Shown here: piece by piece, positions 1 through 64,000 of the stretch
How the letters are laid out: each line of letters opens with the position of its first letter
How positions within the stretch are numbered: the stretch's first letter is position 1
Sequence record: ON210139.1
DNA length: 64,000 nt
Direction: 5' to 3' (one strand)
DNA from: Escherichia phage EC128
Notes under the pieces: model-generated
Seen by the model: only the letters and a program-made list of their open reading frames with translations
The model's database searches: none
What the model was told of the DNA's origin: nothing
Program-made: the position numbers and the translations under genes

Positions 1-10
1 TGAGGAAATT

Positions 11-2188
11 ATGATTATCACCACTGAAAAAGAAACAATTCTTGGTAATGGTTCTAAATCAAAAGCATTTAGCATCACAGCATCTCCTAAAGTATTTAAA
101 ATTCTGTCATCTGATTTGTATACAAACAAGATTCGCGCAGTAGTCCGTGAATTGATTACTAACATGATTGATGCCCATGCTCTCAATGGAAATCCTGAAA
201 AATTTATCATTCAAGTTCCAGGACGATTAGATCCGCGATTTGTTTGTCGAGATTTTGGTCCGGGTATGAGTGATTTTGATATTCAGGGTGATGATAATTC
301 TCCTGGGTTGTATAATTCATACTTCAGTTCATCTAAAGCTGAATCTAATGACTTTATTGGCGGATTTGGTTTAGGTTCTAAATCTCCGTTTAGTTATACT
401 GATACGTTTAGTATTACTTCTTATTATAAAGGTGAAATTCGTGGTTATGTAGCTTACATGGATGGTGATGGTCCACAGATTAAACCTACATTCGTAAAAG
501 AAATGGGTCCAGATGATAAAACTGGTATTGAAATCGTAGTTCCAGTTGAAGAAAAAGACTTTAGAAACTTTGCTTATGAAGTTTCTTATATCATGCGACC
601 GTTCAAAGATTTGGCTATCATTAATGGTCTTGACCGCGAAATTGATTATTTTCCGGATTTCGATGATTATTATGGCGTAAATCCAGAAAGATACTGGCCT
701 GATCGTGGTGGATTGTATGCTATCTACGGCGGTATTGTTTATCCTATCGATGGTGTTATTAGAGACCGTAACTGGCTAAGCATTCGCAATGAAGTGAATT
801 ACATTAAGTTTCCAATGGGTTCACTTGATATTGCTCCATCTCGCGAGGCTCTTTCACTGGATGATCGTACTCGTAAAAATATTATTGAACGAGTTAAAGA
901 ACTCAGTGAGAAAGCATTTAATGAAGATGTAAAACGATTTAAAGAATCTACATCTCCTCGTCATACATATCGTGAATTGATGAAGATGGGGTATTCTGCT
1001 CGAGATTATATGATTAGTAATTCAGTCAAATTCACGACTAAAAATCTGTCATATAAAAAGATGCAGAGCATGTTTGAACCTGATAGTAAGTTATGCAATG
1101 CAGGAGTTGTGTATGAAGTAAATCTTGACCCTCGGCTGAAACGTATTAAGCAAAGCCATGAAACTTCAGCCGTTGCATCAAGCTATCGTCTGTTTGGTAT
1201 TAATACAACAAAAATTAATATCGTTATTGATGATATTAAAAATCGTGTTAATATTGTCCGTGGATTAGCACATGCGTTAGATGATAGTGAATTTAATAAC
1301 ACTTTAAATATTCATCATAACGAACGCCTTCTGTTTATTAACCCAGAAGTAGAATCGCAGATTGATTTACTTCCTGATATTATGGCGATGTTTGAAAGTG
1401 ATGAAGTTAACATTCATTATTTGTCAGAAATTGAAGCTTTAGTTAAAAGCTATATTCCAAAGGTAGTTAAAAGTAAAGCTCCTCGTCCTAAAGCTGCTAC
1501 AGCATTTAAGTTTGAAATTAAAGACGGGCGCTGGGAAAAAGAGGAACTATTTACACTTACGTCAGAAGCAGATGAAATTACTGGTTATGTAGCGTATATG
1601 CATCGTTCTGATATTTTCTCTATGGATGGTACTACATCTCTTTGTCATCCATCTATGAATATTTTGATTCGTATGGCTAATCTTATTGGCATTAATGAAT
1701 TTTATGTTATTCGTCCGCTTTTACAGAAAAAGGTAAAAGAACTCGGTCAGTGCCAATGTATTTTTGAAGCTTTGCGTGATTTATATGTAGATGCTTTTGA
1801 TGATGTAGATTATGATAAGTATGTAGGTTATTCAAGTTCAGCTCAACGATATATTGATAAAATTATCAAGTATCCTGAACTAGATTTTATGATGAAGTAC
1901 TTCAGTACAGATGAAGTTTCTGAAGAATATACACGACTCGCTAATATAGTTAGTTCATTGCGCGGTGTATATTTTAATGGTGGAAAAGATACCATCGGTC
2001 ATGACATCTGGACAGTAACTAATCTTTTTGATGTATTATCAAATAATGCTTCAAAAAACAGTGATAAAATGGTTGCTGAGTTTACCAAGAAATTCCGTAT
2101 TGTTTCCGACTTCATCGGTTATCGCAACTCTTTAAGTGATGATGAAGTTTCCCAAATCGCTAAAACTATGAAGGCCCTTGCGGCCTAA
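11..2188 (+). CDS. rIIA: rIIA protein (rapid-lysis / Rex-exclusion phenotype)
   Basis: 725-aa ORF preceded by SD GAGGAAATT; sequence and length recognised as T-even rIIA. Confidence 0.95.
2045..2070 (+). promoter_or_regulatory. candidate MotA-dependent middle promoter inside the rIIA 3' end, reading into rIIB
   Basis: MotA-box-like AATGCTTCA followed 11 nt later by TAAAAT. Confidence 0.3.
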
Positions 2189-2199
2189 TAAGGAAAATT

Positions 2200-3138
2200 A
2201 TGTACAATATTAAATGCCTGACCAAAAACGAATAAGCTGAAATTGTTAAACTGTATTCAAGTGGTAATTACACCCAACAGGAATTGGCTGATTGGCAAGG
2301 TGTATCGGTTGACACAATCCGTCGTGTTTTGAAAAATGCTGAAGAAGCTAAACACCCTAAAGTTACTATTAGCGGTGATATTACAGTTAAAGTTAATAGC
2401 GATGCAGTTATTGCTCCAGTTGCTAAATCTGACATTATTTGGAATGCATCTAAAAAATTCATTTCAATTACTGTTGACGGTGTAACTTATAACGCAACTC
2501 CTAATACTCATTCAAACTTCCAGGAAATTCTTAATCTGCTTGTAGCGGATAAGTTGGAAGAAGCTGCACAAAAAATTAATGTTCGTCGCGCTGTTGAAAA
2601 ATATATTTCCGGCGATGTTCGAATTGAAGGTGGAAGCTTGTTCTATCAAAATATCGAATTGCGGTCTGGTTTGGTTGATCGTATTCTTGACTCGATGGAA
2701 AAAGGCGAAAACTTTGAATTTTATTTTCCGTTCTTGGAAAATCTGCTGGAAAACCCAAGCCAAAAAGCGGTATCTCGACTCTTTGATTTCTTGGTAGCAA
2801 ACGATATTGAAATTACAGAAGATGGTTACTTCTATGCTTGGAAAGTAGTTCGTAGCAATTACTTTGACTGTCACTCAAATACCTTTGATAACAGTCCTGG
2901 TAAAGTAGTTAAAATGCCACGTACTCGTGTAAATGACGATGATACACAAACTTGTTCTCGTGGTCTGCATGTGTGTTCTAAATCTTATATTCGTCACTTT
3001 GGCAGTTCAACCAGTCGAGTCGTAAAAGTTAAAGTACATCCTCGCGATGTAGTATCAATTCCGATTGATTACAACGACGCTAAAATGCGTACCTGCCAAT
3101 ACGAAGTAGTTGAAGACGTTACTGAACAATTTAAATAA
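2200..3138 (+). CDS. rIIB: rIIB protein; reading frame interrupted by an in-frame TAA at codon 12 (2233-2235)
   Basis: SD AGGAAAATT + ATG at 2200 encodes MYNIKCLTKNE then TAA; the same frame continues open to 3138 and encodes recognisable rIIB sequence (ADWQGVSVDTIRRVL...); total length equals the 312-codon T4 gene. Confidence 0.8.
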
Positions 3139-3166
3139 GGGCTTCGGCCCTTAACTAAGGAAAATT

Positions 3167-3361
3167 ATGTTAGGTTATCAAGCACGAGTAAAAGAAGAAT
3201 ACGATCAATTAATGCTCAAAATTAATGCACTGAGTAAATTTTTAGAAAGCGCAAAGTTTCTAACAGTTAGTGCAGTTGAGCAAGAACTACTACTTTCACA
3301 GTTCATCTCAATGAAATCTTATGCTGAATGTTTAGAGAAAAGAATTGCACAATTCAAATAA
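3167..3361 (+). CDS. hypothetical early protein (64 aa)
   Basis: ORF with SD AAGGAAAATT ahead of ATG; bracketed by GGGCTTCGGCCC hairpins. Confidence 0.5.
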   Translation: MLGYQARVKEEYDQLMLKINALSKFLESAKFLTVSAVEQELLLSQFISMKSYAECLEKRIAQFK

Positions 3362-3366
3362 AATAA

Positions 3367-3387
3367 GGGGCTTCGGCCCTTTTGTTT
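3367..3387 (+). terminator. rho-independent terminator-like hairpin (UUCG tetraloop) plus T-run
   Basis: GGGGCTTCGGCCC followed by TTTTGTTTT. Confidence 0.5.
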
Positions 3388-3444
3388 TAAGAGAAATTAT
3401 GATTTATATGAATATCAGTGATTCCGACATAAAGGAAAGTTTAA

Positions 3445-4002
3445 ATGCAGAAAACGAATCCGGGTTTACAGAGACTATTTCAGATTCCGACATTTACCCT
3501 ATCGAACAGTGACTTGACTAGTGAAATGAAGGTCAAAATTGCTGATACAGCAAGATACTCTTTAAAACAAAACCCAAATCAGGATAAGACAGAAGTTATC
3601 GAAAGATGTCGTATTGCTGTGTACGCAGAGTTTTTTGTGGCAGATTGGCTAAGCGGATATGTCAATAAAGGCCAAGAAGATGTCGATGATCCGTACACAT
3701 ATGCATGGGATGTATTGGCGCATCCAAAATACTGCGGGCTTCGTGTAGAAGTTAAGACACATCAAACTGACTCACGTTGGATTTCGGTAACAACAGGATG
3801 CAGCGGAGAGTATCCATATGGTTCTGGAATAAATCTAGGGCCCATTCTAAATCATCAAGTCGCTGACTGTATAATTATATTCAACACTAAAGAAATTCAT
3901 CCAGGTGTCATCCAGTACACTCCGAAGTTCATCGGTGACAGAGAAGACCTTCGTAAGGTTGTAAGAAAAAGCAACTACAACGGATGGTATCTTTCCATTT
4001 AA
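3445..4002 (+). CDS. denB: endonuclease IV (cytosine-DNA specific)
   Basis: 185-aa ORF; length and sequence recognised as T4 DenB; SD AAGGAAAG. Confidence 0.85.
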   Translation: MQKTNPGLQRLFQIPTFTLSNSDLTSEMKVKIADTARYSLKQNPNQDKTEVIERCRIAVYAEFFVADWLSGYVNKGQEDVDDPYTYAWDVLAHPKYCGLRVEVKTHQTDSRWISVTTGCSGEYPYGSGINLGPILNHQVADCIIIFNTKEIHPGVIQYTPKFIGDREDLRKVVRKSNYNGWYLSI

Positions 4003-4018
4003 AAAATTTCACAAAACA

Positions 4019-4048
4019 GTTTACATACCACAAGGACCGTGGTACTAT
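4019..4048 (+). promoter_or_regulatory. T4-type early promoter
   Basis: A-rich upstream element, -35 GTTTAC, 18-bp spacer, TACTAT. Confidence 0.55.
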
Positions 4049-4082
4049 ACAACTATCAACTGATACGGATTTGGAGAGTAAA

Positions 4083-4346
4083 ATGAAATTTAAATTTTAT
4101 TATGCTAAGCATAAAATAACTGATGAGTTTGTGTCAGTTGAATATTCTAGTGATGATGAAGGCATGATTTATACTCGCTTAGGATTATCGCATTGGGAGT
4201 CTGATCAGCCTTATTTTTCAACTCCTGAAGAAATTACACGCTTAGTTAATGGTCATATGAATGACCACTGGAATGTAATTCTTTCAGATAGTCTTAAAGA
4301 GGCTATTAATAGTAATGAAATGAAAATCGCTGAGATTGAGCTATGA
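4083..4346 (+). CDS. hypothetical early protein (87 aa)
   Basis: ATG at 4083 with SD GGAGAGTAAA; the longer track ORF from 3984 would overlap denB and the promoter. Confidence 0.5.
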   Translation: MKFKFYYAKHKITDEFVSVEYSSDDEGMIYTRLGLSHWESDQPYFSTPEEITRLVNGHMNDHWNVILSDSLKEAINSNEMKIAEIEL

Positions 4347-4531
4347 GTTCATTATGGTGGTGTTTTGTTTGGTTAATTAGTATTCCAGTAATTTGTTTAA
4401 CATTTACTTTTGTGATGAGGTTATTATGAAAATTTTGAATTCTGTACTTATTGCTTGTGCGTGGTGGGTTGCACAGGTTTCAGCGGTAGTAGTTGGTATT
4501 CACATTTATTACGAATATTTTTAAAAAAGTT

Positions 4532-4561
4532 GTTTACAAGACTGTTCCTCCGTGGTACTAT
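4532..4561 (+). promoter_or_regulatory. T4-type early promoter
   Basis: -35 GTTTAC, 18-bp spacer, TACTAT; leader ACTATTACCCTATCAACTA also found at 25671. Confidence 0.55.
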
Positions 4562-4589
4562 TACCCTATCAACTACGGAGGAACACAAA

Positions 4590-4703
4590 ATGAAAAAGAT
4601 TGTTAAAGCTATATGGAATGTAGTTATAATACTAATAGTTTTGAGTATATTCCCAATCGTTTTAATGATTGATGTATTAAACGTTTACTTTGGATTTATG
4701 TGA
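4590..4703 (+). CDS. small hydrophobic membrane peptide (37 aa)
   Basis: SD GGAGGAACACAAA + ATG; almost entirely hydrophobic (IWNVVIILIVLSIFPIVLMI). Confidence 0.4.
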   Translation: MKKIVKAIWNVVIILIVLSIFPIVLMIDVLNVYFGFM

Positions 4704-4710
4704 GGAAAAT

Positions 4711-4908
4711 ATGAAGCGTAAACGCAGTGCTTTTACATTTATTGAATGGTTTTTCGATAATATTTTTCCGGCTTTATTCATTTTCATGCTGATTTTTGCC
4801 TTAGGTTCAGTTGTAGTTGGAATCTATTTGATGGCAGTAGTCGGAATGGATATTCATCAAAATGGTTTAAAATCCGTAGTTGAAACAATTTGGAATGGTG
4901 TAAAATGA
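4711..4908 (+). CDS. small membrane protein (65 aa)
   Basis: SD GAGGAAAAT + ATG; hydrophobic core FPALFIFMLIFALGSVVVGIYLMAVVG. Confidence 0.45.
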   Translation: MKRKRSAFTFIEWFFDNIFPALFIFMLIFALGSVVVGIYLMAVVGMDIHQNGLKSVVETIWNGVK

Positions 4909-5015
4909 TGAATTTACTAAACATTTGGTTTTATATTCTTATGTTTTACATTGGTGCAAATTTTCCATATTGGATGGGATGGTCAACAACTGCGTTTGGA
5001 TTTTATATTCCTTGA
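4905..5015 (+). CDS. small hydrophobic peptide (36 aa)
   Basis: ATG overlapping the upstream stop (ATGA); aromatic and hydrophobic composition; below the ORF-track length cutoff. Confidence 0.3.
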   Translation: MMNLLNIWFYILMFYIGANFPYWMGWSTTAFGFYIP

Positions 5016-5023
5016 GGTGAATT

Positions 5024-5239
5024 ATGAAAATTTTTAAAGATGTAAAAGTTGGCGAAATTTTTTGCTTGGATAGTGGTGATCAGTTAATTCGTATTTCACC
5101 TCTTAAGAGCACCAGCGAGAAAATGACAGTTAATGCTACTTTAGCAAACAATAGTAATGAACGTTTCTGTATTGAAAATGATACTGAAACTTATACCGTA
5201 GAAGAGTTTTGGGAATTGAGCGTCGACTGCGACGATTAA
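5024..5239 (+). CDS. hypothetical early protein (71 aa)
   Basis: ORF with SD GAGGTGAATT. Confidence 0.5.
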   Translation: MKIFKDVKVGEIFCLDSGDQLIRISPLKSTSEKMTVNATLANNSNERFCIENDTETYTVEEFWELSVDCDD

Positions 5240-5299
5240 TTTAATGGCCGCGTGTATTCATGCGGCCTTGGAGTAGAAAATAATTTAGAGGAAATTAAT

Positions 5300-5758
5300 A
5301 TGAAATATATGACTGTTACTGATCTGAATAATGCAGGCGCTACCGTTATTGGTACAATCAAGAACGGTGAATGGTTTTTGGGAGTTCCACATAAAGATAT
5401 TTTATCTAAACCTGGATTTTATTTTTTAGTAAGTAAATTAGATGGTCGTCCATTTAGTAATCCGTGCGTGTCTGCACGATTTTATGTAGGTAATCAGCGT
5501 TCTAAGCAAGGATTCAGTGCGGTTCTAAGTCATATTCGTCAGCGTCGGTCTCAGCTTGCACGTACTATTGCAAATAACAATGTTCCATACACAGTATTTT
5601 ATCTGCCTGCTTCTAAGATGAAACCTCTGACGACGGGATTTGGTAAAGGTCAGTTAGCTTTGGCGTTTACTCGTAATCATCATTCTGAGTATCAAACACT
5701 TGAAGAAATGAACCGTATGTTGGCTGATAACTTTAAATTTGTTTTGCAGGCATATTAA
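5300..5758 (+). CDS. ndd: nucleoid disruption protein
   Basis: about 152-aa ORF from [13 protein letters not shown] with SD AGAGGAAATTAAT; recognised as T4 Ndd. Confidence 0.8.
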
Positions 5759-5838
5759 TGAGTAATTTCCATAACGAACACGTGATGCAGTTCTATCGTA
5801 ACAATCTTAAAACCAAAGGCGTCTTCGGACGCCAGTGA
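5758..5838 (+). CDS. stp: Stp peptide (26 aa), modulator of the host PrrC anticodon nuclease / EcoprrI system
   Basis: ATG overlaps the ndd stop; encodes [26 protein letters not shown]. Confidence 0.75.
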
Positions 5839-5845
5839 GGAAAAT

Positions 5846-6004
5846 ATGAATATCGCAAAATTATTAGGAGTTATTTCATTTATTTGTTGGATAGTAGCAT
5901 GTGTTTTAACTATCTGTATTGATGCCAGCAGTGTGTTTTCGCAAGCTTTAGCTCAGGGTATGTGTGCATATTTAACATTTGTGTTGTTATCTACTAATGA
6001 TTAA
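5846..6004 (+). CDS. ac: small membrane protein (52 aa), acriflavine-sensitivity protein candidate
   Basis: SD GAGGAAAAT + ATG; hydrophobic 52-aa ORF at the position ac occupies in T4. Confidence 0.6.
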   Translation: MNIAKLLGVISFICWIVACVLTICIDASSVFSQALAQGMCAYLTFVLLSTND

Positions 6005-6141
6005 GAAAATCTTGGGCTATTCACTAGCCCTTGCTACTTTATTGGTAGCACTATATTATGGAGTAATGTTCGGATTAATTCAAGTCGTGCTTTTCATTTC
6101 TGATGTTATTATGGCACTACATTCACTAGTATGGTAAATTT

Positions 6142-7470
6142 ATGCAACTGAATAATCGCGATTTAAAAAGTATCATTGATAATGAAGCATTGGCTTATGC
6201 TATGTACACGGTTGAAAATCGTGCTATCCCAAATATGATTGACGGATTTAAGCCAGTTCAACGATTTGTTATTGCTCGAGCTCTTGATTTGGCACGAGGA
6301 AATAAAGATAAGTTTCACAAACTCGCTTCTATCGCAGGCGGTGTAGCGGACCTTGGATATCATCATGGTGAAAACTCTGCGCAAGACGCAGGTGCTTTGA
6401 TGGCTAACACTTGGAATAATAACTTTCCTCTGTTAGATGGTCAAGGAAACTTTGGTTCTCGTACCGTCCAAAAAGCAGCAGCAAGTCGTTATATTTTTGC
6501 TCGTGTAAGTAAAAATTTCTATAACGTATATAAAGATACTGAATATGCCCCGGTACATCAAGATAAAGAACACATTCCGCCTGCTTTCTATTTGCCTATT
6601 ATTCCTACTGTTCTTCTTAATGGCGTTTCCGGTATTGCAACTGGTTATGCAACTTACATTCTTCCTCATAGTGTTTCTTCTGTCAAGAAAGCTGTACTGC
6701 AAGCTCTTCAAGGAAAGAAAGTAACTAAACCGAAGGTAGAATTCCCAGAATTTCGTGGTGAAGTCGTTGAGATTGATGGTCAATATGAAATTCGCGGAAC
6801 ATATAAGTTTACTTCACGAACTCAAATGCATATCACTGAGATTCCATATAAGTATGATCGTGAAACTTATGTGAGTAAAATCTTAGACCCACTTGAAGAT
6901 AAAGGCTTCATTACATGGGATGATGCTTGCGGTGAGCACGGTTTTGGATTCAAAGTTAAATTCCGTAAAGAATATTCTTTGAGCGATAATGAAGAAGAAC
7001 GCCATGCAAAAATTATGAAAGACTTCGGGTTGATTGAGCGTCGTTCTCAGAATATTACGGTTATTAATGAGAAAGGAAAACTACAAGTTTACGATAACGT
7101 AGTCGATTTAATTAAAGACTTTGTTGAAGTTCGTAAAACTTATGTTCAAAAACGAATTGATAACAAAATCAAAGAAACTGAGTCAGCTTTTCGTTTAGCC
7201 TTTGCCAAGGCACATTTCATTAAGAAAGTAATTTCAGGCGAAATCGTTGTGCAGGGTAAAACTCGCAAAGAACTGACCGAAGAACTTTCTAAAATTGAGA
7301 TGTATTCTTCTTATGTTGATAAACTAGTTGGTATGAATATTTTTCATATGACTTCTGATGAAGCAAAGAAACTTGCTGAAGAAGCTAAAGCTAAAAAAGA
7401 AGAAAACGAATATTGGAAAACTACTGATGTAGTTACTGAATACACTAAAGATTTAGAGGAAATCAAATGA
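6142..7470 (+). CDS. 52: DNA topoisomerase II medium subunit (GyrA-like)
   Basis: 442-aa ORF; N-terminal topoisomerase motifs; recognised as T4 gp52. Confidence 0.95.
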   Translation: MQLNNRDLKSIIDNEALAYAMYTVENRAIPNMIDGFKPVQRFVIARALDLARGNKDKFHKLASIAGGVADLGYHHGENSAQDAGALMANTWNNNFPLLDGQGNFGSRTVQKAAASRYIFARVSKNFYNVYKDTEYAPVHQDKEHIPPAFYLPIIPTVLLNGVSGIATGYATYILPHSVSSVKKAVLQALQGKKVTKPKVEFPEFRGEVVEIDGQYEIRGTYKFTSRTQMHITEIPYKYDRETYVSKILDPLEDKGFITWDDACGEHGFGFKVKFRKEYSLSDNEEERHAKIMKDFGLIERRSQNITVINEKGKLQVYDNVVDLIKDFVEVRKTYVQKRIDNKIKETESAFRLAFAKAHFIKKVISGEIVVQGKTRKELTEELSKIEMYSSYVDKLVGMNIFHMTSDEAKKLAEEAKAKKEENEYWKTTDVVTEYTKDLEEIK

Positions 7471-7616
7471 GTCCATTTATAGGTATTACAAGCGCAGCAT
7501 TAGTATCTGGCGGAATTTTACTAGCGGGGGTAGGTGTTGTTCCAGCCGTAGCAGGAGGTCTTCTTGCGTTCGGCATTCAACGTGTTATCATGACAGTTAT
7601 CACAGTCATGCAGTAA
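7467..7616 (+). CDS. small glycine-rich hydrophobic peptide (49 aa)
   Basis: ATG overlapping the gene 52 stop; transmembrane-like GILLAGVGVVPAVAGGLLAFG. Confidence 0.35.
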   Translation: MSPFIGITSAALVSGGILLAGVGVVPAVAGGLLAFGIQRVIMTVITVMQ

Positions 7617-7621
7617 TTTTA

Positions 7622-7650
7622 GGGAGAGCCGAGGCTCTCCCTTTTTTATT
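7622..7650 (+). terminator. rho-independent terminator
   Basis: GGGAGAGCC-GAGG-CTCTCCC hairpin followed by TTTTTTATTTT. Confidence 0.7.
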
Positions 7651-7672
7651 TTAAAATTTTTTCACAAAACGG

Positions 7673-7702
7673 TTTACAACCAAAGCATACTGTCAACTAC
7701 TG
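7673..7702 (+). promoter_or_regulatory. early promoter upstream of motA
   Basis: upstream TTTTTTCACAAAAC + GTTTAC; -10 region less canonical. Confidence 0.4.
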
Positions 7703-7726
7703 ATACAGAATTACGGAGATTAGAAA

Positions 7727-8362
7727 ATGTCTAAAGTAACTTACATCATCAAAGCTTCTAACGATGTTCTGAATGAAAAAACTGCTGCGATTTTAATTAC
7801 TATTGCTAAGAAAGATTTCATTACAGCTGCAGAAGTTCGTGAGGTGCATCCAGATTTAGGTAACGCAGTAGTTAATAGTAATATTGGGGTATTGATTAAA
7901 AAAGGCCTGGTGGAGAAATCTGGTGATGGATTAATCATTACAGGTGAAGCTCAGGATATTATTTCAAATGCAGCAACTTTATATGCACAGGAAAATGCTC
8001 CGGAACTACTGAAAAAACGAGCAACTCGTAAAGCTCGCGAGATTACTTCCGATATGGAAGAAGATAAAGACCTCATGTTAAAACTTTTAGATGAAAATGG
8101 ATTTGTTCTTAAAAAGGTTGAAACTTATCGTAGTAATTATCTTGCCATTTTAGAAAAACGCACTCACGGAATTCGTAATTTTGAAATTAACAACAATGGA
8201 AACATGCGAATTTTTGGATACAAAATGATGGAACATCATATTCAGAAATTTACTGACATCGGAATGTCATGTAAAATCGCTAAAAGCGGTAATGTGTATC
8301 TTGACATTAAACGCTCGGTAGAAAACATTGAAGCAGTAATCACTGTAGCATCTGAACTGTGA
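7727..8362 (+). CDS. motA: MotA activator of middle-period transcription
   Basis: 211-aa ORF; recognised as T4 MotA. Confidence 0.95.
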   Translation: MSKVTYIIKASNDVLNEKTAAILITIAKKDFITAAEVREVHPDLGNAVVNSNIGVLIKKGLVEKSGDGLIITGEAQDIISNAATLYAQENAPELLKKRATRKAREITSDMEEDKDLMLKLLDENGFVLKKVETYRSNYLAILEKRTHGIRNFEINNNGNMRIFGYKMMEHHIQKFTDIGMSCKIAKSGNVYLDIKRSVENIEAVITVASEL

Positions 8363-8372
8363 GGAATAAATA

Positions 8373-8702
8373 ATGAACAAGTTAGAAATTGTTAATGAAC
8401 TTCGTCGTTGTGCAGAACCTACCCAAGAGGGTTGGGACATCTGGTATCATGGAGCTTATCTTGGAACTATCGTAAAGATTAAGACTGGTAAATACATGAT
8501 TATTCGTGAAAGTAAAGATGCTCCAGTAGGTATTCGCAATAATTTCATGGCAGCGATAAGTTCCTTTACAGATGCAGCTTACGAAATTTACCTTGCCGAT
8601 TATAAAGAATTCCAGGAATCTCAACCGGTTATTCGTTCAATTGGTGTTAACAAAGCTCAGCAGAAAACTTTGTGGCAACGTATTAAAGGATGGTTTAAAT
8701 GA
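8373..8702 (+). CDS. hypothetical early protein (109 aa)
   Basis: ORF with SD; lies between motA and arn. Confidence 0.5.
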
Positions 8703-9160
8703 AAACTTTTAAAGAACGTTTAGCTCTGTTAGATAAAGCTTTGACGCGTGAGACTCCGGAAAGTCTGGCTGCTAAATTAGCTTCTTACGGTGGTGAATAT
8801 ACAGAACAAAATGTTTTAGATGAAGTTCCTGAAATCTGTTGGCAGACTCTGTATTGGGATGAAAACCAAAAGTATCAACGACGAATTGTCTGCGCAGCCA
8901 ACCGTTTTAAATTAAAAGATGGACGAACTCTTATTATTCCAGGTGCTCGTCATTATTCTAAAGACATGGCAGAAGTTTTAGATGTAGTTAAACCTCAATT
9001 AGTTACTCAACAAGTTTGTGATGATGACCAAGGGTTTATTGACCAATATAGTAATTATTGGACACGTGAAGAAGCAATGATTATTGCAACTTACGCTGGA
9101 CAAGTACGTATTGAACGTGGTGGTAATGAAAAAGAGCTTTACTCTGAGGACCTTTACTAA
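8699..9160 (+). CDS. hypothetical early protein (153 aa)
   Basis: ORF start overlaps the upstream stop (ATGA coupling). Confidence 0.5.
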
Positions 9161-9456
9161 TGAATATTAAAAAGTTTCAAATTGATGGAATTATGAATCA
9201 AATCCAGGCATTGGAATATGCTAATAAAATGATGTCAACTAATTGGGGAATTTATACCAATGAGTCGGGATTTAAGTTCTGTGATATGGAATTCACCAAA
9301 AAGCTTGTAGGAAAAGATTATGTATGTCCATTTAGTTCTCCAGTAAATGGAATGTTAAAACCTGCTTTACGCGATCTTTATATTGCGATGAACGAAGAAA
9401 TGATAAAAGAGTTAAAACGTCAACTGAAGGTGATTCAATTTGGCCAGGGAAATTAA
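9160..9456 (+). CDS. hypothetical early protein (98 aa)
   Basis: ORF coupled to the upstream stop. Confidence 0.5.
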   Translation: MNIKKFQIDGIMNQIQALEYANKMMSTNWGIYTNESGFKFCDMEFTKKLVGKDYVCPFSSPVNGMLKPALRDLYIAMNEEMIKELKRQLKVIQFGQGN

Positions 9457-9658
9457 TTCAAAATCTGACTATTTTAATTCTCTCAATGATAAAGATAAAA
9501 ATCTAATACGGCATTTTATTGTTGAGATGGGATATACTGATACACGTGATTTAAGAGAACACATATTTGAATGTGGTGTAGCTAAAAAGTTTTCATTCAC
9601 ATGCAAATGTTTAAGAGAGGTAATTCAGCACTATGAACAATTTAGTCGCAAAACATAA
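9440..9658 (+). CDS. hypothetical protein (72 aa from a TTG codon; true start uncertain)
   Basis: open frame with cysteine pairs; no ATG with a good SD at the 5' end. Confidence 0.25.
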   Translation: MAREINSKSDYFNSLNDKDKNLIRHFIVEMGYTDTRDLREHIFECGVAKKFSFTCKCLREVIQHYEQFSRKT

Positions 9659-9741
9659 TTTTAATAAAGCTTCTGTCCATAAAGATAAGAAGAAAGCGTT
9701 TAAAGAATCTAATCGCAAACAGAAACATAAGGGGAAGGTCT

Positions 9742-10020
9742 ATGATTATTGATTCTCAGTCCGTGGTTCAATATACAATCAAAATTGATATTCTAGAAAA
9801 GCTATATAAGTTTCTACCAAATTTATACCACTCAATTGTCAATGAATTAGTTGAAGAACTACATCTTGAGAATAATGATTTCTTAATTGGAACTTATAAA
9901 GACCTCTCAAAAGCAGGATATTTCTACGTAATTCCAGCTCCAGGAAAAAGTATTGATGATGTATTAAAAACTATAATGATTTATGTCCATGATTACGAAA
10001 TTGAAGATTATTTCGAATGA
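9742..10020 (+). CDS. arn: Arn anti-restriction protein (inhibitor of McrBC)
   Basis: 92-aa acidic ORF with SD GGGGAAGG; recognised as T4 Arn. Confidence 0.9.
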   Translation: MIIDSQSVVQYTIKIDILEKLYKFLPNLYHSIVNELVEELHLENNDFLIGTYKDLSKAGYFYVIPAPGKSIDDVLKTIMIYVHDYEIEDYFE

Positions 10021-10169
10021 GTCATAATCTTGAAAAGGTAATCGAGCATAATGTAGCTCAGGAACGTGAGTCGTTCAAGGAATTCGTAGAAAAAATTTTT
10101 GAAGAAAATAACACAGACCAGTTTACAAATCAAGCGTCTGATGATATTATAACAAAGTCAACTAATTGA
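10017..10169 (+). CDS. hypothetical small protein (50 aa)
   Basis: ATG overlapping the arn stop; below the ORF-track cutoff. Confidence 0.3.
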   Translation: MSHNLEKVIEHNVAQERESFKEFVEKIFEENNTDQFTNQASDDIITKSTN

Positions 10170-10181
10170 GTGGTATAGTTA

Positions 10182-10454
10182 ATGAATAAAAACATTGATA
10201 CAGTTCGTGAAATTATTACTATTGCGTCTATTTTGATTAAATTTTCCAGAGAAGATATTGTTGAGAATCGTGCTAATTTTATTGCATTTCTGAATGAGAT
10301 TGGAGTAACACATGAAGGTAGAAAGTTAAATCAGAATTCATTCCGTAAAATTGTTTCTGAATTAACCCAAGAAGATAAGAAAACCCTCATCGACGAATTC
10401 AACGAGGGTTTTGAGGGTGTATATCGATATCTAGAGATGTATACAAACAAATAA
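10182..10454 (+). CDS. asiA: AsiA anti-sigma-70 factor
   Basis: 90-aa ORF; recognised as T4 AsiA. Confidence 0.95.
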   Translation: MNKNIDTVREIITIASILIKFSREDIVENRANFIAFLNEIGVTHEGRKLNQNSFRKIVSELTQEDKKTLIDEFNEGFEGVYRYLEMYTNK

Positions 10455-11111
10455 TTATTTAGCCCTTCCTAATATTCTGGCCGCCTGAGAACATATTGAT
10501 TCAAGGCGGTCATTACTTATATGATCATTTCTATACCAGTACATGGTTATCGTTCCAGCATAGATATTATCCAAATTAAAATATGGACAACTGTACATGT
10601 AGTTTATTTCGGGAGTAGGCTTTTTAGTTGGTAAAAAAGCAAATTTTGAGTCAGAATAATAATGACGTCCATTTAAATGAACTGCATATTCATCCATAGT
10701 TTTATCAACAGGATATCCTCCAAGTGGTTTTTCACTTATTGTTGAAGGTAATTTTCCTTCATATGCTATAATATCAACAAAATAGTTTAAGTTTTTAGGG
10801 CGGAAAGAATACACCGCACTAAAGTCTGCCTCAGATGATATATGAACTATCTGGAGTTGTTCCAGGGCGACAGATTCAAAGCGTGCATTTCTTTCCTTTT
10901 CAATAATTTCACTGTATGTTTCATACTTTGATTGCTTATAGTACTCAAAGAAACTATCTCCCCTATACCAAACAATCGCCATCATAAATAAAAGAATTAC
11001 GACAGCTACCCGGGAAGCAAGAACTTTCCCGGTAGCGTTATCTTTGAACAAGCGATCTAGAACACCAAATAGAATATCAGAGGGCGAAAATGATATTCTA
11101 GGTGCTGCCAT
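10455..11111 (-). CDS. t: holin T
   Basis: 218-aa ORF with N-terminal TM segment and large periplasmic domain; SD AAGGAGGG; convergent with asiA. Confidence 0.95.
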   Translation of the reverse strand: MAAPRISFSPSDILFGVLDRLFKDNATGKVLASRVAVVILLFMMAIVWYRGDSFFEYYKQSKYETYSEIIEKERNARFESVALEQLQIVHISSEADFSAVYSFRPKNLNYFVDIIAYEGKLPSTISEKPLGGYPVDKTMDEYAVHLNGRHYYSDSKFAFLPTKKPTPEINYMYSCPYFNLDNIYAGTITMYWYRNDHISNDRLESICSQAARILGRAK

Positions 11112-11128
11112 AGACCCTCCTTTTAAGG

Positions 11129-11136
11129 ATATTTAT
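11129..11136 (-). promoter_or_regulatory. late promoter (TATAAATA) for t
   Basis: TATAAATA on the - strand about 20 nt upstream of the t start. Confidence 0.5.
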
Positions 11137-11156
11137 ATGCTGAGAGGTATTACCAT

Positions 11157-11930
11157 TTAAATCCAGGAACCGTAGATCGTGCCTGTTGCACCCCATGATG
11201 GTGAAGAACCGAATACCGCTCTACCTGGAGCACCACCGCCGGATCTAGATAAGTGATTACCCCATCCATCTCCACCCCGACCTCCAGCATCACCGCCATT
11301 GCCTCCGCCGAATTGGGAAGTGTAACCGGCACCGCCCGGGGCGTCATAACTAGCATTACCACCCGGCCAATTAACGCCGCCTCCGCCGATGCCAAATGGT
11401 CTACCACCACCGCCACCTGCTGTAGCATTTGGCGCCCAGCTATTCTGTAATGACACTGCACCACCACCACCGCCGCCTGATGCAATAACGCCATAGTTCC
11501 AAATACGAAGTCTTCCGCCGATATCATTTTGGATTACATCGCCGCCATTTGTGCCTGGGTTTCCGTTTACAGTACCGTTACCACCTCGTCCCCACATATG
11601 AACTCCACCATGAATATTCAAAGTAACATATTCATTTGGTGTATCTCCGTACATGAAGAATAAAGGAACATCTTTAGAATATGATACTAAATCTCCGGTG
11701 ATATTAAACACTATAGGTGCACTACCTGCCTCAAAACATCTATCTCGGAACCATTGACCATTGAAGTTATGGTCTGCTCCAAGTGTATGAATAATTTCTC
11801 TTGAGCGACCTGCAAATTGACTCATCCAGCAAGGAACACCCAATCTTAATCGTTGGGCCGCGCCACCCATCCAATTTTGTCCTGTATTAACTACTGCAGA
11901 CGATCCTACCCACGGTCCTGTTACTGCCAT
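11157..11930 (-). CDS. 38: gp38 tail-fibre adhesin, T2-type (glycine-rich motifs flanking variable segments)
   Basis: 257-aa ORF from ATG ([11 protein letters not shown]) with SD GGAGG; multiple poly-Gly blocks; longer than the 183-aa T4 gp38. Confidence 0.8.
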
Positions 11931-11961
11931 ATAAACCTCCAAGGGGCCGAAGCCCCTCTTA

Positions 11962-14900
11962 TTATTTTAACAATGATTTAACTAATGCTTTAAGTTCTTC
12001 AATTTCTGATTTAAGTTCTGCAATTTCTGCAGTATGCTCATTGATTGCAGCTGTATTTAAACCAATTACACCGTTATAGTTCAAACGAAGTAAAGCTTCG
12101 CCATCAGGGTCACCTTCAACTAATTCTGGTAAAATAGCTTGAACTTCTTGAGCAATTAAACCGGCGTTAGGTTCCCATTTCTGATTGCCTTCTTCATCTA
12201 GGCCTCGCTTCTGCATATAAGTGTAACCATTAATTTTGGAAAGCTTCTGAGAAGCATTTTCAAATTTAACAAGGTCTTTTTTAACACGAATATCAGAACG
12301 GACATAAACATCTCGAACAAACGTTGAATAACTATCATTTGCCTGAACGAGATGCCCATGAGAAACGATAGCTCTTCCAACTTCTGTCCAAAAAGCACCG
12401 GTTGAATCCCAAAGCCCAGGATGAGATTGATAGCCTGCTCCCCAGTTTGCAATATGTATACCATTGGCAACCATATTGATTCGGCCGTCACCACCATGAA
12501 CTAATCCGGTGTCATTATCACCAATAACGAGACATGGTCCAGTCCACACTGGGTCGCCACCGCCAGCCGATAATCTTGCTCCGGTTTGAACCATGTTAGG
12601 AACATACATAACTCCATTGTGGTGAAATTCATAGATAGCTTGTTGGTCGGAACCGTTTTCCTGATTACCTACACGGATAATACCTTGTGCCCATATATTA
12701 GGGGTACGGCGCATACCAAAATCAACGCCAGATATGTATCCTTCATTCGTAATAGCAGATTTTCCTTTAATAATAGGATAATAACTATCATTACCAACAT
12801 TACCAAAATCTACAAATATCGGAGCTTCTTGTCGCCATTGGTTTCCCCAATCGCCAGCCTGGTGCGCAGTCCATTGTGTACCGTTTATATGAAGGCGGTC
12901 TCTATTAAAATTAAATGTTCCTTGACCTTGAGGAGAAAGCGATATTTCGCCATTATTTGTTATGTATACACCACCCTGTGTAATGTAACTGTAAAAACCT
13001 AGACCGTTGTCGCCGCCACCTTTGCCTATATACCAGTTATTTGTACCACCTACATCACTACGGATATGTGATGAAGCACCTCCGCCAGCAGTTAAAACAA
13101 GAGCATCATTGCCTGCTGATAAAGTCAATTTACCAGTCATCGTGTCGCCTTCTTTAGAAACACGAGTAGCTATTGCATCGCGAATATTTGTGGTTTCTCC
13201 CGCAGAAGTAAACGATTTCCAAATATCTGAGAAAATATTACCATTACGAGCAATAGTAGCTTCACCGCCGCCGACTTGAACGTTATCGGGGAAATTAACT
13301 GTACCGTCTTGATTAAAACGAGACGTATGGCCTTGTGAACCATCTTCTTTTAAATGATGTAAAACAAATGTACCCGAATTAATTTCAGTACCTAAAGACC
13401 AAACAGCTTTACTGTTTAAAAACTTCTGTTTAACAATAGGATAATATTTACTTACTGCGTCATCATCGATTTCCTGGAAAATAGGAGCTGCTTGAACATA
13501 TTGAATATCATAACCACCAGCGCCAGCGCCGTGACCAGTAAATTTAATATAGCCGTTTGCTGCGAACGTATTGTAACTTGATTGTAAATCTGGAATAGTA
13601 ACTTTACCGGTATCTAAAGCCATACTAAACGGGCGAAGTGGACCGATATCGCCGTGTTTACCTTCACCGTAAGCAGTTGGAATAATATGAAGACTACCTT
13701 CTGAACGTCTAAAAATGGCTCCATAATCATTATTCCAAATACGAAGCGCATTCACAGCCCCAGATGAAATTTCGCCTGTTGTGTGAACTCCCCTATCTCC
13801 AGCAGTAACACCAGATGATTCAAATGAACCGTTAACGTTCATTTCTACTTCACCTGTTGTAAGTCTTTGAATATAGCTCATCCAACTAGTTGCATCAGAA
13901 ATTTCCATGACATTTTTACGATTACCTACATTAGGATTAGTAAACGTATTGCCCCAAACGGAAATTGTCATATTATCAACTGAACTAGCTCCGGTCGTGT
14001 TACCTCTAAACATCAGTGTAGAAGAATTATTTCTACCATCGATATTAACAGAACCGCCAATAACATCAATATTACCTGGAGTAACTAACAAACCGCCGTG
14101 AGTATTAATGTTTGTGGTACCCTTGCCGCGGAAATAATGATGATAGTTACCGCCTTGATAATATCCTAAAAGAGTCTGACCATCTCCAAACGCGTTATTA
14201 TCGTGATATGTCACGACAGTAGCGAGAGCATAGTTTTCAGTTGGAGGAGTAGTTAAATCGGTTCCGTTAGTAGAATATCCAGCTACAAATTTTCTTAGGC
14301 TAGTTGTTTCGCTGGGACTAAATAAAAATGTTCTTGTTCCATTGTTTACTGTATGAAAATATCCGTCCTGATGCCATTTTAGCCCGGTGTCATTATCACC
14401 AAGAGCAATTGAAGCAGTCCCTAATTCAGAGTATCCTTTAGAGCCACCCGGAAGACCTACAGAAATAGAATGACCGGCTTTCAATCCACCGGCCCAGTTA
14501 AACGACCAAAGATAAGTGTCTAAGCCATCTCCGGAATACCAGGTTATTCCGTCATTAACATTAACTTCGTGGAAAATACCTGCTCCTACAGCATTTCGCA
14601 TAACACGGAGGTGGTTAATAGCCGTTTCGCCTTCTGCCATTGGAGTGTTATTTGATAATGAATAGATATCATAATCGCCTGTCTTCTTCCCATTTGTAAT
14701 AACTTTATCGGTCAGAATTTGTGGAGACGAAATAGATTTCCATGCTGATACTTCAGGTGAAGTAAATAGGCCACTGCCTGAAAATGCATAAGTGCTTTCG
14801 TTACCAGCGGCGTAGTCTTGAACCCTGATATTAAGTACTTGTGTAGTTAAACCATCATTAGCCGGGGCATAAATGATTCCACGTTCGCGGCTATTGTTAT

Positions 14901-15273
14901 CGAAAAAACGAACATGCGCTGTACCTGAGCTTTTTGTAATAAGTTCTCCGCCCTCGGTCATAATTTGCCCGGCGGCAATAATATCGCGAGTTACTCGAGC
15001 AATACCAGTTAAATTAAAATTACCTGTCTGAGTGAAGACGCCATTTAAAGTATAATCGCCAGTTTGGTTATAATTGCCTGTATGAATAACATTCCCGTCA
15101 ATACTACCGCCTTTAGCAAAACCTAAATCAATAATATTTCCTTGGTCATCTTTAGTAAAAAGTACACGGTCTTTTAAGTTTATAGCCAATTCACCTTCGG
15201 CTAATACTGAAGCGGCAGGACGTGCTCCTGCAGTTTTGCTTCTTTTAAATTGTATTTGTTTTAAAGTAGCCAT
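11962..15273 (-). CDS. 37: gp37 long tail fibre distal subunit
   Basis: 1103-aa ORF; position and fibre-like repeats; C-terminal GLIAQEV...PELV motif resembling an intramolecular chaperone domain. Confidence 0.9.
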
Positions 15274-15281
15274 AAGTCCTC

Positions 15282-15938
15282 TTAATAATAGCCGAAATCT
15301 TGAACAGAATCCTTAATAACAATTTGATCAAATCGTGGAACATGTGAGGGTTGAGATGCAGGATTCTGTGAAAAAAGGTTTGGCGCAGTTAAATTTCCTG
15401 TCATAGTGTCTCCAGAGCGTAATACCCTAGAGTTTGCGTTTGCTGTAACAATATTTATTGCTCCATCAACATAATCTTTCCGTGTAAGGTCATAATTATT
15501 TACTGGAGATAATGAAGTTGCGCGTATTTGTGATGCTTCAATTACACCCTTTGAGCTAATATCTCCATTTCGCGTGTTAATTACTACAGTTCTACCCGCT
15601 GAACCCTGTGATGATTTAAAACCAATACCATACCACGAAACAATATCCATATTTGTAGTATCATACGTGGCACTATCACCAGGACCAGCAAAAATACCGT
15701 TATCGCCTGACCCTGCGCCAGGAACAGTCATTCCTTTATTAAAAATTACTTTATTTAAATAAGTACCGCCATTAGCTTTAGAAACGAAATCGTTATCAAC
15801 AGCTTGTGGCTTATTATATTCTGAATATATTTTATATGATTTATAGAGTACATCGTCACCGGCTGGATTCAATGGAAAATTTCCTTGATGCCAAATGACA
15901 GAGCCTCCGGTTGTTGAACCTACTTTTAAATCAGCCAT
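15282..15938 (-). CDS. 36: gp36 long tail fibre hinge connector
   Basis: 218-aa ORF immediately upstream of 37. Confidence 0.9.
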   Translation of the reverse strand: MADLKVGSTTGGSVIWHQGNFPLNPAGDDVLYKSYKIYSEYNKPQAVDNDFVSKANGGTYLNKVIFNKGMTVPGAGSGDNGIFAGPGDSATYDTTNMDIVSWYGIGFKSSQGSAGRTVVINTRNGDISSKGVIEASQIRATSLSPVNNYDLTRKDYVDGAINIVTANANSRVLRSGDTMTGNLTAPNLFSQNPASQPSHVPRFDQIVIKDSVQDFGYY

Positions 15939-15961
15939 TGTATGCCCCTTTATTTTAATAG

Positions 15962-15969
15962 TATTTATA
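15962..15969 (-). promoter_or_regulatory. late promoter (TATAAATA) upstream of gene 36
   Basis: TATAAATA on the - strand between the gene 35 terminator and the gene 36 start. Confidence 0.5.
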
Positions 15970-15977
15970 AAGAAAAA

Positions 15978-15995
15978 GGGAACCCGAAGGCTCCC
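15978..15995 (-). terminator. terminator hairpin after gene 35
   Basis: GGGAGCC-TTCG-GGTTCCC on the - strand followed by a T-run. Confidence 0.5.
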
Positions 15996-16000
15996 TCAAT

Positions 16001-17116
16001 TTAAACTTCTCTAAATTCTTGTCCAAACACTTTACCAGTTTTAGACGATGCTTGTGTAGGAAGTACCATTATATCTGGAGGTGAAGCAGATTCACAGACA
16101 TAATTAACTCGAATACCATTGACGCCAAATTCTGCAGGTTTTGAAATTCCGCCATTTCTTGATACTTCAGAAAAACTTAAATTCCTCATGCCACCTTGAC
16201 CTGCCTGTGCAGTTCTTTGTGCATATATCGTAAATCCTACCGCATTTTCAGGAACAACTACATAGTCTTCCTTTAATTCCCATGACCCAGCTTGACCAGT
16301 AAACTCAGCATGTGTTGAAGAAATATATCCATTCGATTCATCATAAAAACGGATAGATATATTTGTAGTTCCAAGCGCAAGTAAATCGGCATCAGCATAT
16401 AGCTGTGTTTTAAGATAAAGAACATCTCCAGGAATTAAATTATAATCAGATAATTTACTTATCGCGGATGAAGTTGGTAAACGTGCAATTTCGTTATTAG
16501 TTCCACCAACCGCTGACATAAATTGCTCAACGCTTTCATACGTTCTTCTTGGAAACCCGGTAGCTCCAACGTCTTCTAAACTATCAAATACAACATCTAA
16601 AATAGTTTGATAATCATCTGTGCTTTTTCTATTACTTAGTTTAACATGTTCTAATGCAATAGCTCTTTTAGAAGAAGTATAAAAGGCAGCATATGATACG
16701 TCAAATCTTGACAATATAGAATCAGATGGAAAAGCAGACGTTCCGGCGGTTCTTAACCAAGATACTACTTCAGGAGGAAAATTAACCTTTCCGCTAGTTA
16801 ATATAGCAACAATTCTATTATTCGTCAAAGAATTCATGAAACTAACAAAAGCAGCTGATGTAGTATCATTTGAAGTAGAAAAAGCATATGACTTACTATC
16901 AACTAATGCTCCTGTAGAAGGATCAAAAACTCTTAAATGAAGACCTGCGCTAAATGTTTGATTTCCTACAGGATTATCCTGAAATTTAACGTATGGTCCT
17001 GCTGTAGAAAGCGGGCAAGAACCCGCTATACTTATTTTATATCTTACTGAATTGCTTTCCGATAAAAATGGCGTTTGGACGTATCCTTGTCCAAACTCTG
17101 CCATAAATTTTTCCAT
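16001..17116 (-). CDS. 35: gp35 long tail fibre hinge (proximal-distal connector)
   Basis: 371-aa ORF; SD AAGAGGT. Confidence 0.9.
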   Translation of the reverse strand: MEKFMAEFGQGYVQTPFLSESNSVRYKISIAGSCPLSTAGPYVKFQDNPVGNQTFSAGLHLRVFDPSTGALVDSKSYAFSTSNDTTSAAFVSFMNSLTNNRIVAILTSGKVNFPPEVVSWLRTAGTSAFPSDSILSRFDVSYAAFYTSSKRAIALEHVKLSNRKSTDDYQTILDVVFDSLEDVGATGFPRRTYESVEQFMSAVGGTNNEIARLPTSSAISKLSDYNLIPGDVLYLKTQLYADADLLALGTTNISIRFYDESNGYISSTHAEFTGQAGSWELKEDYVVVPENAVGFTIYAQRTAQAGQGGMRNLSFSEVSRNGGISKPAEFGVNGIRVNYVCESASPPDIMVLPTQASSKTGKVFGQEFREV

Positions 17117-17124
17117 AATACCTC

Positions 17125-20100
17125 TTATTCAACCCATTCAAATTTAACCGTTTTATTCACTGGGTCAGGAACAATGCGAACATTACCAATTCGTAAGAAA
17201 TCACGAATAGTAAGATTACCCATTATAGCATTATCAGATGGTAAAGCACCAATATCAGACGGTTGAGGAGGGTTACCTCCGTCAAATACCTGAACAAAAC
17301 TTGACCAAGAGTTTTTGGTTTTCTGCCATGTGCGTGTCCAACGAGTGGTACGCGCTTCTGGTGTCGTTGGATAAGTAATCCAATCTTGGTAAAGCGAATC
17401 AAGTGTGTTACCAAACTGAGTCAATGTACCAGGAGATTTAACCTCTTCACCACGTTCTAAGTATGGAAGTCCAGTCACTTCATTAGTTTTTTCAACCATT
17501 TTAAAATAACCCGGGAACTGATTATAAGTGGCTGAATCGTTAATATCAATTGACCAGAATCCTACAGTATCAGTTGTTGGTGCGCGGGTATATAAATCAG
17601 ATGTTTTAGTACCCTGAGAACGAATTCTCGAGTTAACAGTCAAACCGCCTGAATTTATAGTAGCACCTTTGGCAATGATTAAGCTTTCGCCAATCGTTAC
17701 TTGGCCAGATGCATTATTAATAGCTAAAGGACGTAATCCATTAAATCCACCAGTCTGATCACCCGATGCAGTAAGCATAAAATTCGTTACTGATCCATCA
17801 TTGCGAACAATGAAACCATAATTTCCGCTAATAGCACGGAAAGCATTTGCGCTTCGAGAAATAATTTCACCAGTTGCAGTGACTGAATTACCAAATGTTG
17901 CTACACCATTTGCATTCAATGTTCCTGAAGCATTAACATTTATAGGTGTTACTGTACCGTTGATATTAAATGTTATATTTCCAGCTTTATTGCGCTGAGA
18001 ATAAAAATGATTAGACGTTTCATCACTAACTTCAAATACGGTAGAACGTGTTGTGTCTGATTCCCCGCTAAATTGATTTCCCCACACTCTGACTGTCATC
18101 GTTTGAGCCGGGTTTGTTCCAGTTTGAGGTCCTTTCTCAAAAATCAGACGAGTTGCCGTTCCAGTATTAGAAATAGTTAATGTACTATTTGCTGAAACTG
18201 ATCCACCGAATGTAGCAGTACTAGATGATACAAGAGGGGCACTCAGATTCGTTTGTTGTGTTAAGGTTAGTGAACCATTAACTGTCTGCGCAATGTCCCT
18301 ACGAATGAACTGAGATGAATCTAGACCATCCAATAAATTACTATCTACAGCTTTTGCTTTTAATGGCAAATAATTTGCTAATACACGGTTTAATTCATAT
18401 GGCGATACTGCATAACTATTTTTCTCGTATAATTCTAATGACTGCGTTGAACCAACTGTATCATTACCAACGAATGTAATTGAACCAGATGAAGTTTTAA
18501 CAAAACCTCTTACCAGAGTAGTAGCTGCCCAAGTAGGTTCACTCTGCACAATCCATTTTAAATTTTTTGGAGATACAGCAGTATTTGCTGACGTTCCAGC
18601 TACAGTTTCAGACTGAGTTGCAACTTTAATAACACCTTCTTGCGATTCGGTAGATTTAGTACCTAAAAGCTTTTTAGGAGTTATTAAAACATTATCTAAT
18701 GTTCCTGCAGCAGCTTCAACTTGTGTAGCTACACGAAGTGTACCACGCTGTGTCTCATTTGCTTCAAGAATATTAAGGGTATAATGGTCCCAGAGAGTTC
18801 CTGATTCAACTAATCCAGATAGAGCAACAACAGAAGTACGATCAGTACTATTAAATCTGGTTTTAATTTTTAATGGTGTAGAGATACGAGTATCGTCGAC
18901 GCCTGCGTCGAATTCAACTTGTGTGGCAATTTCAGCTATACCACTTAAACTTTCAGTTGCTTTACGGTCATTTAAAGTTTTAGGAGTGACTGCACGAGTA
19001 TAATCAGTTCCTGTATTAACTTCACTTTGCGTAGCAATTTCAATTAAACCAATTCTTGCATCAGTTGATGTCTTTTTATGTAACGTTTCTGGCGTTACAA
19101 CCGCATTTGCCCATCCTTCTTGGCTTTGTCCAGCAATTACTTCACTTTCAACTGCTAAAATTACTGCACCTTGCTGTGTTGGAGTAGCTTTATACTGATC
19201 CAAGGCTTTAGGTGAAACAACTAAGTTATTAGTGTTTTTATTATAAACATTTGTACCATTTAATTCACGGCTAGAAGCTGGAGTAGCACCTGCAGTAGAT
19301 ACAAAAGTTACAATACCAGATAATGATTCAGAACCTTGTCGAGCTTGAAGCTTTTTAGGAGTGATGATTGTAGCATCATCAGTACCTGCATTAGTTTCTT
19401 GCTGCGTAGCAATTTCAGCAACACCTCTACGAGTTTCTGTGGCAGTTCTTTCATTCAGCTTTTTAGGAGTGACGATAATATCATCAGCAAAAGAGAATGT
19501 AGTATCCTGGTTCACTTGGGCAGTAGTTGCTATTCTTGCGATACCTCTACGAGTTTCTGTAGCAGTACGGTTAGCTAATGTTTCTGGTGTAATTGCTAAT
19601 TCTTTTTGCGGAGAATTTTCTAAATCAGCATTTGCTTGAGCTTGTGTAGCTAAAGCTATTACGCCTAATCTTGCTCTAGTAGAATCATTTAAAGAATCAA
19701 CTCTTTCAACTGTTGGAACGTTTTGTTGTATAACCCAGTATTTTCCGTCAGAATCTTCTATATAAGCAAGCTGTAAAACTGGAACATAATTAGTTTCGCC
19801 GTTAAAAACTAATTCTTGAACAGTCACCCATTTAGTTTCAGGCGGATATTCTGAACGTTTTGGGAATTGCAGCAATTGAACTGAAGAAGCAATTTTATCT
19901 TCACCGGCAGCTTTGATTTTAACTGTTTGTCCTTTTCTCATATAATTCATGGAAATTTTAACAGTATCACCAATAGAAATATCAGTTGGAAGCTGAAGTT
20001 CAATTGTTTGGGTTGTTCCGTTATTCGCTCCAAATACCATAACTTCTTCATTTGGACGAATACTAGAATTAGTTGTTATAATACGTAAACGTGCTTTACT

Positions 20101-20994
20101 ATCCCCGTCAAACAATCTCCACAATTTTTCATTATCATCATACATTAAGAAACCATCAATCGATGTACGACCTTCAATAGAATGAGTTCCATCTTCTTGT
20201 ATTGAAGTAGTTTCATCGTATGTAGTAACAATTGTATGATAAAGTGGATTTAGTTTATCTAAATCGACGAAATTAATAATATCGCCATGATTAGCAAATC
20301 TCGGAAGTTTAATATTAATCGGCGCAGCGGAAGTAAATCTACGCACGATAAAATCGTTAGATTGCGCCTGATAAAGACTTGCCGGTGTTACAACTACAGC
20401 TTCTCTGCTATAATCAGCAACGTACATTTGCCACAGACGATTACTAAAAATTAAAACTATCTGTGATTTTGGATGAGTCATTAGTACTGATCGTACTTGC
20501 TGACCTCTAAAATTTACAATGCTTTGCACCGGAGCTGTAATTAAAACTTGGTTAACACCAGGTTTTCCTCCAATGTCTTGGAGAACGATAGTATCTCCAT
20601 CAATTGGGGAAGATGGTAAAGTAAATGTAATGTCATTACCAGCTGCAGTATCAACTGAAATTGATTCGCCTGACTTTAATTGATAAGGTCCTGATGAAAC
20701 AGTTGTCCAATTAGCATCAGTACGTAATGCTCTCCAGCGTACGCTATTAAAAGCTCCTGCTGGTTTTGGAATATCATTTATAGCAGCCCAAAAGCGGTTA
20801 TCATAAATGATTACAAAATCTTTTAAATATCCACGAGTTGGATCGTATTGTTGAACTGTGTTTTCTTGAATTAGGTAATCAACGTTAACACCGTCAGTTC
20901 CTACGGTACGATCAGCTAAAGCTACGTTGATTATTTTATCACCACCTGCGTCCAGACCATCTTCTGCTCTGAACTTTCTTTTAATCTCGGCCAT
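17125..20994 (-). CDS. 34: gp34 long tail fibre proximal subunit
   Basis: 1289-aa ORF; internal ~40-aa repeats; SD AGGAG. Confidence 0.95.
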   Translation of the reverse strand: MAEIKRKFRAEDGLDAGGDKIINVALADRTVGTDGVNVDYLIQENTVQQYDPTRGYLKDFVIIYDNRFWAAINDIPKPAGAFNSVRWRALRTDANWTTVSSGPYQLKSGESISVDTAAGNDITFTLPSSPIDGDTIVLQDIGGKPGVNQVLITAPVQSIVNFRGQQVRSVLMTHPKSQIVLIFSNRLWQMYVADYSREAVVVTPASLYQAQSNDFIVRRFTSAAPINIKLPRFANHGDIINFVDLDKLNPLYHTIVTTYDETTSIQEDGTHSIEGRTSIDGFLMYDDNEKLWRLFDGDSKARLRIITTNSSIRPNEEVMVFGANNGTTQTIELQLPTDISIGDTVKISMNYMRKGQTVKIKAAGEDKIASSVQLLQFPKRSEYPPETKWVTVQELVFNGETNYVPVLQLAYIEDSDGKYWVIQQNVPTVERVDSLNDSTRARLGVIALATQAQANADLENSPQKELAITPETLANRTATETRRGIARIATTAQVNQDTTFSFADDIIVTPKKLNERTATETRRGVAEIATQQETNAGTDDATIITPKKLQARQGSESLSGIVTFVSTAGATPASSRELNGTNVYNKNTNNLVVSPKALDQYKATPTQQGAVILAVESEVIAGQSQEGWANAVVTPETLHKKTSTDARIGLIEIATQSEVNTGTDYTRAVTPKTLNDRKATESLSGIAEIATQVEFDAGVDDTRISTPLKIKTRFNSTDRTSVVALSGLVESGTLWDHYTLNILEANETQRGTLRVATQVEAAAGTLDNVLITPKKLLGTKSTESQEGVIKVATQSETVAGTSANTAVSPKNLKWIVQSEPTWAATTLVRGFVKTSSGSITFVGNDTVGSTQSLELYEKNSYAVSPYELNRVLANYLPLKAKAVDSNLLDGLDSSQFIRRDIAQTVNGSLTLTQQTNLSAPLVSSSTATFGGSVSANSTLTISNTGTATRLIFEKGPQTGTNPAQTMTVRVWGNQFSGESDTTRSTVFEVSDETSNHFYSQRNKAGNITFNINGTVTPINVNASGTLNANGVATFGNSVTATGEIISRSANAFRAISGNYGFIVRNDGSVTNFMLTASGDQTGGFNGLRPLAINNASGQVTIGESLIIAKGATINSGGLTVNSRIRSQGTKTSDLYTRAPTTDTVGFWSIDINDSATYNQFPGYFKMVEKTNEVTGLPYLERGEEVKSPGTLTQFGNTLDSLYQDWITYPTTPEARTTRWTRTWQKTKNSWSSFVQVFDGGNPPQPSDIGALPSDNAIMGNLTIRDFLRIGNVRIVPDPVNKTVKFEWVE

Positions 20995-21029
20995 TCTCCC
21001 GGGCTCCTATTGTGTTTTCAATAATAAGT

Positions 21030-21037
21030 ATTTATAC
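21030..21037 (-). promoter_or_regulatory. late promoter (TATAAATA) for gene 34
   Basis: TATAAATA on the - strand upstream of the gene 34 start. Confidence 0.5.
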
Positions 21038-21041
21038 TTGT

Positions 21042-21070
21042 TTACTTTAAGATTCGGATGGTATATAATA
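21042..21070 (+). promoter_or_regulatory. early promoter for rnh
   Basis: GTTTAC, 17-bp spacer, TATAAT. Confidence 0.55.
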
Positions 21071-21098
21071 GAAATCTCACTAATTGAACGAGGTTCAT

Positions 21099-22016
21099 AT
21101 GGATTTAGAAATGATGCTGGATGAAGATTACAAAGAAGGAATCTGCTTAATTGACTTTAGTCAAATTGCGCTTTCAACTGCTTTGGTAAACTTTCCAGAT
21201 AAAGAAAAAATTAATTTATCAATGGTTCGTCATTTGATATTGAACTCAATTAAGTTTAATGTCAAAAAAGCAAAAGCTCTTGGATACACTAAAATTGTAT
21301 TGTGTATTGATAACGCGAAATCTGGATACTGGCGTCGTGATTTTGCTTACTATTACAAGAAAAACCGCGGAAAAGCACGAGAAGAATCTACTTGGGACTG
21401 GGAAGGTTATTTTGAATCCAGTCATAAAGTCATAGATGAATTGAAAGCTTATATGCCATACATTGTTATGGATATTGATAAGTATGAAGCAGATGACCAC
21501 ATTGCTGTTCTTGTTAAAAAGTTCTCTTTAGAAGGACACAAGATTTTAATCATTTCATCGGATGGTGACTTTACACAGCTTCACAAATATCCAAATGTTA
21601 AGCAATGGTCACCGATGCACAAGAAATGGGTTAAAATTAAAAGCGGTTCTGCTGAAATTGACTGTATGACTAAAATCCTTAAAGGCGACAAAAAGGATAA
21701 CGTTGCTTCAGTTAAAGTACGATCTGACTTTTGGTTTACCAGAGTTGAAGGTGAACGAACTCCTTCAATGAAAACTTCAATCGTTGAAGCTATTGCTAAT
21801 GACCGTGAGCAAGCTAAGGTGCTTCTCACAGAATCTGAATATAATCGTTATAAAGAAAATTTAGTTCTAATTGATTTTGATTATATTCCTGATAATATTG
21901 CTTCAAACATTGTGAATTACTATAATTCATACAAATTACCACCGCGTGGCAAAATTTATTCATATTTTGTAAAAGCGGGTCTTTCTAAATTAACTAATAG
22001 CATTAATGAATTTTGA
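21099..22016 (+). CDS. rnh: RNase H (5'-3' exonuclease / flap endonuclease)
   Basis: 305 aa from MDLEMMLDEDYKEG; recognised as T4 RNase H. Confidence 0.9.
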   Translation: MDLEMMLDEDYKEGICLIDFSQIALSTALVNFPDKEKINLSMVRHLILNSIKFNVKKAKALGYTKIVLCIDNAKSGYWRRDFAYYYKKNRGKAREESTWDWEGYFESSHKVIDELKAYMPYIVMDIDKYEADDHIAVLVKKFSLEGHKILIISSDGDFTQLHKYPNVKQWSPMHKKWVKIKSGSAEIDCMTKILKGDKKDNVASVKVRSDFWFTRVEGERTPSMKTSIVEAIANDREQAKVLLTESEYNRYKENLVLIDFDYIPDNIASNIVNYYNSYKLPPRGKIYSYFVKAGLSKLTNSINEF

Positions 22017-22024
22017 GGTGAATA

Positions 22025-22294
22025 ATGGCTAAAAAAGAAATGGTTGAATTTGATGAAGCTATCCATGGCGAAGACTTGGCTAAATTTATTAAAGAAGCAT
22101 CTGATCATAAACTGAAAATTTCCGGTTATAATGAACTGATTAAAGATATTCGAATTCGTGCCAAAGATGAACTTGGCGTTGATGGTAAGATGTTTAATCG
22201 TCTATTAGCTTTGTATCATAAAGATAACCGTGATGTGTTTGAAGCTGAAACTGAAGAGGTAGTTGAACTTTATGACACAGTTTTCTCTAAATGA
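22025..22294 (+). CDS. dsbA: double-stranded DNA-binding protein
   Basis: 89-aa ORF with SD GAGGTGAATA. Confidence 0.85.
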   Translation: MAKKEMVEFDEAIHGEDLAKFIKEASDHKLKISGYNELIKDIRIRAKDELGVDGKMFNRLLALYHKDNRDVFEAETEEVVELYDTVFSK

Positions 22295-22610
22295 TATTCG
22301 TCCGGTCGATGAGACCGGTCTTTCAGAAAAAGAACTTTCAATCAAGAAAGAAAAGGATGAAATAGCAAAGCTTCTTGATCGTCAAGAAAACGGATTTATT
22401 ATTGAAAAAATGGTAGAAGAGTTTGGAATGAGTTATCTTGAAGCTACAACAGCATTCTTGGAAGAAAATTCTATTCCTGAAACTCAATTTGCTAAATTTA
22501 TTCCTTCGGGTATAATTGAAAAAATTCAGTCAGAAGCTATTGACGAAAATCTTTTACGTCCTTCTGTTGTTCGTTGTGAAAAAACTAATACATTAGATTT
22601 TCTGCTATGA
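22272..22610 (+). CDS. 33: gp33 late-transcription co-activator
   Basis: 112 aa from MTQFSLNDIRP; overlaps the dsbA 3' end. Confidence 0.85.
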   Translation: MTQFSLNDIRPVDETGLSEKELSIKKEKDEIAKLLDRQENGFIIEKMVEEFGMSYLEATTAFLEENSIPETQFAKFIPSGIIEKIQSEAIDENLLRPSVVRCEKTNTLDFLL

Positions 22611-23260
22611 TTAAACTCCGCATGCCTGCTGGTGGTGAAAGATACATTGATGGTAAATCAGTTTATAAATTATACTTAATGATAAAACAGCATATGAATG
22701 GAAAGTATGATGTAATTAAGTATAATTGGTGCATGCGGGTGTCTGATGCCGCTTATCAAAAGCGAAGGGATAAGTATTTTTTCCAGAAGTTATCAGAAAA
22801 ATATAAATTAAAAGAATTAACTTTAATTTTTATTAGCAATCTTGTAGCTAACCAAGATGCTTGGATTGGTGATATCTCTGACGCTGATGCATTAGTATTT
22901 TATCGTGAATATATCGGTCGCTTAAAGCAAGTTAAATTTAAATTTGAAGAAGATATTAGGAATATCTATTATTTTAGTAAAAAAGTTGAAGTTTCTGCTT
23001 TTAAAGAAATCTTTGAGTATAATCCAAAAGTTCAGTCGAGTTATATTTTTAAACTACTTCAATCGAATATAATTTCGTTTGAGACGTTTATCTTGCTTGA
23101 TTCGTTTTTAAATATAATTGATAAACATGATGAACAAACTGATAATTTAGTTTGGAACAATTATTCTATAAAGTTAAAAGCTTATAGAAAAATTTTAAAT
23201 ATCGATTCACAGGAAGCTAAAAAAGTTTTTATTGAAACTGTGAAATCTTGTAAGTATTGA
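22607..23260 (+). CDS. 59: gp59 helicase-loading protein
   Basis: 217-aa ORF; recognised as T4 gp59. Confidence 0.9.
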   Translation: MIKLRMPAGGERYIDGKSVYKLYLMIKQHMNGKYDVIKYNWCMRVSDAAYQKRRDKYFFQKLSEKYKLKELTLIFISNLVANQDAWIGDISDADALVFYREYIGRLKQVKFKFEEDIRNIYYFSKKVEVSAFKEIFEYNPKVQSSYIFKLLQSNIISFETFILLDSFLNIIDKHDEQTDNLVWNNYSIKLKAYRKILNIDSQEAKKVFIETVKSCKY

Positions 23261-23261
23261 T

Positions 23262-23894
23262 ATGAATATAGTATATTGGTTTACATTTGAAGACCGTGTC
23301 AAAAATAAGACTCCACCATACTACTATATCGGTAGTAAATTAAATTGCTCATTTGAGAACGGAATAATATATGACTCTTCCGGAAAGGAATACTGGAGCT
23401 CATGTAAACAAAAAAGATTTTTGAATGCGCTAATGCTTCAAAAACCGAGCGTTAAAATAATTCAAATTGATGATGACTTGGATGTTATTGAAGCAGAACG
23501 AAAATACCAACTTGAAGTAAATGCCAGAGATAATCCAGACTATTTTAATCTGGTATATGCTGGTGGTGGATTTGGTGTGAGTGGTGAAACTCATCCAGCC
23601 AAAGACCCGGAAGTTAGAGAGCATATGAGATTGGCTAATTATATGAACCGTGACGATTTTAGACCTTGGAAAACATCACGAGCTAATATAGAGTCTTGGA
23701 AATTATCTCATATTGCTTATGAGAATTATGTGTTATTATTATCCTCTAATCTGTACGGTAAAACTCCTGGATGGCGAAGAGTTAAAGGTAATATAAATAT
23801 AACTGATACAACTGCTAAATCGATGGTAAAGTATTTCAACTCAGGTTGGATACCTCTCGAAGACCCAGAGTATTGCAAATTATGCCAGCTATGA
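23262..23894 (+). CDS. segG: freestanding GIY-YIG-like homing endonuclease (SegG-like)
   Basis: 210-aa ORF between 59 and 32; N-terminal IVYWF...YYIGSK resembles the GIY-YIG motif. Confidence 0.55.
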   Translation: MNIVYWFTFEDRVKNKTPPYYYIGSKLNCSFENGIIYDSSGKEYWSSCKQKRFLNALMLQKPSVKIIQIDDDLDVIEAERKYQLEVNARDNPDYFNLVYAGGGFGVSGETHPAKDPEVREHMRLANYMNRDDFRPWKTSRANIESWKLSHIAYENYVLLLSSNLYGKTPGWRRVKGNINITDTTAKSMVKYFNSGWIPLEDPEYCKLCQL

Positions 23895-23943
23895 GGTAAA
23901 GTGTCATAGCACCAACTGTTAATTAAATTAAAAAGGAAATAAA
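23892..23943 (+). promoter_or_regulatory. gene 32 translational operator (autoregulatory leader)
   Basis: GAGGUAAAGUGUCAUAGCACCAACUG followed by AU-rich UUAAUUAAAUUAAAAAGGAAAUAAA before ATG. Confidence 0.6.
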
Positions 23944-24849
23944 ATGTTTAAACGTAAATCTACTGCTGAACTTGCTGCACAAATGGCTAAACTGAATGGC
24001 AATAAAGGTTTTTCTTCTGAAGATAAAGGCGAGTGGAAACTGAAACTCGATAATGCGGGTAACGGTCAAGCAGTAATTCGTTTTCTTCCGTCTAAAAATG
24101 ATGAACAAGCACCATTCGCAATTCTTGTAAATCACGGTTTCAAGAAAAATGGTAAATGGTATATTGAAACATGTTCATCTACCCACGGTGATTACGATTC
24201 TTGCCCAGTATGTCAGTACATCAGTAAAAATGATCTGTACAACACTGATAATAAAGAGTACGGTCTTGTTAAACGTAAAACTTCTTACTGGGCTAACATT
24301 CTTGTAGTAAAAGACCCAGCTGCTCCAGAAAATGAAGGTAAAGTATTTAAATACCGTTTCGGTAAGAAAATCTGGGATAAAATCAATGCAATGATTGCAG
24401 TTGATGTTGAAATGGGTGAAACTCCGGTTGATGTAACTTGTCCGTGGGAAGGTGCTAACTTTGTACTGAAAGTTAAACAAGTTTCTGGTTTTAGTAACTA
24501 CGATGAATCTAAATTCCTGAATCAATCTGCGATTCCAAACATTGACGATGAATCTTTCCAGAAAGAACTGTTCGAACAAATGGTTGACCTTTCTGAAATG
24601 ACTTCTAAAGATAAATTCAAATCGTTTGAAGAACTGAGCACTAAGTTCAGTCAAGTTATGGGAACTGCTGCTATGGGTGGTGCCGCAGCAACTGCCGCTA
24701 AGAAAGCTGATAAAGTTGCTGATGATTTGGATGCATTCAATGTTGATGACTTCAAAACAAAAACTGAAGATGATTTTATGAGCTCAAGCTCTGGCAGTTC
24801 ATCTAGTGCTGATGACACGGACCTGGATGACCTTTTGAATGACCTTTAA
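23944..24849 (+). CDS. 32: gp32 single-stranded DNA-binding protein
   Basis: 301-aa ORF; acidic Ser/Asp-rich C-terminus; recognised as T4 gp32. Confidence 0.95.
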
Positions 24850-24871
24850 CAGATTATATTACTAATTAATT

Positions 24872-24897
24872 GGGGACCCTAGAGGTCCCCTTTTTTA
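24872..24897 (+). terminator. rho-independent terminator after gene 32
   Basis: GGGGACC-CTAGA-GGTCCCC followed by TTTTTTATTT. Confidence 0.7.
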
Positions 24898-24921
24898 TTT
24901 CAAAAATTTTTTCACAAAGCT

Positions 24922-24951
24922 GTTTACATCCTTGTCCTTCCATGGTACTAT
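24922..24951 (+). promoter_or_regulatory. T4-type early promoter
   Basis: upstream TTTTTTCACAAAGC, GTTTAC, 18-bp spacer, TACTAT. Confidence 0.55.
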
Positions 24952-24994
24952 ACAACTATCGGCAATACTGCTGATGATTAAAGAGGAAAATAAT

Positions 24995-25222
24995 ATGGCT
25001 AAAGTTGATATTGACATCGTTGATTTTGAATATATTGAAGAGATTATTCGTAATCGTTATCCTGAACTTAGTATCACAAGCGTGCAAGATTCTAAGTTTT
25101 GGAGTATTCAAATCGTTATTAAAGGTCCTCTTGAAGACCTCACCCTCTTTATGGCTAATGAATATTGTGATGACATGGATTCTGAAGACGCAGAATTTTA
25201 CATGGGACTGATTGAACAATAA
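24995..25222 (+). CDS. hypothetical early protein (75 aa)
   Basis: ATG with SD AAAGAGGAAAATAAT; the upstream part of the track ORF covers the promoter. Confidence 0.5.
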
Positions 25223-25266
25223 TTATCAAGGGGCTATTACAGCCCCGTTAAAATGAGGAAACCGTA

Positions 25267-25647
25267 ATGTATACCGGTAAAAAGTATGAACTTGTTCCAA
25301 GACTTATTGATACATTTATTAATTATAGCCCACGTTCTAATTCATCAATAGTTAAAGCCATTCGAGAGAATGGCGGATGGTTTGAAGTTAAAGAAGTTTC
25401 CGTCGCTAATGGATATAAAGCAGTAAAACACATTGAATGCGCAAATGGAAAACATTTTTACCTCAAAGATAGACTTTTAGAAATTTGCGAAGACGAATTT
25501 CATTGTTTTCGTGAGTATAAAGAACCGACTTCTGAAAAAGATGAAGTCAAAGACCCGGTTTCTGGCGTAACAAAAATTCACTGCATTGTTGACGAAAACA
25601 ATGTAGATGAAATCATTGAACTTTTGCGAAAAACTTTCAAAAAGTAG
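25267..25647 (+). CDS. hypothetical early protein (126 aa)
   Basis: ORF with SD GAGGAAACCGTA. Confidence 0.5.
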   Translation: MYTGKKYELVPRLIDTFINYSPRSNSSIVKAIRENGGWFEVKEVSVANGYKAVKHIECANGKHFYLKDRLLEICEDEFHCFREYKEPTSEKDEVKDPVSGVTKIHCIVDENNVDEIIELLRKTFKK

Positions 25648-25676
25648 TTTACAGAAGGGTAGTAGCGTGATACTAT
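25647..25676 (+). promoter_or_regulatory. T4-type early promoter
   Basis: GTTTAC, 18-bp spacer, TACTAT, shared leader ACTATTACCCTATCAACTA. Confidence 0.5.
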
Positions 25677-25701
25677 TACCCTATCAACTAAGGAGAATAA
25701 A

Positions 25702-25944
25702 ATGAGATTACAACGTCAGAGCATCAAAGATTCAGAAGTTAGAGGTAAATGGTATTTTAATATCATCGGTAAAGATTCTGAGCTTGTTGAAAAAGCTGAA
25801 CATCTTTTGCGTGATATGGGATGGGAAGATGAATGTGATGGATGTCCTCTTTATGAAGACGGAGAAAGCGCAGGATTCTGGATTTACCATTCTGACGTCG
25901 AGCAGTTTAAAGCTGATTGGAAAATTGTGAAAAAGTCTGTTTAA
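25702..25944 (+). CDS. hypothetical early protein (80 aa)
   Basis: ORF with SD AAGGAGAATAAA. Confidence 0.5.
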   Translation: MRLQRQSIKDSEVRGKWYFNIIGKDSELVEKAEHLLRDMGWEDECDGCPLYEDGESAGFWIYHSDVEQFKADWKIVKKSV

Positions 25945-25954
25945 GGAAAATAAT

Positions 25955-26781
<827 letters not shown>

Positions 26782-26789
26782 AATAACGC

Positions 26790-27149
26790 ATGGCGGAAAA
26801 TATGAATTTTAATTATTACCCTATTCTATTAGAAAAAGACGCGAAACAGCCAAAATGGCAAGGTCCTCAGTTTATTAAAGGTGTCTATCAATTAGTAGTT
26901 CCTAAAGACAAGATTTATAGTAGCTGTTTCACTGAATCCGCTTGCAGTATTTTCGGTAATAGTTCTCCGTATTGGAATTTTGACATAAAGCTGGATAGAA
27001 ATATCGATATTTGGTTGAAAGCTATGGATATTGGTAATATCACGTTTGATGAGAATAATTATCATATTATTGGTCGTTTTTCCAAACGCGGTAAAGAATT
27101 ATATTTCACGCCTGAAATTGAAAGAAAATTTGATGCTAAACCGTATTGA
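26790..27149 (+). CDS. hypothetical protein (115-119 aa) encoded on an insertion between frd and td
   Basis: ORF (best start probably ATG 26802 with GGCGGAAAAT) in a ~415-bp segment flanked by direct repeats AAATGAAA (26776-26783 and 27193-27200). Confidence 0.5.
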   Translation: MAENMNFNYYPILLEKDAKQPKWQGPQFIKGVYQLVVPKDKIYSSCFTESACSIFGNSSPYWNFDIKLDRNIDIWLKAMDIGNITFDENNYHIIGRFSKRGKELYFTPEIERKFDAKPY

Positions 27150-27194
27150 TTATTCAGCTTCATAAAATGTATTATAATTTATATAAGGTACTAA

Positions 27195-27743
27195 ATGAAA
27201 CAATACCAAGATTTAATTAAAGACATTTTTGAAAATGGTTATGAAACTGATGACCGAACGGGCACAGGAACAATTGCTTTGTTCGGTACTAAATTACGCT
27301 GGGATTTAACTAAAGGTTTTCCTGCAGTAACAACTAAGAAGCTCGCCTGGAATGCATGTATTTCTGAGTTATTGTGGTTCTTATCAGGAAGTACTAACGT
27401 AAATGATTTGCGATTAATTCAACATAATTCATTAATTCAAGGCAAAACAGTCTGGGATGAAAATTACGAAAATCAAGCAAAAGATTTAGGATACCATAGC
27501 GGTGAACTTGGTCCAATTTATGGAAAACAGTGGCGTGATTTTGGCGGTGTAGACCAAATTATAGAAGTTATTGATCGTATTAAAAAATTGCCAAATGATA
27601 GGCGTCAAATTGTTTCAGCATGGAATCCAGCTGAACTCAAGCAGATGGCATTACCGCCTTGTCATATGTTCTATCAGTTTAATGTGCGTAATGGCTATTT
27701 GGATTTGCAGTGGTATCAACGATCAGTAGATGTTTTCTTGGGT
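27195..27743 (+). CDS. td: thymidylate synthase, exon 1 (codons 1-183)
   Basis: MKQYQDLIKDIFENGYETDDRTG...; frame closes in the intron just after GGT at 27743. Confidence 0.9.
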
Positions 27744-28759
27744 TAATTGAGGCCTGAGTATAAGGTGACTTATACTTGTAATCTATCTAAACGGGGAACC
27801 TCTCTAGTAGACAATCCCGTGCTAAATTGTAGGACTGCCCTTTAATAAATACTTCTATATTTAAAGAGGTATTTATGAAAAGCGGAATTTATCAGATTAA
27901 AAATACTTTAAACAATAAAGTATATGTAGGAAGTGCTAAAGATTTTGAAAAGAGATGGAAGAGGCATTTTAAAGATTTAGAAAAAGGATGCCATTCTTCT
28001 ATAAAGCTTCAGAGGTCTTTTAACAAACATGGTAATGTGTTTGAATGTTCTATTTTGGAAGAAATTCCATATGAGAAAGATTTGATTATTGAACGAGAAA
28101 ATTTTTGGATTAAAGAGCTTAATTCTAAAATTAATGGATACAATATTGCTGATGCAACGTTTGGTGATACATGTTCTACGCATCCATTAAAAGAAGAAAT
28201 TATTAAGAAACGTTCTGAAACTGTTAAAGCTAAGATGCTTAAACTTGGACCTGATGGTCGGAAAGCTCTTTACAGTAAACCCGGAAGTAAAAACGGGCGT
28301 TGGAATCCAGAAACCCATAAGTTTTGTAAGTGCGGTGTTCGCATACAAACTTCTGCTTATACTTGTAGTAAATGCAGAAATCGTTCAGGTGAAAATAATT
28401 CATTCTTTAATCATAAGCATTCAGACATAACTAAATCTAAAATATCAGAAAAGATGAAAGGTAAAAAGCCTAGTAATATTAAAAAGATTTCATGTGATGG
28501 GGTTATTTTTGATTGTGCAGCAGATGCAGCTAGACATTTTAAAATTTCGTCTGGATTAGTTACTTATCGTGTAAAATCTGATAAATGGAATTGGTTCTAC
28601 ATAAATGCCTAACGACTATCCCTTTGGGGAGTAGGGTCAAGTGACTCGAAACGATAGACAACTTGCTTTAACAAGTTGGAGATATAGTCTGATCTGCATG
28701 GTGACATGCAGCTGGATATAATTCCGGGGTAAGATTAACGACCTTATCTGAACATAATG
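27744..28759 (+). mobile_element. td group I self-splicing intron (1016 nt) carrying the I-TevI homing endonuclease gene
   Basis: starts TAATTGAGGCCTGAGTATAAGGTGACTTATAC after exon-terminal T and ends ...ACATAATG with terminal G; joining the exons gives an in-frame 286-aa thymidylate synthase. Confidence 0.85.
27875..28612 (+). CDS. I-TevI: I-TevI GIY-YIG homing endonuclease (intron-encoded)
   Basis: 245-aa ORF inside the td intron; N-terminal GIYQIKN...VYVGS GIY-YIG motif. Confidence 0.95.
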   Translation: MKSGIYQIKNTLNNKVYVGSAKDFEKRWKRHFKDLEKGCHSSIKLQRSFNKHGNVFECSILEEIPYEKDLIIERENFWIKELNSKINGYNIADATFGDTCSTHPLKEEIIKKRSETVKAKMLKLGPDGRKALYSKPGSKNGRWNPETHKFCKCGVRIQTSAYTCSKCRNRSGENNSFFNHKHSDITKSKISEKMKGKKPSNIKKISCDGVIFDCAADAARHFKISSGLVTYRVKSDKWNWFYINA

Positions 28760-29071
28760 CTTCCATTTAATATTGCATCATATGCTACGTTAGTTCATAT
28801 TGTAGCTAAGATGTGTAATCTTATCCCAGGAGATTTGATATTTTCTGGTGGTAATACTCACATCTATATGAATCATACTGAGCAATGTAAAGAAATTTTA
28901 CGTCGTGAGCCTAAAGAACTGTGTGAACTTAAAATTGATTGGCCTATAGAGTTTGGAAATTGTGACACCGAAACACAGCTTTACTGGTTAACTGAATACA
29001 TGAAACCGAAAGATTTTATCCTTGAAAATTATGAATCGCATCCAGCAATTAAAGGGAAAATGGCAATATGA
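28760..29071 (+). CDS. td: thymidylate synthase, exon 2 (codons 184-286)
   Basis: continues [19 protein letters not shown]... in frame with exon 1 after intron removal. Confidence 0.85.
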
Positions 29072-29331
29072 TTTTACGATTTAAAGATACTTCTGGCGTT
29101 GTTCTTTTTACACTTCCTAACCCAAGCGAGTTAGAAGTTCCAGGACCAGAACAGCCTATTACCATTTATGGTAAAAAATACTATACTCATAAAATGACTC
29201 GTGAGTATTTTGATAATAAAATTTCCACAGTTAAAACTTCTTCCGATTGTTACTATGATATTACTGTATTAACGGAAAAACAATATGACGAATTATTCCA
29301 GCGTGGGCCGTCTATGCCGGGTAGTGAATAA
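29068..29331 (+). CDS. hypothetical protein (87 aa)
   Basis: ORF overlapping the td stop (ATGA). Confidence 0.5.
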
Positions 29332-29611
29332 ATACAAATCCGACTTTGATGTTAATATTCACCGCGGTACATTTTGGGGAAATTACGTCGGTAAAGATGC
29401 TGGCAGCCGGGAGGCTGCCATTGAATTATTCAAAAAAGATTTTATACGTCGAATTAAATCCGGAGAAATAACTAAAGCACATTTAGAGCCTTTACGTGGA
29501 ATGAGGCTAGGATGCACATGTAAACCAAAGCCGTGTCATGGTGATATAATAGCTCATATAGTTAACCGATTGTTTAAAGACGATTTTCAAGTTGAGGACT
29601 TATGCAATTAA
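29285..29611 (+). CDS. hypothetical protein (108 aa) with a cysteine/histidine cluster
   Basis: ORF ending at the nrdA start; [11 protein letters not shown] motif. Confidence 0.45.
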
Positions 29612-31866
29612 TTAATGTTATCAAAAGTAGTGGTGTTTCTCAGAGCTTTGACCCGCAAAAAATTATTAAAGTTTTATCTTGGGCAGCTGAAGGAACATCA
29701 GTAGATCCTTATGAATTATATGAAAATATTAAATCTTATCTCCGTGATGGAATGACAACTGATGATATTCAGACTATTGTCATTAAGGCCGCTGCGAATT
29801 CTATTTCGGTTGAAGAGCCTGATTATCAATATGTAGCTGCACGCTGTTTAATGTTTGCTCTTCGTAAGCATGTTTATGGACAGTATGAACCACGTTCATT
29901 TATTGACCATATTTCTTATTGTGTAAATGAAGGTAAATACGACCCTGAATTATTGTCAAAATATTCAGCAGAAGAAATTACATTTTTAGAATCAAAAATT
30001 AAGCACGAACGGGATATGGAATTTACTTATTCCGGGGCGATGCAATTAAAAGAAAAATATCTAGTTAAAGATAAAACCACTGGTCAAATTTATGAAACTC
30101 CACAGTTTGCATTTATGGCTATTGGAATGGCATTGCATCAAGATGAACCTGTTGATAGATTAAAACATGTTATCCGTTTTTATGAAGCAGTATCAACCCG
30201 ACAGATTTCATTGCCAACTCCTATTATGGCTGGTTGTCGTACTCCGACTCGACAGTTCAGTTCATGTGTTGTTATTGAGGCAGGTGATTCATTAAAGTCT
30301 ATCAATAAGGCTTCCGCTTCAATTGTTGAATATATCTCTAAACGCGCTGGAATTGGTATTAACGTTGGTATGATTCGTGCTGAAGGTTCTAAGATTGGCA
30401 TGGGTGAAGTACGCCATACTGGTGTTATTCCTTTTTGGAAACATTTTCAGACTGCTGTTAAATCATGCTCACAGGGTGGAATTCGTGGCGGCGCTGCTAC
30501 TGCTTATTATCCTATTTGGCATTTGGAAGTTGAAAATCTTCTCGTTTTGAAAAATAACAAAGGCGTAGAAGAAAACCGCATTCGTCACATGGATTATGGT
30601 GTTCAGCTGAATGATCTAATGATGGAACGATTCGGAAAGAACGATTACATTACTTTGTTCAGTCCACATGAAATGGGTGGCGAGCTTTATTATTCTTATT
30701 TTAAAGATCAAGACCGTTTCCGTGAATTATACGAAGCAGCAGAAAAAGACCCTAATATTCGTAAAAAGCGTATTAAAGCCCGTGAACTATTTGAATTGCT
30801 CATGACTGAACGTTCAGGAACAGCAAGGATTTATGTGCAGTTCATTGATAATACGAATAACTATACTCCGTTTATTCGTGAAAAGGCACCTATTCGTCAG
30901 AGTAACTTGTGCTGTGAAATTGCTATTCCAACAAATGATGTGAATAGCCCTGATGCTGAAATTGGATTGTGCACGTTATCTGCATTTGTGCTGGATAACT
31001 TCGATTGGCAAGACCAAGATAAAATTAATGAATTAGCAGAAGTTCAAGTTCGCGCTCTTGATAATCTGTTGGATTACCAAGGATATCCAGTTCCTGAAGC
31101 AGAAAAAGCTAAAAAGCGTCGTAACCTTGGTGTAGGTGTTACTAACTATGCAGCTTGGCTGGCAAGTAACTTTGCTTCTTATGAAGATGCTAACGATTTA
31201 ACACATGAACTATTTGAGAGATTACAGTATGGACTCATTAAAGCATCCATTAAGCTCGCCAAAGAAAAAGGACCTTGCGAATATTATTCAGACACTCGTT
31301 GGTCTCGAGGCGAATTACCTATCGACTGGTACAATAAAAAGATTAACCAAATCGCAGCTCCAAAATACGTTTGTGACTGGTCGGCGCTGCGGGAAGACCT
31401 TAAGCTCTTTGGCATCCGTAATAGCACATTATCAGCACTTATGCCATGTGAGTCATCTTCCCAAGTTTCTAACAGTACAAACGGTATCGAGCCTCCACGT
31501 GGACCAGTCTCTGTTAAAGAATCAAAAGAGGGCTCCTTTAATCAAGTCGTGCCCAATATTGAGCATAACATAGACCTTTACGACTATACATGGAAATTAG
31601 CTAAGAAAGGTAATAAACCTTATCTTACGCAGGTAGCTATTATGCTGAAATGGGTATGTCAATCAGCTTCGGCGAATACATATTATGACCCGCAGATTTT
31701 TCCAAAAGGAAAGGTTCCAATGTCAATAATGATTGATGACATGCTATACGGATGGTATTATGGCATTAAAAATTTCTATTATCATAATACCCGTGATGGT
31801 TCTGGTACTGATGATTATGAAATAGAAACTCCAAAAGCTGAAGATTGTTCATCCTGTAAATTATGA
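29602..31866 (+). CDS. nrdA: aerobic ribonucleotide reductase large subunit
   Basis: 754-aa ORF; recognised as T4 NrdA. Confidence 0.95.
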   Translation: MQLINVIKSSGVSQSFDPQKIIKVLSWAAEGTSVDPYELYENIKSYLRDGMTTDDIQTIVIKAAANSISVEEPDYQYVAARCLMFALRKHVYGQYEPRSFIDHISYCVNEGKYDPELLSKYSAEEITFLESKIKHERDMEFTYSGAMQLKEKYLVKDKTTGQIYETPQFAFMAIGMALHQDEPVDRLKHVIRFYEAVSTRQISLPTPIMAGCRTPTRQFSSCVVIEAGDSLKSINKASASIVEYISKRAGIGINVGMIRAEGSKIGMGEVRHTGVIPFWKHFQTAVKSCSQGGIRGGAATAYYPIWHLEVENLLVLKNNKGVEENRIRHMDYGVQLNDLMMERFGKNDYITLFSPHEMGGELYYSYFKDQDRFRELYEAAEKDPNIRKKRIKARELFELLMTERSGTARIYVQFIDNTNNYTPFIREKAPIRQSNLCCEIAIPTNDVNSPDAEIGLCTLSAFVLDNFDWQDQDKINELAEVQVRALDNLLDYQGYPVPEAEKAKKRRNLGVGVTNYAAWLASNFASYEDANDLTHELFERLQYGLIKASIKLAKEKGPCEYYSDTRWSRGELPIDWYNKKINQIAAPKYVCDWSALREDLKLFGIRNSTLSALMPCESSSQVSNSTNGIEPPRGPVSVKESKEGSFNQVVPNIEHNIDLYDYTWKLAKKGNKPYLTQVAIMLKWVCQSASANTYYDPQIFPKGKVPMSIMIDDMLYGWYYGIKNFYYHNTRDGSGTDDYEIETPKAEDCSSCKL

Positions 31867-31917
31867 TATAATTTGACTCATGGACGAGTCACTAACTATT
31901 AACTAAGAGGAAAATTT

Positions 31918-32593
31918 ATGAGCACAGTTTTTAATACAAATCCAGTTGATGTTTTAAAAGAACCTATGTTTTTTGGTTCAGGTCTTGGTATTGCGCGTTA
32001 TGATATTCAACGGCATCGAGTATTTGAAGAACTTACAGAGAAGTCCTTATCATTTTTCTGGCGTCCCGAAGAAGTAAACTTAATGATGGATGCTGCACAG
32101 TTTAATAAGCTTCCTCAGTATCAGCAGAATATTTTTACTAACAACCTGAAGTATCAATCACTTTTGGATAGCATTCAGGGTCGTGCACCGTCTGCTGTAC
32201 TTATGTCATTAATTTCAGACCCAAGCCTTGATACATGGGTTGCTACATGGACTTTTAGTGAAACTATTCACTCTCGTTCGTATACTCATATTATGCGAAA
32301 TCTTTATACCGATCCATCGAAGGTATTTGATGAAATTGTATTAGATGAAGCTATTATGAAACGAGCTGAATCCATTGGACGTTATTATGATGATGTCTTG
32401 GTTAAAACCCGTGAATGGGAAAATGCTAAAGAATTTGTAGAACTAGCTAAAGAATCTCCTGATGCCGACTTTCGTTTAAACCGAGCTATTAAACAAGAAG
32501 CCGAAGCTAAACGTGCTTTAATGAAGTCTCTTTACCTCTGTTTACACGTTATTAATGCCTTAGAAGCTATTCGTTTTTATGTATCTTTTGCGT
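31918..32593 (+). CDS. nrdB: ribonucleotide reductase small subunit, exon 1
   Basis: MSTVFNTNPVD...ALEAIRFYVSFA; frame closes immediately inside the intron; 5' splice site inferred after T 32593. Confidence 0.75.
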
Positions 32594-33684
32594 AAAATGC
32601 GCCTTTAAACGGTAACGTTTATCGAAAACTCCTTTAATTGCTGGAAAGTCCTTTATAGGAAAACTAGCAGCCAAGGTTTTGCTTGCACCTTTAATTAGTA
32701 TAATATAAATATGATTATACTTTTAAGAGGATGCACAATTGAACTATAGAAAAATTTGGATAGATGCTAACGGACCTATACCTAAAGATTCTGATGGAAG
32801 AACATACGAAATCCATCATAAAGACGGTAACCGTGAAAATAATGATTTAGATAATTTGATGTGCCTTTCTATACAGGAACATTATGATATACATTTAGCT
32901 CAAAAAGATTACCAGGCTTGTCATGCTATAAAGCTTAGAATGAAATATTCTCCTAAAGAAATTTCTGAATTAGCTTCTAAAGCCGCAAAATCTAGAGAAA
33001 TCCAGATTTTTAATATCCCTGAAGTACGAGCTAAAAATATTGCCTCTATTAAATCTAAGATAGAAAATGGTACATTTCATCTTTTAGACGGTGAAATACA
33101 GCGTAAATCTAATTTAAATAGAGTTGCATTAGGTATACATAATTTTCAACAAGCTGAGCATATTGCAAAAGTTAAAGAACGCAATATTGCAGCTATAAAA
33201 GAAGGTACTCATGTATTTTGCGGTGGTAAAATGCAGTCAGAAACTCAATCAAAACGGGTAAATGACGGTTCACATCATTTCTTGTCAGAAGATCATAAGA
33301 AAAGAACATCAGCAAAAACATTAGAAATGGTTAAGAACGGGACCCATCCTGCACAAAAAGAAATCACATGTGATTTCTGCGGTCACATTGGTAAAGGTCC
33401 TGGATTTTATCTAAAACATAATGACAGATGTAAATTAAATCCAAATAGAATTCAATTGAATTGTCCATATTGTGATAAGAAAGATTTATCACCATCAACA
33501 TATAAACGATGGCACGGCGACAATTGCAAAGCAAGGTTCAACGACTAGTCTTCGGACGTAGGGTCAAGCGACTCGAAATGGGGAGAATCCCTCTGGGATT
33601 GTGATATAGTCTGGTCTGCATAGTAATATGTAGCAGTTCATAAGAGAACGGGTTGAGAATTAGCGAGCTCAATCGAACATAACG
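32594..33684 (+). mobile_element. nrdB group I intron (about 1.09 kb) carrying a full-length HNH endonuclease ORF
   Basis: interrupts the conserved FYVSFAC/TFNFHKNMEIMEGNAKI region; the proposed junctions (exon ends T, intron ends G) restore an in-frame NrdB; exact boundaries are inferred. Confidence 0.6.
32739..33548 (+). CDS. I-TevIII: I-TevIII-like HNH homing endonuclease (intron-encoded, full length)
   Basis: 269-aa ORF; HNH motif EIHHKDGNRENNDLDNLMCLSIQEHYDIH and C-terminal Cys clusters; opens at TTG 32739 with SD AAGAGGA 7 nt upstream, no in-frame ATG. Confidence 0.75.
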   Translation: MNYRKIWIDANGPIPKDSDGRTYEIHHKDGNRENNDLDNLMCLSIQEHYDIHLAQKDYQACHAIKLRMKYSPKEISELASKAAKSREIQIFNIPEVRAKNIASIKSKIENGTFHLLDGEIQRKSNLNRVALGIHNFQQAEHIAKVKERNIAAIKEGTHVFCGGKMQSETQSKRVNDGSHHFLSEDHKKRTSAKTLEMVKNGTHPAQKEITCDFCGHIGKGPGFYLKHNDRCKLNPNRIQLNCPYCDKKDLSPSTYKRWHGDNCKARFND

Positions 33685-34187
33685 GTACCTTTAACTTCCA
33701 CAAGAATATGGAAATCATGGAAGGTAATGCCAAGATTATGAAGTTCATTGCACGTGATGAGCAGCTTCACCTTAAAGGCACTCAATATATTATTCGTCAA
33801 CTTCAATCCGGTACTGATGGTGATGAATGGGTTAAAATTGCTCAAGAGTGTGAACAAGAAGCAGTTGATATTTTCATGGAAGTTAACCGCCAAGAAAAAG
33901 ATTGGGCAGTTCATTTATTTAAAGATGGCGATGTTCCTGGATTAAATACAAATAGCATGTGGAGCTTTATTGATTACTTAACTGTATCTCGTATGAAACA
34001 GTGTGGTCTTCCATGCCCAATTACCGATGCTCCGGTTAAACACCCATATCCTTGGATTCGTGAATATCTTAATTCTGATAATGTTCAATCCGCGCCACAA
34101 GAAGTAGAACTGTCATCTTACCTTGTTGCGCAGATTGATAATGATGTTGATGATAAAGTTATGATGAGTTTTAAAAAATACTTTTAA
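33685..34187 (+). CDS. nrdB: ribonucleotide reductase small subunit, exon 2
   Basis: in-frame continuation (C)TFNFHKNMEIMEGNAKIMKFIARDEQLH... through the stop. Confidence 0.65.
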
Positions 34188-34214
34188 GGAGTGGGCCGCA
34201 AGGCCCATTTTATT

Positions 34215-35802
<1,588 letters not shown>

Positions 35803-35805
35803 GCT

Positions 35806-35835
35806 GTTTACAAGTCCCTCGTGTTGTGTTACAGT
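35806..35835 (+). promoter_or_regulatory. early promoter for alc; part of a 54-bp promoter and leader repeat
   Basis: GTTTAC, 18-bp spacer, TACAGT; near-identical copy at 49909. Confidence 0.5.
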
Positions 35836-35866
35836 AGTCTTACTGACATAACATGAGGACTTTATG

Positions 35867-36370
35867 ATGGATTTGCAGCTTATTACTACTGAGATGGTCG
35901 TTGAAGCATACGGTGATACTACAGATGGGATTTCTGTATTCAAAGGAAATCGTCGAGTTGGATATATCACTGATCTTAAGAAAGATTTAGCTAAGCAAGT
36001 TAAGCGGAAAACGACCGTTAAAGAATATCGAAATCGTCGTCTTGAGAAAGCCCGTGATATGCTTCCTAATGCAGTTGAGGAGATGAAAGTCTTTTTAGAA
36101 AATCAACTCGTTAAGTATGATTGTGAAGTGTTCATTAATCAGACTCAACCTAATGTTCATATTAACAACTGTAAATGCTATATCATCGTTAATCCTTTGA
36201 CAGGAAAACATCGTCTTGGAATTAGTAATCCAAATCGTAGCGCATCAGATATGGCAGAAGATGTTGAGGCATGCTTTAAAATTTCTAAATCTCCGGCTGA
36301 ACATCATATTTTAATTAACGGTCTTTCTCAAGACGATATTATAGAGGTTATTAAAACTTTATGCAATTAA
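35867..36370 (+). CDS. alc: Alc protein (blocks host transcription on cytosine DNA)
   Basis: 167 aa from the second ATG of MMDLQLITTEMV. Confidence 0.85.
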   Translation: MDLQLITTEMVVEAYGDTTDGISVFKGNRRVGYITDLKKDLAKQVKRKTTVKEYRNRRLEKARDMLPNAVEEMKVFLENQLVKYDCEVFINQTQPNVHINNCKCYIIVNPLTGKHRLGISNPNRSASDMAEDVEACFKISKSPAEHHILINGLSQDDIIEVIKTLCN

Positions 36371-36714
36371 GTAATACGACAGCAGGCTTGCTATTAATTG
36401 TAATTGCATTGGGCGGAACTTCTTTAATTTTAAAAAATAAAATTGAAAGATTAGAAACGTCTGTTGTAGAAATTACAAAAACGGCCAATGAAAACGCTTT
36501 AGCATTAAATAATTTGCGAATTCAGTATAATTATATTGATGCGATGAATAATAAAAATCGTGAGGCAATTGCTGCTATTGAGCGTGAAAATGAAAAGCTG
36601 CGCAAAGACGCAAAGAAGGCGGATGTGGTGGCTCATAAGCCAGGATTGGTTGAAAAACAAATCAACAACTCCTTCAACAAGTTCGCAGAAGACATTCAGG
36701 ACCTTTCTAAATGA
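36361..36714 (+). CDS. inner-membrane spanin candidate (Rz-like; possibly pseT.3)
   Basis: 117 aa: N-terminal TM helix (LLLIVIALGGTSLIL) followed by a charged coiled-coil-like region; precedes a lipoprotein ORF. Confidence 0.6.
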   Translation: MQLSNTTAGLLLIVIALGGTSLILKNKIERLETSVVEITKTANENALALNNLRIQYNYIDAMNNKNREAIAAIERENEKLRKDAKKADVVAHKPGLVEKQINNSFNKFAEDIQDLSK

Positions 36715-37010
36715 TTAAACTATCAGCAGTAATATTATCTATTGGTCTTCTAGTTGGTTGTTCTACAAAGCCTCTAGAAGTAAAGAAAGAAACAGTTCAT
36801 CCTAATTGGCCTGTACAAATAAAGTCATATGATGAAGCTAAACTATCTTGGCAAGTTAAAGTTATCGATGGTAAAGCTTGGGTCGGTATGCCATTTGAAG
36901 ATTCCCAGGAATTTCGTATTTGGCTTAATGATGTAAAACGATATGTACATGATCAGAAAACTATGATATGTTATTATCGCCAAGAGTTAAAAGAGGATAA
37001 ATGTAAATGA
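36711..37010 (+). CDS. outer-membrane lipoprotein spanin candidate (Rz1-like; possibly pseT.2)
   Basis: 99 aa with signal peptide and lipobox LLVGC|S. Confidence 0.6.
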   Translation: MIKLSAVILSIGLLVGCSTKPLEVKKETVHPNWPVQIKSYDEAKLSWQVKVIDGKAWVGMPFEDSQEFRIWLNDVKRYVHDQKTMICYYRQELKEDKCK

Positions 37011-37231
37011 TTTCATGGCATCAATTTGAACATCTCAAAGGATTGATTTATGAATCCGAGATGGCTGCAATGATTTATGGACGCCAGATTCAACGATTAG
37101 AATCTTTACCTCCAACTAATGATGTTTTATTAGCTCAATCACGTGCTAATCTTAAAAATGAATACCAAAATAAGTGGGGTAAAGCATCTAAAGACCTGCA
37201 TGATTATATTCAATCATTGGTTGAGAAATAA
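37007..37231 (+). CDS. hypothetical protein (74 aa)
   Basis: ORF coupled to the upstream stop. Confidence 0.5.
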   Translation: MISWHQFEHLKGLIYESEMAAMIYGRQIQRLESLPPTNDVLLAQSRANLKNEYQNKWGKASKDLHDYIQSLVEK

Positions 37232-37234
37232 TAA

Positions 37235-38441
<1,207 letters not shown>

Positions 38442-38442
<1 letters not shown>

Positions 38443-38639
38443 TGGCTTGGCACCATGAAACTTGGGCTATTGTTATTGTAAATAGCGGTTTAGTTGTTAC
38501 TAGTAATGGGCAATTTTGTGTATTTACTAGTGAAAATAGAGCATGGGAGGAATGTCTTAAATTAAGAGAAAAGAATCCCGATGTTGAACTAGTAGTAAAG
38601 AAAACTAAACTGCCTTTACCATGGAAAACTTATGAATAA
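38442..38639 (+). CDS. hypothetical protein (65 aa)
   Basis: ATG overlapping the pseT stop. Confidence 0.45.
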
Positions 38640-38832
38640 CCTAGAAAAGATTTATCGTCTTTGTGATAAAATTGAAAAAGAAAAGAAATATCTATTTTGT
38701 CTATGGCCTATTGTTGACGGAAGAGTAGGCCTAGATGTTCTTGATTATGAAACAGAAGACAAAGTAGATGGCGCAACTTTTGATAACGCTTTGGATGTTA
38801 TTGATTGGCTCGAAGAAAATTATGTGAGGTAA
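38632..38832 (+). CDS. hypothetical protein (66 aa)
   Basis: ATGA-coupled ORF. Confidence 0.5.
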   Translation: MNNLEKIYRLCDKIEKEKKYLFCLWPIVDGRVGLDVLDYETEDKVDGATFDNALDVIDWLEENYVR

Positions 38833-38834
38833 AT

Positions 38835-39110
38835 ATGTTTCCGACTTACTCTAAAATCGTAGAAGTAGTGTTTAGCCAAATTATCGCTAATAACATGTTT
38901 GAAAAGCTTGATAATGCAGCTGAACTTCGAATCCACGCTCAAGTGACTCATGTATTGAATACTTTGCTTCCAGACCAGGTGGATTCTGTTGCCATCACGT
39001 TGTATCCAGGTTCCGCGCATATCATTGTTGTATTCGGTCTTGATGCTGAGCTAGTCATCAAAGGCGATATTCGCTTTGAATCACAGACATCAGAATTCAA
39101 AGCAATTTAA
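38835..39110 (+). CDS. hypothetical protein (91 aa)
   Basis: ATG with SD GAGGTAAAT. Confidence 0.5.
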   Translation: MFPTYSKIVEVVFSQIIANNMFEKLDNAAELRIHAQVTHVLNTLLPDQVDSVAITLYPGSAHIIVVFGLDAELVIKGDIRFESQTSEFKAI

Positions 39111-39112
39111 TA

Positions 39113-39142
39113 GTTTACTTTACGGTAGAGTTGTGATATTAT
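39113..39142 (+). promoter_or_regulatory. T4-type early promoter
   Basis: GTTTAC, 18-bp spacer, TATTAT. Confidence 0.5.
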
Positions 39143-39172
39143 AGCTCTACCAAAACAAATGAGGAAATTGAA

Positions 39173-39700
39173 ATGAGCGAATGGTTTGAAGAAGATAAGG
39201 TTTATCGCTTTAAAGCTGGATATAAAGATATTTTTAATGAAACTTGCGGGGCTAATAAACGAATTGCCCAGTTTATTGGGGAAAATTCATTTAAAGTAAA
39301 AATAGATCCTGCGAAAAATGTTATTAGCATTAAACGCGAAATTGATGATTGTTGGTATAAAGCTGTTGATGTAATGGGCGAATCTTATAAAGTTAGCCCG
39401 TTATTTTCAATTGCTTATATGTTAGAATATTCTTTTTTCGAAGAAGTTCAAAAAGATGATTCTGTCAGTAAATTTGAAATTAAAACTGATAAAGAAATTA
39501 AGTGGAAAGTAGTAGGTATTACTGGTTGTATGTTTTATATCTATGCTCAAACTGATACGAAGGAAGAAGCTAAAAAGAAAGCTCTAGAATATCTTGAAGA
39601 GTATGAAGAAGGTCCGGTAATGATTACTCAAGATGCTGAATTAGTTTCTGTCAAATTAGTTAAAAATGTTGAAAGTAAGGAGCTGGGATCAACATGCTAA
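39173..39700 (+). CDS. hypothetical protein (175 aa)
   Basis: ORF with SD GAGGAAATTGAA. Confidence 0.55.
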   Translation: MSEWFEEDKVYRFKAGYKDIFNETCGANKRIAQFIGENSFKVKIDPAKNVISIKREIDDCWYKAVDVMGESYKVSPLFSIAYMLEYSFFEEVQKDDSVSKFEIKTDKEIKWKVVGITGCMFYIYAQTDTKEEAKKKALEYLEEYEEGPVMITQDAELVSVKLVKNVESKELGSTC

Positions 39701-39930
39701 GTGAAAAACCAATTACTGTTAAAGAATTCCAAGAAAAAGTTAAACTATTTGCTCAGGAATTGGTAAATAAGGTTTCTGAACGATTTCCAGAAACATCGGT
39801 TCGTGTTATTACCGAAACTCCTCGTTCAGTATTAGTAATTGTGAATCCAGGTGATGGCGATCAAATATCGCATCTTAAACTGGATTTTGATGGATTAGTT
39901 GAAGCACAAAGGGTGTATGGCGTACTATGA
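39694..39930 (+). CDS. hypothetical protein (78 aa)
   Basis: ORF overlapping the upstream 3' end. Confidence 0.5.
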   Translation: MLSEKPITVKEFQEKVKLFAQELVNKVSERFPETSVRVITETPRSVLVIVNPGDGDQISHLKLDFDGLVEAQRVYGVL

Positions 39931-40265
39931 TGAATTTAACTGATATAATTGATAATTGTCTTGAAAATGATACTGGCGATCATAGAGCGCTTGACTCTGA
40001 AACAGCAAAGTTCATTAGAATAACTTTAATGAATGATACTCTGGTGAATAGTATTCATCCTTCTGTGTATGATGCTATTATTGTGACGAAGTATCCAGTT
40101 GAGCTTCACAAAAAGATGACTGGTGCAGTTTTTATTGATAAGAAAAACCGCTTTAAAGATGGGCAGAATATAATTAGTTCTGTTATTAAAAGTATAACTA
40201 AACTTCGTCACGAAATTTATCGTGTTGAAACTGCTAAATCTGCTTATCTGGTGATTATGAAATGA
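39927..40265 (+). CDS. hypothetical protein (112 aa)
   Basis: ATGA-coupled ORF ending at the cd start. Confidence 0.5.
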   Translation: MMNLTDIIDNCLENDTGDHRALDSETAKFIRITLMNDTLVNSIHPSVYDAIIVTKYPVELHKKMTGAVFIDKKNRFKDGQNIISSVIKSITKLRHEIYRVETAKSAYLVIMK

Positions 40266-40843
40266 AAGCGAGTACAGTACTTCAAATTGCATATTTAGTA
40301 TCGCAGGAATCAAAATGTTGCTCCTGGAAGGTAGGAGCAGTAATTGAAAAGAATGGACGTATTATTTCTACTGGGTATAATGGTTCACCCGCAGGAGGTG
40401 TGAACTGTTGTGATTATGCTGCTGAGCAAGGTTGGTTATTGAATAAGCCTAAACATACTATCATTCAAGGTCATAAGCCTGAATGTGTATCATTTGGTTC
40501 AACTGATCGTTTTGTCTTGGCGAAAGAACACCGCAGCGCTCACTCGGAATGGTCATCTAAAAATGAAATTCATGCTGAACTAAATGCAATTTTGTTTGCT
40601 GCACGAAATGGTTCTTCTATTGAAGGTGCTACTATGTATGTAACACTTTCTCCATGTCCGGATTGCGCAAAAGCGATAGCTCAATCTGGAATTAAAAAAC
40701 TAGTTTATTGCGAAACATACGACAAAAATAAACCTGGTTGGGATGATATTTTGCGAAATGCAGGTATTGAAGTGTTTAATGTTCCTAAGAAAAACTTGAA
40801 TAAGTTAAACTGGGAAAATATCAACGAATTCTGTGGTGAATGA
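40262..40843 (+). CDS. cd: dCMP deaminase
   Basis: 193 aa; zinc-binding HAE...PCxxC deaminase motifs. Confidence 0.95.
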   Translation: MKASTVLQIAYLVSQESKCCSWKVGAVIEKNGRIISTGYNGSPAGGVNCCDYAAEQGWLLNKPKHTIIQGHKPECVSFGSTDRFVLAKEHRSAHSEWSSKNEIHAELNAILFAARNGSSIEGATMYVTLSPCPDCAKAIAQSGIKKLVYCETYDKNKPGWDDILRNAGIEVFNVPKKNLNKLNWENINEFCGE

Positions 40844-41079
40844 TGAAATTTCGTTTGGTAAAGCTCACAGCAATTAGTTCTTATTCTAATGAGAACATCT
40901 CATTTGCTGTAGAGTATAAGAAATATTTTTTCTCTAAATGGAAACAGTATTATAAAACTGATTGGACTAGTATTGATAGACCATATAGTTGGAAATCTGA
41001 TTTAGAAAAATGCCAAAAATTACTTTCCACCCTTAAAGAACGTGGAACAACTCATATTAAAACTGTGATAGGTAAATAA
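40840..41079 (+). CDS. hypothetical protein (79 aa)
   Basis: ATGA-coupled ORF. Confidence 0.5.
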   Translation: MMKFRLVKLTAISSYSNENISFAVEYKKYFFSKWKQYYKTDWTSIDRPYSWKSDLEKCQKLLSTLKERGTTHIKTVIGK

Positions 41080-41388
41080 ATGAAACTGACAACTGAGCAG
41101 AAAGTAGCAATTCGTGAAATTTTGAAAACTAAATTGTCCATGGGTGTTTCAAACGTAGTTTTTGAAAAGTCTGATGGTACTATTCGTACTATGAAAGGTA
41201 CTCGTGACGCAGACTTTATGCCAACCATGCAAACTGGTAAATTAACTGAATCTACTCGGAAAGAATCTACTGATATGATTCCAGTATTTGATGTTGAGCT
41301 TGGTGCATGGCGAGGTTTTTCTATTGACAAATTGATTTCCGTTAATGGTATGAAAGTTGAGCATTTGCTTCAATTTATTGGTAAATAA
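41080..41388 (+). CDS. hypothetical protein (102 aa)
   Basis: ORF immediately after the upstream stop. Confidence 0.5.
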   Translation: MKLTTEQKVAIREILKTKLSMGVSNVVFEKSDGTIRTMKGTRDADFMPTMQTGKLTESTRKESTDMIPVFDVELGAWRGFSIDKLISVNGMKVEHLLQFIGK

Positions 41389-41444
41389 ATGCTTTAAGAA
41401 TTATTTGTTATTATTAATTCATCTGTTAACAAAAAGGAAAAACA

Positions 41445-41780
41445 ATGTCTGAAGTACAACAGCTACCAATTCGTGCTGTCGGTGAATATGTTATTTTAGT
41501 TTCTGAACCCGCACAGGCGGGTGATGAAGAAGTTACAGAATCAGGACTTATTATCGGTAAACGTGTCCAAGGTGAAGTTCCTGAACTGTGTGTAGTTCAC
41601 TCTGTCGGTCCTGATGTTCCTGAAGGTTTCTGCGAAGTTGGTGATTTGACTTCTCTTCCAGTTGGTCAAATTCGAAATGTTCCGCATCCTTTTGTAGCTC
41701 TGGGTCTTAAGCAGCCAAAAGAAATTAAACAAAAATTCGTTACCTGTCACTATAAAGCTATTCCGTGTCTTTATAAGTGA
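41445..41780 (+). CDS. 31: gp31 co-chaperonin (GroES functional homologue)
   Basis: 111-aa ORF; recognised as T4 gp31. Confidence 0.9.
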
Positions 41781-41788
41781 TATAAATA
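41781..41788 (+). promoter_or_regulatory. possible late promoter (TATAAATA) upstream of rIII
   Basis: TATAAATA about 140 nt upstream of the rIII ATG. Confidence 0.3.
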
Positions 41789-41927
41789 ATAATATGAATT
41801 GGATGTCGGAATAATAAGTTAACCGAACAATTCTATGTGGTAGTCTACAACTGAGAGATCTGTCGAAAGAAGATGAAATTCAGAAGAACGTGACTACCGA
41901 GTTTTAATCTCTAACGAGAATTTTTAA

Positions 41928-42176
41928 ATGATTAAACAATTACAACACGCTCTTGAACTGCAACGAAACGCATGGAATAATGGTCACGAAAACTATGGCG
42001 CATCTATTGATGTTGAAGCCGAAGCTCTTGAAATCCTGCGTTATTTCAAACATCTGAATCCTGCTCAAACTGCATTAGCTGCTGAGCTTCAGGAAAAAGA
42101 TGAACTTAAGTATGCTAAGCCTCTGGCTTCTGCTGCACGAAAAGCAGTTCGTCACTTTGTGGTAACATTGAAGTAA
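41928..42176 (+). CDS. rIII: rIII lysis-inhibition accessory protein
   Basis: 82-aa ORF; recognised as T4 rIII. Confidence 0.9.
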   Translation: MIKQLQHALELQRNAWNNGHENYGASIDVEAEALEILRYFKHLNPAQTALAAELQEKDELKYAKPLASAARKAVRHFVVTLK

Positions 42177-42244
42177 TTTATTGGAGATTCACTGCCTTAG
42201 TGTGAGCTAAAATCGAGGAGCCATCGAACTGTCTGATTAATGAT

Positions 42245-42433
42245 TTGCGAATCATTATAGTTTTAAGACCCCGGCAGTTTTATGGTGTACCTCTTGAATG
42301 TTACTATCATGCGTCAGAAAAGTGTTATCTGTGTAAGTCTTGGTGGTATGATGACGAGGTTTATGGTTATCCTGTCGGTAAATATTCAAAACCTAAGTAC
42401 CCCTTTGAGGGCTTGCGCAGGCAATGCCAATAA
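42245..42433 (+). CDS. hypothetical protein (62 aa)
   Basis: ORF in the 30.x block. Confidence 0.45.
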   Translation: MRIIIVLRPRQFYGVPLECYYHASEKCYLCKSWWYDDEVYGYPVGKYSKPKYPFEGLRRQCQ

Positions 42434-42465
42434 GTCCTGCATTTTCATTTAAAAGAGAATTTATA

Positions 42466-42642
42466 ATGGCAAAACAAGTTAAAGCAAAGAAAGCAGTTGA
42501 AAAGAAAGTTGGTGATTCTAAACGCGCTGGTTACAAGCGTGGGTCGAACTCTCGTATCAATCAAACTGTTGAGAAGATCATGCGCCGAGCACGTGCGGTT
42601 CTTCGAGATGATGCTTCTCGTTTTGGTAAGCAGAAAGCATAA
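42466..42642 (+). CDS. hypothetical basic protein (58 aa)
   Basis: ATG at MAKQVKAKK; lysine/arginine-rich. Confidence 0.45.
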   Translation: MAKQVKAKKAVEKKVGDSKRAGYKRGSNSRINQTVEKIMRRARAVLRDDASRFGKQKA

Positions 42643-42647
42643 GTTGA

Positions 42648-42677
42648 GGACTCCTTCGGGAGTCCTTTTTTATTTTC
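42648..42677 (+). terminator. rho-independent terminator
   Basis: GGACTCC-TTCG-GGAGTCC followed by TTTTTTATTTT. Confidence 0.7.
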
Positions 42678-42695
42678 CAAAGATTGCATAAAGTT

Positions 42696-42725
42696 GTTTA
42701 CAGTATAGTTCCTTTGTGATAGTAT
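42696..42725 (+). promoter_or_regulatory. T4-type early promoter
   Basis: GTTTAC, 18-bp spacer, TAGTAT. Confidence 0.5.
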
Positions 42726-42752
42726 TATCTTACACAAACAAAGGAGAATAAA

Positions 42753-43085
42753 ATGAAAACGATTAATCTGAACGCTGCAGTTAAAACTAAATGCTTCAAT
42801 GGTAAATATAATGAAACTATGTGGTTCTTAATGGCAGTTGAAGGTGATATTATTGAAGTAGAAACAACAGAAGGTATGGGAACAGATTTCACCTTTACAA
42901 TTCAAGTTCATAATTTCTTTACTGGTTGGATTTATGAATTGAATACAGTAATCGTTGGAAAAATTGAACAAAATGAATTAGGCGAATGGCATTATGTTAC
43001 AGCTCGCCAACGTGCAGAACGCTTAATTGAGAAGATGAAAAAAGTTGGTAAACTTGACATGCAGCATTGGAAAGTAGTAAAATAA
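42753..43085 (+). CDS. hypothetical protein (110 aa)
   Basis: ORF with SD AAGGAGAATAAA. Confidence 0.55.
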   Translation: MKTINLNAAVKTKCFNGKYNETMWFLMAVEGDIIEVETTEGMGTDFTFTIQVHNFFTGWIYELNTVIVGKIEQNELGEWHYVTARQRAERLIEKMKKVGKLDMQHWKVVK

Positions 43086-43087
43086 TT

Positions 43088-43116
43088 GTTTACTTTGGTA
43101 CAGGACATGATATTAT
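43088..43116 (+). promoter_or_regulatory. T4-type early promoter
   Basis: GTTTAC, 17-bp spacer, TATTAT. Confidence 0.5.
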
Positions 43117-43140
43117 ATACCTGTACCGCAATTAAACATC

Positions 43141-43518
43141 TTGGAGAATAAAATGAACTACATTAACTTTGAACGTAAATATGTTTCTAATGGTATTGCA
43201 GGTTCTATTGATACCATCTGCCTTTGGAAACATCAAAATGGATCAGTATGCGAAATCGAACAGTATATGACTCCTAACTACGTTTATATGCGATTTGAAA
43301 ACGGTATCACGGTTTCAATCACGATGGAAGGTTCCAACTTTAAAATCGCTCTGGATGATGATTTCCGTCAACGTGATTTAGGGACTCATCCTTGCTGGAA
43401 TGGTGCTAATCGTAAACTCTTAGTTAAAACTTGGATTCGTCATATTCTGAGTAACAAAGCTAAACCTGAGCACTTGGAAGCAATCTTTGATGTAGTTCTT
43501 AACGAATTTGATATTTAA
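43141..43518 (+). CDS. hypothetical protein (125 aa)
   Basis: ORF with SD GGAGAATAAA. Confidence 0.55.
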   Translation: MENKMNYINFERKYVSNGIAGSIDTICLWKHQNGSVCEIEQYMTPNYVYMRFENGITVSITMEGSNFKIALDDDFRQRDLGTHPCWNGANRKLLVKTWIRHILSNKAKPEHLEAIFDVVLNEFDI

Positions 43519-43557
43519 AATAAATGAGGGGCTTCGGCCCCTATTGAGGAAAATATT

Positions 43558-43845
43558 ATGTTTATGACTACTTATTTTGATACCCGCAAAAATTTCTGTG
43601 AAGTTGTTTTCTCAAAGGCACCTAAAGACCTTCCTGCACATTTGCAACCTACTAGCGAATCGATTAAAAACTACGTTGATGTGGTTTGTCCTTTAGAGTT
43701 CCGTACTGTAAATGGGCGTGATACTTTAGCTATCACTAAACTCAATCGCGAAATTGACATTGACCCTTCAATTGCGCGCGAAATTAATATCTCTGATATT
43801 GGCGGCGGTAATGTTAAATCGCACGGTTTTCAGATGAGGTTCTAA
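43558..43845 (+). CDS. hypothetical protein (95 aa)
   Basis: ORF with SD GAGGAAAATATT after a UUCG hairpin. Confidence 0.5.
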   Translation: MFMTTYFDTRKNFCEVVFSKAPKDLPAHLQPTSESIKNYVDVVCPLEFRTVNGRDTLAITKLNREIDIDPSIAREINISDIGGGNVKSHGFQMRF

Positions 43846-44042
43846 TGAAATTCTTTTTAGGTCAAACTGTTGAATTAAAGGGAGTTGGTATACCTGGATT
43901 AATTTCTAAGGTTCTACCTCCATTTAAATGGAGTGGTATTCAAATAAAAGAGGCTTATATTGTTTCCTGGGTAGATGGAAATGAAGACCTTCGTATGGGT
44001 GATGAATTATCTCCTATCTACGGATTAAAGGAATTAGTATGA
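43845..44042 (+). CDS. hypothetical protein (65 aa)
   Basis: ATGA-coupled ORF. Confidence 0.45.
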   Translation: MKFFLGQTVELKGVGIPGLISKVLPPFKWSGIQIKEAYIVSWVDGNEDLRMGDELSPIYGLKELV

Positions 44043-44245
44043 ATATAATTAATAAGATTTTTGGAATTCAGTACATTAAGGTCACATATAAAGTAACAGA
44101 TAAAAATCCATATACTGATGAACGTGAAGAACCACGAGTTGAGTCTATTATATTAGAAAAGGACCCTAACTGGCCAGTTGAATTTCGTCTTCCTTGCTAT
44201 GGTCATTGGGCTGATGTTGAAATTATAAGCATTGAAAATGTCTGA
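44039..44245 (+). CDS. hypothetical protein (68 aa)
   Basis: ATGA-coupled ORF. Confidence 0.45.
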   Translation: MNIINKIFGIQYIKVTYKVTDKNPYTDEREEPRVESIILEKDPNWPVEFRLPCYGHWADVEIISIENV

Positions 44246-44696
44246 GTTAGAGATTAGAAGCAATTTTAGGTGGCCATCATGTGCATTAAGTAATTTCGCC
44301 CAATGGCCTTTCGTTATGGATGGTATTCAATTTGGAGGTCTTGAAGGATTCCTCCAAGGATGCAAGGTGAAAAACGTTGAACAACAACGTCGTATATTTG
44401 GGTTATCCGGGCTTGCCGCCCAACAAGCTGGAAGGTCTTATGCAAGAGCTCAGGACCGTGGAACCCTCTTCTGGCTTGGAGTTCCATTTTCAAGATACTC
44501 CCCGGCGTGGAAAGAATTATACACAAATGCATATTTTGAAGCAGCGATCCAAAACAAGGGCTTTCGTGATGCATTACAAGCCTCGAAAGGAAAAGTTTTG
44601 AAGCACAGCATGGCTAGTGGTCTAACAAAAGATGATACAATACTAACCGAAGCTGAATTTATTGATGTGTTAAACCTATTAAGAGACTCTCTATGA
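44232..44696 (+). CDS. NADAR / YbiA-like (DUF1768-type) protein, putative ADP-ribose or N-glycoside processing enzyme
   Basis: 154 aa; SNFAQWPFVMDGIQFGGLEGFLQGCK resembles the SNFxxWP...DG...E...Q.K core of the YbiA/NADAR fold. Confidence 0.5.
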   Translation: MKMSELEIRSNFRWPSCALSNFAQWPFVMDGIQFGGLEGFLQGCKVKNVEQQRRIFGLSGLAAQQAGRSYARAQDRGTLFWLGVPFSRYSPAWKELYTNAYFEAAIQNKGFRDALQASKGKVLKHSMASGLTKDDTILTEAEFIDVLNLLRDSL

Positions 44697-45532
44697 AGCC
44701 TACTATTTTAACTGATATTGATGGAGTGTGTTTAAGCTGGCAATCAGGCCTTCCTTATTTTGCTCAGAAATATAATCTTCCGTTGGAACATATTTTAAAA
44801 ATGATCCAAGATGAAAAATTTATTTCTCCTGGTAAACTTTTTAATTGTGATGAAGAACTTGGTGTCAAGTTAATTGAAAAATACAATCGTTCAGATTTTA
44901 TTCGTTACTTGTCTCCATATAAAGATGCTCTGTGTGTAATTAACAAATTAAAAGAAGATTATAATTTTGTAGCTGTTACAGCGCTGGGTGATTCTATTGA
45001 CGCTCTGCTGAATCGTCAATTTAATTTGAATGCTCTTTTTCCTGGTGCCTTCTCAGAAGTACTGATGTGTGGTCATGATTCTTCAAAAGAAGAGTTGTTC
45101 AAAAAGGCAAAAGAGAAATATAACGTAATTTGTTATATTGACGATCTCGCTCACCACTGCGATCACGCGAGTGAAATATTAAGTGTTCCTGTTTATTGGA
45201 TGGCTCGAGGGGAACGTGACAGTATTCCAAAAACTGCTCAGCGAGTTTATACATGGAACGATGTAGAGAATAAGCTTTTTTCACCAAAGGAAAATAAAGA
45301 AAGTTTTGATAGTGAAAAAGCTATAAAAGATGTAATTGAAAAGATGATTAAAAACGATTCTTTTCGTTGGAACACTACCTGGAGAACTCCTGGATTTAAT
45401 CCTTATAATCATCTATATCATCCATATCAGACACATCCGTTTCAGACATGGAACTATATTAAACCCGGCGGTATAGAGTATTTGTATAATAGACCTACTT
45501 GTGGTGATAATATTTTCCAAGGAGCATTCTAA
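44693..45532 (+). CDS. HAD-superfamily phosphatase-like protein
   Basis: 279 aa; N-terminal ILTDIDGV matches HAD motif I (DxDGx). Confidence 0.5.
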   Translation: MKPTILTDIDGVCLSWQSGLPYFAQKYNLPLEHILKMIQDEKFISPGKLFNCDEELGVKLIEKYNRSDFIRYLSPYKDALCVINKLKEDYNFVAVTALGDSIDALLNRQFNLNALFPGAFSEVLMCGHDSSKEELFKKAKEKYNVICYIDDLAHHCDHASEILSVPVYWMARGERDSIPKTAQRVYTWNDVENKLFSPKENKESFDSEKAIKDVIEKMIKNDSFRWNTTWRTPGFNPYNHLYHPYQTHPFQTWNYIKPGGIEYLYNRPTCGDNIFQGAF

Positions 45533-45801
45533 TGTTTGTTGTTCACACTATTTATGAAAATGAAGGTAATACTACACGTGATTACGGTCACGTAAATCAA
45601 TTTTTTAGATGCAATCCAGAATTCCGAGCTCAAAAAGACGAACGAATTTTTAAAAAATGCGTAGAGCAAGGTTTCATTTATATCAAGCACTGGATGCAAG
45701 GAAATAAAGTTAGAACCACATATCATAAGTCTTTGACTGAGCTTAATGATGAATTGATTTATAATAGAGCTGTAAACCAAACTCTGAAGGATGAACAATG
45801 A
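45532..45801 (+). CDS. hypothetical protein (89 aa)
   Basis: ORF coupled between the upstream ORF and gene 30. Confidence 0.5.
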   Translation: MFVVHTIYENEGNTTRDYGHVNQFFRCNPEFRAQKDERIFKKCVEQGFIYIKHWMQGNKVRTTYHKSLTELNDELIYNRAVNQTLKDEQ

Positions 45802-47261
45802 TTCTTAAAATTCTGAACGAAATAGCATCTATTGGTTCAACTAAGCAGAAGCAAGCAATTCTTGAAAAGAATAAAGATAATGAATTGCTTAAACGAGTAT
45901 ATCGTCTGACTTATTCTCGTGGGCTGCAGTATTATATCAAGAAATGGCCTAAACCTGGTATTGCTACCCAGAGTTTTGGAATGTTGACTCTTACCGATAT
46001 GCTTGACTTCATTGAATTCACATTAGCTACTCGGAAATTGACTGGAAATGCAGCAATTGAGGAATTAACTGGATATATCACCGATGGTAAAAAAGATGAT
46101 GTTGAAGTTTTGCGTCGAGTGATGATGCGAGACCTTGAATGTGGTGCTTCAGTATCTATTGCAAACAAAGTTTGGCCAGGTTTAATTCCTGAACAACCTC
46201 AAATGCTGGCAAGTTCTTATGATGAAAAAGGCATTAATAAGAATATCAAATTTCCAGCCTTTGCCCAGTTAAAAGCTGATGGGGCTCGGTGCTTTGCCGA
46301 AGTCAGAGGTGATGAATTAGATGATGTTCGTCTTTTATCACGAGCCGGTAATGAATATCTAGGATTAGATCTTCTTAAGGAAGAATTAATCAAAATGACC
46401 GCTGAAGCCCGCCAGATTCATCCAGAAGGCGTGTTAATTGATGGCGAATTGGTATACCATGAGCAAGTTAAAAAGGAGCCAGAAGGCCTAGATTTTCTTT
46501 TTGATGCTTATCCTGAAAACAGTAAAGCCAAAGAATTCGCCGAAGTAGCTGAATCACGTACTACTTCTAATGGAATCGCTAATAAATCTTTAAAGGGAAC
46601 CATTTCTGAAAAAGAAGCTCAATGCATGAAGTTTCAGGTCTGGGATTATGTTCCATTGGTAGAAATATACGGTCTTCCTGCATTTCGTTTGAAATATGAT
46701 GTACGTTTTTCTAAACTAGAACAAATGACATCAGGCTATGATAAAGTAATTTTAATTGAAAACCAGGTAGTAAATAACCTAGATGAAGCTAAGGTAATTT
46801 ATAAAAAGTATATTGACCAAGGTCTTGAAGGTATTATTCTCAAAAATATCGATGGATTATGGGAAAATGCTCGTTCAAAAAATCTCTATAAATTTAAAGA
46901 AGTAATTGATGTTGATTTAAAAATTGTAGGAATTTATCCTCACCGTAAAGACCCTACTAAAGCGGGTGGATTTATTCTTGAGTCAGAGTGTGGAAAAATT
47001 AAGGTAAATGCTGGTTCAGGCTTAAAAGATAAAGCCGGTGTAAAATCACATGAACTTGACCGTACTCGCATTATGGAAAACCAAAATTATTATATTGGAA
47101 AAATTCTAGAGTGCGAATGCAACGGTTGGTTAAAATCTGATGGCCGCACTGATTACGTTAAATTATTTCTTCCGATTGCGATTCGTTTACGTGAAGATAA
47201 AACTAAAGCTAATACATTCGAGGATGTATTTGGTGATTTTCATGAGGTAACTGGTCTATGA
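45798..47261 (+). CDS. 30: ATP-dependent DNA ligase
   Basis: 487-aa ORF; adenylation motif around KADGAR; recognised as T4 DNA ligase. Confidence 0.95.
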   Translation: MILKILNEIASIGSTKQKQAILEKNKDNELLKRVYRLTYSRGLQYYIKKWPKPGIATQSFGMLTLTDMLDFIEFTLATRKLTGNAAIEELTGYITDGKKDDVEVLRRVMMRDLECGASVSIANKVWPGLIPEQPQMLASSYDEKGINKNIKFPAFAQLKADGARCFAEVRGDELDDVRLLSRAGNEYLGLDLLKEELIKMTAEARQIHPEGVLIDGELVYHEQVKKEPEGLDFLFDAYPENSKAKEFAEVAESRTTSNGIANKSLKGTISEKEAQCMKFQVWDYVPLVEIYGLPAFRLKYDVRFSKLEQMTSGYDKVILIENQVVNNLDEAKVIYKKYIDQGLEGIILKNIDGLWENARSKNLYKFKEVIDVDLKIVGIYPHRKDPTKAGGFILESECGKIKVNAGSGLKDKAGVKSHELDRTRIMENQNYYIGKILECECNGWLKSDGRTDYVKLFLPIAIRLREDKTKANTFEDVFGDFHEVTGL

Positions 47262-47446
47262 AAGCTTACTTAGAAACAATTGTCATTGCTCAAAAAGAAG
47301 GTGGAGATGTTTCTACTTCTGTATCACAAGTCATTCTCGAATTTGTAGATGCATACGCTTATAATAAATTTACAGAAACATTTGATGCCTATGAAAAAGG
47401 ACCAAAGTTTGAAATATATCGTACTCTCTTACCACTAGATTACTAA
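47258..47446 (+). CDS. hypothetical protein (62 aa)
   Basis: ATGA-coupled ORF after the ligase gene. Confidence 0.45.
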   Translation: MKAYLETIVIAQKEGGDVSTSVSQVILEFVDAYAYNKFTETFDAYEKGPKFEIYRTLLPLDY

Positions 47447-47469
47447 AGGCCTTCGGGCCTTTAATTTTA
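47445..47469 (+). terminator. terminator-like hairpin
   Basis: AAAGGCC-TTCG-GGCCTTT followed by AATTTTAT. Confidence 0.5.
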
Positions 47470-47495
47470 TAAATAGAATAAACACTAGAGAGGAT

Positions 47496-49547
47496 ATGAT
47501 GGAACTAATTACAGAATTATTTGACGAAGATACTACTCTTCCGATTACAAACTTAAATCCAAAGAAGAAAATACCACAAATTTTTTCAGTTCATGTTGAT
47601 GATGCAATTGAACAACCAGGCTTTCGTTTATGTACCTATACATCTGGAGGTGATACTAATCGTGATTTAAAGATGGGCGATAAAATGATGCATATTGTTC
47701 CTTTTACATTAACCGCTAAAGGTTCAATTGCTAAATTGAAAGGTCTTGGTCCAAGCCCAATTAATTATATCAATTCGGTTTTTACTGTTGCAATGCAAAC
47801 AATGCGTCAGTATAAAATTGATGCCTGTATGCTCCGTATTCTTAAGTCTAAAACTGCTGGTCAAGCTCGACAAATTCAAGTTATTGCTGATAGACTTATC
47901 CGTAGTCGTTCAGGTGGCAGATACGTCCTTCTTAAGGAACTCTGGGATTATGATAAAAAGTATGCATATATTCTTATACATCGCAAAAATGTATCACTAG
48001 AAGACATTCAAGGGGTTCCGGAAATTAGTACCGAGCTCTTTACTAAAGTTGAATCGAAGGTCGGTGATGTTTATATCAATAAAGATACTGGAGCTCAAGT
48101 AACTAAAAATGAGGCAATTGCAGCATCTATTGCACAAGAAAATGATAAACGTTCTGATCAAGCTGTAATCGTTAAAGTTAAAATTTCCCGTAGAGCAATT
48201 GCACAAAGTCAGTCGTTGGAATCTTCTAGATTTGAAACACCGATGTTTCAAAAATTTGAGGCTTCAGCGGCAGAATTAAATAAACCAGCGGACGCTCCTT
48301 TAATTTCTGATTCTAATGAATTAACGGTAATTTCTACTTCAGGATTTGCACTAGAGAATGCTCTTAGCAGTGTTACAGCTGGGATGGCATTCAGAGAAGC
48401 TTCTATAATTCCTGAAGATAAAGAATCCATTATTAATGCAGAAATAAAAAATAAAGCTTTAGAAAAATTACGAAAAGAATCTATTACTTCAATAAAAACT
48501 TTAGAAACTATTGCTTCTATCGTCGATGATACTTTAGAAAAATATAAAGGTGCTTGGTTTGAAAGAAATATTAACAGACATTCGCATTTAAACCAAGATG
48601 CTGCAAATGAGTTAGTACAAAATTCTTGGAATGCAATAAAAACAAAGATTATTCGAAGAGAATTACGTGGATATGCTCTTACCGCTGGATGGTCATTACA
48701 TCCTATAGTCGAAAATAAAGATTCATCTAAATACACACCAGCACAAAAACGCGGAATTCGTGAATACGTAGGTTCAGGATATGTAGACATAAATAATGCT
48801 CTTTTGGGATTATATAATCCAGATGAGCGTACAAGTATTTTAACAGCACCTGAAATAGAACAAGCCATTGATAATTTAGATTCAGCCTTTAAAAATGGTG
48901 AACGATTACCAAAAGGTATTACTTTGTATCGTTCACAACGAATGTTACCTTCAATATACGAAGCAATGGTAAAAAATCGAGTTTTTTATTTTAGAAACTT
49001 TGTGTCAACATCATTATATCCAAATATTTTTGGTACTTGGATGACTGATTCATCTGTGGGTGTTTTACCAGACGAAAAGCGTCTAAGTGTTTCTATTGAT
49101 AAAACTGATGAAGGACTAGTAAATTCTAGCGATAATTTAGTTGGAATTGGATGGGTTATTACTGGGGCTGATAAGGTTAATGTTGTTTTACCCGGTGGAA
49201 GTTTAGCGCCTTCAAATGAAATGGAAGTCATTTTGCCACGTGGATTAATGGTCAAAGTTAATAAAATAACCGATGCATCTTACAACGATGGAACAGTTAG
49301 AACTAACAACAAGCTTATTCAAGCTGAAGTTATGACCACAGAAGAACTCACCGAATCGGTAATCTATGACGGAGACCATTTAATGGAAACTGGTGAATTG
49401 GTTACAATGACAGGTGATATAGAAGACAGAGTTGACTTTGCATCATTTGTTTCATCAAATGTTAAACAGAAAGTAGAATCATCTCTTGGAATTATTGCGT
49501 CTTGCATAGATATTGCAAACATGCCTTACAAGTTCGTTCAAGGATAA
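47496..49547 (+). CDS. alt: Alt ADP-ribosyltransferase (packaged; modifies host RNA polymerase alpha)
   Basis: 683-aa ORF (probable start at the second ATG, MELITELFDED); recognised as T4 Alt. Confidence 0.9.
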   Translation: MMELITELFDEDTTLPITNLNPKKKIPQIFSVHVDDAIEQPGFRLCTYTSGGDTNRDLKMGDKMMHIVPFTLTAKGSIAKLKGLGPSPINYINSVFTVAMQTMRQYKIDACMLRILKSKTAGQARQIQVIADRLIRSRSGGRYVLLKELWDYDKKYAYILIHRKNVSLEDIQGVPEISTELFTKVESKVGDVYINKDTGAQVTKNEAIAASIAQENDKRSDQAVIVKVKISRRAIAQSQSLESSRFETPMFQKFEASAAELNKPADAPLISDSNELTVISTSGFALENALSSVTAGMAFREASIIPEDKESIINAEIKNKALEKLRKESITSIKTLETIASIVDDTLEKYKGAWFERNINRHSHLNQDAANELVQNSWNAIKTKIIRRELRGYALTAGWSLHPIVENKDSSKYTPAQKRGIREYVGSGYVDINNALLGLYNPDERTSILTAPEIEQAIDNLDSAFKNGERLPKGITLYRSQRMLPSIYEAMVKNRVFYFRNFVSTSLYPNIFGTWMTDSSVGVLPDEKRLSVSIDKTDEGLVNSSDNLVGIGWVITGADKVNVVLPGGSLAPSNEMEVILPRGLMVKVNKITDASYNDGTVRTNNKLIQAEVMTTEELTESVIYDGDHLMETGELVTMTGDIEDRVDFASFVSSNVKQKVESSLGIIASCIDIANMPYKFVQG

Positions 49548-49550
49548 ATC

Positions 49551-49940
49551 ATGGAACTTATTACATAATTATTTGACGGCGCTTCGGCGCCGGTTGTTAA
49601 CTTAAATCCTAAGCATAAAATACCACAAATTTTTGCTATTCAAGCCGGCGAAGAAAGCGTGCTTCCTGGATTTAGATTTTGTACATACACCTCTGGCGGT
49701 GATACGAATAAAAACGTTAAGCCGGGCGATAAAATGATGCATATCGTAATGATAGGTGTTAATGAGAAATTATCACTGGTTAAGCTTAGAAACTTGGGTG
49801 GAAATCCAATTGGCGTCATTAATGCTGTTTTTGATACTGCTCTTCAAACAATGAAGCAGTATAAAATTGACGCATGCCTATTCCGCGTACTAAAAAGTTC
49901 AAAATGTAGTTTACAAGTCCCTCGTGTTGTGTTATAGTAG
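49551..49940 (+). pseudogene. truncated alt-paralogue remnant (homologous to the Alt N-terminal ~130 aa) with an in-frame TAA at codon 6
   Basis: MELIT*LFDGASAPVVNLNPKHKIPQIF...GFRFCTYTSGGDTNKN...QTMKQYKIDACLFRVLKS aligns with Alt residues 2-130; homology ends where the promoter repeat begins. Confidence 0.6.
49909..49938 (+). promoter_or_regulatory. early promoter; second copy of the 54-bp promoter and leader repeat
   Basis: GTTTACAAGTCCCTCGTGTTGTGTTATAGTAGTCTTACTGACATAACATGAGGA, one mismatch to 35806-35859. Confidence 0.5.
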
Positions 49941-49969
49941 TCTTACTGACATAACATGAGGAACACAAA

Positions 49970-50260
49970 ATGAAATCTTCTTTGCGCTTTTTAGGTCAAG
50001 AACTTGTAGTTGAAGGCGTTATTCCTGCTGATAATGCTTTTAACGAAGCAGTTTATGATGAATTTATCAAAATTTTCGGAACAGATAAAAAGTTTGGAAT
50101 TTTTCCTTCTGAAAATTTTTCAAAGCCAGAACAGACTGAAAGTATTTTTCAGGGTGTAGTAACAGGTAAATTTGAGTCAGAAGCTCCTGTAAAAATTGAA
50201 GTTTATATTGAAGACGGTTTAGTTGCTTCAGTTGCTGCTTTCATTTCATTCCGTAAATAA
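49970..50260 (+). CDS. hypothetical protein (96 aa)
   Basis: ORF with SD GAGGAACACAAA downstream of the repeated promoter. Confidence 0.55.
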   Translation: MKSSLRFLGQELVVEGVIPADNAFNEAVYDEFIKIFGTDKKFGIFPSENFSKPEQTESIFQGVVTGKFESEAPVKIEVYIEDGLVASVAAFISFRK

Positions 50261-50264
50261 AAAT

Positions 50265-50286
50265 ATGGGGACCGAAAGGTCCCCAT
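50265..50286. terminator. bidirectional terminator hairpin between convergent genes
   Basis: ATGGGGACC-GAAA-GGTCCCCAT between the + strand ORF end and the gene 54 end. Confidence 0.55.
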
Positions 50287-50288
50287 TG

Positions 50289-51254
50289 TTATATTGCTCC
50301 TAATATTTTACTTTGCGAATTGACAATTCCTGTCATGGTATTAATGTTTGAAATGCTTCCAGCAGTTCCCCCTAATCTACTGAGTCGTGAAAGCGAATTA
50401 GATAGTCCAGTAACGCCTCCGCTATTTCCGAGAACGCTTTGAATACCATTTATAGCAGCAGATTCAAGCCATTCAAGCGCAGCTTGCCTATCAACTGCTC
50501 CAGCCTGCATCACTCTATACGCAAAAGTAACGTCAAATGTAGTTATTTGGTTATCTCCATCATATGATAACTCAGGAGCGCTCACTGATATTGGAATGCA
50601 TCCGGTGAACATCACCGCAGTATGAGGCAATCCATTACGAGAATGAAGATTAACCTGAATATCCGCCTCGACATCTTGTGGCAAAGCACGTAATCCAGTT
50701 ACTGGGTCTTGAACGGAGTTAACCCAGTCTTGCATTGCACGATAGTTACAAGCTTCTGAATCCATTCTAAATGAAATAACCAAAGGGTCTAATTCTCTCC
50801 CAGTTATACGAATATTAGGAGAATTATAGTTCCAGTCAGTTTCATAGGATAATCTATTCTCTGGCATTTTTACAGAATATATCATCAATCCAGATGAGTT
50901 ATATGCCATGTTAAAGAAGTCAATTAAATATGTACCAACTGTAAATGAGCCTAATAAACTTTGAACTGTACGTTGACTCATGGCACCAATAAGATATTTA
51001 CTAACCCCTGATTTTCTTATCAGTTTTTGTGTGCCAGCAGTAATTAGCGTGGTAATTCCCTGATTAATATCACCTTGAGTCAATCCTAACCAATCTGAAT
51101 TTAGGCCCAAGTTATTATAAGAAAAGTTGCTAATTGAACTTATCAACGAAGAGCTTTTAGTTGATGGAGTTGTCGCAAAAACGCAGCTAAACATATTATT
51201 ACGTTGGAAATCTGCGTTTATTGCTTGATTATTAAATTCCTCTAAAGAATACAT
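50289..51254 (-). CDS. 54: gp54 baseplate tail-tube initiator
   Basis: 321-aa ORF in the 54-48-29-28-27-51 block. Confidence 0.85.
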   Translation of the reverse strand: MYSLEEFNNQAINADFQRNNMFSCVFATTPSTKSSSLISSISNFSYNNLGLNSDWLGLTQGDINQGITTLITAGTQKLIRKSGVSKYLIGAMSQRTVQSLLGSFTVGTYLIDFFNMAYNSSGLMIYSVKMPENRLSYETDWNYNSPNIRITGRELDPLVISFRMDSEACNYRAMQDWVNSVQDPVTGLRALPQDVEADIQVNLHSRNGLPHTAVMFTGCIPISVSAPELSYDGDNQITTFDVTFAYRVMQAGAVDRQAALEWLESAAINGIQSVLGNSGGVTGLSNSLSRLSRLGGTAGSISNINTMTGIVNSQSKILGAI

Positions 51255-52348
51255 TAAAAAGTCCCCGCATATAAAGAAGCACGGTTTAACGTGATAATTT
51301 CTCTCATAGTAATCTCAAGAGTAAATGTACTAGGGAGGTTTGGAGCAATAGCTAATCCGTTAAAGTTACCATTAGGTGTTTTATCAAATCTGATGCTTTG
51401 TATTTGGCATGGGCCAAATATTTCCGTTTTTCCATCAAACTTAGATGTTGCACCAAAGTTTTTCACCATCCAAATTGTCGGGTTTGAAACTACTAGAACG
51501 TTAGTTAAACTCGATGTCATTTTCTCAAATAGTGTTTTATTTTTAGCTGCGTCTTCCGGAGATAAAGGTTCAATTAACGTAGAACGATACCAATCATCTA
51601 AATACCCCTTTATTTCAGCAGCATATTGAGATTTACCAGTTTCACCATAAGAAAAATAGTTAAAATATTGATAGATATTAATAATAGCCATTAAATCTTC
51701 TGTTGAACGTGGAGTCAAATCCCAAGTAAACACTTTAGTTCTATTTTCAGCACCACCATACATACTTCGAGCCGTAGTGTATATTTGTTCATTATTATCA
51801 GCCATTATACCTTGTGTTATACTTTCCAGTGCTCCAAATACTGCAGTTGAAGCAATATTACTTAGCACACCAGTAGCAGTACCTCCGCCTCTGCTGATAA
51901 GACTTTCTTGAACATCATTAAATCTATGTGATGATGTATCAACATCGGATTTAGATCTTGGTAAAAGAATATTTGCAACAGGGGCTTTACTTATTGTTCC
52001 TGAATTATTATCTGATATTAATCCATTTGACAGTTTTGATACTGTATTACTGATAGTGTTTCTGGCTGTACGTAAAATACTCGAAGATGAAGAAGAGTAG
52101 TTAGATCTCATCGATCTAAGACTTCCAGAATCCCTAGATGACATATTGTATGCAGTAAATAATAATCCATTCTTATATAGATCTGTTACCTGGAAGTCCC
52201 CTGTAGTGTCATTACCACTAGCACGCCCAGTTGGAAACTGGGCAGTGTATGTTTTAGTTACTACTTCTGATTTAGTGCTCTGTCCGGCTGAAATTTTCTC
52301 ACCGGACTTTTTAATTAAATCAGTAGTTATTTCTTTAACAATTGCCAT
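51254..52348 (-). CDS. 48: gp48 baseplate tail-tube cap
   Basis: 364-aa ORF. Confidence 0.85.
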   Translation of the reverse strand: MAIVKEITTDLIKKSGEKISAGQSTKSEVVTKTYTAQFPTGRASGNDTTGDFQVTDLYKNGLLFTAYNMSSRDSGSLRSMRSNYSSSSSSILRTARNTISNTVSKLSNGLISDNNSGTISKAPVANILLPRSKSDVDTSSHRFNDVQESLISRGGGTATGVLSNIASTAVFGALESITQGIMADNNEQIYTTARSMYGGAENRTKVFTWDLTPRSTEDLMAIINIYQYFNYFSYGETGKSQYAAEIKGYLDDWYRSTLIEPLSPEDAAKNKTLFEKMTSSLTNVLVVSNPTIWMVKNFGATSKFDGKTEIFGPCQIQSIRFDKTPNGNFNGLAIAPNLPSTFTLEITMREIITLNRASLYAGTF

Positions 52349-52356
52349 ATTATTCC

Positions 52357-54129
52357 TTAATTAACTCCAGTCGCATCAAATACACCAGGAGCAGTTGTGC
52401 TTGTGACAGGTGTCATATTATGAACGACAGTATTTTTCTTAATAACATTATTAGTATTATTGATTGAAGGAGATGCTTGTTGAACAGGAGCTTGCTGTGC
52501 TTTGTTCTTTTCTATTACCTGGACTTGTTTTGCTTCTGGCGATTTAGCAGAAGTTTCAGGTTTGGCATTAGGCTGATTTTTCTTGAGCTCTTGATAAGTA
52601 GCATCAATTTTAGAAAATCTAGCAGCAAGTTCTTTTTTAACTGCCGGTGAATTATTTAAATCCGGGTCATCCATCCGTTTTTTAAGGTCTTCATAGGCAG
52701 ATTCAACAGATTTAACCGTTGAGTCTTTACTCATATCAGCTGAATCAGCATATTTTTCAAAGCGAATCATTGCGGCACGGGCTTCATTAGCCTTCATTAA
52801 AGCATTTTTTCTTTCTTCAGGTGAAAGTTGCTTTAATTTTTCTTCTTCTGCTGCGCGTTCTTCGTCGGTAGTTAGTGCTTCTTTATTATCAACCCCACGA
52901 ATCCAATTAGATGCACGAGTTTTCCAATTAGCAATTTTATCTAATCCTTTTGCTATCGGACCAAGGTCTCCGTTCATTCGTTTATCTTGATAATTTGCAA
53001 CTTTTTCTTGGTCTTCTTTATTGAGAGATGCTCCAGTAGAATTTTGGAAATTTTCCAATGCTCTTCCTTCTACTTCATCAGCAGTATCCTTCATACCAGG
53101 AATGACTCGAAGAATTGCTGCAGATAATTTAGCCATACCTAATTGAATAAGCTCTCCTAAATTAAAAAGAACACTTCCAAGTCCTTCTATGATAGCTGTT
53201 GTCAATCCACCCCAATCTCCCGCTTCCCAAAGTTGTTTAATTTTATCAATAGAATCAAAGATGCTCTGTAATAAAGGACCCCATGTTCCGGTTTCGCTAG
53301 AGAATTTAGTAAAATCAGTACTATATAAATCCCAGGCTTTTGAAAATTTATCTGACCAGTATTTAAAATGAACCATCAACAGGTCTATTCCAACAACAAC
53401 AGCCAATATCATTGCAGTCATTTTAGCGGCTTCAATAGCAGCACTGACGGTGTACTTAAATAGCATGCTTGATATTTTATCAGTAATTGAAATAGATTTC
53501 TTAAATCCAAAATCAACTGTCTTTGTTAATTTATCTAAAGCTTGAGATAATTTTAAGTTAAATGCTTCTTTTTTCTGTTTTTCTTCTGGTGATTCTTGTT
53601 TGGGTTCAACTGGTTGAGGGGTAGGGAAAAAATCAGCGTCAGGATCATTATTAACTGCTTCGGGAGCTGGTAATAAAGGACCCACAGATTCGGCAGTATC
53701 ATCCTCAACGACTTTAACAGGAATAGCGCTTTCAACCGTGGCTAAACTAGTTCCCGTCTGTTGAATTCCAGCTGTCTGAATTTTTTGCTCTAGTAAACTT
53801 GTTAATTTATCTAATTTGCTTCCGAGTGATTCACCGATTTCTTTATTAATATTGTTGCCAATTTCGACAGTTTCAGCAATTAACTCAGAACCAGCAGTAG
53901 TATCACTCACTGCGCTTTCTACGTTATCAATTGCTCCAATTATTTCATTCGATTTTTCTTCGACAGTTTGAGCTATTAATTCAGAAGCAGCTTGAGCATC
54001 ATCCAATTTCGTAGAAATGTCATTAAGCCCAGATAAAGTATTAGAAGCGGATTTAGCCGCTTCCTGTGTTGGTTTATTATCTGAAATAACTTTTCTACGC
54101 ATCGTTTGCATTTCTTGTGGCTTTTTCAT
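52357..54129 (-). CDS. 29: gp29 tail-length tape measure / baseplate hub protein
   Basis: 590-aa ORF; Ala/Glu-rich, predicted extended helical. Confidence 0.85.
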   Translation of the reverse strand: MKKPQEMQTMRRKVISDNKPTQEAAKSASNTLSGLNDISTKLDDAQAASELIAQTVEEKSNEIIGAIDNVESAVSDTTAGSELIAETVEIGNNINKEIGESLGSKLDKLTSLLEQKIQTAGIQQTGTSLATVESAIPVKVVEDDTAESVGPLLPAPEAVNNDPDADFFPTPQPVEPKQESPEEKQKKEAFNLKLSQALDKLTKTVDFGFKKSISITDKISSMLFKYTVSAAIEAAKMTAMILAVVVGIDLLMVHFKYWSDKFSKAWDLYSTDFTKFSSETGTWGPLLQSIFDSIDKIKQLWEAGDWGGLTTAIIEGLGSVLFNLGELIQLGMAKLSAAILRVIPGMKDTADEVEGRALENFQNSTGASLNKEDQEKVANYQDKRMNGDLGPIAKGLDKIANWKTRASNWIRGVDNKEALTTDEERAAEEEKLKQLSPEERKNALMKANEARAAMIRFEKYADSADMSKDSTVKSVESAYEDLKKRMDDPDLNNSPAVKKELAARFSKIDATYQELKKNQPNAKPETSAKSPEAKQVQVIEKNKAQQAPVQQASPSINNTNNVIKKNTVVHNMTPVTSTTAPGVFDATGVN

Positions 54130-54659
54130 TCAAATAATCCAATAATATTGCCAATTCCAGTTATTGGACCATTAGGGCCAGGAATTGCTAAAGTTGTAAA
54201 AATATCATTTGCCCATTTTAAAACGAATGCTGGCATCTCAAGAAAATTAATTTCTTTAACTTCATCATTGACCTTAAGCAAGCATTTAGATAACATATCG
54301 CTCACCGTTAAAAATTGTTCAAATTTTCCAGGAGGTCTAAAATAAAATGTATTTCCTTGGTATTGAAACTCTAATCTTTGGCATACATAAACATCATTTA
54401 TGTCATAAGTATAGCCATCTATTTCTTTACGAGATTTAATCTTTCCATTAAATTCCAATAAATGAATAGAAACGAAATCAACTTCTGCCGGTGATAAATT
54501 CGGACAAATAGAATCAATAAGAAGTTTTAAATTTTCATCAGGACCTTTAACATCTTTTAAAATATTATAATGTTTAAGACCCATTTTAGGAATAGAAACT
54601 TCTTTATTGCTTATTGGAAGAACTACTTTCTTCAGTGGTAGTATCAGATTTAAATTCAT
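54126..54659 (-). CDS. 28: gp28 baseplate hub distal subunit
   Basis: 177-aa ORF overlapping the gene 27 3' end. Confidence 0.8.
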
Positions 54660-55779
54660 TTTTAACCTTAACTGGGTCTATTGTTTCCAGTTTCGTTGCA
54701 TTAGTGAACATATATAGATGAGTTACGGAATTATTATTTGATAATTCGTGGATAACTTCATCAACGTAAAATTCGGTTTTAAATTGATTTTTACTATCAT
54801 TAAAAATAATTTTAACACCAGGAGTCAAGTTAAAATTACCGACAGTAGAACATTTAGCATAGCCATCATATTGCGCCATAGTTTGAAGACGAATAGCTTC
54901 TTCATATCCATTCCTATAAGTCATTTCAGAATAAGCACCTGACCTTGACACTACAATAGAGTTTTCTCCCTTTCCTGTAGTAATCATTGGCAATGAAGAA
55001 TCTAAAAATGAATGAGCATAGATAGTAGCGTTTTTCATTGGGTCGCGTTTATGAGGATTCGATTTAGTCAACCAAACGAAATCATATGCTAATGGATATT
55101 TTAATTCTTGGATGAATTGACCTATTAAAGATGGCTCACCGACAATCATTGGATACGGTTCTTGATTTATCATCATATCATAGTCCATCATGTTAACTCC
55201 CATGATGTCTTGCCACACAAATACAAATTTGTCACTTCCTACAGCTAGAGCAACTTCTCTAACATACGACAAATAGTTTTCAAATGTGCTAGTCCATGGA
55301 ATATCAGGAACATAAGCATTTATAGCATTTATTGCTGGAGTTAATAATGTGCGGTCCTGATAAATGACACCAAGCATTTCTTTTATAGATTCGCCTGCAT
55401 CAGGGAAAAATGGTCTACCAAATTTAAGATTTTCTATAGAATGAATAGTTCCCAATTCAATAGCAATGATGTTATCACCTTTTGAATCTACTGACACGGA
55501 AAAATGCTTACATCCATAAATTCGTGTTTTAACATTATTAATATCGTTTGCATTAGCTACAGAAATCTGAATTATTTCATTTCCATCCATTTTTGTATGG
55601 ATATTTTTAGAATCATAAAACTGCAGCATTCCTTCATTTCGGCCATAAAGAGAATCCCGCATAGTTAATGTGGTAATAGTAGCAGCTAATTCAACAAATC
55701 TATTATTACTCCAAGCGTCGTAGCTATCAAATAATTTAACGCTGAGATTTGGATATCCGGGGCGTTGCAACATACTCAT
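54604..55779 (-). CDS. 27: gp27 baseplate hub subunit
   Basis: 391-aa ORF. Confidence 0.85.
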
Positions 55780-56528
55780 TATTGTTTATCCTTCTCAATC
55801 AGTTTTAATACGAATCCGCGCTCAGCAGGAATCATTTTCATTATTGAATTTAAGCTATAATTACTTTTTACGAGCGTGTGATTGATTTGATAAAAAGTAA
55901 ATATTTCATCTGGGTTAACTAATAGCTTAAACACATCTACTATATCAGTGTATTTTTTTACATACTTATTACAGCATGACATATGCAATGTTAAATTAAT
56001 AGGATTCATTGCATCGAGAATTTTTTCTAATGTTTCTATCTCGATGGCATCAACAAGTTCTATTTGACTTGATTCGCTAATTTCATTCCAATCATACCAC
56101 ATTTCATCTACTTGAACAGAATGAATATTTTCAGTAATCATCTTTGCTTTATTTTCATAAAACTCAGAAGGAAACTTTAATTTAATTTTAACATTAGCTA
56201 CATCAAAAACAGGTTCCTTTAATTCTTTTTGGTATATTTCAAATGGAACTGTCTTTTCTTTTTTACATTTTGGACATACAAATGTGACCGGTACTTTAGT
56301 TTTACCTATCGACCCTACAAATACCTGCAAAAATATAAATGGTTGCCAAGTCTTCGGATAGTCTCCAAAATAATCAGCAATTAAATCAGCAATTATTTCT
56401 TTTTGTTCTTGTGGTGACCGATGTTCTATATCGTTTCGAACTAACAAAAAATCTCGATAATCTTCTACCGTAAATGGTTTAAAACGATGAACACCATCTG
56501 GTAATTTACAACGAATAATGTTTGCCAT
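55779..56528 (-). CDS. 51: gp51 baseplate hub assembly catalyst
   Basis: 249-aa ORF with Cys clusters. Confidence 0.85.
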
Positions 56529-56545
56529 AGATGCTCCTTTTATTC

Positions 56546-56557
56546 TATTTATAAATA
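56546..56557. promoter_or_regulatory. overlapping divergent late promoters (TATAAATA on both strands) between genes 51 and 26
   Basis: CTATTTATAAATATG: TATAAATA on + at 56550-56557 and on - at 56546-56553. Confidence 0.45.
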
Positions 56558-56578
56558 TGATAAATAAAGGAGCTAAAT

Positions 56579-57205
56579 ATGTATGAATACAAATTTGATG
56601 TGAGAGTTGGTTCTAAAATAATCAATTGTCGCGCATTCACGCTTAAAGAATATCTAGAACTTATTACTGCCAAAAATAATGGTTCTGTAGAAGTAATTGT
56701 TAAAAAGCTAATCAAAGACTGCACAAATGCAAAAGATTTAAATCGCCAAGAATCAGAACTATTGTTGATTCATTTATGGGCGCATTCTCTTGGAGAAGTT
56801 AATCACGAAAACTCCTGGAAGTGCACCTGCGGAACTGAAATACCAACCCATATAAATCTATTACATACACAAATAGATGCACCAGAAGACCTCTGGTATA
56901 CACTGGGTGACATTAAAATTAAATTCCGATACCCTAAAATTTTTGATGATAAAAATATAGCCCATATGATAGTATCATGCATAGAAACGATTCATGCTAA
57001 CGGGGAAAGCATTCCAGTTGAAGACTTAAATGAAAAGGAACTAGAAGATTTATATTCTATCATCACAGAGTCAGATATTGTAGCTATAAAAGATATGCTT
57101 TTAAAACCTACCGTTTATTTGGCTGTTCCAATTAAGTGTCCAGAGTGTGGAAAAACCCATGCTCACGTAATAAGAGGCCTCAAAGAGTTCTTTGAGTTAC
57201 TATAA
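56579..57205 (+). CDS. 26: gp26 baseplate hub subunit
   Basis: 208-aa ORF with SD AAGGAGCTAAAT. Confidence 0.85.
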
Positions 57206-57603
57206 TGGCAAATATTAATAAGCTTTATTCTGATATTGACCCGGAAATGAAAATGGATTGGAACAAAGATGTTTCCAGATCACTTGGATTAAGGTCAATT
57301 AAAAACAGTCTTTTGGGAATTATTACAACAAGAAAAGGTTCAAGACCGTTTGACCCTGAATTTGGATGTGATTTATCAGACCAGCTTTTTGAAAATATGA
57401 CTCCTCTTACTGCTGACACAGTTGAGCGCAATATTGAAAGCGCAGTAAGAAACTATGAGTCACGTATTGATAAATTATCAGTTAATGTGATACCAGTTTA
57501 TGATGATTATACTCTGATAGTAGAAATACGCTTTTCGGTCATCGATAACCCTGATGATATTGAGCAGATAAAACTGCAACTGGCTTCGAGTAATAGGGTA
57601 TAA
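57205..57603 (+). CDS. 25: gp25 baseplate wedge protein
   Basis: 132-aa ORF. Confidence 0.9.
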   Translation: MANINKLYSDIDPEMKMDWNKDVSRSLGLRSIKNSLLGIITTRKGSRPFDPEFGCDLSDQLFENMTPLTADTVERNIESAVRNYESRIDKLSVNVIPVYDDYTLIVEIRFSVIDNPDDIEQIKLQLASSNRV

Positions 57604-57629
57604 TGCTTCACGTTAAAACGTGGTATAAT
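57602..57629 (+). promoter_or_regulatory. MotA-dependent middle promoter for uvsY
   Basis: MotA box AATGCTTCA, 13-nt spacing, TATAAT. Confidence 0.5.
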
Positions 57630-57669
57630 GAATCTAAGTCCATCCAATAACAATTGAATAGAGAACAAT

Positions 57670-58083
57670 ATGAGATTAGAAGATCTTCAAGAAGAATTGA
57701 AGAAAGATGTGTTTATAGATTCGACTAAATTACAGTATGAAGCAGCTAATAATGTGATGTTATATAGTAAATGGCTCAATAAGCATTCAAGTATTAAAAA
57801 GGAAATGCTTAGAATTGATGCACAGAAAAAAGTTGCTCTTAAAGCTAAATTAGACTATTACTCGGGACGAGGAGATGGTGATGAATTTAGTATGGATCGT
57901 TACGAGAAATCAGAAATGAAAACAGTTCTATCAGCTGATAAGGATGTTTTAAAGGTTGATACTTCATTGCAATATTGGGGAATTTTATTGGATTTCTGTA
58001 GCGGAGCTCTTGATGCTATTAAATCACGCGGATTTGCTATTAAGCATATTCAAGACATGCGAGCATTTGAGGCTGGAAAATAA
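57670..58083 (+). CDS. uvsY: UvsY recombination mediator
   Basis: 137-aa ORF. Confidence 0.9.
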   Translation: MRLEDLQEELKKDVFIDSTKLQYEAANNVMLYSKWLNKHSSIKKEMLRIDAQKKVALKAKLDYYSGRGDGDEFSMDRYEKSEMKTVLSADKDVLKVDTSLQYWGILLDFCSGALDAIKSRGFAIKHIQDMRAFEAGK

Positions 58084-58307
58084 TGAGATATAGCATTGAT
58101 GATGCTTTTAATTATGAAGAAGAATTTGAAACGGAAATTCAATTCTTAATGAAAAAGCATAATCTTAAGCGTCAGGATATTCGTATCCTGGCCGACCACC
58201 CGTGTGGTGAAGATGTCCTTTATATTAAAGGAAAATTTGCCGGATATCTTGATGAATATTTTTATTCTAAAGATATGGGCATTGATATGCATATGAGAGT
58301 TGTATAA
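58083..58307 (+). CDS. hypothetical protein (74 aa)
   Basis: ATGA-coupled ORF after uvsY. Confidence 0.5.
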   Translation: MRYSIDDAFNYEEEFETEIQFLMKKHNLKRQDIRILADHPCGEDVLYIKGKFAGYLDEYFYSKDMGIDMHMRVV

Positions 58308-58335
58308 ATAGATATATAATTCAGAGGAGACAATC

Positions 58336-58503
58336 ATGTCAGATAAGATTTGTGTTGTCTGTAAAACTCCAATCGATTCTGCATTGGTTGTTGAAACAGA
58401 CAAAGGTCCTGTACATCCTGGGCCTTGCTATAATTACATTAAAGAACTACCAGTTTCAGAAAGTTCGGAAGAACAATTAAATGAAACACAACTTTTGCTA
58501 TAG
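58336..58503 (+). CDS. hypothetical small cysteine-containing protein (55 aa)
   Basis: SD AGGAGA + ATG; CxxC...C motif; below the ORF-track cutoff. Confidence 0.4.
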   Translation: MSDKICVVCKTPIDSALVVETDKGPVHPGPCYNYIKELPVSESSEEQLNETQLLL

Positions 58504-58558
58504 TGTGACCTTTAGTCTATAGTTTTGGCCCTTCCTTTTTGGTTGGGCCTTTTTTAAT

Positions 58559-58789
58559 TTAAAAGCTTTCTTCTACTTCATCGTCTGAATCTTCTAATTC
58601 AGCTCTTTTTCCTGCCAAAGCATCTCTCACAGAGATGTCATCAGTATCTTTTAATTCAGTTTCTTTGACTCTTTTCTTATAATAAGCTTCAAGTTCTTCT
58701 AAACCTTCTAATGTTTGACAAGAGGCAATTTTACCCATAAATTCATCAATAGAAGCTTCATAAAGAAATTGTTTAAATCCTAGTAACAT
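58559..58789 (-). CDS. uvsW.1: UvsW.1 small acidic protein
   Basis: 76 aa from ATG (MLLGFKQFLYE) with SD GGAG after a UUCG hairpin; the track ORF starts 4 codons upstream at TTG. Confidence 0.7.
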   Translation of the reverse strand: MLLGFKQFLYEASIDEFMGKIASCQTLEGLEELEAYYKKRVKETELKDTDDISVRDALAGKRAELEDSDDEVEESF

Positions 58790-58814
58790 CTTTTTCTCCA
58801 AAGGGCCGAAGCCC

Positions 58815-60323
58815 TTATAAATTAACTGTTTTCATTACGTAATTAAATTTTTCATCTGCGTAGCGCTGAATACGATCAATGCCGTGTTTTAAAAGATAGT
58901 TCAAATGAACATATTTCTTTTTCGTATTAGCAGATTTTGGCTTAACGCCCGCGTCATCTATAAGATCCCAGACTGTTGCTATTGTCTTAGAACCATGCTT
59001 ACGTAATACACGACCGATTGTTTGTAATACAATGATTTTTGATTTAACACCGTGCGCTAAAACAACGTGATGTAGATTTTTAACTGAAATACCAGTAGAA
59101 AATACACCATAACTAGCTACTATAATTATTCCTTTACCATTTTCAGCTAAGGTTTTCATTATATTGCGGGTTTCGGTATCAACTTCCCCTGATACGTAAT
59201 AAACTTTATCGTATTCATTTTTAATTAAATCGAAAATAGCTTTACCATGCGATACATGTTTAAACATGACAAAAGCGTTTTCATCTTTTTGTGCAAGCTT
59301 AATAGCTAATTTAGCGATCCATTTATTTCTTTTACTGAGCCCAGTAATAATTTTTATTTCTTCTTGGTAAGTTTTTCCCTTTAATTTAGTAGTGAACTCA
59401 TCGGGATAGCGAAGAAAAATACTATTAATTTTTAACTCAGTTACTTGTCCATCTTCCATTAATTTAGAGGTCGTTACTGGCTTAAATATTTCACCAAACA
59501 TTCCAACATACTGCATGATATTGGCTTTGCCATCACGTAATGAACCAGATAGACCAAATTTAAACATACAGTTATTTAAACCTGATATGATAGATGAAAT
59601 ACTTTTTCCTGTAGCAAGATGGCATTCATCATTCATCATCATTCCAAACTGTGAGAACCATTCTTTTGGTTGTTTAACTACAGTTTGCCATGTACCAACA
59701 ACGACTGGTGCATCATTTTTATATTTATCATCTTTTGATGCTCCGCCACCAATTTTCTTTATCATTGCATGGCTGAATAAACGATAGTCGACGAAGTCAT
59801 CAGCCATCTGAGTTGTCAGAGCAGTTGTTGGAACAATGATAAGAATTTTACCTTCATAATTTTCCAAATAATACCGCGCAAGCAAAGCTTGAATTAAAGA
59901 TTTACCTGCAGATGTTGGAAGATTAAGAATTCTACGACGATTAACTAATCCTTCGAACACTGCATCTTTTTGATACCAATGCGGTTCAATTCTTTTATTT
60001 CCTGAATAGATTTCTAATTTAGAAAGCCATTCATCAAAATCTTTTCTTGATAATTCTTCTTTTTCGTTAATCTGTGGGTCAATCCAGGCTTTATAGCCAA
60101 AGTTATCGCAGAACTTTTTAATTTGCCCGACTAAGCCGAATGGAAGAAGACGATTATAATCTAAAAGACGGATTCGTCCATCCCAGTTGCCATATCTGAA
60201 GCGAGGATTAAACCTATATCCATCGGCCTCAAACGAAAAGAAATCTCTTAATTCGTGGAACGTGCTCTCTTCACAATCGATGCGTACATGGCTGAAGTCG
60301 TGAAAATGTACTTTAATATCCAT
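58815..60323 (-). CDS. uvsW: UvsW DNA/RNA helicase (SF2)
   Basis: 502-aa ORF with helicase motifs (GSGKS-like Walker A, DECH). Confidence 0.9.
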   Translation of the reverse strand: MDIKVHFHDFSHVRIDCEESTFHELRDFFSFEADGYRFNPRFRYGNWDGRIRLLDYNRLLPFGLVGQIKKFCDNFGYKAWIDPQINEKEELSRKDFDEWLSKLEIYSGNKRIEPHWYQKDAVFEGLVNRRRILNLPTSAGKSLIQALLARYYLENYEGKILIIVPTTALTTQMADDFVDYRLFSHAMIKKIGGGASKDDKYKNDAPVVVGTWQTVVKQPKEWFSQFGMMMNDECHLATGKSISSIISGLNNCMFKFGLSGSLRDGKANIMQYVGMFGEIFKPVTTSKLMEDGQVTELKINSIFLRYPDEFTTKLKGKTYQEEIKIITGLSKRNKWIAKLAIKLAQKDENAFVMFKHVSHGKAIFDLIKNEYDKVYYVSGEVDTETRNIMKTLAENGKGIIIVASYGVFSTGISVKNLHHVVLAHGVKSKIIVLQTIGRVLRKHGSKTIATVWDLIDDAGVKPKSANTKKKYVHLNYLLKHGIDRIQRYADEKFNYVMKTVNL

Positions 60324-60325
60324 AA

Positions 60326-60943
60326 TTATGCCTTACTAAATTTGCCTTTAGAATCTCTTTTCATGAGACGACCTTTAATAAATCCGTCGGGAATAATACC
60401 GTCTGGTTGTATTAATTTATTTATTGCACCGTTATTGACCCAAAAAGTTCCTGTGGTAGTCGGTTTGACTTTACATCCTTTTCTGGACTTTCTATTAGGA
60501 TGAACCATTCCTTTTACAAATCCTTCTGGAACAAGTTCTCCAGGTTTAATAAAAATATTTTTAGTTCCATTGGTGTAACAAGTTGTACCTAATACCGTGC
60601 CCGGTGAGTTTTCAAATCTCTTAGCGGAAGATTCTTTCATCTTTGCTATAACCTCTGTAGTCATAACAATTCCACCAATTCCACCAGGTTTCATATTATA
60701 ATAATTTTTGCTTTTTATTATTTCAGGAGTTATAATTTCTTCTTCATACATGTACGCTTCTTCGGAAGTTTTAAACTCTTTTAGTATTGTTCTAGAGAAA
60801 TTGTTTTCACCATATTTCTTTATAGCCTGCTGAATTGCCTTACCGGAACCAAGGTAACCATCATTCAAGTCATCAGTAGAGTGTTTTCCTATATACTTTT
60901 TACCGTTTATTAGATTTGTTGTTTCATATACAAAGTGGTACAT
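60326..60943 (-). CDS. segE: freestanding GIY-YIG homing endonuclease (SegE-like)
   Basis: 205 aa; N-terminal YHFVYETTNLINGKKYIGKHS GIY-YIG motif; lies between uvsW and inh. Confidence 0.6.
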   Translation of the reverse strand: MYHFVYETTNLINGKKYIGKHSTDDLNDGYLGSGKAIQQAIKKYGENNFSRTILKEFKTSEEAYMYEEEIITPEIIKSKNYYNMKPGGIGGIVMTTEVIAKMKESSAKRFENSPGTVLGTTCYTNGTKNIFIKPGELVPEGFVKGMVHPNRKSRKGCKVKPTTTGTFWVNNGAINKLIQPDGIIPDGFIKGRLMKRDSKGKFSKA

Positions 60944-60992
60944 ACTATTTTCCGAGTAATAAATATATCTATATTTATACTGAGGAAATATT

Positions 60993-61673
60993 ATGATAGA
61001 TAAAGATTATATTGCAGAGCTGAAGGCTCTTGATGATAACAAAGAAGCTAAAGCTAAATTAGCTGAATATGCTGAACAGTTTGGTATAAAGGTCAAAAAG
61101 AATAAATCTTTTGATAATATCGTTGTTGATATTGAAGAAGCCCTCCAGAAGCTCGCTAGTGAACCTATGCCAGAGACTGATGGGTTATCTATTAAAGACC
61201 TAATTGATGCTGCTGATGCCGCAGAGGGATTAAAATATGACGATGAAGAAGTCAATCCAGAAGCAGCACTTCTGATTGATTCTCCGGTTAAATCTGACAT
61301 TAAAATTGAAGTAGTAGAAACGGATAAAATTCCTGAAAATACCTCAGTTTTGATTGAAGATACTCCTTTTGTTGAAGAAAAATTCGAACAGGCTGTAGCT
61401 GAGATTGTTGAATCTGAAAAGCCGTCTGTATTTACTCTTCCGGAAAACTTTAGTCCGAATCTTCAGCTGATTGGAAAAAATCCAGGATTCTGTACTGTTC
61501 CTTGGTGGATTTATCAATGGATTGCTGAAACTCCGGATTGGAAATCTCACCCAACTAGTTTTGAACATGCGTCAGCACACCAAACTTTATTTAGCTTAAT
61601 TTATTACATTAACCGTGACGGATCAGTTTTAATTCGTGAAACACGCAATTCTTCTTTCGTAACATTAAAATAA
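60993..61673 (+). CDS. inh: Inh inhibitor of the prohead protease
   Basis: 226-aa acidic ORF with SD GAGGAAATATT. Confidence 0.8.
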   Translation: MIDKDYIAELKALDDNKEAKAKLAEYAEQFGIKVKKNKSFDNIVVDIEEALQKLASEPMPETDGLSIKDLIDAADAAEGLKYDDEEVNPEAALLIDSPVKSDIKIEVVETDKIPENTSVLIEDTPFVEEKFEQAVAEIVESEKPSVFTLPENFSPNLQLIGKNPGFCTVPWWIYQWIAETPDWKSHPTSFEHASAHQTLFSLIYYINRDGSVLIRETRNSSFVTLK

Positions 61674-61682
61674 GGATAACTT

Positions 61683-63101
61683 ATGACTTTTACAGTTGAT
61701 ATAACTCCTAAAACACCTACTGGAGTTATAGATCAGACTCAGCAGTTTACTGCTACACCCAGTGGTCAAACTGGAGATGGACCTATTACATATGCTTGGA
61801 CTGTAGATGATGTTCCACAAGATGGAGCTGAAGCAACTTTTAGTTATGTATTAAAAGGACCTGCCGGTCAAAAGACTATTAAAGTAGTTGCAACAAATAC
61901 AGTTCCAGAAGCTGAAGCTGAAACAGCAGAAGCTACTACAACTATCACAGTTCAAAATAAGACACAAACGACCACCTTAGCTGTAACTCCTAATAGCCCT
62001 GACGCTGGAGTAATCGGAACAGCTATTGAATTTACTGCCGCTTTAGCTTCGCAGCCACCAGGTGCATCTGCTACGTATCAATGGCACGTTGACGGTTCTC
62101 CTGTGGGCGAAGCAACTTCTGCTACATTCAATTACACTCCTACCACAAGCGGAGTTAAAACAATTAAGTGTGTGGCTCAAGTAACCGCGACAGATTATGA
62201 TGCAAAAGAAGTTACTTCTAATGAAGTGTCACTGACTGTTAATAAAAAGACACAGACAACTACCTTGGCAGTAACTCCCGATAGTCCTTCAGCTGGAGTA
62301 ATCGGAACAGCTGTTGAATTTACCGCTACTTTAGTTTCTCAACCTGATGGAGCATCTGCTACGTATCAGTGGTATGTAGATGATTCACAAGTTGGTGGAG
62401 AAACTAACTCTACATTTAGCTATACTCCAACTACAAGTGGAGTAAAAAGAATTAAATGCGTAGCCCAAGTAACTGCAGAAAATTACAATGAAAAGGAAGT
62501 TACTTCTAATGAAGTATCATTAACGGTTAATAAGAAGACAATGAATCCACAGGTTACATTGACTCCTCCTTCTATTAACGTTCAGCAAGATGCTTCGGCT
62601 ACATTCACGGCTAATGTTACTGATGCTCCAGAAGAAGCGCAAATTGCGTATTCATGGAAGAAAGATTCTTCTCCAGTAGAAGGGTCAACTAATGTATACA
62701 CTGTTGATACATCATCTATTGGAAGTCAAACTATTGAAGTTACTGCAACTGTTACTGCTACTGATTATGATAGCAAAACTATCACAGCAGAAGGTCAAGT
62801 TCAGGTAACTGATAAAGTTGCTCCAGAACCAGAAGGTGAATTACCTTATGTTCATCCTCTTCCACATCGCACTTCAGCTTATATCTGGTGCGGTTGGTGG
62901 GTTATGGATGAAATCCAAAAAATGACTGAAGAAGGTAAAGACTGGAAAACTGACGACCCAGATAGTAAGTACTACTTGCATCGTTACACTCTTCAGAAGA
63001 TGATGAAAGACTATCCAGAAGTTGATGTTCAAGAATCGCGTAATGGATACATCATTCATAAAACTGCTTTAGAAACTGGTATTATCTATACCTATCCATA
63101 A
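61683..63101 (+). CDS. hoc: Hoc highly immunogenic outer capsid protein with four tandem Ig-like domains plus capsid-binding C-terminus
   Basis: 472-aa ORF; conserved C-terminus LPYVHPLPHR...IIYTYP; two ~96-aa Ig-like units in tandem (61959-62246, 62247-62534). Confidence 0.85.
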   Translation: MTFTVDITPKTPTGVIDQTQQFTATPSGQTGDGPITYAWTVDDVPQDGAEATFSYVLKGPAGQKTIKVVATNTVPEAEAETAEATTTITVQNKTQTTTLAVTPNSPDAGVIGTAIEFTAALASQPPGASATYQWHVDGSPVGEATSATFNYTPTTSGVKTIKCVAQVTATDYDAKEVTSNEVSLTVNKKTQTTTLAVTPDSPSAGVIGTAVEFTATLVSQPDGASATYQWYVDDSQVGGETNSTFSYTPTTSGVKRIKCVAQVTAENYNEKEVTSNEVSLTVNKKTMNPQVTLTPPSINVQQDASATFTANVTDAPEEAQIAYSWKKDSSPVEGSTNVYTVDTSSIGSQTIEVTATVTATDYDSKTITAEGQVQVTDKVAPEPEGELPYVHPLPHRTSAYIWCGWWVMDEIQKMTEEGKDWKTDDPDSKYYLHRYTLQKMMKDYPEVDVQESRNGYIIHKTALETGIIYTYP

Positions 63102-63107
63102 TCATAA

Positions 63108-63135
63108 GGGGCTTCGGCCCCCTTTCTTCATTTTG
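63108..63135 (+). terminator. terminator after hoc
   Basis: GGGGC-TTCG-GCCCC followed by CTTTCTTCATTTT. Confidence 0.55.
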
Positions 63136-63191
63136 AAAGCACACAAAACACACTCAGAAAATGATGTATATAATGGCACCAACTCGATAAC

Positions 63192-63407
63192 ATGAGATTG
63201 ATTATGAGAACTGAGGTTGTGGTGTTTACTCTCCATGAGTCTGGAAAGTCATTCATTGAAATTGCTCGTGAATTGAACTTACAGGCAAAAGAGGTGGCTG
63301 TATTATGGGCTCGAGCTATGACTGCTAAGAATAAATTTGAAACTCGAGAAAAAGTTGTCTATAGAAAAAGACATATCAATAAAAAGGTGAAAAATGGAAC
63401 AGTATGA
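63192..63407 (+). CDS. hypothetical protein (71 aa)
   Basis: ORF between hoc and rnlB. Confidence 0.45.
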   Translation: MRLIMRTEVVVFTLHESGKSFIEIARELNLQAKEVAVLWARAMTAKNKFETREKVVYRKRHINKKVKNGTV

Positions 63408-63672
63408 TCTTTATGAAAATGAATCTTTTGCTAATCAATTACGCGAAAAAGCATTCAAAAGTAAACAGTTTAAGCTAGAGTGTTTTATTAAAGATTTTTC
63501 GGAACTTGCTAATAAAGCAGCTGAACAAGGTAAAACACATTTTAATTATTATTGTACTGCTCGCGATAAATTGATTACTGAAGAAATTGGTGATTGGCTG
63601 AGAAAAGAAGGATTCAGCTTTAAAGTTAATAGTGATCAGCGTGATGGTGATTGGTTAGAAATTACATTTTGA
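63394..63672 (+). CDS. hypothetical protein (92 aa)
   Basis: ORF with SD AAAGGTGAAAA. Confidence 0.5.
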   Translation: MEQYDLYENESFANQLREKAFKSKQFKLECFIKDFSELANKAAEQGKTHFNYYCTARDKLITEEIGDWLRKEGFSFKVNSDQRDGDWLEITF

Positions 63673-63681
63673 GGATTAATT

Positions 63682-64000
63682 ATGTTTAAAAAGTATAGCA
63701 GTCTTGAAAATCATTACAACTCTAAATTTATTGAAAAACTTTACAGCTTGGGATTGACTGGCGGCGAATGGGTAGCTCGTGAAAAGATTCACGGCACAAA
63801 TTTCTCGTTGATTATTGAGCGTGATAAAGTGACTTGCGCTAAACGTACTGGTCCTATTCTTCCTGCTGAAGATTTCTTTGGGTATGAAATTATTCTAAAG
63901 AATTACGCTGATTCCATTAAAGCAGTGCAAGATATTATGGAAACTTCAGCGGTTGTATCTTATCAAGTCTTTGGCGAATTCGCTGGACCTGGCATTCAGA
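63682..64000 (+). CDS. rnlB: RNA ligase 2, 5' part (runs off the window end)
   Basis: SD GAGGATTAATT + ATG; [16 protein letters not shown]...[11 protein letters not shown] with ligase lysine motif; open to the window end. Confidence 0.85.

Follow-up and report, generated by a model that had tools for sequence, protein, structure and literature searches.

An ochre codon at position 12 of rIIB in the T4-like Escherichia phage EC128

The rIIB gene of Escherichia phage EC128 (ON210139.1, 171,814 bp) has an ochre codon, TAA, at codon 12, in a position occupied by the glutamine codon CAA in T4 and in the close relatives that were aligned. The sequence considered here, called the window below, is a stretch of 64,000 nucleotides of one strand of this genome. 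We think it very likely that the stop is a spontaneous C-to-T mutation of recent date in a wild isolate, that it leaves the phage an rIIB null or strong hypomorph, and that it is tolerated through the accessory role of the gene. The source of EC128 was pond water from Copenhagen, enriched on Escherichia coli ECOR20; the phage was plaque purified at least three times, sequenced from a Nextera XT library on a MiSeq instrument at 83x coverage, and assembled with CLC software (PMC9583813).

The rIIB gene and its premature stop

The gene starts at the ATG at 2200-2202, preceded by AAGGAAAATT. Its Shine-Dalgarno sequence, AAGGAA (2190-2195, plus strand), lies 4 nt before the ATG, and the duplex with the anti-Shine-Dalgarno sequence, at -6.2 kcal/mol, is typical of real starts in the window. 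The original prediction took this ATG to be the canonical rIIB start, and T4 bears this out: the T4 start (position 168903) matches, and the reference rIIB does not begin downstream of codon 12. The first 11 codons (2200-2232, plus strand) encode MYNIKCLTKNE, the sole product now possible from the canonical start, and are followed by TAA at 2233-2235, as both the sequence and its translation confirm. The other 300 codons and the normal TAA occupy 2236-3138 on the same strand, with no stop in the frame before the usual one at 3136-3138. The gene is full length at the DNA level, as had been claimed, and its span of 939 nt equals that of T4 rIIB (NC_000866, complement 167965-168903).

A codon-by-codon comparison with T4 rIIB gave 19 nucleotide differences, of which 17 are synonymous and two change a codon: C>T at 2233, which turns CAA into TAA (Q12*), and G>A at 2354 (R52H). 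The other 310 of the 312 codons match, and over its first 154 nt the gene departs from T4 only in the C>T change. When the window was searched with T4 RIIB by tblastn, residues 1-312 aligned at 99.4% identity with one in-frame stop. R52H, the one amino acid difference from T4 in the part of the gene past the stop, was rejected as a second private lesion, since 28 other phage records, including RB3 and RB5, have the same change; it is an ordinary natural polymorphism.

By homology and synteny the gene is a member of the rIIB family, with a frame that is not intact. The precomputed Pfam match to PF26926 (Phage_T4_rIIB) falls on the called product of 284 amino acids, and the gene lies directly downstream of rIIA and upstream of denB.1 and denB. 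The T4 gene (NP_049889.1, RIIB lysis inhibitor/membrane integrity protector) has the same length, start context, and neighbors, but has CAA at codon 12 and lacks the R52H variant, and the background in EC128 is not that of T4. Because codon 12 is TAA, EC128 rIIB as written reads as a nonsense allele and not as a functional copy. Immediately after the gene is a GC-rich hairpin, GGGCTTCGGCCC (3136-3153, unstranded), which gave a terminator-like score on the minus strand only in our scan and may act as a stem-loop after rIIB on the plus strand; denB.1, with its own Shine-Dalgarno sequence, comes after it.

Authenticity, age, and origin of the mutation

The stop was found in EC128 alone. With megablast, a 31-mer centered on the TAA had no match in 50,697 phage records; for a 31-mer so centered, only a record with the T can give a seed. 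With C in place of the T, the 31-mer matched 460 phage records, 415 of them at ≥99% identity. Likewise, the TAA version of a 24-mer had no match in IMG/VR, JGI metagenomes, or GTDB genomes, and the CAA version matched eight metagenome contigs. CAA is also present in all nine close relatives that were aligned. The earlier suggestion that the wild-type codon is CAA and that a single C-to-T change separates it from TAA is thereby confirmed by the T4 alignment and the 460 records, and CAA is the ancestral codon 12. The RIIA protein of EC128 has an exact copy on 10 other contigs, which offered a route to a wild-type sibling or parent; the four contigs compared all have CAA but are only ~98% identical in DNA, and none is a direct ancestor.

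A difference of a single base in one isolate could be an artefact of sequencing or assembly, the phage itself having CAA, and an error of assembly had been raised as a possibility from the beginning. The TAA, however, is found in two different assemblies. Besides the CLC assembly deposited in GenBank, a Logan contig of 12.5 kb from SRA run SRR21280024 agrees with the window at all 6138 bases compared (100% identity), the TAA among them; it reaches beyond the window start and is therefore a separate assembly. From the sequence identity and the date, we infer that SRR21280024 represents the EC128 reads. The Illumina coverage of 83x also argues against a miscalled base, as does the condition of the other genes. 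Of 81 T4 proteins searched against the window by tblastn, 78 were matched, with in-frame stops in rIIB and alt.-1 only and no frameshifts detected in the 78 matched genes; among the 77 genes other than rIIB, which span about 52 kb, no other conserved gene is broken. A general regime of sequencing errors, for example miscalls at modified cytosines, is ruled out by the same result. Because the Logan assembly has the TAA and the window shows no sign of error elsewhere, an assembly or consensus error at this base is very unlikely, and we regard that concern as essentially excluded.

In the alt.-1 homologue (49551-49733) the stop falls at codon 6, and identity to T4 alt.-1 is only 87%. In the annotation of T4, alt.-1 is a decayed remnant of an old partial duplication of alt, and the EC128 copy is further decayed.

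Downstream of the stop, EC128 rIIB differs from T4 by 17 synonymous changes and one missense change, and from Shigella phage SHFML-11 by 10 and one, respectively. Codon comparison with these two phages showed no second lesion in rIIB beyond codon 12. Since this part of the gene has the signature of purifying selection (17:1) and no second lesion, selection must have acted on it until very lately, and the nonsense mutation is very recent. It may have arisen during enrichment or plaque purification, or shortly before sampling. In T-even stocks r mutants arise at frequencies of 1e-3 to 1e-4 (PMC6832632), and single-plaque bottlenecks readily fix them. Fixation in EC128 probably took place in the course of isolation, through enrichment and the three single-plaque bottlenecks, or else in nature a short time earlier. 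The spread of the allele may have been aided by an r-type plaque or by a growth advantage, and the stock may be mixed at this base.

The original prediction suggested another origin, a laboratory rII nonsense allele, and a classical T4 ochre allele could in principle have entered through use of a laboratory strain, contamination, or recombination. Ochre mutants classically arise by transition at CAA codons. Apart from the mutation, EC128 does not differ from T4 in the tract at 2009-2353, and rII alleles of long standing do persist in culture collections (PMC8594841). Hundreds of wild phages, however, match the same tract just as exactly, and it therefore does not point to recombination with a laboratory allele. 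EC128 is an environmental isolate, and its background is not that of T4. The rIIA gene differs from that of T4 at 59 nucleotides, in addition to the 19 in rIIB; identity to T4 is 98.3% in the rIIB region (2100-3200), where SHFML-11 is the closest relative at 98.9%; and the best relatives of the first 25 kb of the window are ~95% identical. The tail-fiber genes are unlike those of T4: gp37 is 34% identical to T4 gp37, and an open reading frame of 261 amino acids follows it in place of a T4-type gp38. By tblastn with the T4 proteins, T4-type gp38, mobE, and nrdB.1 are absent from the window. The identity in the rIIB region, the divergence of gp37, and these three absences rule out a T4 (T4B or T4D) background, and we find a laboratory source for the allele exceedingly improbable.

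The tail-fiber protein of EC128 is URO83618.1. Its homing endonucleases are close to those of T4, at 100% identity for I-TevI, 99.5% for SegG, and 96.6% for I-TevIII. Relative to T4, the genome is a mosaic (window 11157-15273 and about 31863-34191).

Translation past the stop

In our model of the mutant, the C>T change has turned Gln12 into an ochre codon, ribosomes that start at the normal ATG would release the 11-residue peptide, and little or no RIIB would be made. The loss of function would make EC128 an rIIB null or strong hypomorph. Two ways around the stop have to be weighed, the decoding of TAA itself and a restart downstream of it.

The stop could be bypassed, read through, or decoded by a phage ochre-suppressor tRNA, so that full-length RIIB is restored by programmed or compensated decoding. 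In T4, mutation can turn tRNA-Gln into an ochre suppressor. EC128 possesses the gene 60 bypass element of T4 and encodes eight tRNAs (PMC9583813). The stop itself, however, is not conserved as a programmed signal would be expected to be, with TAA in 0 phage records against CAA in 460, and in 0 metagenome contigs against 8, and it has no take-off and landing codon pair or obvious structure around it. The base after the stop is G, and termination is efficient in the context TAA-G. A tRNA that suppresses ochre codons would also read through most of the stops of the phage. No tRNA gene is present within the 64-kb window, the tRNA cluster lying outside it. Taken with the single-isolate distribution of the stop, these points leave recoding with hardly any probability.

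A restart downstream of the stop is the other route, and the original prediction had suggested a leaky allele of this kind. Reinitiation at the TTG at 2284, or at a near-cognate codon, would give a truncated RIIB that keeps enough function. The beginning of the B cistron is classically dispensable, the r1589 deletion retains B function, and reinitiation is known in early rIIB. Early rIIB nonsense mutants can reportedly be slightly leaky, as is said of the work of Sarabhai and Brenner in 1967 and of Napoli, Gold and Singer in 1981. Since the first 154 nt of EC128 rIIB are those of T4 bar the mutation, the behavior of a T4 Gln12 ochre mutant should transfer to it. The TTG at 2284 (codon 29) is in frame, 49 nt past the stop, with an AGGA nearby. 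It had been named as the first in-frame candidate downstream, correctly, and it is also the GenBank start of URO83596.1, the 284-aa open reading frame at 2284-3138 (plus strand). It is the only plausible in-frame restart.

The signals for such a restart are nonetheless weak, and the leakiness that had been proposed is left without support from the sequence. After the stop, the frame has no ATG or GTG until codon 166; up to that point the TTG codons 29 and 44 are its only canonical alternative starts. Real starts in the window have a Shine-Dalgarno spacing of 3-8 nt and duplexes of about -5 to -8 kcal/mol; the AGGA before TTG 2284, at -4.3 kcal/mol, is only 1 nt upstream, too close to be a ribosome-binding signal at a usable distance. 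ATT15, CTG18, and TTG44 have no Shine-Dalgarno sequence.

A product that starts at codon 29 would also be damaged. The stop interrupts an N-terminal helix-turn-helix (HTH) domain of RIIB, codons 7-50 (2218-2349, plus strand), recognized by Pfam HTH_7 over residues 7-45 with 27.8 bits against a cut-off of 23.8; HTH_28 also matches the N terminus, and the matches are above or near the cut-offs. A protein beginning at Leu29 would lose half of this domain. The domain is conserved in homologues that are only 51% identical, and so the N-terminal part of RIIB, classically "dispensable," probably has a function in nature. Because the restart signals are weak and a Leu29 start cuts the HTH domain, the Q12* allele is expected to be null or strongly hypomorphic, although "null" may be too strong a word. 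We consider it unlikely that reinitiation yields a sufficiently functional RIIB. An r1589-like T4 was RexAB sensitive and "apparently hypomorphic," with rexAB supplied on a plasmid (PMC8594841).

Known rII mutants and consequences for EC128

The preferred reading, a recent loss-of-function allele, would explain the viability of EC128 through the accessory role of the rII genes: the allele would be tolerated because rIIA and rIIB are needed only on hosts with RexAB-type defenses. Both genes are nonessential without RexAB (bioRxiv 10.1101/2025.11.20.689424; PMC8594841), and in T6 early rIIB stops and frameshifts are viable and selectable (PMC10312443).

Three sets of mutants resemble EC128. The classical T4 rII ochre mutants of Benzer, Brenner, and Crick share with it a nonsense codon early in the B cistron that arose from CAA by a GC-to-AT transition, and the same phenotype, Rex sensitive and suppressible, is predicted for EC128; the classical mutants are in T4B or T4D, whereas the EC128 allele is in a wild isolate on an ECOR host. 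The T6 mutants that escape gasdermin and CARD defenses (PMC10312443) likewise have early inactivating rIIB lesions, five early frameshifts and one premature stop, in each case as the only change, and they are viable and RexAB sensitive. They were selected deliberately on a host expressing the defense, whereas EC128 has no documented selection and resembles them in lesion type only. The r1589-like rIIA-rIIB fusion of T4 from a culture collection (PMC8594841, S5 Fig) is, like the EC128 allele, an rII lesion that came to light only when the genome of a phage stock in use was sequenced, but it is a deletion that fuses the two genes in true T4, whereas EC128 has a point nonsense mutation in a new isolate. 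The EC128 allele thus adds a wild T4-like isolate to the carriers of rII nonsense mutations, the class of phage mutation that has been known longest. It does not belong to the classical collections of T4 alleles.

The T6 precedent raises the question of whether the loss of RIIB was itself favored. RIIB is a trigger of bacterial gasdermin and CARD defenses, for example the Lysobacter and Pedobacter systems (PMC10312443). If ECOR20 or a natural host had such an RIIB-triggered defense, selection for RIIB loss on ECOR20 would be possible, and EC128 would be a natural escape mutant, evading the defense at the cost of its resistance to RexAB. We hold this to be a doubtful possibility.

In the GenBank record of EC128, rIIB is a 284-aa "hypothetical protein" (URO83596.1) that starts at the TTG, an annotation that hides the nonsense state of the gene; both in use and in its annotation, the phage should count as an rIIB nonsense mutant. 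Its host-range, lysis-timing, and defense-sensitivity data should be read with the allele in mind, and RexAB sensitivity and a possible insensitivity to RIIB-sensing systems should be considered. The allele is otherwise an ordinary feature that opens no new biological question; it is a reminder that r-type lesions can be present in T4-like isolates that are "wild" and plaque purified.

The neighboring rIIA gene (11-2188, plus strand) is intact: its frame of 725 amino acids is open to the stop at 2186-2188, with no in-frame stops and 12 amino acid differences from T4. At codons 511-515 (1536-1557), T4 is one base shorter in an A-run (-1) and has an extra C (+1) ~20 nt later, a compensated frameshift that alters five residues. 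T4, with RNYLR, is the exception here; EC128, its sister isolate EC101, and a gut-metagenome contig all have EELFT. In EC101 (OL310488.1), rIIA is annotated as a misc_feature, "similar to rIIA lysis inhibitor." From this label a second rII lesion in the same study was considered and ruled out; the 725-codon frame is intact, and the label is an annotation quirk. Just upstream of the window start, EC128 has a gene 60 of the T4 type, with the GGA-TAG take-off and a 50-nt translational bypass gap, the sequence of which we take to be identical to that of T4. Gene 39 is separated from gene 60 by an open reading frame of 272 amino acids that is probably mobA-like.

Follow-up and report, generated by a model that had tools for sequence, protein, structure and literature searches.

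Gene Content and Layout of the Locus

The window analysed here is a stretch of 64,000 nucleotides of Escherichia phage EC128 (sequence record ON210139.1), in which the long-tail-fibre genes and the holin gene occur in the order 36-37-38-t. Gene 37 (11962–15273, minus strand) encodes gp37, a 1103-aa distal long-tail-fibre subunit of the T2 type that matches PHROG 1699 ("long tail fiber protein distal subunit") with an E value of 0, and gene 38 (11157–11930, minus strand; stop codon 11157–11159, ATG 11928–11930) encodes gp38, a 257-aa receptor-recognising adhesin, also of the T2 type; both genes are on the minus strand, at the positions given in a preliminary description of this DNA. From the order of the open reading frames and their family assignments, gene 38 follows directly downstream of gene 37 and precedes the holin gene t (10455–11111; Pfam Phage_holin_T, 2.1e-116). 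Note that the mechanically listed reading frame, 11157–11942, has a TTG start and encodes 261 aa; the ATG at 11930, preceded by a GGAGG Shine-Dalgarno sequence (11936–11940, minus strand), yields the 257-aa protein, and the same start is annotated in RB51, RB69, and FL31. The exact proteins are on deposit for Escherichia phage EC128 (gp38, URO83617.1; gp37, URO83618.1), and a literature search on "phage EC128" returned no match.

The spacer between genes 37 and 38 contains a C(UUCG)G-type hairpin (11941–11958, minus strand; predicted fold −13.0 kcal/mol), and the Shine-Dalgarno sequence of gene 38 follows right after it. This hairpin is kept in 10 of the 10 phages compared, T4 included, and in AlbertHofmann, RB3, and T6 the stem shows compensatory changes; an Rfam scan of 10300–16100, which covered the hairpin, found no RNA family. 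An exact match to the T4-type late promoter motif, TATAAATA, is located upstream of t (11130–11137, minus strand), late promoters being found at 21036, 15969, and 11137. Reading frames antisense or out of frame within genes 38 and 37 (11150–11527, minus; 12586–13002, plus; 13007–13279, plus) gave no PHROG match and are treated as by-products of the coding sequence.

Family and Architecture of gp38

The gp38 sequence matches the Pfam GP38 profile over its whole length (PF05268, positions 1–218 of 218; 2.3e-83, 279.8 bits with a cut-off of 25), Pfam Gp38_N likewise (PF21721, positions 1–40 of 40; 6.7e-20, 71.3 bits), and PHROG 2056 ("tail fiber protein; host specificity", 4.6e-108). Among known structures, it matches the receptor-binding domain of PP01 gp38 (PDB 9v85, 9.1e-74) and, over residues 1–257, S16 gp38 (PDB 6f45_D, 6.9e-50). 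The Gp38_N match defines an N-terminal attachment domain (residues 1–40; 11811–11930, minus strand), which is expected to dock onto the gp37 trimer's tip, since the N terminus of gp38 has a role in gp37 binding (PMC3157838, PMC12892980).

Glycine makes up 25% of gp38 and 34% of residues 110–257, with runs at 152–157, 172–176, 182–185, 208–210, and 231–233. In the C-terminal half, five glycine-rich motifs (GRM) alternate with four variable segments (HVS), and their positions delimit a specificity domain at 11223–11591 on the minus strand. Read in the direction of translation, this consists of GRM1 (GRGGNG, residues 114–119; 11574–11591), HVS1 (11478–11573), GRM2 (GGGGGG, residues 152–157; 11460–11477), HVS2 (11418–11459), GRM3 (residues 172–185; 11376–11417), HVS3 (11310–11375), GRM4 (GGGNGG, residues 208–213; 11292–11309), HVS4 (11241–11291), and GRM5 (GGGAPG, residues 231–236; 11223–11240), all on the minus strand. 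The preliminary description, which had noted several poly-glycine blocks separating variable segments in a 257-aa protein, is thus confirmed and made specific. A protein alignment of 10 phages shows no variation in the glycine-rich motifs, the intervening segments being variable, and because of the matches to Pfam GP38, Gp38_N, and PHROG 2056 this architecture is not due to chance. The GC content of the specificity domain (0.49–0.53, as against 0.30–0.40 around it) is raised because of its GGN codons. Homology to 6f45_D and 9v85 suggests that the domain adopts the polyglycine-II sandwich fold.

Some database records give the gp38 family the name "distal long tail fiber assembly catalyst", which would accord with gp38 being, as in T4, no more than an assembly chaperone, with the tip of gp37 itself binding the receptor; however, notes in the T4 and RB69 records indicate that such names derive from the annotation of T4. 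T4 gp38 (183 aa) has no similarity to the EC128 protein: the 21% identity obtained in a forced alignment is meaningless, and a tblastn search of the whole 64-kb window with T4 gp38 (E ≤ 1e-3) found no match. Furthermore, the C-terminal receptor-binding region of T4 gp37 is missing from EC128 gp37, and homologues of gp38 have been crystallised as fibre-tip adhesins (6f45, 9v85). A purely chaperone function is already refuted by these comparisons and has a negligible probability, and the earlier view that gp38 is a T2/T6-type adhesin rather than a T4-type chaperone stands.

The C-terminal Domain of gp37

EC128 gp37 is 94.7% identical in amino acid sequence to that of vB_Eco_CP and 94.4% identical to that of PE37; T4 gp37 aligns only through its residues 1–743, with 34% identity. 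Residues 993–1052 of the 1103 match Peptidase_S74, "chaperone of endosialidase" (PF13884; 2.2e-12, 47.5 bits with a cut-off of 22), from profile position 1, so marking a C-terminal intramolecular chaperone (residues 993–1103; 11965–12297, minus strand) that has the Peptidase_S74 core at 12118–12297, followed by a helical tail. In the endosialidase literature, S74 domains begin with a catalytic dyad whose Ser and Lys are five positions apart. The motif SDIRVKK occurs at residue 993 of gp37 (S993-D-I-R-V-K998), and Ser993 and Lys998 are kept in gp37 of T2, T6, RB3, RB51, PE37, FL31, and S16; all the T2-type gp37 sequences compared have the Ser-x4-Lys arrangement, and T4 does not. The domain thus resembles those of the endosialidase type in matching the profile from position 1 and in its Ser-x4-Lys, C-terminal site, and helical tail, but the endosialidase-type domains are carried on tailspikes, whereas this one is on the shaft of a T-even long tail fibre and its cleavage is predicted.

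The similarity extends to a known structure, as gp37 matches PDB 6f45_A with an E value of 4.7e-46 (1.8e-37 with the last 143 aa); the C-terminal search also gave weak matches to MYRF and to another phage tail fibre. The C-terminal strings that led the preliminary description to propose an intramolecular chaperone or self-cleaving domain in the 1103-aa protein are present, within or just past the Peptidase_S74 match, and the proposal agrees with this match and with the Ser993/Lys998 pair. Autoproteolytic C-terminal processing of T2 gp37 is known (Drexler 1986, cited in PMC3157838), and by analogy with T2 it is predicted that EC128 gp37 is cut at Ser993 and its C-terminal domain released.

Cassette Boundaries and Mosaic Structure

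The DNA is 97–99% identical to T4 up to 11137, within the late promoter of gene t, which forms the left-hand junction of the cassette; the homologies to T4, PE37, and RB3 all break at 11136–11137. The blastn alignment with T4 resumes at 15107, near gp37 residue 55, and continues at about 93% identity over the next 8.7 kb, so that the N-terminal ∼55 aa of gp37 (15109–15273, minus strand), conserved with T4, constitute the right-hand junction. The block without DNA homology to T4 (11138–15106) comprises the t-38 spacer, gene 38, and codons ∼56–1103 of gene 37. Because nothing aligns to T4 between 11137 and 15107, the T2-type cassette is, by DNA comparison, a discrete replacement relative to T4. 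T4 shares with EC128 the position of the locus, the gp37 N terminus, the spacer hairpin, and flanking genes that are 97–99% identical, but it has an unrelated gp38 of 183 aa and a gp37 that lacks the S74 domain and carries a receptor-binding extension at its C terminus.

The term "T2-type" is a class name only. T2 and T6 have the same gp38 family, GRM/HVS layout, S74 end of gp37, and locus position but different variable loops, and gp38 identity is 49% to T2 and 66% to T6, as compared with 97% to RB51 and to FL31, 94% to RB69, and 93% to AlbertHofmann. The earlier designation therefore holds for the class but not for the allele, which is neither that of T2 nor that of T6. The last 300 aa of gp37 are 89% identical to RB51, 45% to T6, and 35% to T2. 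Within the OmpF allele group, gp38 of RB51 and RB68 (Tequatrovirus) and of RB69 and FL31 (Mosigvirus) is 257 aa in length, as in the window, and that of the Mosigvirus AlbertHofmann is 259 aa; the group also has the gene order 36-37-38-t and the spacer hairpin of the window. Residues 48–257 of gp38, which contain all of the variable loops and Gln206, are identical to RB51, with 0–2 DNA mismatches per 60 nt in the specificity domain. RB51, RB69, and FL31 have the same HVS1–4 as the window, and AlbertHofmann has R220W in HVS4; outside the loops in this region, RB69 has D80N and FL31 has I181L in GRM3, its sole difference there.

EC128 differs from RB51 at gp38 residues 30–47 and in the partner gp37. 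Protein alignment places residues 30–47 (11790–11843, minus strand) with RB3, T6, and AlbertHofmann, as a patch in an otherwise RB51-type protein; at 11860–11801 and 11800–11741, there are 7 and 0 mismatches per 60 nt to RB3 and 20 and 6 to RB51. In gene 37, the segment 12341–12460 has 18–26 mismatches per 60 nt to RB51 and none to PE37 or FL31, a PE37/FL31-like composition that rules out a single donor, such as RB51, for the whole cassette. Across the locus the nearest relative changes every 100–500 bp, among RB51-, PE37/FL31-, and RB3/T6-like patches. In sliding-identity comparisons with the Mosigvirus FL31, the flanks are 58–88% identical and 11200–12400 is 93–99.5% identical. The earlier proposal that the host-range module differs from T4 in otherwise T4-like DNA is upheld, with the qualification that the exchange seen in the lineage of EC128 itself is of finer grain than the swap of a whole cassette.

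The direction of exchange is a separate matter. The closest backbone relatives of EC128 (RB3, RB51, PE37, T6, and T2) all have T2-type genes 37 and 38, phage records with the T2-type adhesin number 829 and those with the T4-type chaperone 297, and the T2-type arrangement has been described as the predominant form (PMC3157838); T4 is the unusual phage here, not EC128. The chances are about even that no cassette was imported at all, the T2-type tip being ancestral and the exchange that separates it from T4 having occurred in the lineage of T4. However, this bears only on direction and leaves recombination in place, since EC128 changes nearest relative at intervals of 100–500 bp among T2-type alleles and has a near-identical specificity domain in common with Mosigvirus phages whose flanks are 58–88% identical. 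A stronger version of the mosaic, in which the tip is a chimera of three parents in a combination without a counterpart in the phage collection and the residue 30–47 patch either compensates for gp37-gp38 compatibility or accompanies a receptor range different from that of RB51, is improbable. If it were true, an RB51-type specificity domain, an RB3/T6-type attachment patch, and a PE37/FL31-type gp37 tip would be combined, and a compensatory patch would fit an OmpF-type gp38 to a gp37 tip normally paired with an OmpC-type gp38 and would show which residues determine whether gp37 and gp38 are compatible.

Receptor Specificity

The primary receptor of EC128 is predicted to be the E. coli porin OmpF because all four gp38 loops, including Gln206, are identical to those of RB51; as in the OmpF-type group, residue 206 is Gln, encoded in the window by CAA (11313–11315, in HVS3). 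This prediction from the variable loops, which the preliminary description had proposed making, rests on identity to relatives. OmpF is required by RB51 and RB69 (PMC3157838), is the target of AlbertHofmann/Bas47 (PMC8594841), and has been assigned as receptor to FL31 and FL33 (PMC12032242). By comparison, T2 uses FadL/OmpF and T6 uses Tsx (PMC3157838), and the S16 and PP01 adhesins (PDB 6F45 and 9V85), to which gp38 is homologous over its full length and, in S16, gp37 at its C terminus including SDxRxKK, bind OmpC and have variable loops unlike those of the window.

Published work on the same allele group also indicates how a T2-type adhesin might have a receptor that is not simply OmpF. RB51 is OmpF-dependent, but Q206L alone moves it to OmpW (bioRxiv 10.64898/2026.04.02.716166), and in the window this substitution corresponds to a single A-to-T change at 11314; RB51 and RB69 were reported also to need FhuA and a full-length LPS core (Trojet et al., PMC3157838); and plating of FL31 is down by only about one log on ompF and tolC mutants (PMC12032242). 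OmpW, a combination of OmpF with FhuA and LPS core, or a weak contribution of OmpF is nevertheless unlikely as the description of EC128, since the window has Gln206 and every variable-loop residue of RB51, an allele group put on OmpF by three independent studies. Along with OmpF as the predicted primary receptor, EC128 may have an RB51-type dependence on more than OmpF alone, and the gp37 tip and gp38 N-terminal domain, which differ in parentage from those of RB51, may have an effect on fibre geometry.

Proposed Mechanism and Significance

The comparisons point with high confidence to a standard T2-type distal tail-fibre tip carrying the RB51/RB69 (OmpF) allele, and none of the findings speaks against this architecture. 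In the mechanism proposed, the TATAAATA promoter at 15969 would drive late transcription of genes 36, 37, and 38, and gp37 would trimerise assisted by the S74 intramolecular-chaperone domain at its C terminus; this domain would then remove itself by Ser993/Lys998-mediated cleavage, releasing about 111 residues and exposing the fibre tip. One molecule of gp38 would dock on the exposed tip through its N-terminal domain and present a polyglycine-II sandwich of five glycine-rich motifs, the four loops between which would contact the receptor. The patchwork locus and the specificity domain shared with Mosigvirus would be explained because the conserved glycine-rich motifs, the gp37 N terminus, and the spacers act as recombination joints.

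A T2-type adhesin cassette with an OmpF allele is ordinary and already known biology, and the EC128 cassette makes no open question newly testable. For annotation and phage therapy, the gene 38 product should be labelled a gp38 adhesin and not an "assembly catalyst", with OmpF as the likely primary receptor, and retargeting to OmpW is expected from an A-to-T change at position 11314. EC128 provides one further example of the well-documented way in which T-even phages exchange their adhesin cassettes as modules, with joints at conserved motifs, across genera as well.

The gp38 Adhesin and Its Predicted Receptor

The fiber tip encoded by EC128 is of the textbook T2 type: its adhesin cassette, in which a separate gp38 adhesin is predicted to cap a self-cleaving gp37, carries the RB51/RB69 OmpF allele. 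The product of gene 38 matches Pfam GP38 over the entire profile (2.3e-83), Pfam Gp38_N (6.7e-20), and PHROG 2056, "tail fiber protein; host specificity" (4.6e-108), and its structural matches are 9v85, identified as the receptor-binding domain of PP01 gp38 (PMC12892980; 9.1e-74), and 6f45_D, S16 gp38 complexed with the gp37 tip (6.9e-50, residues 1–257 aligned). Its glycine content is 25%, and five glycine-rich motifs (residues 114–119, 152–157, 172–185, 208–213, and 231–236) alternate with four variable segments, an arrangement that both Trojet et al. (PMC3157838) and Lutz et al. (PMC12032242) have reported. The 183-residue assembly chaperone, T4 gp38, reaches 21% identity in a forced alignment and gave no tblastn match across the entire 64-kb window; by sequence, the two proteins are unrelated. 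The preliminary description, which recognized a 257-residue protein with glycine blocks as a T2/T6-type adhesin and not the T4 chaperone, thus holds, and the alignment with T4 gp38 on which it was to be judged falls far below that with RB51. The family is shared with T2 and T6, but identity to these (49 and 66%) is lower than to RB51, FL31, and the GenBank record of RB68 (97%), RB69 (94%), and AlbertHofmann (93%).

From residue 48 to the C terminus gp38 is identical to that of RB51, all variable loops included, and it has Gln206 (codon CAA, 11313–11315). Genome-wide screens showed RB51 to depend on OmpF, and the substitution Q206L alone switches its specificity to OmpW (bioRxiv 10.64898/2026.04.02.716166). 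Trojet et al. scored RB51 and RB69 as requiring OmpF, along with FhuA and the LPS core (PMC3157838); the receptor of AlbertHofmann (Bas47) is OmpF (PMC8594841); and OmpF is the assigned receptor of FL31 and FL33, the loss of FL31 on an ompF mutant being only about one log (PMC12032242). The RB51-identical loops with Gln206, together with these data on relatives, lead to OmpF as the predicted primary receptor, with moderate-to-high confidence. It should be noted that gp38 in the GenBank record of RB68 (KM607004, locus 101–874) is identical to RB51 gp38 (locus 9001–9774) and has Gln206, whereas the OmpW specificity of the RB68 stock in the preprint was attributed to Leu206 (bioRxiv 10.64898/2026.04.02.716166); the deposited sequence therefore differs from that of the phenotyped stock.

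The C-terminal Domain of gp37

A Peptidase_S74 "chaperone of endosialidase" domain is present at residues 993–1052 of gp37 (47.5 bits, cut-off 22), the match beginning at profile position 1 with S993-D-I-R-V-K998, in agreement with the earlier proposal of a C-terminal intramolecular chaperone or self-cleaving domain. The S16 gp37 C terminus (6f45_A) aligns with the last 190 residues (4.7e-46) and with the last 143 (1.8e-37), and in an alignment of the last 300 residues an RSDxRxK motif and helical tail are common to RB51, FL31, PE37, RB3, T6, and T2. In contrast, T4 gp37 lacks the S74 domain and ends in a histidine-rich receptor-binding region; it can be aligned with EC128 gp37 only over T4 residues 1–743, with 34% identity. 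According to Drexler (1986), as cited in PMC3157838, the C terminus of T2 gp37 is proteolytically lost before capping by gp38. By analogy, cleavage is predicted at Ser993 and would free 111 residues. In a collection of 15 billion proteins gp37 is alone in its 90%-identity cluster, despite 94.7% identity to vB_Eco_CP gp37 by tblastn, and this is probably a clustering artefact rather than genuine isolation.

Organization of the Locus

From ORFs and family assignment, genes 34 (17125–20994), 35 (16001–17116), 36 (15282–15938), 37 (11962–15273; 1103 residues), 38 (11157–11930; 257 residues counted from the ATG), and holin gene t (10455–11111), all on the minus strand, are in the T4 order. The ORF call for gene 38 begins at a TTG four codons before the ATG; the ATG is preceded by the ribosome-binding site GGAGG, and RB51, RB69, and FL31 are annotated with this start. 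Late promoters of the T4 type (TATAAATA) were found at 21036, 15969, and 11137, a placement from which genes 36–38 should share one late transcript, with t promoted separately.

The 37–38 spacer (11931–11961, minus strand) contains a stable C(UUCG)G-type hairpin (11941–11958) between the gene 37 stop codon and the gene 38 Shine-Dalgarno sequence. All 10 phages compared, T4 among them, have this hairpin: it is conserved in T4, T2, RB51, RB69, FL31, and PE37, and AlbertHofmann, RB3, and T6 have compensatory stem changes and loop changes with pairing kept (−11 to −14 kcal/mol). The hairpin falls within the block lacking BLAST homology to T4. Long out-of-frame or antisense ORFs within genes 38 and 37 (11150–11527 (−), 11253–11450 (+), 12586–13002 (+), and 13007–13279 (+)) look like by-products of the coding sequence; the three scanned (all except 11253–11450) had no PHROG match, and those in gene 38 coincide with a GC-rich (0.49–0.53) stretch of GGN codons. 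In gp35, the hinge protein, residues 58–126 match Pfam ILEI, interleukin-like EMT inducer (PF15711; 1e-08, 36 bits, cut-off 27), an unexpected label for a fiber hinge.

Mosaic Structure and Distribution

The backbone is that of a Tequatrovirus (RB3 is 96% identical over 24 kb), with flanks 95–99% identical to RB51, PE37, T6, T2, and T4. Identity to T4 DNA is 97–99% up to 11137, within the late promoter of t; no T4 alignment was found from there to 15107, about residue 55 of gp37, where it resumes. The homology of PE37 and RB3 also breaks at 11136, and therefore the left joint is the conserved t promoter region; the right joint is the conserved gp36-binding end of gp37.

Within the locus the nearest relative switches every few hundred bases. 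The gp37 tip (12341–12460) is identical to PE37 and FL31, with 18–26 mismatches per 60 nucleotides to RB51; the S74 domain, spacer, and first gp38 codons (11861–12220) are near-identical to RB51 and FL31 (0–4 per 60), PE37 having 0–7, mostly at 12101–12220; gp38 residues ∼24–63 (11741–11860) are closest to RB3 (7 and 0 mismatches versus 20 and 6 for RB51); and the specificity domain and downstream sequence (11101–11620) are RB51-like (0–2 per 60). The closest gp37 proteins are those of PE37 and its group (94–95% amino acid identity), whose gp38, however, is PP01-like and OmpC-type; the history of gp37 here is therefore separate from that of the gp38 specificity domain. Adjoining the cassette, the middle of gp36 (15400–15800) carries an allele other than that of T4 and T2 (64–73% DNA identity), with RB51 and PE37 at 92–97% and T6 and RB3 unalignable, and is a second allele swap. 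In a gp34 patch (17600–18200) T4 and T2 are 59–88%, RB51 and T6 94–99%, and RB3 88–99.5% identical; with relatives shifting in this way, the proximal half-fiber is likewise mosaic. Relatives also switch over a short stretch of the arn-region genes (8400–8800), RB51 falling to 80% at 8400–8600 and T6, T2, and RB3 to 79% at 8600–8800, while PE37 remains 95–97% identical.

FL31, RB69, and AlbertHofmann belong to Mosigvirus. RB69 and AlbertHofmann have few mismatches over the specificity domain, and the flanks of FL31 are only 58–88% identical to the window but 93–99.5% over 11200–12400, from which it follows that the adhesin module has moved between genera. The modular exchange first proposed, of a cassette that differs from T4 amid T4-like DNA, is upheld, and the mosaic pattern is consistent with a published model in which conserved motifs serve as sites of recombination (PMC3157838).

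By tblastn the T2-type adhesin occurs in 829 phage records versus 297 for the T4-type chaperone, and the T2-type tip is present in every close backbone relative. The exact gp38 and gp37 are deposited for Escherichia phage EC128 as URO83617.1 and URO83618.1, annotated only "tail fibers protein" and "tail fiber"; no paper on this phage was found in the literature. Over the full region, the closest DNA in the phage collection is that of FL31, at 91%, which indicates that the combination of patches is particular to EC128, yet every component is known.

Follow-up and report, generated by a model that had tools for sequence, protein, structure and literature searches.

The nrdB gene of Escherichia phage EC128 is interrupted in the stretch that we analyzed (64,000 nt of record ON210139.1; here, the window), and the interruption is very likely an RB3-type full-length group I intron carrying the endonuclease I-TevIII, in a T4-like phage (Tequatrovirus). 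This arrangement has long been described and is common, and nothing about it is new. We determined the splice junctions, the RNA structure, the integrity of the open reading frame (ORF), the identity to RB3, and the distribution of the element. In a comparison of 24 kb, RB3 and many other Tequatrovirus genomes share about 96% identity with the window. The features are listed in Table 1.

TABLE 1 Coordinates in the window of the nrdB intron, its ORF, and the neighboring features
Feature	Coordinates	Strand	Basis
I-TevI ORF in the td gene, full-length, 245 aa	27875..28612	+	Pfam
td exon 2	about 28757..29071	+	
nrdA, ribonucleotide reductase large subunit, intact, 754 aa	29602..31866	+	ORF list
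nrdA-nrdB spacer, 51 nt, without mobE	31867..31917	+	sequence
nrdB exon 1	31918..32593	+	collinear with intron-less T2 nrdB
P1: exon GCGU 32590-32593 / intron GCGC 32599-32602, loop AAAAU	32590..32602	+	sequence, MFE fold
Group I intron of nrdB, 1,091 nt, ends at G33684	32594..33684	+	RB3 identity, Rfam, structure
MotA-box-like TGCTT	32680-32684	+	sequence
Predicted RNA hairpin sequestering the SD, inner stem AGUAUAAU/AUUAUACU	32684..32735	+	predicted fold
-10 TATAAT	32699-32704	+	sequence
T4 late-promoter TATAAATA	32704-32711	+	sequence
Shine-Dalgarno (SD) AAGAGGA, 7 nt before TTG	32725..32731	+	sequence
I-TevIII ORF, 269 aa, TTG start, HNH and two zinc fingers	32739..33548	+	ORF list, Pfam, motif regular expression
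Segment missing from the T4 intron, 491 nt, frame-shifting	32803..33293	+	alignment with NC_000866
3' catalytic core: P6a', P7, P7.1 (C-UUCG-G hairpin), P7.2, P3', P8, P7', P9, P9.1, P9.2	33522..33684	+	Rfam, MFE, pair counts
nrdB exon 2	33685..34187	+	ORF list, collinear with T2 nrdB
Putative GIY-YIG seg-type endonuclease ORF, 205 aa, MYHFVYETTNLINGKKYIGKH…	60326..60943	-	reading of the ORF

The reading frame of nrdB stops at 32595 and resumes later. Joining the two exons gave an uninterrupted 392-aa NrdB (…FYVSFACTFNFHKNMEIMEGNAK…), and the joined exons aligned without a gap to the intron-less nrdB of T2, with 47 of 50 nt identical over the junction. Therefore, the intervening sequence is 32594..33684 and is 1,091 nt long. 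The original prediction had placed an intron of about 1.09 kb between these same junctions, and both stood. The 5' junction, 32593/32594, reads …TTTTGCGT/AAAATGCG… and the 3' junction, 33684/33685, reads …ACATAACG/GTACCT…; the predicted ligated-exon junction is …UUUUGCGU/GUACCUUU…. The flanking bases differ (exon T and intron A on the 5' side, intron G and exon G on the 3' side), and no alternative placement of the junctions yields an identical spliced product.

We then considered the structure of the intron RNA. Rfam at the gathering threshold returned no match in 27000-36000, and the td intron in that range was missed too. An E-value scan matched RF00028 (Intron_gpI) with 33.9 bits (E 1.2e-6), below the family's gathering score of 50; in this alignment the J6/7-P7-P3'-P8-P7'-P9 portion was convincing and the 5' half was forced onto ORF sequence. 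We tentatively attribute the misses of the nrdB and td introns to their long ORF inserts (here, 833 nt in L6a), and the miss at the gathering threshold is not taken as evidence against the intron. The L6a insert was removed before folding. The unconstrained minimum free energy (MFE) fold of the ORF-deleted intron recovered P1, P4, P5, P6a, P7, P7.2, P8, P9, P9.1, and P9.2, and in it P2 and P3 were mispaired with the 3' end. This mispairing was expected because P3/P7 is a pseudoknot, so we assigned P2 and P3 by hand and checked them by pair counts on an alignment of eight distinct intron variants. The resulting 73-pair structure from P1 to P9.2 had 99.5% of cells paired, versus 34 to 44% when partners were slid by one to three columns; these counts come from eight closely related sequences and a hand-built structure derived from those very sequences. 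Four pairs showed compensatory changes: A-U to G-C and G-C to A-U in P2, U-A to A-U in P5, and A-U to G-C in P9. The core helices P3, P4, P7, and P8 are invariant, so that covariation neither supports nor contradicts them. A C·A mismatch in P6a occurs in three of the variants and is absent from the window.

Folding to find P1 had been proposed as a check with the original prediction, and P1 came out of the MFE fold as expected. The last base of the 5' exon, U32593, forms a U•G wobble with G32599, followed by three further G-C or C-G pairs (32590-32592 with 32600-32602), and all of these pairs are invariant in the eight variants. As read from the sequence, P10 could have at most 2 bp (G33685•U32598 and U33686-A32597). 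The last base of the intron, at the junction fixed by T2 collinearity, is the omega G, G33684. GTP-dependent self-splicing in vitro is established for the T4 nrdB intron.

The intron contains a single long ORF. Its product matched Pfam HNH_3 at residues 4 to 48 (48.7 bits, E 6e-13), and upstream of the TTG the frame is closed by a TAA at 32724, with GAG GAT GCA CAA in between. Thus, the TTG is the only canonical start that retains the HNH motif. The HNH residues H26, H27, N39, and H48, which have been shown to be essential (PMC1865063), are all present at the expected positions. With a regular expression for the CX2CX12-13HX3C zinc-finger motif, as defined in PMC1865063, we found two fingers, at residues 211-231 (C211/C214) and 242-263 (C242/C245). 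Published I-TevIII has 269 aa, a monomer of 30.8 kDa, and a stable fragment of residues 194-269, and it has been mutated at H26A, H27A, N39A, H48A, C211A, C214A, C242A, and C245A (PMC1865063). These residue numbers match the window ORF exactly when counted from the TTG, and the computed mass of the product from the TTG is 30.86 kDa. Because the numbering, the motifs, and the mass match, the TTG-initiated 269-aa protein is the published I-TevIII. We infer from its sequence that the endonuclease would be functional in this phage.

The TTG start and the SD are identical in 11 of 11 relatives, deletion variants included, and the I-TevIII coding sequence (CDS) of RB3 starts at the same TTG both in X59078 (1991; 191..1000) and in KM606994 (2014). 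These results bear out the original prediction of an intact 269-aa HNH ORF that opens at TTG 32739 with an SD 7 nt upstream. Its further statement that the ORF has no in-frame ATG was wrong: in-frame ATGs occur at codons 41, 68, 165, and 197, all of them downstream of H26, H27, and N39. The last nine or so codons and the stop of the ORF overlap the 3' strand of P6a, J6/7, and P7. We also observed a marginal Pfam match to FlgM (anti-sigma-28) in the linker at residues 74-114 (26.3 bits against a cutoff of 25), which is probably a spurious similarity of a helical, lysine-rich linker.

I-TevIII was discovered in phage RB3 (Eddy and Gold 1991, as cited in PMC1865063), and the RB3 intron (X59078, KM606994) is a near match to that of the window. 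The two share the insertion site, the junctions, the 1,091-nt length, the 269-aa ORF with its TTG and SD, the HNH and zinc-finger residues, and the promoter and hairpin region, with 99.7% nucleotide identity. Only 3 of the 1,091 positions differ (32805, 32955, and 33293), all within the ORF, whose DNA is 99.6% identical. The proteins agree at 267 of 269 residues; RB3 has D23 and E73 where the window has Y23 and K73 (Y23D, K73E). K73 is unique to the window among eight full-length copies, and the seven others compared all have E73. RB3 also differs from the window in carrying mobE between nrdA and nrdB. We noted that the 1991 RB3 intron (X59078) is 1,090 nt long, with one base missing from a C run in P8 (equivalent to window 33589), and that this base is present in the 2014 RB3 genome (KM606994) and all other phages (1,091 nt). 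The missing base is most likely an old sequencing error.

Yersinia phage phiD1 (HE956711) has the identical layout, with an intact nrdA, a 51-nt spacer without mobE, a 1,091-nt intron, and an 810-nt ORF. Its nrdA-nrdB junction is 100% identical to the window and its ORF is 99.8% identical, and it differs from the window by one I-TevIII residue (K73E) and by one intron base (32648). In GenBank, the I-TevIII ORF of phiD1 is labeled only "protein of unknown function."

Upstream of the ORF lie promoter elements and a predicted hairpin that correspond to a known regulatory layout and are candidates for such use here. Middle and late promoters upstream of I-TevIII have been described (PMC2988022), and a "predicted middle promoter" annotated in Yersinia phage fPS-2 corresponds in position to 32680-32704. 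In the predicted hairpin, CCUUU at 32688-32692 pairs with the SD core AGAGG at 32726-32730, and the late promoter lies in the loop of the inner stem. The fold of 32676-32770 has an MFE of -16.5 kcal/mol (z = -2.1), and the predicted sequestration of the SD agrees with the description in PMC2988022. A sigma-70 promoter and terminator scan of 31700-34300 gave 16 promoter-like sites against 12.1 ± 3.9 expected and was uninformative; the tool covers sigma-70 promoters and leaves T4 middle and late promoters outside its scope. No paper that mentions "I-TevIII" together with "UUG" was found in the literature searched.

A three-codon mini-ORF, AUG-CAC-AAU-UGA, occupies 32731-32742 (+). Its AUG begins with the final base of the SD, its stop shares 2 nt with the I-TevIII UUG, and it is unchanged in 11 of 11 relatives. 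The mini-ORF may have no significance, or it could serve as a decoy or a coupling device. We regard it as very improbable that the stretch from the SD through this mini-ORF and over the UUG (32725-32742) is a deliberate translational throttle on top of control by the hairpin and the late promoter. If that were true, either a decoy AUG abutting the SD or coupling of the mini-ORF to a weak UUG would hold I-TevIII at subtoxic levels.

Could translation start somewhere other than UUG 32739? Initiation at UUG is weak in E. coli and probably lowers I-TevIII expression further, a view that we take from general knowledge. An internal AUG at codon 41 or later would give a DNA-binding protein without HNH, and the mini-ORF, which is visible in the sequence and conserved, could feed the ORF by termination and reinitiation. 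However, the spacing from the SD is an ideal 7 nt for the UUG and 0 nt for the mini-ORF AUG, the internal ATGs have no good SD in front of them, and a start at codon 41 would lose residues that cleavage requires, namely, H26, H27, and N39 (PMC1865063). In addition, mobility of the RB3 intron depends on I-TevIII (PMC1865063), and therefore RB3 produces a catalytically complete protein in vivo. We consider a start other than the UUG extremely unlikely.

A different objection concerns the enzyme itself, which might be dead or weakened in spite of an intact ORF, for example by K73, leaving the intron immobile as in T4. The restriction of K73 to the window copy speaks for this, as does the frequent decay of intron endonuclease genes seen in four deletion forms (described below). 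However, neither the HNH motif nor the zinc fingers include residue 73, the four catalytic residues are all in place, both zinc-finger motifs are preserved, and the protein is more than 99% identical to the active RB3 enzyme (PMC1865063). An inactive enzyme thus has little to recommend it, and we think it very unlikely; the reading that we prefer is an intact I-TevIII translated from the UUG.

The T4 copy had been predicted to be truncated by deletion, unlike that of the window, and the alignment with NC_000866 agreed. T4 lacks 491 nt plus two single bases, which leaves a 598-nt intron; the deletion takes out the HNH domain and changes the frame, and the 97-aa remnant in the annotation begins at an ATG in another frame, at the equivalent of window 32764. 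PMC1865063 and PMC2790892, both citing Eddy and Gold 1991, describe the same form. T4 shares with the window the insertion site, the RNA core, the TTG/SD region, and the coding part for the C-terminal zinc fingers; it differs in having a defective I-TevIII and in carrying mobE and nrdB.1 between nrdA and nrdB. In T4, mobE mobilizes the defunct intron in trans (PMC2790892). We found at least four deletion forms of the ORF: T4 (598-nt intron), Salmonella phage SG1 (420), Shigella phage ESh36 (587), and Escherichia phage AV109 (592). The RNA core and the TTG/SD region are retained in all four. In AV109 the deletion preserves the frame, and a 101-aa ORF that opens at the same TTG joins the first 22 or so residues to the zinc-finger part.

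A second endonuclease ORF, that of I-TevI, lies in td 4 kb upstream and matched the Pfam GIY-YIG domain, the I-TevI zinc finger, and the I-TevI DNA-binding domain (E down to 3e-32). Thus, the phage carries both the td and the nrdB mobile introns. The td intron is likewise a group I intron in a gene of nucleotide metabolism with its endonuclease ORF looped out of the core, and in T4 its late promoter is combined with a hairpin that sequesters the SD (PMC2988022), as predicted here for the nrdB intron. I-TevI is a GIY-YIG enzyme that acts as a monomer and has an ATG start, whereas I-TevIII is an HNH enzyme, a dimer, and starts at TTG.

Between nrdA and nrdB, the absence of mobE held up as predicted. 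The nrdA gene matches the annotated nrdA of RB3, phiD1, and T2; it ends with its stop codon at 31866 and nrdB opens with the ATG at 31918, so that the two genes are only 51 bp apart in both the sequence and the ORF list, as had been noted. The intergenic region, at this length, holds no endonuclease ORF. In tblastn searches with RB3 MobE and the free-standing HNH endonuclease of HY03 as queries, no homologue turned up between nrdA and nrdB, and none of full length anywhere in the 64-kb window. The spacer holds a TATAAT (31867-31872) and the SD of nrdB (AAGAGGAAA). This TATAAT would fit the middle promoter that has been placed in the nrdA-nrdB region of phages without mobE (PMC2790892). A 351-nt probe across the nrdA-nrdB junction was 100% identical to phiD1, and the junction was contiguous, without an insert, in 409 of the 547 records that matched the probe. 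Therefore, absence of mobE is the majority state in T4-like phages. Because RB3 has an intact I-TevIII and mobE together, the two features are independent and are not alternatives.

We rejected a move of mobE to another place in the window. The sole match of low E value was a similarity of about 43 aa between the C terminus of RB3 MobE and that of the seg-like GIY-YIG ORF at 60326..60943 (tblastn E 5e-6), which suggests that the two may share a DNA-binding module. That ORF adjoins a helicase-like ORF of 502 aa (58815..60323), presumably uvsW. In the segments retrieved from phages e11/2 and fPS-2 (1-588), an endonuclease annotated "MobE" lies just upstream of a shortened, 990-nt nrdA CDS. This "MobE" appears to interrupt nrdA rather than to sit in the nrdA-nrdB spacer; the window nrdA is intact.

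The ORF was present at 80% or more of its length in 84 of the 119 matching phage records, mostly at 98% identity or more, and the remainder were deletion forms. The whole 2,451-nt stretch, from the end of nrdA through the spacer to nrdB with its intron, is one collinear piece in more than 30 of the best 40 records. We rejected an artifact or misassembly on the ground that dozens of independent genomes share the sequence. Copies of the nrdB intron also occur in phages assigned to other genera, in Klebsiella phage EI (Marfavirus), Salmonella phage S16 (Gelderlandvirus), and AV109 (Mosigvirus), which is consistent with horizontal homing. In the EI copy (retrieved segment, about 1501-1520), one extra nucleotide directly behind the TTG (TTGAAACT…) disrupts the frame, and the CDS was annotated from 16 nt downstream; the extra base could reflect either an error in sequencing or a genuine frameshift.

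In several public records, the ORF is labeled "hypothetical protein" or nrdB appears as two separate genes. For annotation, nrdB should be joined at 32593/33685, and the 269-aa ORF should be named I-TevIII with its TTG start. Directly after the nrdB stop, at 34188..34215 (+), there is a GC-rich hairpin with a run of T behind it (GGGCCGCAAGGCCCATTTTATT), overlapping the start region of denA; it is an annotated terminator in fPS-2 and was not reported by our terminator scan. The start of denA differs among public records, which give 435 nt from GTG 34191 (T4 RefSeq, e11/2) or 411 nt from ATG 34215 (RB3, phiD1, T2).

For self-splicing, cleavage, homing, and temporal regulation, we draw on the literature. 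The intron RNA would fold into a group IA-type core and splice itself out at U32593/A32594 and G33684/G33685, restoring the 392-aa NrdB. In read-through transcripts, the SD would be base-paired within the hairpin; the late promoter in the hairpin loop would give transcripts that lack the 5' arm and have a free SD. The ORF would then be translated from the UUG, with expression presumably restricted to late infection, and recombinational repair would copy the intron into the cut allele. The spacer without mobE would represent the commoner state, in which the nrdA-nrdB spacer has not been invaded.

As is already known, the nrdB intron in its wild-type form has an intact endonuclease, laboratory T4 carries a deletion derivative, and mobE and the intron invade the nrd region independently of each other. 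To this the present analysis makes a small descriptive addition, namely, at least four deletion forms of the ORF and copies of the intron in phages assigned to other genera.

Follow-up and report, generated by a model that had tools for sequence, protein, structure and literature searches.

Why should two unrelated genes in a T4-like phage, alc and alt.-3, be preceded by the same DNA, and why should the identity run from the −35 element of an early promoter through the spacer and leader to the SD sequence? The question was examined in a stretch of 64,000 nucleotides, hereafter the window. The window belongs to a Tequatrovirus (T4-like phage) and is identical to no deposited record; its best database match is ~97.7% identical at alc, and at the alt.-3 locus it is 99.9% identical to Yersinia phage fPS-2. 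The genes flanking both sites are ~95 to 98% identical across the genus Tequatrovirus.

A 54-bp unit upstream of alc and alt.-3

An earlier note, made from the sequence alone, reported a 54-bp repeat present twice, about 14 kb apart, with a single mismatch. A pattern search with the 54-mer returned exactly two matches in the window, both on the + strand, and no match in 100 dinucleotide-preserving shuffles. Comparison of the window with itself in a separate repeat search recovered the identical pair (family D8, 98% identical, 14,103 nt apart), and the repeat was thus confirmed. The two copies agree at 53 of 54 bases, the sole mismatch being repeat position 27, the third base of the −10 hexamer, which is C in copy 1 and T in copy 2. 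Upstream, the first shared G is preceded by gcT in copy 1 and gtA in copy 2; downstream, the shared GGA is followed by C in copy 1 and A in copy 2. The genes and sites around the copies are as follows.

34678 to 35802, + strand: rnlA (gene 63, RNA ligase 1), upstream of copy 1
35806 to 35859, + strand: copy 1 of the repeat, a complete early promoter/hairpin/SD cassette before alc (pattern and repeat searches)
35864 to 36370, + strand: alc (inhibitor of host transcription), served by copy 1
47468 to 47475, + strand: late-promoter motif TATAAATA, 20 nt upstream of alt (motif search)
47496 to 49547, + strand: alt (RNA polymerase ADP-ribosyltransferase), transcribed towards copy 2
49548 to 49908, + strand: remnant of a second alt paralogue (T4 alt.-1/alt.-2; repeat families D2 and D15)
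49909 to 49962, + strand: copy 2 of the repeat, the same type of cassette before alt.-3 (pattern and repeat searches, promoter scan)
49970 to 50260, + strand: alt.-3 (96 aa, conserved), served by copy 2
50265 to 50286, unstranded: bidirectional terminator-like hairpin closing the alt.-3 transcription unit and facing gene 54 (terminator scan)

Copy 1 occupies the whole of the intergenic space between rnlA and alc. Copy 2 lies between the alt remnant, whose TAG stop codon overlaps the first base of the copy, and alt.-3, after which gene 54 comes next on the opposite strand. As the earlier note had assumed, the two genes served are unrelated (BLASTP E = 1.4 for the alc and alt.-3 proteins), a result that rules out homology reaching into the coding regions. 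A candidate paralogue of alt.-3 near 43853 (family D16) was dropped, being a 65-aa ORF at the 30.5 position with only a short N-terminal motif in common. At the second alt gene, a neighboring deletion of 1,699 bp ends at 9-bp repeats (CTAAAAAGT), outside the cassette.

In both copies, TTTACA is separated by a 17-nt spacer from a −10 hexamer (TACAGT in copy 1, TATAGT in copy 2) that is preceded by TG, and these elements together form a sigma-70 early promoter at repeat positions 2 to 30. They were located by consensus scan in both copies.

35807 to 35812, + strand: −35 hexamer TTTACA of copy 1, within the T4 early motif GTTTACA
35830 to 35835, + strand: −10 hexamer TACAGT of copy 1, with the extended −10 TG at 35827 to 35828
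49910 to 49938, + strand: promoter of copy 2, with the −35 hexamer at 49910 to 49915, the TG at 49930 to 49931, and the −10 hexamer TATAGT at 49933 to 49938

A TAG or TAA stop codon lies directly before GTTTACA and the SD sequence closes the unit, such that stop codon, early promoter, stem-loop, SD sequence, and start codon form one composite. Because the cassette begins right after the upstream stop codon, any UP element would fall in coding DNA; by eye, an A-rich run (aaaaattataaaaaattta) lies upstream of copy 1 and nothing comparable is obvious upstream of copy 2. A motif search found the late-promoter motif TATAAATA within neither copy; the promoter embedded in the unit is a sigma-70 early promoter. 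Predicted promoters are annotated at this place in two records, JB75 and ASO78A.

The same promoter architecture was present in 11 cassettes of the window and in 37 candidate cassettes of T4, the T4 survey covering 0 to 99.8 kb and 122.5 to 168.9 kb. T-even early cassettes have in common GTTTACA, a 17-nt spacer, a TGn −10 element, and a short leader of the ..CAAC..ATGAGGA type, and the earlier note recognized that its case would fail if alignment of many promoters confined the identity to this generic consensus. The identity was not so confined. From the −35 element to the ATG, the alc/alt.-3 pair was 0.89 identical, the next-best pair in the window was 0.76 identical, and the median was 0.59; among the T4 candidates the pair ranked first of 666. 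Other families of T4 cassettes have identical runs of 31 to 43 nt from the −10 element through the leader, and a shared promoter and leader is therefore a general habit of T4, but alc and alt.-3 are the only pair among the 37 candidates to share the whole unit, spacer included. That the likeness is due to chance, or to no more than what all T-even early cassettes share, is a reading already refuted by these ranks and by the shuffles, and we give it practically no weight. We conclude that the two copies share more than an early-promoter consensus would explain, as the earlier note proposed.

Pairing of the promoter spacer with the SD sequence

The earlier note overlooked that the 54-nt unit is an imperfect palindrome, the RNA of which folds into a hairpin of ~22 bp. 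The hairpins were located by folding.

35812 to 35862, + strand: RNA hairpin of copy 1, with the 5′ arm at 35812 to 35836, the loop at 35837 to 35840, and the 3′ arm at 35841 to 35862
49917 to 49964, + strand: RNA hairpin of copy 2, with the loop at 49940 to 49943

In repeat positions, the 5′ arm (7 to 31) comprises the spacer and the −10 element, the loop is at 32 to 35, and the 3′ arm (36 to 57) comprises the leader and the SD sequence, GAGGA, at 35855 to 35859 in copy 1 and 49958 to 49962 in copy 2. The AUG stays outside the stem. The energy of the hairpin was −25.7 kcal/mol (z −4.75) for copy 1 and −23.0 kcal/mol (z −4.41) for copy 2, and none of 200 shuffles folded as stably as either. 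Transcription usually starts 7 nt after the −10 hexamer, and the start sites are thus predicted at ~35842 and ~49945, that is, at about repeat position 37 and just 3′ of the loop. With the −10 element at positions 25 to 30, the loop at 32 to 35, and the predicted +1 at ~37, the promoter lies by position inside the 5′ arm or loop, and its own transcript would lack the inhibitory arm.

Folding was consistent with two different states of the ribosome binding site. The RNAs predicted to arise from the cassettes' own promoters were unstructured (z +0.8 and +1.0), and the computed energy of opening the region from the SD sequence to the AUG was 2.1 kcal/mol for alc and 2.2 kcal/mol for alt.-3. For read-through RNA, begun upstream of the cassette, the computed opening energy was 9.9 kcal/mol for alc and 12.2 kcal/mol for alt.-3, and the computed probability that the alc SD sequence is unpaired was 0.03. 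The alt.-3 SD sequence had an unpaired probability of 0.17 in own-promoter RNA, a value due to a weak alternative fold of −4 kcal/mol; opening energies were adopted as the measure of SD access because the unpaired probability of the SD sequence alone is misleading for alt.-3.

Conservation of the pairing was examined in the alc upstream regions of Dhakavirus VR5, the Mosigvirus-like JK45, Marfavirus, Kanagawavirus, Gaprivervirus, and Gelderlandvirus, plus 34 IMG/VR alc loci found by an Alc protein profile. Per-sequence minimum free energy (MFE) folds indicated that the spacer pairs with the SD sequence and leader in most of the distinct alc lineages, including Dhakavirus, Marfavirus, Kanagawavirus, Gelderlandvirus, and many IMG/VR loci, despite different sequences (spacer/leader pairs TCTCCTCATG/CATGAGGAGA, CCTCGTTTGTT/AACAAACGAGG, AACCTCTCATTTTT/AAAATGAGAGGTT, TCCCATTTTGTTGTGT/ACACTAACAAAATGGGGA, and TCTCCGTTTAG/CCAAACGGAGA). 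The hairpins of these lineages ranged from −15 to −26 kcal/mol, with z mostly −3.5 to −6. Moreover, when spacers and leaders of 12 lineages were mixed and matched, duplexes with the own leader averaged −19.9 kcal/mol and those with foreign leaders −11.2 kcal/mol, and the own leader was the best partner for the spacer in 10 of the 12. Sequestration of the SD sequence was absent from some lineages, namely the JK45/Mosigvirus-like type and a few cassettes, L042, L048, and L060, in which the stem stops just before the SD sequence. In VR25, an extra ORF lies between rnlA and alc.

Within Tequatrovirus, 97.4% of the paired cells do pair, and the variation, almost all of it in the 5′ arm, is wobble compatible (C11U, C15U, G16A, and C/U27 with G/A40). 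No double compensatory changes were found within the genus, where the shuffle control does not separate structure from chance. The case for the structure is therefore built on the comparison between genera, which consists of MFE folds and mix-and-match energies rather than a curated structural alignment. When alc cassettes of different genera were aligned with MAFFT and folded with RNAalifold, the arms fell out of register and 8 pairs were returned, 7 of them with compensatory changes; the per-sequence folds and the duplex test were used in place of that alignment. We conclude that the two arms co-vary at alc and that the hairpin is the most likely reason why the conserved block spans the −35 element to the SD sequence.

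The pairing probably matters by tying translation to the promoter that the hairpin contains. The 54-bp unit would be a self-contained T-even early expression cassette, with GTTTACA, 17 bp, TGn, and TAYAGT followed by the hairpin and the SD sequence. Transcription from its own promoter would start just 3′ of the loop and give an mRNA without the 5′ arm, its ribosome site open. RNA reading through from rnlA would carry both arms and bury the alc SD sequence, and RNA reading through alt and the remnant from a late promoter at 47468 would likewise bury that of alt.-3. Thus, alc and alt.-3 would be translated only from transcripts begun at their own early promoters. If so, the identity from the −35 element to the SD sequence is explained, as spacer and leader are the two arms of one RNA structure, and T4 would have a testable rule for confining Alc and alt.-3 to the early period despite upstream genes that are transcribed later.

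The setting of both copies is compatible with such read-through. The stretch between rnlA and alc gave no hit in the terminator scan. Gene 63 is transcribed at late times as well. On the alt side, the motif TATAAATA at 47468 to 47475 directly follows a terminator-like hairpin, and Alt is a virion-packaged protein made late, which fits a late promoter before alt. Because the next terminator-like hairpin on the alt strand, at 50265 to 50286, lies past alt.-3, late alt RNA should run through copy 2 into alt.-3. In our view, late transcripts that would read into copy 2 probably begin at TATAAATA.

Alternatively, the hairpin could act on transcription or RNA processing, either as an attenuator or terminator or as an RNase III-type site that separates messages. 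Insertion of PeSL stem-loops, discussed below, behind a strong promoter lowered lacZ expression (PMC2839356), a near-continuous stem of ~22 bp is long enough to serve as a substrate for a double-strand-specific RNase, and the hairpin would be equally present in read-through RNA. The feature that is conserved at alc, however, is the pairing of the spacer with the SD sequence, which neither a terminator nor a processing site would need. Moreover, the terminator scan found nothing at either copy and no T-run follows either hairpin (tails CTTTATGATG and ACACAAAATG), and an intrinsic terminator was rejected on these grounds. Action on transcription or processing thus seems unlikely, though it is the strongest competitor of translational control. 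A known RNA family was also rejected, as an Rfam search over the window returned no family at gathering score and, at the repeat, a chance match to a miRNA (E = 0.93).

Origin of the alt.-3 copy and exchange between the loci

To learn how widely the unit occurs, the 54-mer was compared with deposited sequences by blastn, which returned 997 places in 499 phage records. Practically every Tequatrovirus has two copies, T4, T2, and RB51 among them, and no match was found outside Tequatrovirus at E ≤ 0.001. In T4 (AF158101) the copies are at 136283 to 136336 and 123040 to 123093 on the minus strand and differ by one base. The earlier note had asked whether other T-even genomes carry the cassette at both sites, and indeed the copies lay upstream of alc and alt.-3 in all 20 Tequatrovirus genomes in which both were read. 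An exact-pattern scan of IMG/VR found the sequence in five genomes, all Tequatrovirus.

Outside Tequatrovirus, alt.-3 is preceded by a different cassette, in which a small hairpin (CCACA-AGGA-TGTGG and variants) lies within the spacer and the SD sequence is free. This type was found in Dhakavirus, Gaprivervirus, Marfavirus, Gelderlandvirus, and the JK45 type, and the alc-type unit stands before alt.-3 in Tequatrovirus only. This distribution is most simply explained if, in the Tequatrovirus lineage, the alc cassette took the place of the one that originally preceded alt.-3. The copied block is bordered by GTTTACA and GAGGA, motifs which occur in nearly all early cassettes and could have provided the homology for the exchange. 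The cassette would accordingly be native to alc, and after it was copied over the alt.-3 cassette the two copies would have continued to exchange sequence by ectopic gene conversion.

Continued exchange should leave alleles common to both loci. In the 17 to 20 genomes read, the alc copies differed from the alt.-3 copies at no fixed position, and four haplotypes were common to both loci. Most telling is the linked triple T11+T15+A16, which T2, SHFML-11, and one IMG contig carry at alt.-3 and OE5505, ECML-123-2, and JB75 carry at alc. A haplotype-specific probe matched nine records (eight phages) at 98.6%, three of which were read, the other six being matched by the probe only. Recurrent mutation is not a credible source of the same three linked changes at two loci, and the triple, which some genomes carry at alc and others at alt.-3, therefore argues for gene conversion between the loci. 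In Dhakavirus, one alt.-3 leader is common to all, and 32 nt of it are found in the alc leader of VR5 alone, which suggests that the VR5 alc leader was overwritten from alt.-3 in a separate event.

Distances between the copies were less informative. Paralogous copies differed by a mean of 2.35 positions within genomes and 2.63 between genomes, orthologous copies differed by 2.12 and 2.93, like the paralogues, and the copies within a genome were not significantly more alike by permutation (p = 0.15). Identical pairs within a genome numbered 4 of 17 (p = 0.035), a result not convincing alone. Conversion was therefore deduced from the shared multisite haplotypes. Occasional conversion, combined with reassortment of alleles at loci 14 kb apart during mixed infections, would be expected to leave little extra likeness within genomes. 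We conclude that the exchange is gene conversion between two pre-existing early-promoter cassettes.

The type of exchange that survives is limited by the genes between the copies. DNA ligase (gene 30) and gene 31 are essential in T4, and gene content indicates that a crossover between the direct repeats would delete ~14 kb that includes both, so only non-crossover events would survive. Consistent with this, the stretch between the copies was retained in 20 of 20 genomes examined, with no deletion seen. The suggestion of the earlier note that the repeat is a substrate for recombination or deletion thus holds for recombination, as multi-SNP haplotypes occur at either locus, but not for deletion, which was not seen and is not expected to be viable. 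Likewise, its "mobile" cassette has been copied between loci, but it does not behave as a transposable element, since it occupies the same two loci throughout the genomes read. There were no flanking duplications at either copy and no adjacent transposase or endonuclease gene, and with its sites fixed, a transposable or homing element was rejected. No ORF insertion or deletion bounded by two cassettes was encountered either, the 1,699-bp alt deletion ending outside the cassette.

A simpler history would be a plain duplicated promoter, copied once in the Tequatrovirus ancestor and kept alike only by purifying selection on a strong promoter and SD sequence, with the palindrome and the shared variants incidental. 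The genus is shallow, as the identity of the flanking genes indicates, and old copies could have remained nearly identical; the single shared variants A16, A32, and A29 are all G-to-A transitions that could recur; and the association within genomes is weak. Against this history, the linked T11, T15, and A16 are found at either locus in different genomes, which already disfavors it, and although promoter spacers are not normally constrained in sequence, that of alc co-varies with the leader across genera, and the hairpin has a z of about −4.5 to −5. We consider one-time duplication improbable, and gene conversion between the cassettes remains our preferred explanation of the shared haplotypes.

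The palindrome could instead work as DNA, as a cruciform or a protein-binding site that targets recombination or modulates the firing of the promoter. The inverted repeat does overlap the promoter, the two loci do recombine, and a DNA-binding recombination factor has been the subject of speculation by the authors who described PeSL (PMC2839356). But the stem contains three G-U pairs, and with the variants C11U, C15U, and G16A it remains wobble compatible, which fits pairing of the sense RNA; in DNA, the G-U pairs and the further U-G variants would become G-T on one strand and C-A on its complement. Moreover, wherever the pairing is conserved, the spacer pairs with the SD region of the transcript, and no recombinase or endonuclease gene is nearby. 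A function as DNA is therefore very improbable. Taken together, the account in which a self-contained cassette insulates translation from read-through RNA, was copied from alc to alt.-3, and has since undergone conversion is the one we hold to be probable, if by no wide measure.

Relation to known phage cassettes and hairpins

The alc/alt.-3 unit belongs to a known class, the T-even early-promoter/stem-loop (PeSL-like) cassettes. PeSL cassettes were described in RB49/phi1, PST/T4, and nt-1/KVP40 and proposed to mediate modular shuffling (PMC2839356, PMC4122927); under an earlier name they were the IP-associated early-promoter/stem-loop elements of T-even phages (Repoila 1994, as cited in PMC2839356/PMC4122927). 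Like them, the unit joins an early promoter of the TTTACW-N17-TAYWAT type to a stem-loop, is repeated in the genome, is a site of homologous exchange between unrelated genes, and has many related copies in T4 early regions (37 candidates, and 11 in the window). Unlike them, its stem-loop spans the −10 element and pairs the spacer with the SD sequence, whereas the PeSL papers place the stem-loops of T4/PST just upstream of the promoter. Furthermore, sequence here passes by gene conversion between two fixed loci 14 kb apart, not by the excision or insertion of ORF mini-circles. The PeSL authors read the stem-loops as terminators or attenuators (Arbiol 2010, PMC2839356; Comeau 2014, PMC4122927), and translation is nowhere mentioned in these papers. 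The alc hairpin or the identity of the alc and alt.-3 promoters may already have been noted in older T4 literature.

A closer parallel for the proposed translational effect is found in the well-documented T4 genes e, soc, 49, and I-TevI, whose only translatable transcript comes from a promoter within a hairpin that sequesters the ribosome binding site (PMC3014915). The likeness lies in an SD sequence sequestered in RNA initiated upstream, in the present case by computation, and in an own transcript predicted to lack the 5′ arm. In those genes, the embedded promoter is late (or middle) and expression is delayed (PMC3014915). The promoter of alc and alt.-3 differs in being an early sigma-70 promoter, and because it is early, the predicted effect is translation confined to the early period rather than delay.

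The same design may extend to other T4 early genes. Among the 37 candidate early cassettes of T4, 15 have at least three SD bases paired to the promoter region, ~10 of them convincingly, and these include cassettes apparently upstream of regB and ipII. With 15 of 37 showing SD pairing, the design may be common, and we tentatively raise the possibility, which we think rather less probable than the reading of alc and alt.-3 themselves and indeed somewhat doubtful, that SD-sequestering hairpins with an embedded early promoter are a general and largely unrecognized insulator in T4-like phages. If that were true, PeSL-type stem-loops would mainly tie the translation of early genes to their own promoters and block that of middle and late read-through RNA. 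Furthermore, whole cassettes, promoter and anti-SD arm included, would spread between genes by gene conversion, moving as a unit because both arms must travel together. As the design appears at other T4 early genes, what holds for alc and alt.-3 would say something about T4 gene expression in general.

The history of the two copies also resembles a known process. Concerted evolution of dispersed repeats by ectopic gene conversion is a general phenomenon, and as in other cases, two paralogous copies here lack fixed differences and have multisite haplotypes in common. The present case differs in that a 54-bp regulatory cassette, and not a gene, is repeated and in that the alleles of this cassette reassort between genomes. 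A homology of ~50 bp is enough for T4 recombination (Singer 1982, as cited in PMC2839356). If the reading is correct, one regulatory cassette replaced another and then underwent concerted evolution across a phage genus, and the shared haplotypes would provide direct population evidence for the cassette shuffling that has been proposed for T4-like phages.

The second alt paralogue and its remnant

Directly 5′ of the alt.-3 copy of the 54-bp cassette lies a remnant of a second alt gene, corresponding to T4 alt.-1/alt.-2, the full-length counterpart of which is found in T2, DalCa, RB51, and most Tequatroviruses.

Second alt genes:
window 49548-49908, second-alt remnant, with the deletion junction at 49889/49890
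T2 locus L004, 2047-4104, full-length second alt paralogue

The T2 gene and the window remnant are 97% identical, and the 1,699-bp deletion that separates them is bounded by two 9-bp direct repeats, CTAAAAAGT. The arrangement with a deleted second alt, as in T4 and the window, occurred in only 90 of the 499 Tequatrovirus records matched by blastn with the 54-mer. Although alt.-1/alt.-2 is annotated in T4 as an ancient duplicate of the initial portion of alt, it is the full-length second alt paralogue from which 1,699 bp were lost internally.

Variation at the alc and alt.-3 translation starts

The alc leader of VR5 is identical over 32 nt, through ATGAA, to the alt.-3 leader common to all Dhakaviruses, and VR5 is the sole Dhakavirus with an alc leader of this type (L006 375-430 versus loci L055-L059 and L072-L080). 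Pairing between the promoter spacer and the SD was nevertheless kept at VR5 alc. The VR5 leader is the product of a separate conversion event that ran the other way, from alt.-3 to alc. In UFV10 (L019) and 11B_SA_NWU (L020), the first of the two ATGs of alc is mutated (ATAATGG), so that initiation of alc must occur at the second, which lies 3 nt farther from the SD. In the Gaprivervirus VR25 (L031), alc lacks a dedicated early cassette, and between rnlA and alc (2793-3106) sits an additional ORF of 77 aa that follows a terminator-like GC hairpin.

At both loci the sequence AUGAGGA places an AUG immediately 5′ of the SD, which starts a mini-ORF of 4 or 5 codons that has no SD of its own. The mini-ORF ends in a UGA that shares bases with the main initiation codon (AUGA) at alc and alt.-3, with differing spacings, and this arrangement recurs at both loci of VR5 and at JK45 alt.-3.

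Mini-ORF regions:
window 35853-35867, alc
window 49956-49973, alt.-3

Hairpins and shared segments in other early cassettes

Promoter-spanning hairpins were also observed in other early cassettes of the window and T4.

Early cassettes with a promoter-spanning hairpin:
window 4532-4592, 42696-42755, 39113, 43088, and 25647
T4 (AF158101), −35 at 8218, 53943, 58780, 62797, 65413, 130310, and 166807

In several of these the spacer pairs with the SD. They include the cassette at window 4532, with a hairpin of −22.4 kcal/mol (z −5.8), and the T4 cassettes 62797 and 65413, apparently located 5′ of regB and ipII, respectively. Other hairpins enclose the −10 alone.

A common promoter and leader is not unique to alc and alt.-3, because a family of T4 early cassettes of the GGTACTATACAACTATCAACTACTGATACGGATTTGGAGAAT type shares identical stretches of 31 to 43 nt that extend from the −10 across the leader.

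T4 (AF158101) cassettes of this family:
27080, 55384, 70696, 146875, 163673, and 167086

Moreover, the alt.-3 translation initiation region 3′ of the repeat (GGAACACAAAATGAAA) and its counterpart at the cassette-4532 gene share 16 nt without a mismatch (window 49960-49975 and about 4580-4595), which hints that mosaic exchange may extend to SD-to-ATG segments.

An apparent nrdB insert

An insert appears to split nrdB; it carries a 269-aa ORF, which the late-promoter motif TATAAATA at 32704-32711 precedes.

nrdB region:
window 31918-34187, with ORFs 31918-32595, 32739-33548, and 33708-34187

The insert is reminiscent of the nrdB intron of T4 carrying a full-length endonuclease of the I-TevIII type. 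Rfam detected no group I intron in the window at the gathering score.

Follow-up and report, generated by a model that had tools for sequence, protein, structure and literature searches.

The window, by which we mean the whole 64,000-nucleotide stretch of DNA analyzed, comes from a T4-like phage (Tequatrovirus). Over the 2.5 kb around the gene considered here, identity to Escherichia phage vB_Eco_BGP is 99.6%, and of the 657 phage records that match this segment 404 reach at least 95%; the genes follow exactly the order found in T4 (30.8, 30.7, 30.6, 30.5, 30.4, 30.3, 30.2, 30.1, 30 [DNA ligase], alt.1 and alt). A sequence-only reading of the window had singled out a 154-residue open reading frame on the plus strand that opens with a TTG codon (44232-44696) and contains the motif SNFAQWPFVMDGIQFGGLEGFLQGCK. 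The frame is real and, because the gene order is identical to that of T4, it is T4 gene 30.3, since renamed adfN. Its start requires amendment, however: translation almost certainly begins at the ATG at 44238 rather than at the TTG at 44232, giving a coding sequence of 152 codons followed by a TGA stop (44238..44696, plus strand). This ATG is kept in T4, T2, RB69, NBG2 and two Dhakavirus phages, is annotated as the 30.3 start in T4, and is the only start compatible with the published numbering of residues E36 and K43; the TTG lying two codons before it shows no such conservation and was rejected as the start.

The gene lies in a tightly packed string. Upstream, gene 30.4 (44039..44245, plus strand; 68 aa, phrog_2042) has a stop codon that overlaps the adfN start by 8 nt (ATGTCTGA, 44238..44245, plus strand), an overlap read directly from the sequence, as was the ATGA that joins the adfN stop to the start of gene 30.2 (44693..44696, plus strand). 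Since 30.4 and adfN overlap by 8 nt and adfN has no strong Shine-Dalgarno sequence, its translation is probably coupled to that of 30.4. A consensus scan placed a candidate sigma-70 early promoter (TTGACA-18-TAAAAT, 11 of 12 matches; 43054..43083, plus strand) at the end of 30.8, upstream of 30.7, and a terminator-like hairpin, GC-rich with a T-run, after alt.1 (47444..47463, plus strand). This promoter is the best sigma-70-like match in the region, and phage NBG2 has a promoter annotated at the equivalent place, but shuffled sequence gives at least as many matches overall, so that a transcription unit running from 30.7 to alt.1 is suggested rather than established. The candidate promoter may drive this gene string, adfN included, and the hairpin is probably where the unit ends; on this arrangement adfN would be expressed early, with translation coupled to 30.4. 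The gene for the phage's own protein ADP-ribosyltransferase, alt (47496-49547, plus strand), lies 2.8 kb downstream of adfN, and a similar arrangement occurs in Acinetobacter phage Acj61, with alt on the opposite strand. The proximity of adfN and alt probably reflects gene order only.

The protein encoded here is identical to T4 gp30.3 (NP_049816) at 151 of 152 positions, and the sole change, I125M, introduces a residue that is common to the RB69, NBG2, Dhakavirus and Bas45 alleles. It matches the Pfam family Phage_30_3 (PF08010) across all 138 of the 138 profile positions with an E-value of 2.2e-70 (score 235 bits, family cutoff 36), a signal far above chance, and is assigned to PHROG 652. 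Homologs were found by tblastn in 1510 phage records, with hosts that include Escherichia, Klebsiella, Aeromonas, Acinetobacter and Vibrio, and pairwise dN/dS values of 0.02-0.14 in the adfN frame among six alleles demonstrate strong purifying selection. The exact protein is present in phages teqskov and PaulHMueller (BASEL phage Bas45); as public phage records already contain this sequence, the copy described here is not new, and neither is it a new member or variant in any meaningful sense, both the gene and its function being known already. A shifted frame within adfN, annotated in T4 as ORF 30.3' (44374-44601, plus strand), was also considered and rejected as a real conserved gene. Its T4 ATG is replaced here by ACG, a substitution silent in adfN (a TTG lies one codon further downstream), the RB69 frame contains an internal stop, and, over the 30.3' nucleotides of the more divergent pairs, dN/dS is 0.83-1.26 in the 30.3' frame compared to 0.10-0.18 in the adfN frame. 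Since the start is lost, RB69 carries a stop and dN/dS is about 1, 30.3' does not appear to be a conserved coding gene.

The sequence-only reading had recognized in the motif the core of the YbiA/NADAR fold, and had named profile comparison or structure prediction as the means of checking it. Direct searches do not reveal this relationship: AdfN of this phage has no match to the Pfam NADAR family (PF08719) at E <= 1, a phmmer search of PDB chains with the single AdfN sequence returned no NADAR structure and only a chance match (E 0.6), searches of NCBIfam and PADLOC returned no matches, and Pfam lists gp30.3 as a family of its own, apart from PF08719. Membership of the NADAR superfamily therefore rests on profile and fold evidence, for which we assembled an alignment and profile of 61 AdfN homologs with 35-87% identity. 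PF08719 was matched by 24 of these 61 relatives (best E 1.5e-7), and the 61-homolog profile itself matched E. coli YbiA (2b3w; E 0.0077) over a region spanning exactly the motif picked out in the sequence-only reading. Comparison of the same profile with YbiA by hhalign gave a probability of 94% (E 1.4e-7, residues 17-123), and an AlphaFold2 model built from the alignment, with a mean pLDDT of 93.7 and a pTM of 0.89, has the helical core with small sheets on its flanks that defines the YbiA fold. The similarity to the NADAR fold thus proposed was found by both routes, and it becomes visible only with the 61-sequence profile and the predicted structure. These results independently reproduce the structural result of PMC11825919. 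The adfN product is a single-domain, free-standing ADP-ribosyl-guanine glycohydrolase of the NADAR type that consists of the core only, as described for the phage NADAR (PMC12945103).

The residues on which catalysis depends are conserved. The core NADAR motif, SNFAQWPFVMDGIQFGGLEGFLQGCK, extends from S18 to K43 (44289..44366, plus strand), with E36 encoded at 44343-44345 and K43 at 44364-44366, and aligns with YbiA FSNFAAWPIKVDGKTWPTSEHYFQAQKF; both E36 and K43 align with the YbiA segment SEHYFQAQK. All 61 homologs have E36, and the conservation of K43 among them is at least 90%. The two residues are the counterparts of PnNADAR E43, which coordinates the distal ribose, and K50, which binds phosphate seven residues later (PMC11543638), and the 7-residue spacing is identical. 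A third position, in the last strand, distinguishes the branches of the superfamily, being Glu in the YbiA family, Asp in DarT1-linked NADARs and His in the phage gp30.3 family (literature including PMC11543638 and PMC12945103). In AdfN this marker is H123 (codon 44604..44606, plus strand), which is invariant in the 61 homologs and aligns at YbiA E125 (VLK-H versus KLV-E). The C-terminal helix, residues 138-152 (44649..44693, plus strand; a helix over 138-151 in the AlphaFold model), is also intact. This helix is lost from the RB69 allele, where a frameshift ends the frame after residue 137 (...DDTILT); among T-even phages, only RB69 is reported to be sensitive to DarTG1 (PMC11825919). C-terminal truncation, E36A and K43A each impair T4 AdfN (PMC11825919). 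An RB69-like defective allele was ruled out for the present phage, whose copy is full length.

The function of gp30.3 has been worked out in T4 and its relatives. The modification made by DarT1 is ADP-ribosylation of guanine at N2, and NADARs reverse it (Schuller et al. 2023, PMC11543638). In vitro, T4 gp30.3 hydrolyses guanosine-ADPr and not thymidine-ADPr (PMC11125620, 2024), and the T4 NADAR cleaves G-ADPr and not C-ADPr (PMC12945103, 2026). The methods of the 2024 Toxins study (PMC11125620) describe the T4 gp30.3 construct as 'residues 1-208', compared to 152 residues in the T4 record, which a tag or a typographical error may explain. Johannesman et al. (2025, Nat Commun, PMC11825919) traced the ability of T-even phages to withstand DarTG1 to gene 30.3, for which they introduced the name adfN (anti-DarT factor NADAR). 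AdfN-T4 was found to be necessary and sufficient for T-even counter-defence against DarTG1 and to act as a DNA ADP-ribosylglycohydrolase (PMC11825919). All of phages Bas35-Bas47 are reported to be DarTG1-resistant (PMC11825919), and among them is Bas45, which carries an AdfN identical to the one described here. Consistent with these results, T4 30.3 is non-essential on K-12 and its insertions are lost on DarTG1 hosts (HIDEN-SEQ preprint, 10.1101/2025.11.20.689424), with a log2FC of -7.25 and an adjusted p rounding to zero (HIDEN-SEQ Data S6), which ranks it first among the T4 genes that become essential on such hosts (HIDEN-SEQ). The counter-defence against DarT-like toxins that the sequence-only reading had put forward as a candidate role had thus already been established, in publications of 2023-2025, for a protein identical at 151 of 152 residues.

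With its identity to T4 adfN, its NADAR fold, its conserved catalytic residues, its intact C-terminus and the purifying selection acting on it, we hold with high confidence that this gene is adfN and that it specifies a guanine-specific NADAR hydrolase that reverses DarT1 lesions and thereby defeats DarTG1, the function being the one demonstrated for T4. In T4, as the literature shows, host DarT1, the toxin of the DarTG1 toxin-antitoxin defense, moves ADP-ribose from NAD+ to the N2 of guanine in phage DNA, a modification that blocks phage replication. AdfN then cleaves the N-glycosidic ADP-ribosyl-guanine bond, restoring normal guanine and allowing replication to continue. Because it acts on the lesion and not on the toxin, AdfN needs no contact with DarT1. 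It is specific for guanine, leaving ADP-ribose in place on thymidine (the DarT2 product) and on cytidine. To judge from its sequence, the M125 allele found here should have the same activity as T4 AdfN with I125. The view that the enzyme alone reverses the lesion is nevertheless incomplete, since T4 gp30.3 gave no rescue from DarT1 toxicity in uninfected E. coli (PMC11125620) and AdfN-T4 rescues non-T-even phages only partly (PMC11825919). Full activity of AdfN-T4 is said to need a T-even-specific factor or context (PMC11825919).

Two other functions could be imagined for a protein of this kind. Were AdfN, like AdfA and AdfB, to bind DarT1 and inhibit it stoichiometrically without catalysis, then the finding that E36A and K43A lower the rescue of RB69 only partly (PMC11825919) would be accommodated, as would the inability of AdfN-T4 to relieve DarT1 toxicity in uninfected cells. 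Yet AdfN-T4 and DarT1 show no two-hybrid interaction, and purified AdfN-T4 takes ADP-ribose off DNA in vitro in a dot-blot comparison with E36A (both PMC11825919). The invariance of the catalytic residues across the 61 homologs, at 35-87% identity, likewise fits an enzyme and not a toxin-specific binder, and we consider stoichiometric binding extremely unlikely. There is next to no chance that AdfN is instead a housekeeping N-glycosidase of the YbiA type, acting on small metabolites (reactive intermediates of the riboflavin pathway) and not on DNA lesions. In AdfN the last-strand Glu that defines the YbiA family is replaced by an invariant His, the T4 protein is active on G-ADPr DNA, and the gene is dispensable on plain K-12 and essential on DarTG1 hosts; moreover, riboflavin damage control would be of no obvious use to a virulent phage.

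The sequence-only reading had also placed adfN in a linked repair or anti-defense module with its neighbors, a HAD-family phosphatase-like gene and the DNA ligase gene. Both neighbors were correctly recognized. Gene 30.2 (44693..45532, plus strand) encodes a HAD-fold phosphatase-like domain over residues 1 to ~200, followed by a low-confidence and probably disordered C-terminal tail: its AlphaFold model has a pLDDT above 90 over residues 1 to ~200 and low confidence thereafter, and all four HAD motifs (D8xD10G, T96, K132 and D150-D151) are present and conserved across 45 homologs. The gp30.2 family profile gave a weak match to 5'(3')-deoxyribonucleotidase (E 0.027). The ligase gene (45798-47261) is of the T4 type. 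A functional link would be in keeping with the intact catalytic motifs of this HAD phosphatase fold, with the close packing of the three genes in one string with ATGA and TAATG junctions, and with the retention of the 30.3-30.2-30 order in Acinetobacter phage Acj61. Genetic data argue against it, because insertions in T4 30.2 (log2FC -0.12, p 0.61) and in 30.1 (log2FC -0.01) carry no cost on DarTG1 hosts (HIDEN-SEQ Data S6), and ectopic adfN by itself restores RB69 (PMC11825919). The linkage is also lost in other phage groups: the homologs of 30.3 and 30.2 are ~59 kb apart in Klebsiella phage PQ505479, the KVP40 (Vibrio) homolog of 30.3 adjoins a-gt.4, upstream of genes 47/46, and the homolog in Ralstonia phage RSP15 lies within a tRNA cluster, so that among these three phages and Acj61 the 30.3-30.2-30 order is kept only in Acj61. 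We therefore rejected the 30.3-30.2-ligase module, which we regard as very unlikely; the three genes seem to be neighbors through inheritance of the T4 gene order, and their adjacency is not evidence of a functional unit.

One genetic lead to the T-even context that AdfN is said to need comes from gene 30.4: apart from 30.3, no other T4 gene shows significant depletion on DarTG1 hosts (log2FC -1.79, padj 0.014 for 30.4; HIDEN-SEQ Data S6), and the main text of the preprint (10.1101/2025.11.20.689424) passes over 30.4. Since AdfN-T4 is said to require a T-even factor for full activity, 30.4 is formally a candidate for that cofactor. Homologs of 30.4 occur only in enterobacterial T-even phages (720 records, roughly as many as the 728 with an AdfN of at least 80% identity), and RB69, in which ectopic AdfN-T4 is fully effective, also carries one. 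Given the overlap between the end of 30.4 and the start of adfN, a polar effect is the simpler reading of the depletion. Phage T2 (LC348380.1) bears on the choice: there a frameshift divides the 30.4 homolog between two short ORFs that lie in different frames (L011 1480-1700), and adfN begins 3 nt after the annotated 30.4 remnant, with no overlap. T2 has no 30.5 homolog at the corresponding position. As T2 is reported to be DarTG1-resistant (PMC11825919) despite its split 30.4, polarity is favored over a cofactor role, and gp30.4 was rejected as an obligatory cofactor. The depletion of 30.4 is most likely a polar or translational-coupling effect on adfN, and it is unlikely that gp30.4, a protein of 68 aa, is the T-even-specific factor that AdfN-T4 requires.

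Because the adfN copy is intact, this phage should, judging by the gene it carries, resist defenses of the DarTG1 type that ADP-ribosylate guanine. Knowledge of an intact adfN helps host-range prediction and the design of phage therapy, although it adds no new biology. The question of why T-even AdfN works fully only in T-even infection is slightly narrowed, with gp30.2 set aside and 30.4 as the one candidate genetic lead.

The position of AdfN among known systems follows from these features. The founding member of the YbiA/NADAR fold, E. coli YbiA (2B3W), is an N-glycosidase that acts on riboflavin intermediates; it is ~20% identical to AdfN, carries Glu where AdfN has H123, and serves housekeeping metabolism from a host operon under LexA control. 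The DarT1-linked NADAR antitoxin DarG1 (BC4488 family; G. lovleyi 8BAT, E. coli C7 NADAR) differs from AdfN in several respects. No DarT gene adjoins adfN, PADLOC searches of 30.5, 30.4, 30.2 and 30.1 having returned no match and the PHROG families of these neighbors carrying no functional annotation; AdfN, whose fold starts at residue ~3, lacks the N-terminal extension that forms an electropositive channel in DarG1; the last-strand residue is His in AdfN and Asp in DarG1; and phage AdfN does not neutralize DarT1 in uninfected cells. Escape from DarTG is the shared purpose of a further set of phage proteins, namely AdfA (gp61.2), AdfB (ICP1), AdfM (the T4 Tk.4 macrodomain), AdfN-Bas32 and AdfN-Bas60. 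AdfA and AdfB are small toxin-binding proteins with no homology to AdfN, whereas AdfM and the Bas32 and Bas60 NADARs are thought, like AdfN, to act enzymatically on the lesion, in the case of AdfM as judged from its macrodomain fold (preprint). AdfM is proposed to remove thymidine-ADPr, the DarTG2 product; the NADARs of Bas32 and Bas60 come from other branches of the superfamily and do not depend on phage infection for their activity. The closest known system is T4 AdfN, which matches in length, in gene order (30.4-30.3-30.2-30.1-30-alt.1-alt), in E36, K43 and H123 and in the C-terminal helix, and from which the protein described here differs by one conservative change, I125M, two residues after H123.

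Follow-up and report, generated by a model that had tools for sequence, protein, structure and literature searches.

The sequence at positions 49551-49909, directly downstream of alt, is most probably (at a probability of roughly 0.9) a non-functional pseudogene, the relic of a full-length tandem paralogue of alt, here called alt2, from which 1699 nt were lost between two copies of the short repeat CTAAAAAGT. The window analyzed was the whole 64,000-nt stretch of Escherichia phage EC128 (ON210139.1), a segment of a Tequatrovirus (T4-like) genome. The remnant is already known from T4 (alt.-1/alt.-2), from the annotation of phage fPS-2 and from the comparative literature; only mildly new are the exact mechanism of the deletion and the placing of T4 in the minority state. 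The finding in itself matters little. It does mean that the "old duplication of the first part of alt" of T4 is really a whole-gene paralogue minus 1.7 kb between 9-bp repeats, and that the short ORFs of the remnant should be annotated as a pseudogene and not as hypothetical proteins.

The locus reads on the plus strand from DNA ligase (45798-47261) through alt.1 (47258-47446), which is followed by a terminator, to alt (47499-49547). The alt gene is intact and encodes a 682-aa Alt ADP-ribosyltransferase, as identified by Pfam (PF03496, E 1.4e-34) and by the annotation of relatives. Behind the remnant lies a homologue of alt.-3 (49970-50260, plus strand), whose 96-aa product contains DUF5498 (Pfam PF17602, E 7e-64; T4 annotation). 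A bidirectional terminator hairpin was found by scanning at 50265-50286, between alt.-3 and the convergent gene 54, and relatives carry a terminator annotation there; beyond it lie two baseplate genes, 54 and 48, both convergent. Over 3.2 kb around the remnant 529 phage records matched the window, with 99.5-99.7% identity to PTE-Eco15, fPS-90 and fPS-2.

Pairwise alignment of the remnant with the 5' end of alt revealed a similarity far beyond chance. BLASTP matched the remnant to Alt residues 1-117 with 60% identity and 74% positives (E 1e-47), and the PHROG 802 profile was matched over profile positions 2-119 (E 8e-49). At the DNA level the identity to the corresponding stretches of alt was 90% for 49548-49578 and 73% for 49590-49747. 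The first-pass annotation had reported a homologue of the N-terminal ~130 residues of Alt; the homology stood, but only about 117 codons are covered. It had also placed the end of homology at 49909, whereas the Alt match stops at 49898 and 49899-49909 corresponds to the last 11 nt of alt2. The 5' 348 nt of alt2 (codons 1-116), equivalent to T4 alt.-1 plus alt.-2, were located at 49551-49898 on the plus strand by alt2 alignment, by the Alt match and by PHROG 802, 23015 and 15247. The frame-1 translation of 49551-49940 begins with MELIT, is interrupted by a stop, resumes with LFDGASAP and ends with LFRVLKSSKCSLQVPRVVL followed by two stops. The interruption is a TAA nonsense codon at codon 6 (49566-49568), where alt and all three intact alt2 alleles have GAA; the frame from the start codon is closed by it, and the description of a decayed alt-like remnant with a premature stop right after alt was confirmed. 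No Pfam family was found in the remnant, whereas alt and intact alt2 both match PF03496. The catalytic ADP-ribosyltransferase domain of alt2 falls within the deleted 1699 nt and is lacking in the remnant.

G10400, Jbel and T2 have in this place, between alt and alt.-3, an intact alt2 gene of 2058 nt that encodes 685 aa (protein accessions QBO63712, XDG31189 and AYD82791, respectively). Intact second genes span L001:2858-4915, L003:2852-4909 and L020:2844-4901. The alt2 protein is 41% identical to Alt over its full length, with a diverged middle region, and the PF03496 domain is present. The LYR, STS and ExE stretches of Alt, which are catalytic motifs in toxins of this family, are kept in the aligned alt2 protein. 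The product of alt2 is a second Alt-type enzyme, apparently with catalytic competence. Intact alt2 is usually annotated as "hypothetical protein" or under the same name as Alt, and in the T2 record as "alt.-1"; it appears to be unstudied because T4 has no intact copy. With alt2 of G10400 and Jbel the remnant shares an identity of about 97% (11 of 359 nt differ from G10400), and it is nearer to alt2 than to the neighboring alt, to which its DNA is 73-90% identical. Intact alt2 is co-linear with the remnant over 348 nt at its 5' end and 11 nt at its 3' end and has the same flanks, whereas nt 349-2047 are missing from the remnant, which contains a nonsense codon.

All three intact alleles of alt2 have two copies of CTAAAAAGT, one at nt 340 and one at nt 2039, with a distance of exactly 1699 nt between them; each of the 21 remnants has one. 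The single surviving copy of this 9-bp direct repeat marks the deletion junction of the window at 49890-49898 (plus strand). It is followed at 49899-49909 by the last 11 nt of alt2, TCAAAATGTAG, with the native stop TAG at 49907-49909. The junction of CTAAAAAGT and TCAAAATGTAG is identical in T4 and 20 other remnant loci. As read from these alignments, the remnant is alt2 minus one 1699-nt deletion between 9-bp direct repeats. The deletion, which presumably arose by replication slippage or illegitimate recombination at CTAAAAAGT, took codons 117 onward, including the entire catalytic domain, in the lineage of T4 and of this phage, and shifted the frame. Since 1699 is not divisible by three, the old alt2 stop no longer stands in frame. 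Besides the native promoter and leader of alt.-3, the deletion spared 348 nt at the 5' end of alt2 and, at the 3' end, 11 nt that include the old stop. Later decay converted GAA to TAA at codon 6 in the window; elsewhere it introduced several indels, among them a -1 frameshift within a run of A.

The frequency of the two forms was estimated in phage records. The internal 1676 nt of alt2 were matched at a coverage of at least 80% in 402 records, including T2, RB27 and RB33, and a 140-nt junction-spanning query was fully covered in 90 records, including T4. The intact two-gene state is the majority (402 of 492, about four fifths of the Tequatrovirus records, where the counts are of records and some phages are entered twice, in GenBank and in RefSeq), and the deletion carried by T4 and the window is the minority. 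An exact-pattern scan of IMG/VR for the junction gave two loci, and the survey was therefore based on GenBank phage records.

The remnant resembles alt.-1/alt.-2 of T4 (T4p199/T4p198; PHROG 23015/15247) in its position between the alt stop and the alt.-3 promoter, in the 1699-nt junction, in the downstream promoter and leader and in a DNA identity of about 97%. In T4 codon 6 is GAA, and a -1 frameshift at nt 160 divides the relic into ORFs of 61 and 67 aa, whereas the window has TAA at codon 6, no frameshift at nt 160 and one 92-aa ORF with a GTG start. Judged by the features shared, the window remnant is an allelic variant of the T4 alt.-1/alt.-2 relic. The T4 RefSeq note attributes alt.-1 and alt.-2 jointly to an old duplication that covered the first part of alt, and mentions a stop codon and a new start within it. 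Nolan et al. 2006 (PMC1524935) listed T4 alt.-1 and alt.-2 as paralogous duplications of alt and described a full-length alt duplicate in phage 44RR. In Yersinia phage fPS-2 an identical 279-nt ORF, g192c, is annotated as [quoted passage not shown] and as a putative pseudogene. The phages fPS-2, SG1 and PTE-Eco15 belong to the allele class of the window (359 nt, TAA at codon 6, no frameshift). Between this class and the window the identity amounts to 100% for the 140-nt junction query and to 99.5% for 3.2 kb; the fPS-2 remnant differs from that of the window by one SNP.

Decay was studied by aligning the relic from 21 deleted loci with "virtually deleted" versions of the intact alleles (n=3). 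LH2 (L012), which is annotated with a T4-type ORF pair of 186 nt and 204 nt, was outside the 21. TAA at codon 6 was observed in 15 of the 21 remnant loci, and a 1-nt loss causing a -1 frameshift in the A-run at nt 160 was observed in 17. All 21 carried at least one of these early lesions, in three combinations: TAA only in the window, fPS-2, PTE-Eco15 and SG1 (full A-run, 359 nt), the frameshift only in T4 and five others, and both lesions in eleven loci. Further lesions were seen in single phages: FN has a 9-nt deletion, 235Ecol030PP lacks one more nucleotide and HY03 has an insertion of 7 nt. The 60 nt surrounding the TAA are identical in 42 phage records. All 15 TAA-bearing loci inspected were deleted forms, and none of the three intact alleles had the TAA. 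The ratio of synonymous to non-synonymous changes in the ancestral frame was 13:1 among the intact alleles and 12:14 among the remnant-only variants (Fisher p = 0.005), where remnant-only was judged against three intact alleles and a larger number of these may soften the 12:14. The difference between the two ratios indicates that substitutions in the remnants are unconstrained, which is the signature of a pseudogene.

The SNPs at nt 220-318 divide the remnants, as those of the window type match the intact allele of Jbel and those of the T4 type match that of G10400. This split fits either recombination between remnant and intact copies or independent deletions. Recombination is needed either way, since the TAA is common to the window-type and the T4-type groups. 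It is a possibility that the 9-bp repeat is a recurrent deletion hotspot and that alt2 was lost more than once. An explanation for the secondary lesions could also be selection to silence a truncated Alt2 protein, rather than neutral decay, although this is unlikely. In T4 the prohead core contains gpAlt in about 40 copies, and the protein loses a small N-terminal peptide to the gp21 protease (PMC9958956). The N-terminal region of the remnant is homologous to gpAlt, including the MELIT(E)LFD start, and differs from it in that the 60% identity extends over 117 aa only, the catalytic domain is absent and the frame is closed at codon 6. The gp21 cut is presumably after the Glu of MELITE. If silencing had been selected, a free N-terminal fragment of Alt2 with MELITE and prohead-core targeting could have rivaled Alt for packaging. 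Shared ancestry and recombination account for the lesion pattern more simply than either silencing or a deletion hotspot.

A functional small protein encoded by the remnant was also considered, either the 92-aa ORF or a 67-aa Alt.-2-like protein starting from the ATG at 49734; such a product could for example correspond to a fragment of the N-terminal domain of Alt and either enter the prohead or modulate Alt. The ORF at 49659-49937 (plus strand) is, as first described, an internal in-frame piece. It has a GTG start and comprises alt2 codons 37-116 and a frameshifted tail into the promoter. This open frame, together with the 124 codons that are open after the TAA in the window allele, counts against the pseudogene reading, and so does the annotation of parts of the remnant as CDS in many GenBank records; homologous ORFs are CDS in T4 and many relatives and have PHROG families of their own. 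The region is furthermore transcribed in T4, where in the data shown in the supplement of a time-course omics study (PMC9697503) the RNA of alt.-1 and alt.-2 is classified as "middle" and that of alt.-3 as "early". However, the frame is broken differently among phages, and the substitutions follow no coding constraint. The tail SKCSLQVPRVVL of the remnant translation is out-of-frame read-through into the promoter, by which the C-terminal 12 residues of the 92-aa ORF are encoded, and the residual frame ends within the promoter at TAG TAG (49935-49940). A clear Shine-Dalgarno sequence is lacking, as no GGAG or GAGG was found before the GTG of 49659-49937 when the sequence was read directly. The MELITE-bearing N-terminal segment is upstream of the TAA or killed by it. 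In the same supplement the intensity of Alt.-1 (P39495) is zero in all of the sample columns shown for it, and Alt.-3 (P39493) is abundant from early times (PMC9697503); the rows covered include none for Alt.-2 (P39494), so that the zero applies to Alt.-1. A functional small protein is on this evidence quite improbable, and the ORF at 49659-49937 is most likely not a gene. On the minus strand, ORFs of 46-59 aa were considered and set aside; they overlap the relic and are antisense to early transcription.

A T4-type early promoter was assigned to 49909-49938 on the plus strand, with a GTTTAC(A) -35 element, a 17-nt spacer, a TG at 49930-49931 and a TATAGT -10 element at 49933-49938. It was assigned by a consensus scan, in which 49910-49938 matched the consensus at 10 of 12 positions and contained the TG. 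The G of the alt2 TAG stop is the first base of the GTTTAC element. Promoter and leader form a 54-nt repeat beginning at 49909, of which a second copy with 98% identity lies upstream of alc (35806-35859). In these points the first-pass annotation, which had an early promoter within a 54-bp repeat driving the next ORF (49970-50260), was upheld, and alt.-3 would depend on this promoter for its expression. Loci with intact alt2 and loci with the remnant do not differ in promoter, leader and start of alt.-3. Being in the same place behind the intact gene, the promoter is native and replaced nothing.

The same annotation had proposed that the remnant arose by partial duplication of the 5' region of alt, followed by truncation through acquisition of an early promoter. 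On this model only the 5' third of alt would have been copied, and a mobile early-promoter cassette would have inserted into the copy. The remnant indeed spans only the N-terminal part of Alt and is followed by a 54-nt promoter unit with a near-identical twin, and mobile promoter-terminator cassettes, PeSLs, have been described in T4-type phages (Arbiol et al. 2010; Comeau et al. 2014). Nevertheless, this origin is highly improbable. At this locus 402 records have a full-length paralogue, intact in G10400, Jbel and T2, which the remnant matches with 97% identity, whereas its similarity to alt is much lower. The remnant keeps the terminal 11 nt of this paralogue together with the stop, the breakpoint is the 9-bp repeat and the promoter is identically placed after intact alt2. 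The boundary of the indel is 11 nt upstream of the promoter, and no stem-loop precedes the latter. The 54-nt unit resembles a PeSL in being a conserved early promoter unit, repeated at 35806-35859 and 49909-49962, that adjoins an indel between close relatives. Unlike a PeSL, it has no terminator-like stem-loop 5' of the promoter, the alt2 stop of the intact locus overlaps its -35 element, the indel boundary is a 9-bp coding repeat 11 nt upstream of it, and the unit itself is unchanged in intact and deleted forms. Identity as a PeSL cassette was rejected in view of the missing upstream stem-loop and the deletion breakpoints outside the cassette.

A sequencing or assembly error behind the TAA or the truncation, with alt2 in reality intact, is hardly credible: repeats and paralogues can in principle collapse, but nothing specific speaks for it, the same junction is present in 90 independent records including the reference T4, and the same TAA context is present in 42 records from many laboratories and sequencing platforms.

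A deletion relic of alt2 would still be transcribed. A terminator scan found no terminator-like site in 49548-49909, so that the relic would be part of read-through transcripts of alt. It would be transcribed passively as a 3' trailer of the alt message, without giving rise to a functional product. The fold of the whole remnant RNA was only mildly better than that of shuffled sequences (z -2.2), and the signal came from two local hairpins. A perfect GC-rich UUCG hairpin, CGGCGC-UUCG-GCGCCG, is formed at codons 9-14 (49577-49592, plus strand; -12.8 kcal/mol, z -2.25). This hairpin is present in all three intact alt2 alleles and absent from alt, and has been inherited from alt2; in two remnant loci the 3' arm is altered by a single substitution. 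As no T-run follows it, the hairpin is no obvious terminator. An Rfam scan of 49300-50400 at E up to 1 resulted in three chance-level matches, none of them in the remnant, so that the scan gives no support to a known RNA element.

A stronger hairpin was predicted at 49917-49964 (plus strand; -23 kcal/mol, z -5.5), in read-through RNA only. The promoter spacer and the -10 region pair with the leader and with the Shine-Dalgarno sequence GAGGA of alt.-3 (49958-49962). RNA from the predicted start at about 49944 lacks the 5' arm of the hairpin and is unstructured (-2.2 kcal/mol). The twin cassette upstream of alc (35806-35861) also folds in read-through RNA (-25.7 kcal/mol, z -5.0). These predicted folds suggest that alt.-3 and alc may be translated only from transcripts of their own early promoters. 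T4 possesses a device by which translation is allowed only from promoter-proximal transcripts, and the read-through hairpin resembles it. A hairpin gating translation in this manner would explain why promoter and leader move as one conserved unit.

Some irregularities were observed in other phages and elsewhere in the window. In HY03 (KR269718, L021:1-2608) the annotation of alt is limited to a 3' part of 645 nt, and ORFs on the opposite strand are found in place of the upstream part of alt and the ligase side; the locus may be rearranged or misassembled. In the close relative G2540-3 (MK327944, L015:310-2416) alt is annotated as two CDS of 1731 nt and 327 nt, and the length of the locus exceeds that in the window by about 57 nt, which suggests that alt is also disrupted in this phage. 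Finally, a 65-aa ORF upstream of ligase (43845-44042, MKFFLGQTVELKGV...) is 71% identical over 34 nt to the start of alt.-3 (49970-50020, ..LRFLGQELVVEGV), a likeness that may reflect a distant paralogue or chance.
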